A DNA stretch of 6,096 nt, taken from a virus. Positions 1 through 6,096 of the stretch are shown here, piece after piece (positions within the stretch are counted from its first letter, which is position 1; every line of letters begins with the position of its first letter). The stretch is from the IMG/VR virus record IMGVR_UViG_3300020030_000076, positions 1 to 6,096 of that record. One strand, given 5' to 3'. The position numbers and the translations under genes were made by a program. Below the pieces are notes generated by a model that saw only the letters and a program-made list of their open reading frames with translations, made no database searches and was not told the DNA's origin.

Positions 1-117
1 ATTATCATATCTTATTATTCACAAACTCGGAAGAAGTCTCAAAGGTATTACGATACTGTCACGATAAGAGTTGGAAATTCGGTCGTTCAGATTTCCAGAT
101 TGCCCGAGGTGGAGCTT
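1..117. repeat. Terminal redundancy, copy 1. Exact duplicate of 5980-6096, which marks a circular genome assembly.
   Basis: I compared the two ends base by base. attatcatatcttattattcacaaactcgg...gcccgaggtggagctt occurs at 1-117 and again at 5980-6096. The offset is 5979, a multiple of 3, so the Rep reading frame is preserved across the junction. Confidence 0.97.
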
Positions 118-1007
118 CTTCATACGTTTCGAGTTACGTTAATAGCCTTAGTTCTGCTCCCTTATTATATCGCTCATGCCGTGCGTTTAAACCCCGCTCG
201 AGAGCGTCTCTCGGATTCTTTGAGAAAGGTTGCGATCTCGTGGAAGGTGAAGAACCTTATGCGCAGATTGAGCAAAAAATCGATTCTGTCGTTAATGGAA
301 GAATCTACAACTTCAACGGCCTTAGTATTCGGTCAACTCCACCCATGTCGTATCTCCGTACCTTATTGCCCCGATTCTCGTCTGCTCGCAATGACGATAG
401 TATTGCGATTGCTCGAGTTCTTCGTGCTGTACACTCAGCGCCAAAAAGAATTGCAAAATACGGATTCATCGACTATAAACAGGATTCAGTCTTAAGTCTT
501 GTTCGTACTTATTATCAATATCTTAAGGTTAACCCTATTCTTACTGACGATGATAAGATTATACTACATTCTGCTAGGTGTCTTACTAGGTTCTGTAACA
601 GTTCTAGTGATGTCGATATTGAATCTTATATTAATAAGCTATATCGGTTATTCTTATATGTCTATAAGTTCTTCCGTAACTGGCATTTGCCTTCCTTTGG
701 CTGTAATATTGATTCTTATGCCGGTCGTATTATGTTTATTCTTAAAAAAGGTATAGAGTATGAGAAGAAAAAAAATTATGAAAGTTTACGAAATGTATTC
801 AACATACGCTCCGCTAACCCGAGCATATCGGATTGTATGTTTGCGTTGCCTGCGAACGGGCAGGAGCGTGATGTCTTGTCAGATGTTTCATGTGAAACGG
901 TTCAACTCCTTGAGCAACTCCGGTTCCGTAGTTCGACATTCTGTCGTGATATGATTAAACACAAGAAACTTAATGATGCTAATGGTGTTTTCAACCGTAT
1001 GGTTTAA
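1..1007 (+). CDS. VP4: Replication initiation protein VP4, C-terminal part. Same gene as 5307-6096, joined through the circular junction.
   Basis: The frame with codons starting at 3, 6, 9... is open from the window start to the TAA at 1005-1007 and is in phase with 5307. It reads YHILLFTNSEEVSKVLRYCHDKSWKFGRSDFQIARGGASSYVSSYVNSL... The Tyr pair Y-x3-Y (YVSSYVN, codons 123-125 and 135-137) mirrors the phiX174 gpA active-site YVAKYVN arrangement. The track ORF 240..1007 is only the tail of this gene, called from an internal GTG. The full protein is 559 aa. Confidence 0.9.
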   Translation, partial: YHILLFTNSEEVSKVLRYCHDKSWKFGRSDFQIARGGASSYVSSYVNSLSSAPLLYRSCRAFKPRSRASLGFFEKGCDLVEGEEPYAQIEQKIDSVVNGRIYNFNGLSIRSTPPMSYLRTLLPRFSSARNDDSIAIARVLRAVHSAPKRIAKYGFIDYKQDSVLSLVRTYYQYLKVNPILTDDDKIILHSARCLTRFCNSSSDVDIESYINKLYRLFLYVYKFFRNWHLPSFGCNIDSYAGRIMFILKKGIEYEKKKNYESLRNVFNIRSANPSISDCMFALPANGQERDVLSDVSCETVQLLEQLRFRSSTFCRDMIKHKKLNDANGVFNRMV

Positions 1008-1025
1008 TTTAAATATTAATTAATT

Positions 1026-2765
1026 ATGAGTGATTTTAATCCTTTAGACCGAGCTAAAATTCCTACCCATCGGTCCTCTTTCGACTTAAGTTCGAAGAAG
1101 TTGTTTACAGCCAAAGTAGGTGAAATCCTTCCTTGCTATTGGCAGATTGCTATTCCCGATACTAAGTATCGTATTTCGTCTGACTGGTTTACGCGTACTG
1201 TTCCTGTTAATACCGCTGCATATACCCGTATTAAGGAGTATTACGATTTCTACGCTGTACCGTTGCGTCTGATTTCTCGTGCACTTCCACAGGCATTCAC
1301 TCAGATGAGTGACTATATGACTAGTGCTGCTAGTTCTACTGCGAATACATCTGCACTTACTTCTGTACCCAATGTTACTCAGAATTTGTTTAATCTTTTC
1401 CTTCAGTCAGCTAATGCTGGTGACCAGACCAACACTCGTGACGATGCAGGGCTCCCTATCGTCTATGGTTCTTGTAAATTGCTTGATTTGCTTGGTTATG
1501 GCTCTATGATTGCACCTTCCAATACTGGTAAGGCTGCTATTACTAAGAAGTATTTAGGTGTTGATAATCTTGGTGATGCTGATAATCCTCTGGTTTATCA
1601 GACTTCGCAGACAGTCAATGCTCTTCCATTCCTTGCCTATCAGAAGATTTATTATGATTTTTTCAGTAATTCTCAATGGGAAAAACATAAGGCTTATGCT
1701 TATAATGTAGACTATTGGTCTGGAACTGGTGCTATTGGATTGGTTACGGATATGGTTCAGCTTCGTTATGCGAATTATCCGAAGGACTATTTCATGGGTA
1801 TGCTTCCATCTTCTCAGTATGGTTCGGTAGCTGTTTTGTCTGGTGTATTGTCCCCTTCTGATAACCCGTCCCGTGTTTTTGCTTGTACTTCCGATACTGA
1901 TTCTGTTGGCTCTATTTTGAATCCTGTCTCTTCTAATACAGTTTTTACTAATGATACTTCTGCCTCTGTTCGCTATGCTACTCTTAATTCTGACCTTTCC
2001 GCCCTTTCGATTCGTGCAACTGAATACCTTCAGCGCTGGAAAGAGGTAGTTCAATTCTCTAGTAAGGACTATTCAGACCAGATGGCTGCTCAGTTTGGTA
2101 TTAAGGCTCCCGAATACATGGGCAACCATGCGCATTATATTGGAGGCTGGTCTAGTGTTATTAATATCAATGAAGTGGTTAATACTAATCTTGATACTGA
2201 TTCTTCGCAGGCTTCTATTGCCGGTAAAGGAATTTCAAGTAATTCTGGCCATACTCTTACTTATGATTGTGGTGCTGAGCATCAGATTATTATGTGTGTA
2301 TATCATGCTGTACCTATGTTGGATTGGAATTTAACAGGTCAGGCTCCTCAGCTGACTGTTACTGCTATATCTGACTTTCCTCAACCTGCATTTGACCAGC
2401 TTGGTATGCAGTCTGTCCCTGCTCTTAATCTTCAGAATAATCCAAGTCGAAATGTTTCCGGCGCTCTTGGTTATAATCTTCGTTATTGGCAGTGGAAGTC
2501 CAATATTGATACCGTCCATGCTGGATTTCGCGCTGGTGCTGCTTATCAGTCTTGGGCTGCTCCTCTTGATGGTTGGCAGGTACTGACTTCCGGTGGTGCT
2601 TGGTCTTATCAATCCATGAAGGTTCGTCCTCAGCAATTGAATTCTATTTTCGTTCCTCAAGTTGATGCTACGAACTGTTCTGTTGCATTTGACCAGTTAT
2701 TATGTAATGTTAATTTTCAAGTATATGCTGTTCAGAACTTGGATAGAAATGGTTTACCTTTTTAA
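1026..2765 (+). CDS. VP1: Major capsid protein (Microviridae VP1 / F-like)
   Basis: 579-aa ORF and the largest gene. Its N-terminus, ...HRSSFDLSSKKLFTAKVGEILPCYWQIAIPDTKY...YTRIKEYYDFYAVPLRLI, matches the conserved N-terminal block of Microviridae VP1/F proteins. Third-position T bias is strong. The AT-rich leader has no Shine-Dalgarno sequence. Confidence 0.93.
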   Translation: MSDFNPLDRAKIPTHRSSFDLSSKKLFTAKVGEILPCYWQIAIPDTKYRISSDWFTRTVPVNTAAYTRIKEYYDFYAVPLRLISRALPQAFTQMSDYMTSAASSTANTSALTSVPNVTQNLFNLFLQSANAGDQTNTRDDAGLPIVYGSCKLLDLLGYGSMIAPSNTGKAAITKKYLGVDNLGDADNPLVYQTSQTVNALPFLAYQKIYYDFFSNSQWEKHKAYAYNVDYWSGTGAIGLVTDMVQLRYANYPKDYFMGMLPSSQYGSVAVLSGVLSPSDNPSRVFACTSDTDSVGSILNPVSSNTVFTNDTSASVRYATLNSDLSALSIRATEYLQRWKEVVQFSSKDYSDQMAAQFGIKAPEYMGNHAHYIGGWSSVININEVVNTNLDTDSSQASIAGKGISSNSGHTLTYDCGAEHQIIMCVYHAVPMLDWNLTGQAPQLTVTAISDFPQPAFDQLGMQSVPALNLQNNPSRNVSGALGYNLRYWQWKSNIDTVHAGFRAGAAYQSWAAPLDGWQVLTSGGAWSYQSMKVRPQQLNSIFVPQVDATNCSVAFDQLLCNVNFQVYAVQNLDRNGLPF

Positions 2766-2775
2766 TTAATTGATT

Positions 2776-3219
2776 ATGAGAAGTTTTGCTTATAAAAATC
2801 CCGATTATATTAAGAATGAGGTTGTTCCCGAGTTAATTGAGGATAACCCGTGTTATCAGCAGTCTGCATATGATTCAGTCATGTACGATGAAACTCCAGA
2901 CGGTGATTTGATTCAAGCTGATATGACCCAGATTTTGCTGAATCAGGAAAAATATCGTCGTTTGCTTGGTGATATGAACGTTCAGAATATCCTTGCCCAG
3001 ATGCATCCTACTCAGTCTACTGTTATGGATGGTATGACTGATGAAGAACGGTTTAATTGTGTTATTTCTCGTCATTGTCAGACGATGTCTGAAAGACAAG
3101 CTGTTCTTCAACAGCTGGCTGATGAGAAGTCTGAACTTTCTAAATATGCTGAAGCTATGTTGGCCGAGCAGAAGTCAGAGCCCGTTCCTGCGCCCGCCCC
3201 TGACACCGTTGCTCAATGA
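2776..3219 (+). CDS. Small acidic protein, possibly the internal scaffolding protein (VP3-like). Function not proven.
   Basis: The track ORF 2770..3219 starts at a TTG. The first ATG is at 2776 (MRSFAYKNPDYIK...). The gene is about 147 aa, sits between VP1 and VP2, and shows the same codon bias. Its stop overlaps the VP2 ATG (ATGA at 3216-3219). I recognise no diagnostic motif, so the VP3 label rests on size and position only. Confidence 0.55.
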   Translation: MRSFAYKNPDYIKNEVVPELIEDNPCYQQSAYDSVMYDETPDGDLIQADMTQILLNQEKYRRLLGDMNVQNILAQMHPTQSTVMDGMTDEERFNCVISRHCQTMSERQAVLQQLADEKSELSKYAEAMLAEQKSEPVPAPAPDTVAQ

Positions 3220-4331
3220 GGTTCTATGATATTGGAGAAAGCCCCTTAATGGGGCTCTCCGAGAAGCATATTGCTCCGCTCGTTCTTGGAGGCATTATCG
3301 CTGCCGGTGCTTCACTTGCTGGTAATGCTATTGGAGCGTCGTCTCAGAATAAGACTAACCAGACTAGTATTGATATTAATCGTGAGAATAATGCGTTTAA
3401 TGCTCAGCAGGCCCAGATTCAGCGTGACTGGCAAGAAAAAATGTGGGGAATGAATAATTCTTACAATTCCCCCAATGCGATGATTTCTCGTGGCTTGAAC
3501 CCGTTTGTCCAAGGCTCTGCTGCTATGGCTGGTTCTAGGTCTCCCGCTTCTGGTGGTGCTGCTGCTTCTGCTGCTTCTGCCCCTAGTTTACAGGCTTTTC
3601 GTCCCGACTTTTCGGATGTCGGTACTGCTCTTGCTTCTATGGCACAGGCTCGTGCTGCTATGATTAATGCTGAGCAGAATGCTGCTCTTACTCCGTATAA
3701 GATGCAGCAGATTTTAGGCGATACCAATTATCGTAATATTGGTGTTGGCCAGTCTGGCTATTGGAATGCATCTACTGGTAGAAAGTCCGCTTTGCTTGAC
3801 CAGTCTAAGGAATATCAGGAACTTAAGAATATGGAGTTTGCCGGTCGTCTTACTTCAGCTCAAGAATCCCAGATTCTACTCGATTCTCAAGCTCAACAGA
3901 TATTGAGTAAGTATCTTGATGAACAACAGCAGGCTGATTTGTTTATTAAAGGTCAGACTTTGGCTAATCTTTATGCTCAAGGCGCTCTTTCTGAAGCACA
4001 GTACAAAAATCAGATGGCCCAAGCTGTTAAGACTTCCGCTGAAACGAACGGTATTCGTATTAGTAACAGGATTGCTGAGCAGACGGCTGATTCATTGATT
4101 TATGCTAATATTCAAGCTAATCGTGCTCGTGGTCTGTCTTCTCTATGGGATTCTAAGAATACCAACGTTCTTAAGAATATAGAATATTCTAAGGATAAGG
4201 CTTTGCGTGATTATTATAAGTGGAGTTCTAAACAGAAACAGAAGGACGTTAACTCTTATGAATTGCGTAATGCCCTTGATTACGGTACTCGTGTTTTTCA
4301 AGGTGTTGGTAACAGTATCGGTAGAAAGTAG
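3216..4331 (+). CDS. VP2: Minor capsid / DNA pilot protein (Microviridae VP2, H-like)
   Basis: 371-aa ORF. It has an N-terminal hydrophobic Gly/Ala segment (IAPLVLGGIIAAGASLAGNAIGA), followed by NAFNAQQAQIQRDWQEKMWGMNNSYNSPNAMISRGLNPFV, an Ala/Ser/Gly-rich linker and a Gln-rich helical C-terminal half. This is the typical VP2 architecture. The start is ambiguous. The ATG at 3216 overlaps the upstream stop. An in-frame ATG at 3249 is preceded by GGAG (3234-3237). Confidence 0.85.
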   Translation: MRFYDIGESPLMGLSEKHIAPLVLGGIIAAGASLAGNAIGASSQNKTNQTSIDINRENNAFNAQQAQIQRDWQEKMWGMNNSYNSPNAMISRGLNPFVQGSAAMAGSRSPASGGAAASAASAPSLQAFRPDFSDVGTALASMAQARAAMINAEQNAALTPYKMQQILGDTNYRNIGVGQSGYWNASTGRKSALLDQSKEYQELKNMEFAGRLTSAQESQILLDSQAQQILSKYLDEQQQADLFIKGQTLANLYAQGALSEAQYKNQMAQAVKTSAETNGIRISNRIAEQTADSLIYANIQANRARGLSSLWDSKNTNVLKNIEYSKDKALRDYYKWSSKQKQKDVNSYELRNALDYGTRVFQGVGNSIGRK

Positions 4332-4409
4332 TCATTCTTCAGGACTAGAAGCCCATCGTGGCGTTTGAGCGATATACACCCGCTGCCCGCGTAGGGCCTG
4401 ATCGAAAAA

Positions 4410-4457
4410 CGGAGCGGAGCGACTTCCTTATAGGAGCGCCCCGCTCCGGTATTTTAG
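4410..4457 (+). terminator. GC-rich extended hairpin followed by a T-tract. Candidate intrinsic terminator of the capsid-gene transcript, or alternatively a structural element of the ssDNA.
   Basis: cggagcgg (4410-4417) pairs perfectly with ccgctccg (4441-4448). Inner pairs are gcg (4419-4421) with cgc (4437-4439) and cttc (4423-4426) with ggag (4433-4436, including one G-T pair), with a 6-nt loop. The hairpin is followed by gTATTTTag (4449-4457). It lies about 80 nt after the VP2 stop. Confidence 0.45.
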
Positions 4458-4473
4458 CACGTAGGTGCGCAAA

Positions 4474-4496
4474 GGCAAGACAGTTTCTGCCTTGCC
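4474..4496 (+). other. Second hairpin in the intergenic core
   Basis: ggcaag-a-cag ttt ctg-c-cttgcc gives 6+3 bp with one A/C mismatch and a 3-nt loop. It is flanked by gcac (4457-4460) and gtgc (4497-4500), which could close a larger structure. Confidence 0.5.
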
Positions 4497-4562
4497 GTGC
4501 CTATACACCCCTGTATACATTCACTTGTTAATTAAGCGAAGCCCCTAGTTGTGTGCGAAGCA

Positions 4563-4585
4563 AATTCGAGTTATCCTCTCGAATT
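4563..4585. repeat. Perfect 8-bp inverted repeat AATTCGAG / CTCGAATT with a 7-nt loop
   Basis: Read directly: aattcgag (4563-4570), ttatcct, ctcgaatt (4578-4585). It is followed by the pyrimidine-rich stretch ctccatttcttgtct. Confidence 0.6.
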
Positions 4586-4651
4586 CTCCATTTCTTGTCT
4601 ATAAACGCACAACTCACACTCTACGGTAGAATCTAAAAAAAAGAGATTTCT

Positions 4652-4682
4652 TTTGGATTTATGAAAATAGTTCGTATATTTG
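4652..4682 (+). promoter_or_regulatory. Bacteroidetes-type (sigma-ABfr-like) promoter: -33 TTTG and -7 TAnnTTTG
   Basis: TTTG at 4652-4655 and TATATTTG at 4675-4682 are separated by 19 nt. An upstream A8 tract lies at 4635-4642. In a by-eye scan of the window I found no other TAnnTTTG match. It sits about 50 nt upstream of the first ATG of the small-ORF/Rep gene string. Confidence 0.55.
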
Positions 4683-4731
4683 CCCCAGTTAGAAGTTACA
4701 ACTATTATTAACCCTTTAAATTTTTACAATT

Positions 4732-4926
4732 ATGCAAAAGTTTATTATTTCAGTTAAAGAAAAAAATACTGGTCGTGATGTTATCTCGCCTTATCTCGTT
4801 AATTCTCTCGCAGGTCTTGGACATTATTCTGAGCAACTTTCTCCGATGGGTCTTATTATTATTGTGGATTCGATTAAAGAAGAGGATGATTTTGTTGACC
4901 TTAAATCTCAAAGTAATGAAAACTAG
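4732..4926 (+). CDS. Hypothetical 64-aa protein with an acidic C-terminus
   Basis: ATG at 4732 and TAG at 4924-4926. Third-position T bias is very strong (ttt att att ... ggt cgt gat gtt ...), matching the other phage genes. It is the first ORF after the promoter. I recognise no motif. Confidence 0.6.
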   Translation: MQKFIISVKEKNTGRDVISPYLVNSLAGLGHYSEQLSPMGLIIIVDSIKEEDDFVDLKSQSNEN

Positions 4927-4999
4927 TAATATTTGGAAAATTGTAATTGGAGCTGTTTCTGCTGCTCTAGGTTATATTCTTAATTCTATTGGATTATGA
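4916..4999 (+). CDS. 27-aa single-pass membrane peptide (MKTSNIWKIVIGAVSAALGYILNSIGL). Candidate holin-like or lysis accessory peptide.
   Basis: ATG at 4916-4918. The start overlaps the orf64 stop by 11 nt, and the stop overlaps the peptidase start (ATGA at 4996-4999). From 4916 onward this frame carries the genomic third-position-T bias (act agt aat att ... gct gtt tct gct gct). Upstream of 4916 the same frame (track ORF 4775..4999) has T at codon position 2 and overlaps orf64, so it is probably not coding there. Confidence 0.5.
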   Translation: MKTSNIWKIVIGAVSAALGYILNSIGL

Positions 5000-5304
5000 A
5001 TAGTACTCTTATGGATTTTCTTGACCATTTGTTATGCTTTAACTTGCATTTTACAATAACAAGCGCTAAGCGTTCTATTGCTGAAAATAAAGCTGCTGGA
5101 GGTGTTCCTAATTCACAACATTTGGTTGGAGAAGCTGTTGATATTAAGCCGTATGGTTCTACTACTTATAATCGGTTGCTCGAACATATTCATAACTATT
5201 CAGCTAGTACTCATGTGTTTGACCAACTGATATTGTATTCTACATTTATTCATATTTCATTTGGTGAGCGTAATCGCCATCAAGTTATTGACAAGCGCAA
5301 ATAA
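4996..5304 (+). CDS. Compact zinc D-Ala-D-Ala carboxypeptidase-like peptidase (M15 / LAS superfamily). Putative endolysin.
   Basis: ...ITSAKRSIAENKAAGGVPNSQHLVGEAVDI... matches the M15 signature SxxRS-x3-N-x3-GG-x3-SxH-x2-G-x-A-x-D. The H-x6-D pair is His codon 5119-5121 and Asp codon 5140-5142. A distal FIHISF His (5251-5253) is the likely third zinc ligand. The protein is 102 aa, near the minimum size for this fold. Confidence 0.8.
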   Translation: MNSTLMDFLDHLLCFNLHFTITSAKRSIAENKAAGGVPNSQHLVGEAVDIKPYGSTTYNRLLEHIHNYSASTHVFDQLILYSTFIHISFGERNRHQVIDKRK

Positions 5305-5306
5305 TT

Positions 5307-6096
5307 ATGAAATTTTCTCCCGATTTGCTTAAGGCTGTTGGCCATTGTCAGCATCGTTCATTCATCACAAATAGGTATAATGGTGCACGTATTGCAGTAG
5401 ATTGCGGTCAATGCGATTATTGTATTCATAAGAAAGCCCAGAAAGCGTCTATGCGCGTGAGGACCGCTGGAAGTGCTTTTAAGTATTCTTATTTTGTTAC
5501 ACTTACTTATGATAATGAACATATTCCTCTTATGACTTGTAAGGTTTTGCAGAGTGATTATGAGGATGTTATAGGCATTTCGGGAGATATTCATTTTGGT
5601 CATGAATTCCACAAGTATATTCCTGTTTCTGAATATCAATGTGATGATAACTCCACTTTGCGTCATATATTCTTCGAGCAAGTACAAGGCACAGTGCCGT
5701 TTGACCGTGAAATTAAGGAATATGTTCCTGTTAGGGATAATTGGTTTCTTAGTATGGATGCTATTCGTAGTTTTATCTATAAGACGCAGTCGGTTGACAA
5801 AACGGATTATCCCGCTTCTGGACAATACGGTCGTGATAACCTTATTCCCTTTCTAAACTATGCTGATGTTCAGAATTATATTAAAAGATTACGTAAATAT
5901 TTATATAAGCAATTAGGTTCTTATGAAACGTTACATTTCTACGCTGTCGGTGAGTACGGCCCTGTCCATTTCCGCCCGCATTATCATATCTTATTATTCA
6001 CAAACTCGGAAGAAGTCTCAAAGGTATTACGATACTGTCACGATAAGAGTTGGAAATTCGGTCGTTCAGATTTCCAGATTGCCCGAGGTGGAGCTT
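5307..6096 (+). CDS. VP4: Replication initiation protein (Microviridae VP4, HUH rolling-circle endonuclease), N-terminal part. The frame is open to the window end and continues at 1-1007.
   Basis: ATG at 5307, 2 nt after the upstream TAA. My hand translation found no stop through 6096: MKFSPDLLKAVGHCQHRSFITNRYNGARIAVDCGQCDYCIHKK...FVTLTYDNEH...GEYGPVHFRPHYHILLFTN... A CGxCxxC cysteine cluster lies at 5403-5423. RCR motif I (FVTLTY) is at 5493-5510. The HUH motif (H-Y-H) is at 5979-5987. This gene is absent from the ORF track because there is no stop before the window end. Confidence 0.9.
   Translation, partial: MKFSPDLLKAVGHCQHRSFITNRYNGARIAVDCGQCDYCIHKKAQKASMRVRTAGSAFKYSYFVTLTYDNEHIPLMTCKVLQSDYEDVIGISGDIHFGHEFHKYIPVSEYQCDDNSTLRHIFFEQVQGTVPFDREIKEYVPVRDNWFLSMDAIRSFIYKTQSVDKTDYPASGQYGRDNLIPFLNYADVQNYIKRLRKYLYKQLGSYETLHFYAVGEYGPVHFRPHYHILLFTNSEEVSKVLRYCHDKSWKFGRSDFQIARGGA
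5980..6096. repeat. Terminal redundancy, copy 2. Exact duplicate of 1-117.
   Basis: Same comparison as for copy 1. The repeat lies inside the Rep coding sequence and includes the HUH motif codons. This points to an assembly overlap of a circle rather than a biological terminal repeat. Confidence 0.97.

Follow-up and report, generated by a model that had tools for sequence, protein, structure and literature searches.

What role could be played by the one sizeable part of a microvirus genome that encodes no protein? The stretch of DNA analyzed here (the window, 6,096 nucleotides) is a circular genome of 5979 nt with 117 nt of terminal redundancy. Its genes are separated by gaps at 1008-1025, 2766-2775, and 5305-5306 or overlap through ATGA (3216 and 4996), and the sole sizeable non-coding stretch follows VP2:

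4332-4731, + strand: whole non-coding region, from the VP2 stop (4329-4331) to the ATG (4732) of a 64-aa ORF (orf64); delimited by ORF lists and codon bias

The first-pass annotation had reported the same junctions and singled out the 400-nt gap as the only large non-coding stretch; junction coordinates and ORF lists bear out both statements. It had also placed the gap between VP2 and Rep, but the next gene is orf64, followed by an M15 peptidase, and Rep, an HUH protein of the family PF23343 (ORF2/G2P), comes third. A counterpart region occupies the same genome place in 35 GenBank microviruses.

Coding status, conservation, and covariation

The gap contains no ATG-started ORF of at least 40 aa on either strand, and to that extent the description of the region as free of ORFs holds. 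Accepting GTG and TTG as starts as well adds two mechanical ORFs, one on the + strand (4358-4531, 57 aa) and one on the - strand (4428-4520, 30 aa). The longer of the two does not qualify as a gene, because its GTG start is kept in only one of 56 homologues, more than half of them have a broken reading frame, and the variation across it lacks 3-nt periodicity (329/410/390); a conserved small ORF thus does not account for the region. The third-position-T bias of the genes (0.49-0.58) is absent from all three frames of the gap (0.28-0.31), as had been claimed, and a protein-coding test of the gap revealed neither a conserved open frame nor a codon-position pattern.

The GC content is 0.54 at 4345-4560 and 0.30 at 4561-4731, compared to 0.40 for the genome. 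The proposed division into a GC-rich 5' and an AT-rich 3' half is therefore correct for composition, but the deeply conserved core (4530-4622) straddles both halves, and the GC-rich block at 4345-4560 is mostly accessory, clade-specific, and missing from some close relatives. Folding the region yields z = -4.2 as RNA and -4.4 as DNA relative to shuffled sequences. Its conservation is the highest in the genome, with a mean column identity of 0.86 versus 0.62-0.80 for the genes, although the former figure is somewhat inflated since the comparison set was chosen by a 21-nt motif within the region.

Comparison with related genomes, suggested by the first-pass annotation as a check, revealed both conservation and covariation, in the close clade as well as in a distant set. 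Across 56 non-redundant close-clade sequences, a hand-built structure is 95% paired and 22 of its pairs changed on both sides, versus 10.5 in shuffles; when partners are slid by 1-3 columns, pairing drops to 25-46%. Two further pairings were discarded: a long-range RNAalifold pairing of GGAGCG... with GCGAAGCCCC shows no covariation, while a minimum-free-energy pairing of 4351-4354 with 4394-4397 is backed by one sequence alone (L014) and contradicted by GCCT/AGGC variants.

A search of related loci by a mixed VP1 alignment returned close relatives only, and the close homologues in a capsid search numbered more than 7,700. The covariance model R1, built from the window's clade only, scores 116.5 bits on the window. 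In each of six distant genomes, its best match is full-length, lies on the gene strand, and falls in the gap after VP2. Among 100 further distant microviruses (capsid identity of about 40% or less), R1 gives 80 matches, covering about 75 of the genomes, while 735 kb of control DNA (bacterial, phiX174, and M13) contains no match. All R1 matches are on the gene strand, the lone exception being an inverted-duplicate contig. The cultured Bacteroides fragilis phage phiHBP1 is also matched, at 2325-2421 of record PV598014 (E = 2.6e-6); its module is located about 48 nt upstream of a putative replication-initiator gene, assigned by size and position, as all genes but VP1 are labelled hypothetical in the record. 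In the distant set (alignment A6, whose fitting to the model biases it towards the structure and may leave wobble pairs under-counted), 97.3% of the cells pair and 17 of the 20 pairs show compensatory changes. The gap, formerly judged to be probably functional, is a functional, strongly conserved folded element common to hundreds of Bacteroides-type microviruses.

Core module, accessory domain, and promoter

The part that is conserved most deeply, together with its immediate surroundings, comprises the following features:

4530-4622, + strand: core module, a 93-nt three-way junction found in the wider Bacteroides-type microvirus lineage (covariance model R1, pair covariation)
4536-4542, + strand: mini-hairpin M1, GCGAAGC, a C-GAA-G loop with a covarying closing pair (GC 50, AU 21 in alignment A6; direct repeat D5)
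4547-4614, + strand: helix H7 (4547-4554 with 4607-4614), which closes the junction (pair covariation)
4555-4561, + strand: mini-hairpin M2, GCGAAGC (closing pair GC 28, CG 20, AU 7)
4563-4585, + strand: hairpin H8 (4563-4570 with 4578-4585) with the conserved loop TTATCCT (pair covariation)
4586-4606, + strand: single-stranded segment of the junction, 21 nt, with a pyrimidine tract, a near-invariant CTTGTC (4594-4599), and ATAAACG (alignments A4 and A6)
4615-4619, + strand: CACAC, conserved 3' flank, replaced by GACAC or ACAG in other clades (alignments)
4521-4529, + strand: insertion/recombination hot spot, ACTTGTTAA, adjoining the core module on its left (alignment A2)
4635-4642, + strand: A8 run between module and promoter; relatives carry A-runs at the equivalent place

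Compensatory pairs are observed in H7 (3 of 8 within the clade, 6 of 8 across clades) and in H8 (7 of 8 and 8 of 8, respectively). M2 varies among relatives (CCGAAGG, ACGAAGT, and GCGAAAGC) and is absent from at least one distant lineage (L302). The genome contains four complementary-closed N-CGAAG-N' motifs, whereas 0.85 would be expected per strand; two of them lie inside the core module, 19 nt apart. Only 2% of the paired cells of the module are G-T wobbles; alignment A6 may under-count such pairs. When folded alone with standard DNA parameters, which carry no mini-hairpin bonus, the module is unremarkable (z = -1.9).

The module is always found upstream of the rep-containing gene block, and in mosaic relatives it is co-inherited with Rep and not with the capsid genes. 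At its left border (4521-4529), many relatives carry inserted extra hairpins or tandem repeats, and the genomes without the 5' domain join at the same point.

The 5' domain is built from six hairpins:

4337-4520, + strand: accessory GC-rich domain with hairpins H1-H6 (alignments A1-A3, pair counts, nhmmer coverage)
4355-4373, + strand: hairpin H1 (4355-4359 with 4369-4373); one pair occurs as GC, AU, and CG
4373-4381, + strand: first copy of TATACACCC (direct repeat D3), invariant in alignment A1
4385-4397, + strand: hairpin H2, GCCC-GCGTA-GGGC; compensatory change from CG to UA in four sequences
4410-4458, + strand: long imperfect GC-rich hairpin H3 (4410-4448) and its tail GGTATTTTAG (terminator scan)
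4457-4468, + strand: hairpin H4, GCAC-N4-GTGC; compensatory change from AU to GC in 14 of 56 sequences
4469-4500, + strand: hairpin H5 (4469-4471 with 4498-4500, 4474-4479 with 4491-4496, and 4481-4483 with 4487-4489; covariation)
4502-4517, + strand: second copy of TATACACCC (4502-4510; direct repeat D3), forming the 5' arm of the optional hairpin H6 (4502-4507 with 4512-4517)

Most of the window's clade carries this domain. It is absent or swapped for a plain terminator hairpin in three lineages (L268, L286, and L293), and in L255 it is reduced to H3. The first TATACACCC copy belongs to an invariant GATATACACCCGC directly 3' of H1 (4372-4384), and a 17-nt motif search retrieved about 109 microvirus contigs. 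H5 occurs in compensatory variants (GGCAGG/CCTGCC, GACAAG/CTTGTC, and GGGAG/CTCCC), while H6 is missing from 7 of the 56 sequences. In distant clades, TATAC[AC]C recurs upstream of the module, at a distance of either 13-18 nt or about 147 nt. G-U pairs amount to 7% in the domain, with many one-sided G-U changes; H3, whose 5' arm contains the invariant GGAGCGNAGCGAC, shows many such changes and one compensatory pair.

Of the roles listed for the gap in the first-pass annotation, that of a terminator may apply to a single hairpin. H3 was flagged by the terminator scan, but the T-run of its tail numbers only 3-4 in most relatives and six in L255. A strict terminator scan upstream of the module was positive in 10 of 79 distant genomes versus 5% in controls; as this enrichment is weak, no universal terminator is claimed. 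The 5' domain would belong to one system with the core module, in an accessory role, and is composed of two 'hairpin + TATACACC' units and the long H3, which probably also ends the transcription of the capsid operon.

These observations bear on the possibility that the structure acts as RNA, namely as a structured 3' UTR of the capsid mRNA, a processing or stability element with H3 as terminator, or a new ncRNA. The structured strand is the transcribed one, the region directly follows VP2 with no earlier terminator in the window, H3 followed by GGUAUUUUAG resembles a terminator, and both the one-sided G-U changes of the 5' domain and the z-score of the RNA fold (-4.2) would fit. Covariation lends RNA no positive support, because RNA and + strand DNA cannot be distinguished by it. 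The core module is surrounded by no dedicated promoter or terminator, and in L268 and L286 it sits between an intrinsic terminator, which precedes it, and the next promoter. Its wobble pairs are rare, and the C-GAA-G triloop is a stability motif specific to DNA (PMC13037366). The region belongs to no known RNA family: a search of 4227 Rfam families against the window and the short region, with E up to 10, gave chance-level snoRNA and leader matches, none near the gathering score, and a tRNA/tmRNA scan found nothing. A function as RNA therefore appears improbable. Transcripts reading through from the capsid operon would nonetheless include the region, a point that weighs against a DNA-only reading.

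Another suggestion, an attP-like site, could be imagined here in the form of a dif-like site for XerCD-mediated lysogeny, since Bacteroidales proviruses with dif-like att sites have been described (PMC3091885) and H6 is a short palindrome around TGTATA. H6 is optional, however, and by eye no adjacent pair of arms of the 28-bp dif-like arrangement (two 11-bp arms and a 6-bp spacer) surrounds TGTATA. No provirus or host-embedded copy was encountered: the element occurs in none of the 120 genome matches listed; the 120 metagenome contigs listed with the module are all at most 10.3 kb long, and of the seven longer than 7 kb, all but one (L528, 7469 nt) are concatemers of the unit length; and the best 120 of the more than 7,700 capsid homologues all lie on contigs of at most 12 kb, mostly about 6 kb. 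The genome matches stem from a 17-nt motif scan of 596 Gb of genome contigs, which gave at least 120 chance matches, the motif being too short for that size, and BLAST against PLSDB plasmids gave 22-25-nt chance matches only. Moreover, phiHBP1 does not lysogenise (PMC13064476), and a duplex recombination site would leave the hairpin covariation unexplained. An attachment site is thus extremely unlikely.

The promoter expected in the AT-rich half is indeed present, is of the Bacteroides -33/-7 type, and is conserved across relatives:

4652-4683, + strand: Bacteroides-type promoter with -33 TTTG (4652-4655), a 19-nt spacer, and -7 TATATTTGC (4675-4683) (sequence)

Bacteroides sigma-AB promoters keep about 19-21 nt between the -33 and -7 elements. 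The two elements and the spacing at 4652-4683 agree with this class, whose -7 consensus is TANNTTTGY (PMC12632263), and the -33 and -7 TTTG blocks are invariant in 13 relatives. The promoter would drive the block of orf64, peptidase, and Rep.

Since 30 nt separate the module from the -33 element downstream of it, and since 44 of 79 distant genomes carry a full motif of this type no more than 160 nt downstream of the module, the module might control the adjacent promoter, either as an operator of a phage or host regulator or as an insulator between the late and early blocks. The distance between module and promoter varies among clades, though, and the remaining 35 of the 79 genomes have no consensus promoter nearby. 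A duplex operator would not be expected to show pair covariation or strand-specific GAA loops, and no candidate regulator gene was identified in the genome. We consider such control very unlikely.

Proposed initiation of DNA synthesis on the folded viral strand

The best explanation, which we favour tentatively, is that the gap is a cis-acting region controlling replication and expression, whose structured parts act as folded viral (+) single-stranded DNA and whose core module is the complementary-strand origin. Considered by itself, the core module is most likely a complementary-strand priming signal, and it possibly also houses the Rep nick site. Among the roles proposed in the first-pass annotation, an origin of this kind, active on single-stranded DNA, fits best because of the mini-hairpins, which are of the sort found in G4, St-1, alpha3, and phiX174. 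The module has several properties expected of an ssDNA initiation signal: it is non-coding, located on the + strand in a fixed orientation, structured under selection, and equipped with DNA mini-hairpins.

As DNA, GCGNAGC and GCGNNAGC have an extraordinary stability, which is markedly lower in the RNA form, and SSB binds them poorly; such mini-hairpins occur at the primase origins of G4, St-1, and alpha3 and in ssiA of RSF1010 (PMC13037366). In phiX174, GCGAAGC is found in the F-G intergenic region, the site of its complementary-strand origin, and CCGAAGG is found 5 nt after the viral-strand origin. In other microvirus clades, intergenic hairpins with compensatory changes have been tentatively linked to negative-strand initiation (PMC9865509). 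Judged from the sequence, the C-GAA-G loops with covarying closing pairs, the scarcity of wobbles, the terminator layout of L268 and L286, and the lack of an Rfam match point to DNA rather than RNA as the active form.

In the proposed mechanism, the incoming viral strand would be coated by SSB in the Bacteroides cell, while the stable mini-hairpins and helices would keep the module folded and free of SSB. The module could then be recognized by a priming enzyme of the host (DnaG primase, a PriA-type primosome, or RNA polymerase), and the complementary strand would be started at the single-stranded segment that lies exposed beyond H8 on its 3' side. This segment (4586-4606) is a candidate initiation or nick site, and the expression CT[TC]G-N17-19-[GC]ACA[CG] matches the equivalent locus in all seven lineages.

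The assignment could also be reversed: the core module would be the viral-strand (+) origin, with Rep binding the hairpins and nicking the exposed segment (for example at CTTG/TC, about 4597, or in the AT-rich 4521-4535), while the 5' domain would be the complementary-strand origin. The minus and plus origins of the Ff intergenic region follow each other in this order, as do sso and dso in rolling-circle plasmids. Several observations agree with this arrangement. The module is universal and the 5' domain dispensable and replaceable, as expected for an essential origin and an exchangeable sso; the module directly precedes the rep-block promoter (and the putative Rep of phiHBP1), is co-inherited with the Rep module, and borders on an insertion/recombination hot spot. 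The order pyrimidine tract-CTTG-N17-18-(G/C)ACAC, seen in 7 of 7 lineages, mirrors the phiX174 layout CCCCCAACTTG-N17-GACCAC, and the CCGAAGG mini-hairpin of phiX174 adjoins its + origin. Rep belongs to PF23343 (ORF2/G2P), as does the initiator of the Ff phages, which acts on an intergenic origin, and genome scans found no other + origin candidate.

On the other side, the likeness to the phiX174 and M13 origin sequences scores at chance. The best genome-wide matches to the 30-nt phiX174 consensus CAACTTGATATTAATAACACTATAGACCAC, gapped or ungapped, are at the level of shuffled sequences, and 4594-4619 shows a loose layout resemblance only. The best ungapped match (18/30) lies inside VP1. A gapped match in rep (CTT-ATATTAATAA-GCTATA, 625-643) is treated as chance, because its score of 23 is close to the null (19.6 +/- 2.5) and distant genomes lack an equivalent. 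The best local alignment with M13 does fall at its origin, but scores at the shuffled mean. Islands of reduced synonymous variation in rep coincide with alternative-frame ORFs. To our knowledge, every characterized member of the Microviridae keeps its + origin within rep and uses intergenic hairpins for the complementary strand; the module, being intergenic, is not a phiX174-type origin inside the initiator gene. Furthermore, GAA loops are special only as + strand ssDNA, and the literature ties them mainly to priming sites (PMC13037366). A viral-strand origin in the core module is therefore somewhat unlikely.

Two aspects of the layout remain less favourable to complementary-strand priming. 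Hairpins located 5' of a conserved single-stranded segment would also suit the nick site of an HUH Rep, and a position upstream of the rep block (about 48 nt in phiHBP1) is the usual place of a double-strand origin.

A further reading, which we regard as rather doubtful, is that the 93-nt junction with its two GAA mini-hairpins represents an undescribed class of ssDNA initiation signals specific to Bacteroidota microviruses, which either recruits a host enzyme in a manner unlike the E. coli systems or unites both origins in one module. Recruitment might involve, for instance, DnaG with a different start motif, PriA on a fork-like junction, or Bacteroides RNA polymerase on a folded template; in the variant with both origins, Rep would nick the exposed CTTGTC segment.

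Relation to known initiation signals

By motif and layout, the module can be likened to the primase-dependent complementary-strand origins of G4, St-1, alpha3, and phiK (Bullavirinae). Both are intergenic, orientation-specific clusters of stable viral-strand hairpins with a GCGNAGC/GCGNNAGC mini-hairpin, and the start site, a candidate one in the module, is unpaired DNA on the 3' side of a hairpin (PMC13037366). The G4-type origins, however, consist of three tandem hairpins instead of a three-way junction with two GAA mini-hairpins, and E. coli DnaG starts at a CTG triplet that is not kept here, the motif being CT[TC]G and the host Bacteroides. The n' (PriA) primosome site of phiX174 is likewise an intergenic hairpin signal for the complementary strand, with GCGAAGC in the F-G region, but it has no alignable similarity to the module and no R1 match; that PriA reads the branched fold in Bacteroides is speculation.

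The Ff (M13/f1) intergenic region and the sso/dso of plasmids also gather several hairpins in one non-coding region. In Ff phages and rolling-circle plasmids, the complementary-strand origin directly adjoins the viral-strand origin on its 5' side, close to the promoter of the initiator gene, and the Rep encoded here shares the ORF2/G2P family with Ff. The similarity to the M13 origin is nevertheless at chance, and microviruses have no requirement for a packaging hairpin. The reekeekee- and roodoodoo-microviruses share conserved non-coding hairpins with compensatory substitutions and a tentative link to the negative strand, but theirs are simple single or double hairpins in unrelated clades with small genomes (PMC9865509), whereas the present module is larger, has several helices and mini-hairpins, and spans a broad Bacteroides-associated lineage. 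Hairpins of ssDNA with C-GAA-G or C-GGA-G loops also form RSF1010 ssiA/ssiB (CCGAAGG in ssiA) and the N4 promoters (PMC13037366). The RSF1010 and N4 signals are read by their own RepB' and N4 vRNAP, whereas neither a primase nor a polymerase is encoded by the phage described here.

In mammalian guts, Bacteroides-associated microviruses rank with the most abundant phages, and no description of their replication origins was found in the literature searched; the machinery that primes ssDNA templates in Bacteroidota is essentially unstudied. Because phiHBP1, a phage in culture, carries the module, the question is open to experiment. The element corrects spurious "hypothetical protein" calls over it in deposited genomes, serves as a marker to recognize and orient such microvirus genomes, and is a candidate part for Bacteroides ssDNA vectors. 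As a defined cis element with a covariance model, it offers a testable handle on how replication starts in Bacteroidota.

The gap after VP2 and its conservation

The window holds a circular genome of 5979 nt (117-nt terminal overlap within the 6096 bases), with every gene on the + strand.

Genes and promoter of the genome
5307 wrapping to 1007, +, Rep, Pfam PF23343 (ORF2/G2P replication protein)
1026-2765, +, VP1, PF02305
2776-3219, +, scaffold-like ORF, 147 aa
3216-4331, +, VP2
4652-4655 (TTTG), 19-nt spacer, 4675-4683 (TATATTTGC), +, Bacteroides-type promoter fitting the -33/-7 consensus
4732-4926, +, 64-aa ORF
4996-5304, +, M15 peptidase

The remaining gene junctions span 2-18 nt or overlap; therefore, 4332-4731 (400 nt) is the sole sizeable gap. 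The first-pass annotation had called it ORF-free, which is correct in substance: ATG starts give no ORF of at least 40 aa there. As also claimed, the third-position-T bias of the genes (0.49-0.58) is missing from all gap frames, and GC content is 0.54 in the 5' part and 0.30 in the 3' part. The proposed promoter in the AT-rich half agrees with the Bacteroides -7 consensus TANNTTTGY (PMC12632263), and both its blocks are invariant in 13 relatives. Allowing GTG and TTG starts yields one 57-aa ORF (4358-4531), rejected as a gene: its start codon occurs in one of 56 homologues, its frame is broken in more than half, and the variation lacks codon periodicity. Elsewhere, 4778-4999 holds a 73-aa ORF read in a different frame from the 64-aa ORF that it overlaps, and its end forms an ATGA junction with the M15 peptidase. 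Conservation here is high (0.83-0.85), and Pfam has no match to the product, whose hydrophobic tail may mark it as a lysis partner of the peptidase.

The region follows VP2 in 35 microviruses in GenBank, which were sampled from dogs, humans and lemurs (72-90% identity); in several of them it still matches, as does the Rep block, although the capsid genes have diverged too far for megablast. A 17-nt motif from the region retrieves about 109 IMG/VR contigs, each roughly 6 kb, and a module-specific pattern matches at least 120 metagenomic contigs, mostly from human gut. Across 46 aligned genomes no other part is as well conserved as this region (0.86 vs 0.62-0.80 for genes); the genomes were selected by a motif inside the region, which inflates the conservation of 4372-4392. 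In an uncultured Bacteroidetes MAG (OY969813.1, 3295-5021) the 17-nt motif occurs four times at a spacing of exactly 570 nt, which points to a tandem repeat with no relation to the phage element (no nhmmer match). Four records carry deposited 'hypothetical protein' CDSs over the conserved non-coding element or the promoter, which are probably annotation artefacts.

'Hypothetical protein' CDSs overlying the element or promoter
2326-2736, phiHBP1 (PV598014)
3581-3784, Dulem virus 257
1458-1784, Dulem virus 242
1795-2091, OP549867

Fold, core module and accessory domain

The gap region folds better than shuffled sequence, as RNA and as DNA alike. Reading the clade alignments gave ten helices, distributed over a GC-rich 5' domain (about 4337-4520, hairpins H1-H6) and a 93-nt core module (4530-4622), a three-way junction with two mini-hairpins, closing helix H7 and hairpin H8. 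Among 56 sequences with mutual identity below 95%, 95% of the cells across these helices pair, slid-partner controls reaching just 25-46%. The covariation check on aligned relatives found 22 doubly changed pairs vs 10.5 in shuffles, none of 500 shuffles attaining 22. Invariant or near-invariant unpaired motifs are GATATACACCCGC, CTATACACC, GGAGCGNAGCGAC, the H8 loop TTATC, CTTGTC-ATAAACG and AACTCACAC.

The 5' domain is variable. Three relatives found by nhmmer on further contigs (L268, L286 and L293) retain the 3' part only, with an ordinary hairpin and T-run in place of the 5' domain; another (L255) keeps H3 alone, followed by six T. The 5' domain is thus accessory and 4530-4622 the constant part. 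The terminator suggested earlier may correspond to H3 (long imperfect hairpin, 4410-4448 plus tail), which a scan of the window flags as terminator-like. The junction of both domains (4521-4529) contains extra hairpins or tandem repeats in many relatives and is an insertion hot spot: a unit of about 20 nt (GTCAAGTCCAGGACTTACAC) is present in three tandem copies in one relative (L072), and another (L014) has about 140 additional nt. The extra hairpins here, in the matching columns of one alignment of close relatives, are unrelated.

Capsid identity falls abruptly from at least 66% to at most 39% (VP1 tblastn, phages collection); therefore, the window's clade is a sharply bounded group in a wider lineage. 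All 34 records at 66% or above carry the full element, and the wider lineage has only the core module in common. Beyond this drop in capsid identity, each of six genomes has non-coding sequence following VP2, by eye with the same layout and fully compensated helices. As an objective test, a covariance model of the module trained on the window's clade alone and searched with filters off placed its top match in all six at the post-VP2 locus, full-length and on the + strand (E 8e-9 to 0.13). It gave 80 matches in 100 further distant IMG/VR genomes, 75 of them at E <=5e-4, and had no match in phiX174, M13 or 735 kb of bacterial DNA. With the caveat of an alignment fitted to the model, 97.3% of cells in the distant matches pair, 17 of 20 pairs show compensatory changes, and the covariation score is 0.68 vs 0.17 in shuffles. 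The model also matches the gene strand of phiHBP1, the first microvirus of Bacteroides fragilis to be cultured, with about 48 nt between the match and a large downstream ORF that is taken to be the replication initiator; every gene but VP1 is annotated hypothetical in that record. Together with the Bacteroides-type promoter, this match fixes the host group as Bacteroidales.

A 7760-nt contig carries the module on both strands near its two ends (193-288, +; 7473-7568, -), which points either to an inverted duplication made in assembly or to a head-to-head dimer. Among the matches listed, OHMN01002787.1 (7469 nt) is the sole module contig above 7 kb that is not obviously a unit-length concatemer.

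DNA, RNA and the choice of origin

Covariation is unable to tell + strand DNA from RNA; several observations lean to DNA. Both small hairpins are C-GAA-G loops with covarying closing pairs (GCGAAGC, CCGAAGG, ACGAAGT, GCGAAAGC). Mini-hairpins of the GCGNAGC and GCGNNAGC types have extraordinary stability as DNA but much lower stability as RNA, bind SSB poorly, and are known from the region where primase starts on G4, St-1 and alpha3, from RSF1010 ssiA and from the N4 hairpin promoters (PMC13037366, a 2026 review). In phiX174, GCGAAGC occurs in the F-G intergenic region (2358), and CCGAAGG (4333) follows the 30-nt viral-strand origin at a distance of 5 nt; therefore, mini-hairpin motifs flank both origin regions. 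G-T wobbles account for 2% of the module's paired cells and 7% of those in the 5' domain, and in genomes with a clear post-VP2 terminator the module sits between it and the next promoter. The lack of any Rfam match also leans to DNA, and the region stays unassigned to any RNA family, as in the first-pass annotation. H1-H3 may nevertheless act as RNA (3' UTR, terminator or ncRNA). The strand-specific loops and the covariation are left unexplained by a duplex operator. An attP-like site finds no support: among the matches listed, no search gave a copy embedded in host DNA, and phiHBP1 does not lysogenise (PMC13064476).

Taking both origin readings together, the module region is probably a replication-origin region that works on the viral strand as folded DNA; the choice between the two, both retained from the roles proposed earlier, is the weak point of the interpretation. 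To our knowledge, intergenic hairpins prime the complementary strand in all studied Microviridae. This role, the link of mini-hairpins to priming sites and the need of the entering strand for an SSB-resistant fold favour a complementary-strand priming signal, a tentative assignment with slightly less than an even chance. A Rep nick site, i.e., the viral-strand origin, is the less likely of the two. In its favour, the module is universal, unlike the dispensable 5' domain, lies just upstream of the rep block, is co-inherited with Rep, borders a recombination hot spot and exposes a conserved single strand flanked by hairpins. The layout of pyrimidine tract, CTTG, N17-18 and (G/C)ACAC also resembles the phiX174 origin; however, likeness to either the phiX174 or the M13 origin scores no better than chance. 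A search for an alternative origin candidate found none. Within rep, islands of low synonymous variation coincide with alternative-frame ORFs, and third-codon-position identity peaks at 348-422 and 561-638 (0.86-0.94 vs mean 0.60), as overprinted genes or a cis element embedded there would produce. Alternative-frame ATG ORFs lie in its 3' half at 259-495, 550-756 (a very hydrophobic 68-aa peptide) and 760-954.

Other microvirus clades have conserved intergenic hairpins too, for which a role in negative-strand synthesis has been put forward tentatively (PMC9865509), so this kind of element is already known. No published description of this particular one was found; it appears unrelated in sequence to the classical origins, and its architecture is distinct. 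The element spans a large, abundant gut phage lineage and is directly testable in phiHBP1.

Follow-up and report, generated by a model that had tools for sequence, protein, structure and literature searches.

A conserved bundle of DNA hairpins, not an insertion scar, in the non-coding region of an Alpavirinae-like gut microvirus: a candidate accessory domain of the complementary-strand origin

The window, that is, the whole stretch of 6,096 nucleotides that was analysed, represents the complete circular genome (5,979 nt) of an Alpavirinae-like microvirus, a gut phage for which CRISPR spacers indicate a Bacteroides host. Between the pilot protein gene VP2 (3216-4331) and ORF64 (4732-4926), just upstream of the operon encoding Rep (VP4), lies a non-coding region with no conserved open reading frame: 129 of the 175 relatives lack a stop-free frame, indel lengths are not multiples of three and third-position bias is absent. 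An ORF at 4358-4531 was rejected as coding by the same tests of coding potential. Genes for “hypothetical proteins” have been repeatedly mis-annotated in this region. The identity of the region is greater than the genome average in all GenBank relatives (90.9 vs 85.4%, 84.7 vs 81.6%, and 78.9 vs 74.9%), and BLAST matches to it came from Alpavirinae-like records only, with Bullavirinae not among them. The search of Rfam 15, with the whole genome and with the region alone, produced nothing in 4332-4650 at E-values up to 10, and the tRNA and tmRNA scans yielded neither; in the literature, we found no description of this Alpavirinae region, which may figure among the unnamed motifs of large automated catalogues (PMC10690425). 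The features of the region are as follows.

4332-4731, + strand: the sole substantial non-coding stretch of the 5,979-nt genome in the ORF map
4347-4373, + strand: first part of module M1, with the interleaved helices S1 (4347-4353 with 4360-4366) and S2 (4355-4358 with 4370-4373)
4368-4403, - strand: CRISPR protospacers, one of type I-C with a TTC PAM and one of type II with a Bacteroides fragilis-like 47-nt repeat
4373-4381, + strand: copy 1 of TATACACCC, where 4374-4380 is the single-stranded linker between S2 and HA and GATATACACCCGC is almost invariant
4381-4400, + strand: second part of M1, with the interleaved helices HA (4381-4383 with 4389-4391) and HB (4385-4388 with 4394-4397), then CCTG (4397-4400)
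4410-4458, + strand: M2, a long interrupted hairpin (4410-4448) with GCGGAGC inside (4414-4420), then the conserved GGTATTTTAGC
4457-4500, + strand: M3, the hairpin GCAC-GTAG-GTGC (4457-4468) plus an extended hairpin, with GCGCAAAGGC conserved and unpaired
4469-4500, + strand: the extended hairpin of M3, with closing pairs 4469-4470 with 4499-4500 and the stem GGCAAG/CTTGCC (4474-4479 with 4491-4496)
4502-4510, + strand: copy 2 of TATACACCC, a single-stranded tail 3′ of helix M3 and half of a lineage-specific palindrome (4502-4517)
4536-4542, + strand: GCGAAGC DNA mini-hairpin motif, part of the invariant AAGCGAAGCCCCTAGTT and found in 174 of 175 relatives
4547-4619, + strand: three-way junction, with P1 (4547-4554 with 4607-4614), P2 (GCGAAGC, 4555-4561) and P3 (4563-4570 with 4578-4585, loop TTATCCT)
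4635-4682, + strand: A-run (4635-4642) and Bacteroides-type promoter, TTTG (4652-4655)-N19-TATATTTG (4675-4682)

The initial annotation singled out a GC-rich core bracketed by a direct 9-mer repeat and read it as a possible target-site duplication around an acquired foreign element. As a description, this is accurate: TATACACCC is present at both positions; the 120 nt between the copies (4382-4501) are 60.0% G+C, compared to 40.4% for the genome; both strong hairpins (4410-4448 and 4474-4496) fall inside the interval; the nested GAAGCCC repeat is found at 4348 and 4538 and the palindrome TATACA-CCCC-TGTATA at 4502-4517; and terminal inverted repeats are indeed absent. A G+C content of 60% is reached by 0.17% of the 120-nt windows, with the genome maximum within this block, and exact TATACACC occurs in just these two copies genome-wide, both on the + strand. 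The contention that the repeat is unlikely by chance did not hold, given that at least one such pair is expected with P ~0.29 in a 400-nt region of this composition, which also weighs against an insertion; exact 9-mer direct pairs within 200 nt number 12 in the genome, with about 7 expected. Among the 214 unique relatives, copy 2 reads TATACACCC in 83 (39%), TATACACCT in 71 and TATACCCC(T/C) in 34, and two exact copies of TATACACCC are found in only 80; conservation attaches to a shorter sequence, TATAC(A)CC, in two fixed places, and not to the exact 9-mer. The palindrome is absent in about 11% of the relatives and shows no compensatory change.

A mobile insertion, that is, a small non-autonomous element (MITE-like or ssDNA-active, IS200/IS605-like) with a 9-bp target duplication, would account for the GC-rich segment between direct repeats, and the region is built of modules: there are presence/absence variants, inserts of other kinds (for example, in L149/L014), a 35-40-nt hairpin insert in three relatives (L002, L013 and L125) and a triplicated unit in another (L072). 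This reading is not supported by the location of the core, the empty sites or the indel boundaries. None of the core-less relatives (L130, L156, L135, L144 and L149) carries a single TATACACCC, as an empty site should, and the core was not found as a dispersed repeat: CRISPR spacers excepted, 0 of the 120 genome matches listed and 0 of the 120 metagenome matches listed place it at loci other than microvirus intergenic regions. Of the 120 metagenome matches listed for a core motif of 22 bases, every one is either a CRISPR spacer or a contig of microvirus size (≤10.3 kb), and all 120 listed from the genome collection for the 16-base motif GATATACACCCGCNGCC are chance matches, none of them with the remainder of the region. 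In L130, a clean indel of 55 nt (about 4345-4400) accounts for the left module, unrelated sequence has taken the place of the right one, and the indel boundaries lie away from the 9-mer positions. The sequence 5′ of copy 1 (4347-4372) is part of the same conserved, covarying unit, copy 2 is not kept as an exact repeat, and purifying selection on the block is stronger than on the genes. The end-proximal hairpins GCCC-GCGTA-GGGC and GGCAAG...CTTGCC are unrelated, with no similar subterminal hairpins at both ends. The insertion reading is already largely refuted and appears to us scarcely tenable. The main result for the finding as originally framed is negative, there being no insertion footprint: the GC-rich block is a conserved bundle of DNA hairpins.

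At least eight helices with compensatory changes were identified on the viral strand. The covariation test was run on a structure-blind MAFFT alignment, with further counts from 175 sequences: pairing was 92.6% compared to 88.7% in shuffled data (reached in 0 of 500 shuffles) and 33-47% with the partners slid, and double-change cells numbered 40 vs 10.8 expected (0 of 500 shuffles). The structure is strand-specific, with 711 G.T cells vs 98 A.C cells, and G.T intermediates are practically absent (about 0%) from most of the helices in which AT and GC pairs alternate. Conversion of G-C to G-T pairs is tolerated in RNA but destabilises DNA. Compared to shuffled sequences, the single strand folds with z = -4.4 (DNA parameters) and the RNA with z = -4.2; the two-strand thermodynamic comparison is not discriminating (z = -4.4 vs -5.1). 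Because the viral strand and the mRNA are of the same sense, all these structural arguments apply equally to RNA.

In the first part of M1, S2 is paired in 100% of cases, with GC, AT and CG seen at 4358:4370, and S1 covaries (GAAGCC/GGCGTT, AGAGCC/GGCTCT, and AAGGCC/GGCCT); S1 and S2 form either a pseudoknot or mutually exclusive folds. HA and HB are likewise 100% paired, with compensatory changes CG/TA/GC at 4381:4391, CG/GC at 4386:4396 and CG/TA at 4388:4394, and the adjoining CCTG is invariant in 13 GenBank relatives. M3 switches between AT and GC at 4459:4466 (131/44, no G.T), and its GGCAAG/CTTGCC stem varies to GGCAGGT/ACCTGCC. In M2, four positions have G.T pairs in 13-21% of their cells, and the GCGRAGC motif is found in 174 of 175 relatives; a subgroup (L077, L016, L157 and L383) has a second GCGAAGC in place of the 3′ arm, so that the long hairpin is not universal. 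The long-range pairs proposed by single-sequence MFE and RNAalifold (4351-4354/4394-4397, 4411-4420/4535-4544, and 4447-4450/4494-4497) were set aside; they involve invariant columns only or clash with the covarying local helices, and are neither supported nor excluded. An RNA anti-CRISPR was considered on the grounds that the type I-C repeat of the targeting arrays has ACACCC...GGG...GAAAC in common with 4376-4410; this idea was rejected, the likeness being treated as chance because the covarying HA and HB pair these bases differently.

The block and its 3′ flank are rich in a particular type of hairpin. Per kb, GCGRAGC occurs 5.55 times on the + strand of this region, 0.05 times on the - strand and 0.10 times elsewhere in the genomes, which amounts to a 54-fold enrichment and a strand bias of about 100:1, with three fixed sites (4414, 4536 and 4555). 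GCGAAGC itself occurs twice in the genome, at 4536 and 4555, and variation in P2 keeps to the DNA mini-hairpin families (C-GNA-G in 83% and C-GNNA-G in 11%), with CCGAAGG the commonest variant. DNA mini-hairpins of the GCGNAGC or GCGNNAGC type sit at the priming hairpins of phages G4, St-1 and alpha3, and are found also in RSF1010 ssiA (CCGAAGG) and in the ssDNA promoters of phage N4 (GCGGAGC); such motifs bind SSB poorly, and their stability is far lower in RNA (PMC13037366). In the work on G4, changing GCGAAGC to GCAAAGC brings SSB binding back. The phiX174 (+) origin is likewise flanked by mini-hairpins (CCCCGAAGGGG), so that their presence cannot tell the two types of origin apart.

The three-way junction is found in all relatives, the core-less ones included, with its helices paired in 98-100% of cells and many compensatory changes. 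P3 is followed by a single-stranded pyrimidine tract with CTTGTC (4594-4599) plus an AT-rich run; CTTGTC is invariant in the lineage of the window and is matched by CTTGCC, CTCGTC or CTTGTT in distant phages, and the 3′ flank AACTCACAC (4611-4619) is invariant. A covariance model (R1) returned the junction as the best match, on the coding strand in the non-coding region that follows the pilot gene, in 6 of 6 distant Alpavirinae, with E=9e-8 for Bacteroides phage phiHBP1, and gave weak matches in 3 of 5 more distant ones. The promoter pattern TTTG-N17-23-TAnnTTTG has a single match in the genome (both strands scanned), is kept in relatives and recurs 3′ of the junction in the distant Alpavirinae, whose layout is alike, although the GC-rich or mini-hairpin sequence 5′ of their junction is unrelated. 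The core-less relatives retain the junction, together with a hairpin followed by a T-run and the mini-hairpin core CGAAAG. A candidate elsewhere, the phiX174-origin-like ATTGATATTAATAAC (14/15) at 2157-2171, is on the wrong strand, inside VP1, and shows synonymous-site variation in relatives; it was dismissed as chance.

The block is conserved, folded into strand-specific covarying structures, enriched in mini-hairpins, present or absent as modules, restricted to the phage and located between the last late gene and the sole promoter. From these features, we infer functions for the block and the junction. A ssDNA phage must carry a hairpin-type complementary-strand origin, a principle stated for microviruses (PMC9865509, section 3.8), and the region is the only non-coding one, which supports an origin reading. 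We tentatively favor reading the block (4345-4512), a GC-rich set of several hairpins that is specific to the lineage and dispensable, as an accessory domain of the complementary-strand origin, while holding that it could well be otherwise. After injection, the host single-strand-binding protein would coat the circular viral (+) strand, on which the GC-rich helices and the very stable GCGRAGC mini-hairpins would resist melting and remain exposed, to be recognised by the host priming machinery (primase, a PriA-type primosome or RNA polymerase) that would start the complementary strand. The hairpin origins of G4, St-1 and alpha3 operate in this way, and so do the ssi/sso signals of plasmids with rolling-circle replication. 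The TATAC(A)CC copies, conserved single-stranded linkers directly 3′ of helices, are candidate sites of recognition or initiation rather than duplication scars. M2, with its hairpin and T-run, probably doubles as the terminator of the genome-length transcript, and the adjacent junction (4547-4614) is the universal core element. As the CTTGTC and AT-rich tract of the junction resemble the phiX174 Rep cleavage site, the junction may be the viral-strand origin, and the resulting layout would be f1-like: terminator, (-) origin, (+) origin, promoter. M3 and the junction are probably little transcribed, placed as they are after the terminator-like hairpin and before the sole promoter. The core is modular and dispensable in nature, resembling exchangeable sso cassettes.

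Several observations go against an origin and lend weight to a role in RNA: M1 is upstream of the terminator-like hairpin and hence would be in the 3′ UTR, interleaved helices such as S1/S2 and HA/HB are more typical of RNA pseudoknots or switches, and G.T (G.U) pairs abound in M2. The structured 3′ end of the genome-length late mRNA would then consist of M1 and M2, perhaps together with M3, and it could act as an intrinsic terminator, as a 3′ exonuclease block stabilising the mRNA or as the source of a 3′-UTR-derived small RNA, with the single-stranded AUACACC tracts as possible seed sequences. In phiX174, terminator hairpins block 3′ exonucleases and so stabilise mRNA. The structured strand has the sense of the mRNA, the RNA fold z-score is -4.2, and the two best-conserved unpaired stretches are identical heptamers, as small-RNA seeds might be. 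M2 may act as a terminator: it is the sole terminator-like site within 4200-4800 and was flagged by the terminator scan, and a classical hairpin with a T-run is found at the same place in core-less relatives; however, the GGTATTTTAG that follows the hairpin has only four T, and the long hairpin is missing in the subgroup, which retains GGAGCGAAGCGAC and GGTAnTTTAGC. Furthermore, the RNA reading has to contend with the lack of an Rfam match noted above, the lack of a promoter of its own, the position of M3 and copy 2 downstream of the putative terminator, the absence of G.U intermediates from most covarying pairs and the weakness of GNA-triloop mini-hairpins in RNA (PMC13037366). On this evidence, we consider an RNA-level element rather unlikely, albeit a serious contender.

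Within the origin interpretation, the absence of the core from some relatives shows that it is not essential, so that the essential (-) origin could be the junction, with the core in another role. The hairpins contain no promoter mimic of the Bacteroides type (no TAnnTTTG), and of the sigma-70 type only a weak match on the - strand (4478-4451). A broader formulation, which we find possible but doubtful, envisages a previously undescribed, family-wide ssDNA element after the pilot gene of Bacteroidota microviruses (Alpavirinae): the GNA-triloop junction with CTTGTC, perhaps the Rep nicking origin, to which GC-rich cassettes for priming, adapted to the host and exchangeable for one another, are attached. 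On this view, the block would be an example of these cassettes, marked by two interleaved pairs of helices and a pair of TATACACC linkers.

The initial annotation had offered, as a fallback, that the repeats are protein-binding sites flanking an origin. Because the block sits in an apparent replication-control region, an association of the repeats with an origin is compatible with the origin interpretation favored here; the core-less close relatives with similar Rep genes argue against the 9-mers being essential Rep iterons. Binding of the phage Rep (VP4) or another protein to iteron-like TATAC(A)CC sites, assisting a viral-strand origin nicked in the junction CTTGTC, would fit the two conserved direct copies at fixed viral-strand positions, each 3′ of a helix, the phiX174-like CTTG plus AT-rich tract in the universal junction and the location of the region just upstream of the Rep-encoding operon. 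However, L130, with DNA about 77-87% identical through the VP4/VP1 region, lacks both copies, the copies are 85 and 215 nt from CTTGTC rather than adjoining it, and distant Alpavirinae that have the junction in common lack repeats of this kind. To our knowledge, no iterons are known for microvirus gpA-type Reps, and we regard this reading as improbable.

A dif-like attP for XerC/XerD-mediated lysogeny, which might fold in ssDNA like the CTX-phi attP, is very improbable. The region contains TATACA/TGTATA, the spacer of E. coli dif, and GGTGCGCAAAG, which resembles the XerC arm, GGTGCGCATAA. These pieces are 40-60 nt apart, with no covarying helix bringing them together, and the TGTATA arm is missing in about 11% of the relatives. 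A scan of the whole genome with the 28-bp bacterial dif consensus (two 11-bp arms and a 6-bp spacer), allowing up to 3 mismatches, gave 0 matches, and there was no integrated copy among the matches listed from the scanned collections; larger IMG/VR contigs (7-9 kb), considered as potential proviruses, are instead concatemers or inverted chimeras. A dif-like attP has been proposed for Bacteroidetes microvirus proviruses, and dif-like sites have been described on either side of Alpavirinae proviruses (PMC3091885), but phiHBP1, a relative in culture, did not lysogenise (PMC13064476).

Microviruses of the Alpavirinae type count among the commonest ssDNA phages in the mammalian gut, and microvirus origins have so far been mapped only in the phiX174/G4 group. 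The present analysis yields coordinates and structures for both candidate origins and separates a universal part from an exchangeable accessory, and phiHBP1 growing on B. fragilis offers a culturable system. Under the broader formulation above, the block would define a complementary-strand origin of a new class that replication proteins of Bacteroides recognise, and the junction may be a Rep nicking origin from outside the phiX174 group. The invariant motifs of the region can serve well as markers of this phage lineage and in assigning hosts by CRISPR.

Among known systems, the primase-dependent origins of the G4 type come first. In these, host primase synthesises primers on SSB-coated ssDNA from a defined triplet beside hairpin I. 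The primase start triplet of G4 is CTG, 3′ of a GC-rich hairpin. In origins of this type, the conserved CTG is directly 3′ of that hairpin, and the CTG at 4398-4400, 3′ of HB, is a candidate counterpart. Like those of G4, St-1, phiK and alpha3, which are intergenic, viral-strand clusters of stable hairpins with a mini-hairpin at the priming hairpin (PMC13037366), the region is a non-coding stretch of the viral-sense strand with structure-conserved hairpins and GCGNAGC-type mini-hairpins, and use by host factors alone, as in the G4-type origins, is proposed for the block. There is no apparent sequence similarity, and the likeness claimed is one of function, not homology; the host phylum here is Bacteroidota, the domain is dispensable in some close relatives, and in place of three tandem hairpins there are interleaved helix sets, long hairpins and a three-way junction.

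In f1/M13, as here, a single non-coding region harbors a terminator hairpin and adjacent (-) and (+) origins upstream of the promoter of the replication genes. The filamentous phages are unrelated, however, and their (-) origin mimics a sigma-70 promoter, whereas no mimic of a Bacteroides promoter was found in the hairpins here. For microviruses, we know of no packaging-signal role for such a region. The sso (ssoA/T/U/W) and ssi signals of rolling-circle plasmids are similarly non-coding, strand- and orientation-specific and heavily folded, as well as host-adapted, modular, exchangeable and non-essential, and the CCGAAGG mini-hairpin of RSF1010 ssiA has the same sequence as the commonest P2 variant; these signals differ in belonging to plasmids rather than phages, and the region has no similarity to the RS_B/CS-6 or ssiA sequences.

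The likeness to the phiX174 viral-strand origin, CAACTTG|ATATTAATAAC (nick at 4305/4306), applies to 4547-4619, not to the 4373-4510 block. It consists of the junction CTTGTC with the AT-rich run and AAC, and phiX174 also has a GAA-triloop hairpin 25 nt 3′ of the origin; only a tetramer and base composition are in common, and the phiX174 origin lies inside gene A rather than in a junction. The reekeekee- and roodoodooviruses have intergenic hairpins with compensatory substitutions that are candidate negative-strand initiation sites (PMC9865509). These are one or two simple hairpins, whereas the region described here is a composite of about 290 nt that combines a family-wide junction with a variable GC-rich domain.

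Bases 1–117 of the window are repeated at 5980–6096 (a terminal redundancy of 117 nt), so that the window represents a complete genome, a 5,979-nt circle cut within VP4, with every gene on the + strand. The nearest records are gut and faecal Microviridae, among them numerous “Dulem viruses” and MG945488 (85% genome-wide); VP1 is 32–37% identical to that of other Alpavirinae-type phages, including Bacteroides phage phiHBP1, the first microvirus of Bacteroidota in culture (PMC13064476). The sole sizeable non-coding stretch, 4332–4731, holds the GC-rich block (~4345–4512).

Genes of the window genome
5307 across the junction of the circle to 1007, +, VP4/Rep
1026–2765, +, VP1, major capsid protein
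2770–3219, +, scaffold-like ORF
3216–4331, +, VP2, pilot protein
4732–4926, +, ORF64
4996–5304, +, M15 peptidase

A 14/15 match to the phiX174 origin core, ATTGATATTAATAAC (2157–2171, − strand), lies on the non-viral strand within VP1 (codons VININ), shows synonymous-site variation in relatives, and was judged to be due to chance. No conserved reading frame runs across the block; the “hypothetical protein” CDSs annotated over parts of the non-coding region in GenBank Dulem viruses 242, 254 and 255 and in OP549867 (L005, 258–584; L004 and L007, 160–312; L003, 595–891) therefore look spurious.

The initial annotation took two copies of a 9-mer (4373–4381 and 4502–4510) mainly as a possible target-site duplication around an acquired element. 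Its description of the sequence is accurate: both copies are in place, no other 120-nt stretch of the genome is richer in G+C than the one between them (60.0% vs 40.4% for the genome), and the palindrome exists, as do both strong hairpins and the nested GAAGCCC repeat. The contention that the pair is unlikely by chance does not hold: in 400 nt of the same composition, one or more such pairs arise with P ~0.29; genome-wide, there are 12 9-mer pairs within 200 nt vs ~7 expected. Of the 214 unique homologous regions, 83 have an exact copy 2; in 71 it reads TATACACCT and in 34 it reads TATACCCC, and only 80 regions have both copies exact. What evolution has kept is not the exact repeat but TATAC(A)CC in two fixed positions; both copies are unpaired and lie directly 3′ of a helix (S2 and M3c, respectively).

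The insertion footprint is rejected on comparative grounds as well. The alignment of relatives that lack the core, checked for an empty site, shows no single-copy TATACACCC, and the indel edge is off the 9-mer: the left module corresponds to a clean indel of 55 nt (~4345–4400) whose start lies 28 nt before copy 1, and the right module, rather than being excised, has been replaced. The region is thus modular, without the 9-mers being scars of a duplication. Among these core-less relatives, L130 retains the central hairpin alone, in L156, L135 and L144 an ordinary hairpin plus T-run precedes TTTTTCCGAAAGTATCGT, and a different insert, of 150 nt, is found in L149 and, together with the core, in L014. 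A dif-like attachment site is absent. The block occupies the same place in every GenBank relative, and each time its identity is above that of the genome (90.9% vs 85.4%, 84.7% vs 81.6%, 81.8% vs 76.7%, 78.9% vs 74.9% and 74.1% vs 70.6%). Motif scans recovered it in >125 IMG/VR microvirus contigs, and a metagenome scan with a 22-base motif found it in all 120 matches listed, all on contigs of ≤10.3 kb (117 microvirus intergenic regions and 3 CRISPR spacers). The scan of 185,579 prokaryotic genomes produced only chance matches among the 120 listed. One Bacteroidetes MAG chromosome (L185, 3295–5021) carries the 16-base search motif four times at exactly 570-nt spacing; this is a tandem repeat with no relation to the phage element.

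The three contigs with spacers (L376, L301 and L357) are host CRISPR arrays, not phages, with protospacers at window 4368–4403. L376 (array ~600–1250; cas genes 1493–5593, with Cas8c, Cas7, Cas4 and Cas1c adjoining the array) and L301 share a common type I-C repeat (reverse complement GTCACACCCTGCGTGGGTGTGTGGATTGAAAC); their protospacer has the expected TTC PAM, and further spacers of these two arrays match VP4 (~379) and VP2 (~3731). The 47-nt repeat of L357 differs by one mismatch from BfragL47-II, a repeat of Bacteroides fragilis 638R, and the L357 spacer matches window 4368–4397 at 30/30 positions. These matches point to Bacteroides as the host.

Relatives also show a hot spot of small insertions between 4520 and 4530. 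An extra 35–40-nt hairpin (e.g. CCCTAGATCTATTAGTAATGGATCTAGG) lies between module M3 and the downstream junction in a subgroup (L002, L013, L125, L102, L093, L049 and L086); a 27-nt unit, ACTTTGTCAAGTCCAGGACTTAC, occurs in three tandem copies in L072 and once in L027, and L141 is a further relative at this hot spot. Four public contigs of the lineage (L364, L300, L034 and L125) are inverted-repeat chimeras with breakpoints at hairpins (in L364, inside M2), probably amplification or assembly artefacts from strong ssDNA structure.

Helix pairing was scored on 175 sequences, no two of which reach 97% identity, aligned with MAFFT without regard to structure.

Helices of the block and of the downstream three-way junction (P1–P3), with the share of alignment cells paired
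4355–58 : 4370–73, +, S2, 98–100%
4381–83 : 4389–91, +, HA, 98–100%
4385–88 : 4394–97, +, HB, 98–100%
4457–60 : 4465–68, +, M3a, 98–100%
4474–79 : 4491–96, +, M3b, 94%
4547–54 : 4607–14, +, P1, 98–100%
4555–56 : 4560–61, +, P2, 98–100%
4563–70 : 4578–85, +, P3, 98–100%

All eight exceed each of 500 column shuffles. In 26 diverse core sequences, 92.6% of cells are paired vs 88.7 ± 0.3% after shuffling (0/500), double-change cells number 40 vs 10.8 expected (0/500), and pairing falls to 33–47% when the 3′ partners are slid. The + strand helices are maintained through compensatory changes, and the excess of G.T cells (711) over A.C cells (98) identifies the + strand as the folded one. S1/S2 and HA/HB, all in module M1, are interleaved and represent a pair of small pseudoknots or else alternative folds. 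The long central hairpin M2 (4410–4448, followed by GGTATTTTAG) holds the sole terminator-like site nearby and accepts many G.T pairs; it is not universal, and in one subgroup its 3′ arm is swapped for a second GCGAAGC, with GGAGCGRAGCGAC and GGTAnTTTAGC kept. The richness of M2 in G.U pairs and the interleaved helices also support a possible role at the RNA level (a structured 3′ UTR, terminator or small RNA), a serious rival because viral strand and mRNA share the same sense. No Rfam family covers the region.

The three-way junction is present in every relative, core-less ones included. On its 3′ side follow a pyrimidine tract whose CTTGTC does not vary within the window lineage, an AT-rich run, the invariant flank AACTCACAC, an A-run and, at 4652–4682, TTTG-N19-TATATTTG. 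With both strands considered, this is the genome's sole promoter of the Bacteroides type (TTTG-N19-TAnnTTTG), which implies one genome-length transcription unit that extends from ~4690, round the circle, as far as the hairpins that follow VP2. A covariance model built from the window lineage alone has its best match on the coding strand of the non-coding region after the pilot gene in 6/6 Alpavirinae with 32–37% VP1 identity: phiHBP1 (E = 9e-8), mar63 (0.0025), Dulem 232 (0.004), Dulem 263 (0.043), Dulem 220 (0.089) and Dulem 245 (0.14); weaker matches occur in 3/5 still more distant genomes. The element, conserved across Alpavirinae (window 4547–4619; phiHBP1, L411; L412–L418), comprises a mini-hairpin, a hairpin with the loop TTAAT/TTATC, a single-stranded CTTGTC tract and a flank, GTGACA or CTCACA. 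In these distant phages, the upstream sequence is unrelated, often GC-rich and mini-hairpin-rich; a TAnnTTTG promoter lies downstream. The phiHBP1 junction (L411, 2328–2406, − strand) falls within a “hypothetical protein” CDS (2326–2736), which is therefore probably spurious.

GCGRAGC occupies three fixed sites (4414, 4536 and 4555), with 5.55 occurrences per kb on the + strand of the region, 0.05 on the − strand and 0.10 in the rest of the genomes. The outer pair of P2 covaries (GCGAAGC, CCGAAGG, ACGAAGT), 83% of the variants being C-GNA-G and 11% C-GNNA-G. Such “mini-hairpin DNA” motifs are extraordinarily stable as DNA, much weaker as RNA, and bind SSB poorly; they are reported from the complementary-strand priming hairpins of the microviruses G4 (GCGAAAGC) and St-1/alpha3 (GCGTTAGC), and occur in RSF1010 ssiA (CCGAAGG) and in the N4 single-strand promoters (GCGGAGC) (PMC13037366). 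The literature found on Alpavirinae and phiHBP1 does not describe the region; the one comparable proposal, made for other microvirus clades, concerns simple hairpins (PMC9865509).

The block resembles single-strand origins in being strand-specific, conserved as structure, GC-rich, mini-hairpin-rich, modular and dispensable. An ssDNA phage needs an SSB-resistant folded signal on the packaged strand, for host priming of the complementary strand, and the non-coding region is the single place for it in this genome. From these properties we infer, as for all functional steps of the replication reading, that the block serves the complementary-strand initiation region as an accessory domain specific to this lineage, with the universal junction read as the core element; the element would belong among the single-strand initiation signals of ssDNA replicons. 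The TATAC(A)CC linkers would be candidate exposed recognition or start sites, and M2 could double as a terminator. The junction itself may be the viral-strand origin: its CTTGTC tract and AT-rich run resemble the phiX174 Rep cleavage site, between CAACTTG and ATATTAATAAC, which itself has a hairpin (CCCCGAAGGGG) after it, and the region would then have an f1-like order of terminator, (−) origin, (+) origin and promoter.

Follow-up and report, generated by a model that had tools for sequence, protein, structure and literature searches.

A 27-residue membrane peptide gene overlapping an M15 peptidase gene in a microvirus, a possible two-component lysis module

Microviruses rank with the most abundant phages in the mammalian gut and, to our knowledge, their mechanism of lysis is known only for phiX174-like phages. 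In the holin-endolysin cassettes of tailed phages, the gene for a small membrane protein adjoins that of a muralytic enzyme without a signal sequence, and in lysis cassettes the stop codon of one gene often overlaps the start of the next. Canonical holins possess a hydrophilic, highly charged C-terminal domain and do not lyse by themselves, and we know of no holin as short as 27 to 31 amino acids. Pore-forming type I toxins can be this small, TisB having 29 amino acids. Tiny membrane peptides are also found in small single-stranded phages, for example, phiX174 E, levivirus LysM/SglM (37 aa), and MS2 L. The known single-gene lysis proteins (Sgls) are 37 to 91 aa long (PMC7693330, PMC12506998).

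Genes encoding M15_3 peptidases are known in human-gut Microviridae (Roux et al. 2012, PMC3394797; Kirchberger et al. 2022, PMC9239249) and also in the Occultatumvirinae (PMC11499846), and the microviral M15 peptidase was earlier proposed as a lysis enzyme (PMC3394797, PMC9239249, PMC11499846). An adjoining "unknown ORF" was reported by Roux et al. in five of 11 cases, with nothing further on this neighbor (PMC3394797). The terms "transmembrane" and "holin" have no occurrences in PMC9239249, PMC9865509, and PMC13064476, and we found no published description of a transmembrane partner for a microvirus M15 peptidase. An earlier note on the DNA studied here, made from sequence alone, correctly pointed to M15-like ORFs in metagenomic Microviridae (PMC3394797) and knew of no coupled transmembrane partner, which our reading of the literature matches. 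The peptidase is already known, and the peptide described below, TM27, was little noticed before. The enzyme of the present locus shares with the published M15_3 proteins the PF08291 family, the kind of genome, and the proposed role as a possible horizontally acquired endolysin, but the published forms are 130 to 150 aa long, whereas this is a truncated form of about 102 aa.

The window, by which we mean the whole 6,096-nucleotide stretch that was analyzed, corresponds to the circular genome of a gut microvirus, 5979 nt long, with another 117 nt of terminal overlap. Rep, MCP, a pilot-like protein, and small ORFs are all encoded on the + strand. The MCP is 36 to 38% identical to that of the B. 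fragilis phage phiHBP1, and we infer a Bacteroidota-type host. The features of the locus are as follows.

4732 to 4926, + strand: ORF64, a conserved acidic 64-aa protein; its final 11 nt overlap the start of TM27.
4916 to 4999, + strand: TM27, the gene for the 27-aa peptide, recognized by its ORF and translation, conservation, and frame-specific selection.
4996 to 4999, + strand: the ATGA junction, in which the TM27 stop TGA (4997-4999) overlaps the peptidase ATG (4996-4998).
4996 to 5304, + strand: the Peptidase_M15_3/LAS zinc peptidase, putatively functional, 102 aa and 11.6 kDa, with its stop codon at 5302-5304.
5113 to 5142, + strand: codons of the predicted zinc-binding motif S40-x-H42-x2-G45-x-A47-x-D49 (H42, 5119-5121; D49, 5140-5142).
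5251 to 5253, + strand: codon of H86, the predicted distal third zinc ligand, in the strand FIHIS; a nearly invariant column.
5307 to 6096, then 1 to 1007 in the circle, + strand: the replication initiator gene, 559 aa (PF23343, 60 bits).

The earlier note placed the peptide and peptidase genes as promoter-proximal, just ahead of rep. The Rep start does lie 3 nt past the peptidase stop, but ORF64 is upstream of the pair, so the pair does not directly follow the non-coding region and is not strictly promoter-proximal. ORF64 probably shares a transcription unit with the pair. It was found in 70 relatives, with a pN/pS of 0.42 in its own frame, has no match in Pfam, PHROG, or NCBIfam, and its counterparts in GenBank relatives are annotated "hypothetical protein". 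One sigma-70-like site (4680-4708) was returned by a promoter scan, the coverage of which does not extend to Bacteroidota promoters, and a terminator scan gave one hairpin (4433-4447) that is not above shuffle expectation.

The 102-aa protein had been proposed as a free-standing ORF with an LAS/M15 signature, and profile searches agree: it scores 41.4 bits (E=1.7e-10) with Pfam PF08291 (Peptidase_M15_3), for which the gathering cut-off is 23.2, and it matches PHROG 894 "endolysin" with 5.5e-16. GenBank relatives already label the ORF "peptidase". The PF08291 match spans only profile positions 38 to 108 of 108, so the protein is without the N-terminal third of the domain; typical M15_3 relatives of 130 to 150 aa have 35 to 50 additional N-terminal residues, and versions of about 100 aa are conserved in several clades. 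In an alignment of 32 diverse relatives, no variation is seen at S23, R26, N31, G36, S40, H42, G45, A47, or D49, and very little at H86, D76, and Q77 (H86 is kept in at least 90%). The zinc motif aligns with the NSRHMYGHAAD segment of 1LBU, H86 falls within a predicted strand (E85-88) of the AF2 model, and the predicted zinc ligands H42, D49, and H86 are retained.

The AF2 model (pLDDT 94.5) is compact without the N-terminal segment. Its top PDB matches in Foldseek are the Zn DD-peptidase 1LBU (probability 1.00, rmsd 2.6 A over 78 columns), VanY, the RB49 L-Ala-D-Glu peptidase, and LdcB, in keeping with the LAS fold anticipated for it, although the E-values of these PDB matches are only 1e-3 to 0.4; 47 viral M15 models in BFVD match the fold at E<=1e-3. 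The peptidase pN/pS in the window's clade is 0.28. Homologs, sought in part by GenBank tblastn with the MG945328 peptidase, are annotated as endolysin in Stenotrophomonas, Burkholderia, Bacteroides, and Proteus phages, and the enzyme is 37 to 46% identical to annotated M15 endolysins such as those of Stenotrophomonas phage Salva, Burkholderia phage KS9, and Bacteroides phage B40-8; a search of IMG/VR with the MG945328 peptidase found nothing. As the earlier note held, the enzyme has no signal peptide, nor does it have a hydrophobic segment (maximum Kyte-Doolittle 17-residue mean 1.15, at residue 74), and the hydrophobic N-terminus of SAR endolysins is absent. It looks like an intact, putatively functional M15 zinc enzyme.

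TM27 has 27 codons from the ATG at 4916-4918, with the translation MKTSNIWKIVIGAVSAALGYILNSIGL. A basic head of 8 residues (MKTSNIWK, net +2) contains all of the charges, and is followed by a helix of 19 uncharged residues that reaches the C-terminus, IVIGAVSAALGYILNSIGL. This architecture is kept in 12 family variants, and small and polar residues are concentrated on one helical face, with p<=0.009 against shuffles for seven variants and 0.053 for four. The coordinates confirm a 27-aa single-TM peptide with a stop that overlaps the peptidase start, and the ORF with the identical ATGA junction is present in 61/61 genomes of the window's clade; the junction also occurs in 47 further contigs, and a stop-start overlap is conserved in >100 genomes. 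The ATGA overlap suggests translational coupling from TM27 to the peptidase. Nearly all TM27 codons in the window's clade vary synonymously, and in clade 1 pN/pS is 0.12 in the TM27 frame versus 1.38 and 4.25 in the other two frames. For the clade-2 peptide the value is 0.09 in its own frame, with a range of 1.2 to 4.3 for the other frames across clades 1 and 2. Serine codons of TM27 switch family, from TCN to AGT, with the residue retained. TM27 is a genuine gene under strong constraint.

Longer forms of the peptide were considered and rejected. The TM27 frame is open for at least 46 codons upstream, to a conserved ATG, which would give a two-helix form of 73 to 74 aa; however, 61% of ORF64 codon-order shuffles also leave the TM27 frame open, and many clade-2 genomes show a stop directly before the 29-aa ORF. 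A 37-aa form, present in some public gene calls, would begin 10 codons upstream at a non-conserved Met (ATG). An SAR-like fusion of TM27 to the peptidase by frameshift or read-through was likewise rejected, since the frame relation differs between clades: the offsets between peptide and enzyme are +1, -5, -6, -12, -15, -16, -19, and -24, so there is no conserved read-through or frameshift fusion.

The peptide family extends well beyond the window's clade. On first inspection it was found beside short peptidases in 63 of 65 more distant contigs; of the remaining two, the L121 copy was recovered by HMM and the L088 copy is frameshifted. All 61 clade-2 peptide contigs carry the peptidase. A peptide-family HMM returned about one copy per genome (135/141 loci), the peptide adjoins a peptidase in three diverged clades, and the mini-ORF lies beside homologous peptidases in well over 150 contigs. 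None of the three outcomes by which the earlier note would have discarded its proposal was seen, the His/Asp/His triad being assigned by alignment. Gene order varies in other microvirus families. The peptide overlaps or follows a full-length peptidase in L139, L140, and L225-L228, follows one at the end of the linearized record in L231, and is located about 500 nt upstream of one in L136. Nearly all related contigs with a peptidase that were surveyed carry the peptide; the peptide family is missing from the M15-bearing microviruses phiHBP1, L135, L137, and L138. The converse situation is found in 9/120 close relatives (clade 1), three of them closed circles, which retain the peptide with no peptidase or substitute enzyme; the peptide of one such genome, L145, is MKRSNFWKIVIGAISAALGYILSAIGV. 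The pairing is thus not an obligate one: the peptide is the core gene and the enzyme the accessory. In GTDB genomes, a search with the window peptidase returned no relatives, and one with the clade-2 peptidase gave distant matches only, all in Bacteroidota MAGs, with no peptide-family ORF near them. Together with the MCP identity, these matches are the grounds for the host proposed above.

Some distant members of the family fall within a catalogued group of small proteins. The L136 peptide passes the cut-offs of both Pfam PF20096 (DUF6486; 39.9 bits) and NCBIfam NF033879 ("smalltalk protein"; 33.7 bits), and the L231 peptide passes PF20096 (22.9 bits, cut-off 22.7). Altogether, four of 14 peptide variants match the DUF6486/"smalltalk" models at E<=10; TM27 itself has no match to either model at that threshold, and the clade-2 and L139-type peptides fall short of both. 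TM27 and the L136 peptide align over their full length without gaps (pairwise E=4e-6). The latter has the same sequence as WP_314671407.1, a RefSeq protein of Segatella salivae, and lies within a prophage whose contig measures 42.7 kb. The DUF6486/"smalltalk" profiles, 29 to 31 aa long, have the same architecture as TM27 and are catalogued in Bacteroidota genomes without an assigned function, and we found no published link between them and microviruses or lysis. In Bacteroides chromosomes, "smalltalk" genes may also lie next to amidase genes, a point that carries no weight in our argument.

As with a holin, TM27 is a small TM protein encoded next to a candidate endolysin, but the TM27 family (27 to 31 aa, one helix) is without a charged C-terminal tail and persists in the absence of a muralytic enzyme in 9/120 clade-1 genomes. 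TM27 has no holin-family match in Pfam, PHROG, or NCBIfam; the best holin match in the family, to LydA, is insignificant (E=0.033) and confined to one relative. The virus resembles the small Sgl phages in having no room for a full lysis cassette. In contrast to Sgl genes, TM27 is a free-standing gene, not one nested within another, and most genomes couple it to a muralytic enzyme, a component absent by definition from Sgl systems, so that lysis without a phage muralytic enzyme would fit only the peptidase-less relatives and not the window. TM27 has no sequence similarity to E or to any Sgl family. Type I toxins and viroporins are similar in length and have a single helix with a polar or small-residue stripe, and for them as for TM27, insertion into the membrane would be expected after translation; the resemblance is no more than an analogy, with no sequence relationship, and TM27 differs from the toxins in being phage-encoded beside a wall hydrolase.

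The interpretation that we prefer, and to which we give roughly an even chance, is a two-component lysis module made up of TM27 and the peptidase in a Bacteroidota-type microvirus, with the peptide as core and the enzyme as accessory. It is favored by TM27 being a real gene with a conserved helix architecture that repeatedly adjoins peptidases in different gene orders, and by an enzyme that looks functional, has homologs annotated as endolysins, and carries no export signal. TM27, being too short for co-translational targeting, would insert into the inner membrane after release from the ribosome, with its N-terminus in and C-terminus out according to the positive-inside rule. It would oligomerize via its small-residue face and, at a critical concentration, produce holin- or viroporin-like lesions, giving the signal-less 11.6-kDa peptidase access to the peptidoglycan, where it would cut peptide stems or cross-links. 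The stop/start overlap would couple synthesis of the peptidase to that of TM27. In the peptidase-less relatives the peptide alone would suffice, either by membrane damage together with host autolysins or by a block of wall synthesis.

The earlier note likened the arrangement to a miniature holin-endolysin cassette. The conserved pair and the M15 enzyme accord with that description, and the 9/120 close relatives with the peptide but without the peptidase complicate it. Against the lysis module stand these same relatives, the missing charged C-terminal domain and holin profile match of TM27, the demand that a single helix of 19 residues let through a protein of 11.6 kDa, the M15-bearing phiHBP1, L135, L137, and L138 that are without the peptide family, and the want of a component that would explain outer-membrane disruption, no spanin or other outer-membrane component being found in the window genome.

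A different division of labor, which we think unlikely, is that TM27 is a single-gene lysis protein of the phiX174 E/LysM/MS2 L type and sufficient alone, blocking a membrane step of peptidoglycan synthesis or activating host autolysins. The peptidase would then be an optional booster that clears the sacculus after membrane failure and is not exported by TM27. The intact TM27 of otherwise complete close relatives without a peptidase is what this would lead one to expect, as is the tighter constraint on TM27 than on the enzyme (pN/pS 0.12 versus 0.28), and a short TM peptide in so small an ssDNA phage is reminiscent of the Sgls of 37 to 91 aa (PMC7693330, PMC12506998). However, TM27 resembles neither E nor any of the Sgl families, the ATGA coupling and repeated co-location with two peptidase subfamilies suggest joint action, and an enzyme trapped in the cytoplasm would be of little use, yet it is kept in 61/61 clade-2 genomes.

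It is similarly improbable that TM27 has a membrane role unrelated to lysis, for example in setting burst size as phiX174 K does, in superinfection exclusion, or as an anchor for replication or assembly, with the peptidase reaching the wall by another route or acting elsewhere. If the VP2-Rep interval is the sole place tolerating extra genes, adjacency at this one permissive insertion site would be explained without shared function, and microvirus accessory genes do cluster at few positions (PMC9239249). The occurrence of TM27 without a peptidase and the cataloguing of family members as function-less DUF6486/"smalltalk" proteins in Bacteroidota genomes are also compatible with such a role. It does not account well for the stop-start overlap in so many genomes, nor for the peptide adjoining the peptidase even in reversed order; moreover, these genomes need lysis, and the only unassigned conserved genes seen were ORF64 and that of a 149-aa protein.

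That the peptidase serves purposes other than lysis, either virion-associated or entry-phase wall remodeling or as an inactive remnant without its N-terminal third, is very unlikely. Profile positions 1 to 37 are indeed absent, some virion-associated proteins of tailed phages likewise contain M15A domains (BFVD ranks 26, 38, and 43), and the enzyme is dispensable in 9/120 relatives. Yet it is under purifying selection (pN/pS 0.28), with an invariant catalytic motif and a compact, confident fold without the N-terminal segment, and its ~100-aa versions are conserved in several clades; we know of no microvirus that packages an M15-type enzyme in its virion. Finally, the suggestion that the 27-codon ORF is a chance open frame conserved through a DNA or RNA element, for which one could cite its shortness and the frequency of chance ORFs of that length (the window has 70 of at least 20 aa), is effectively refuted by frame-specific purifying selection in two independent clades, residue-preserving TCN to AGT serine switches, a peptide family recognizable in divergent genomes at varied positions, and the coverage of distant members by a curated NCBIfam/Pfam family.

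The M15 "possible endolysin" of microviruses has been cited for more than a decade without an explanation for the passage of a signal-less enzyme through the inner membrane, and the conserved membrane peptide of 27 to 31 aa is a concrete candidate for the missing export step. A broader and more tentative proposal is that the peptide family, including DUF6486/"smalltalk", is the missing, self-sufficient lysis effector of Bacteroidota-infecting microviruses, with M15 peptidases repeatedly recruited as optional partners, and that some "smalltalk"/DUF6486 proteins annotated in Bacteroidota are microvirus prophage genes. Were it true, this would be the smallest known phage lysis protein and the system would be intermediate between single-gene lysis and holin-endolysin lysis. 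If the peptide is not lytic, the TM27 family nonetheless represents a core gene that is widespread in microviruses and absent from most annotations. If it is lytic, a minimal lysis system would be defined for ssDNA phages, the orphan DUF6486/"smalltalk" family in Bacteroidota genomes would gain a function, and the peptide, occurring with and without the enzyme, would provide natural intermediates between single-gene and two-component lysis.

The window is a single circular microvirus genome of 5979 nt plus a 117-nt terminal overlap; because window positions 1-117 are an exact direct repeat of 5980-6096, the circle closes at 5979 nt and Rep crosses the window ends. Every gene lies on the + strand:

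5307-5979 joined to 1-1007, + strand: Rep, 559 aa (PF23343)
1026-2765, + strand: major capsid protein (PF02305; PHROG 514)
2770-3219, + strand: 149-aa protein without a functional assignment
3216-4331, + strand: pilot-like VP2 (weak PHROG pilot-protein matches, best E=1.7e-4)
about 4360-4730: non-coding stretch of about 370 nt
4732-4926, + strand: ORF64, a conserved 64-aa protein with no match in family-profile searches
4916-4999, + strand: TM27, the 27-aa membrane peptide ORF
4996-5304, + strand: the 102-aa peptidase ORF

Rep starts 3 nt past the end of the peptidase ORF. Within the non-coding stretch are a terminator-like GC hairpin after VP2 (4433-4447) and a weak sigma-70-like site 24 nt before ORF64 (4680-4708), neither above shuffle expectation. 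The ORF64 product is acidic (pI 4.6), and its gene overlaps the TM27 start by 11 nt. Its synonymous divergence hints at extra constraint on that DNA: pS is 0.22 for ORF64, roughly half the values for TM27 (0.42) and the peptidase (0.49).

The earlier note had described TM27 and the peptidase as a two-gene lysis-like module, and its observation was accurate: the coordinates, both translations and the ATGA overlap of the TM27 stop with the peptidase start (4996-4999) are exact. The 102-aa ORF matches Pfam Peptidase_M15_3 with 41.4 bits (gathering score 23.2), covering profile positions 38-108 only, and also matches PHROG 894 'endolysin'. Relatives retrieved from 1.84 billion representative proteins typically measure 130-150 aa, their homology beginning near residue 50, and forms of about 100 aa are present beside them. 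An alignment of 32 diverse relatives revealed that S23, R26, N31, G36, S40, H42, G45, A47, and D49 are invariant and D76, Q77, Y81, and H86 nearly so; the H-x6-D motif lines up with its counterpart in 1LBU, the Streptomyces albus Zn DD-peptidase. The best PDB matches of a confident AlphaFold2 model (pLDDT 94.5) are 1LBU, VanY, RB49 L-alanoyl-D-glutamate peptidase, and LdcB, and 47 predicted viral structures match it at E<=1e-3, those that carry names being mostly M15/M15A peptidases, several of microvirus origin. No hydrophobic or signal-like segment is present at the N-terminus. Together, the profile match, invariant residues, fold model, size (11.6 kDa), and purifying selection (pN/pS of 0.28) indicate a compact LAS peptidase that is probably active. 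M15_3 peptidase genes were found in 11 human-associated Microviridae, where an endolysin role was proposed (Roux et al. 2012, PMC3394797), and subsequent papers regard peptidases as the typical accessory genes linked to lysis in microviruses (Kirchberger et al. 2022, PMC9239249; later, PMC11499846). GenBank relatives of the window genome label the ORF 'peptidase'. This component is already known and is textbook for microviruses, so there is no support for regarding the enzyme in itself as notable.

All 60 IMG/VR relatives with peptidases 64-92% identical to that of the window carry MK..NIWKI[VI]IGAVSAALGYILN[AS]IGL, and in all of them the mini-ORF has the ATGA ending. Synonymous variation occurs at nearly every codon, including TCN/AGT serine switches, and pN/pS is 0.12 in its own frame but 1.38 and 4.25 when the two alternative frames are read. 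Judged by this codon variation, the 27-aa mini-ORF is a genuine gene. Starting 10 codons earlier, at an in-frame ATG (window 4886-4915), would yield a 37-aa form, MILLTLNLKV plus TM27, and several public gene calls do so; that Met is not conserved among relatives. A more distant group with peptidases of about 102 aa (clade 2, the window belonging to clade 1) shows roughly 40-50% identity to P0137, the peptidase query that found it, and its representatives share about 45% identity with the enzyme of the window. Directly upstream of the clade 2 peptidase is MKSETKSKIWSAIIAAAVSLLTSIAQIFS (29 aa, pN/pS 0.09), and a third peptide form, MSTENNKKTNWITAVISAIVAALTSLLSNLA, is found in contigs L105 and L117. 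The spacing and frame of peptide and peptidase differ between clades, indicating that they are separate polypeptides. With an HMM of eight variants, about one copy per genome was detected in 135 of 141 loci. The sole short-peptidase genome of the set with a disrupted peptide ORF is L088, where, around 3300-3330, TKSIIWSAIIAAAVSLL is followed by out-of-frame sequence, pointing to a sequencing indel or else to a pseudogene.

One design is common to all twelve peptide variants examined: a head of 7-10 residues with a net charge of +1 to +3, and an uncharged segment of 18-23 residues reaching the C-terminus or nearly so. In most variants, small/polar residues (G, A, S, T, N, Q, C) cluster on one helical face (shuffle test, p<=0.009 in seven variants and 0.053 in four; not significant in the OR148991 and OQ686874 peptides). 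In TM27 this face, read by eye from a helical wheel, comprises G12, S15, A16, G19, N23, and G26. We infer an N-in/C-out topology for TM27 and oligomerisation via the small/polar face.

A degenerate DNA pattern for the clade 1 peptide core retrieved at least 119 microvirus-sized IMG/VR contigs. Among 57 new contigs, the peptidase is at the ATGA junction in 47 and is present in a further three, hidden by assembly or wrap problems. The other seven (L145, L167, L170, L176, L181, L184, L197) encode an intact peptide (...GYILSAIGV); Rep begins some 50 nt beyond it, and there is no peptidase anywhere in the contig. Their Rep is 78-90% identical to that of the window virus, every other gene including ORF64 is kept, and three of the seven are closed circles. 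Across 120 distinct clade 1 Rep sequences, the peptidase is absent in nine genomes, and because these are scattered through the clade 1 Rep tree (an unbootstrapped NJ tree), either repeated loss or a deletion spread by recombination is suggested. Unlike in clade 1, the clade 2 peptide is accompanied by a peptidase in 61/61 contigs.

The peptide family also occurs beside full-length peptidases. In MG945328, MG945336, MG945875, MT135448, MT135365, and MT135399, a 29-30-aa peptide, e.g., MTKEQLNKISNALCALISAVCAALSYFFS, overlaps or follows the peptidase 3' end, just before Rep; the MG945328 and MG945336 peptidases are 131-132 aa and lie within the roughly 700-nt recombinant block described by Kirchberger et al. 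(PMC9239249). A 28-aa peptide follows the 3' end of the 166-aa peptidase gene of OQ686874, where the linearised record stops, and in OR148991 the peptide is about 500 nt upstream of a 144-aa peptidase. The family is absent from some M15-bearing microviruses, namely PQ006596, PQ006846, PQ006251, and the cultured Bacteroides fragilis phage phiHBP1. Two of these genomes, with full-length M15 peptidases, have other small hydrophobic ORFs in this region (L135, 3245-3367; L138, 4963-5106); one is 40 aa with a basic tail, annotated hypothetical, and the other is 47 aa, between Rep and peptidase. They may be analogous partners of the peptidase. In phiHBP1, a non-hydrophobic 54-aa ORF (490-654, - strand) directly precedes the 134-aa peptidase, and its segment ...GYIIEILDSIR... 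loosely resembles ...GLIIIVDSIK... of ORF64.

TM27 itself has no match in Pfam, PHROGs or NCBIfam. The OR148991 peptide, which aligns with TM27 over the full length without gaps (pairwise E=4e-6), exceeds threshold for Pfam DUF6486 (39.9 bits) and the NCBIfam 'smalltalk protein' (33.7 bits), and has exactly the sequence of RefSeq WP_314671407.1, 'smalltalk protein [Segatella salivae]'. The OQ686874 peptide narrowly clears the DUF6486 threshold, and 4 of 14 variants match that family at E<=10. An integrated microvirus prophage (5115-11298) in the 42.7-kb metagenomic contig BNJU01003873.1 contains the OR148991 peptide; the 'smalltalk' and M15 peptidase genes are at opposite ends of the prophage, which places the attachment site in the ~500-nt spacer between them in the circular form, OR148991. 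In public databases, the exact clade 1 consensus and clade 2 peptides carry no label beyond 'hypothetical protein' (from JGI and from NCBI third-party Microviridae MAG annotations), and the window's own variant was not found in the public protein collection searched. Seven annotated relatives in which the peptide precedes a short peptidase were inspected; in each, the mini-ORF falls in a gap between annotations or beneath a mis-extended peptidase call. GenBank starts the peptidase CDS of PP511887 (Dulem virus 238; 3985-4359, 124 aa) at an in-frame ATG farther upstream; the CDS covers the unannotated mini-ORF in another frame, and its start is probably mis-annotated. In incomplete coverage of the literature, we found no paper tying a peptide of this kind to lysis or to the peptidases of microviruses.

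Over its length, the capsid protein shares 36-38% identity with its phiHBP1 (B. fragilis phage) counterpart, the closest cellular matches to a clade 2 short peptidase (the only query with matches) are all in Bacteroidota MAGs, and one peptide-family member is a Segatella prophage gene. These sequence affinities suggest that the host is likely a Gram-negative Bacteroidota, and the enzyme would then have to cross the inner membrane. No window gene accounts for outer-membrane disruption.

The best-supported reading is that TM27 and the M15 enzyme form a lysis module whose hierarchy is unusual: the membrane peptide is the conserved core and the enzyme a usually present, tightly coupled accessory. 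The lysis-module interpretation of the earlier note is supported in part; the peptidase-less genomes speak against a canonical holin, which cannot lyse alone. The most likely mechanism, to which we give about an even chance, is that the peptide would open holin- or viroporin-like lesions in the membrane, through which the enzyme is released or activated. The peptidase-less genomes favour a peptide that is itself capable of lysis. The main rivals, each rated unlikely, are an Sgl-type peptide sufficient for lysis, with the enzyme as a mere booster, and a membrane function outside lysis, with adjacency arising from a single permissive insertion site. What is new is the peptide: how widely it occurs, the selection acting on it, and its ability to exist without the enzyme.
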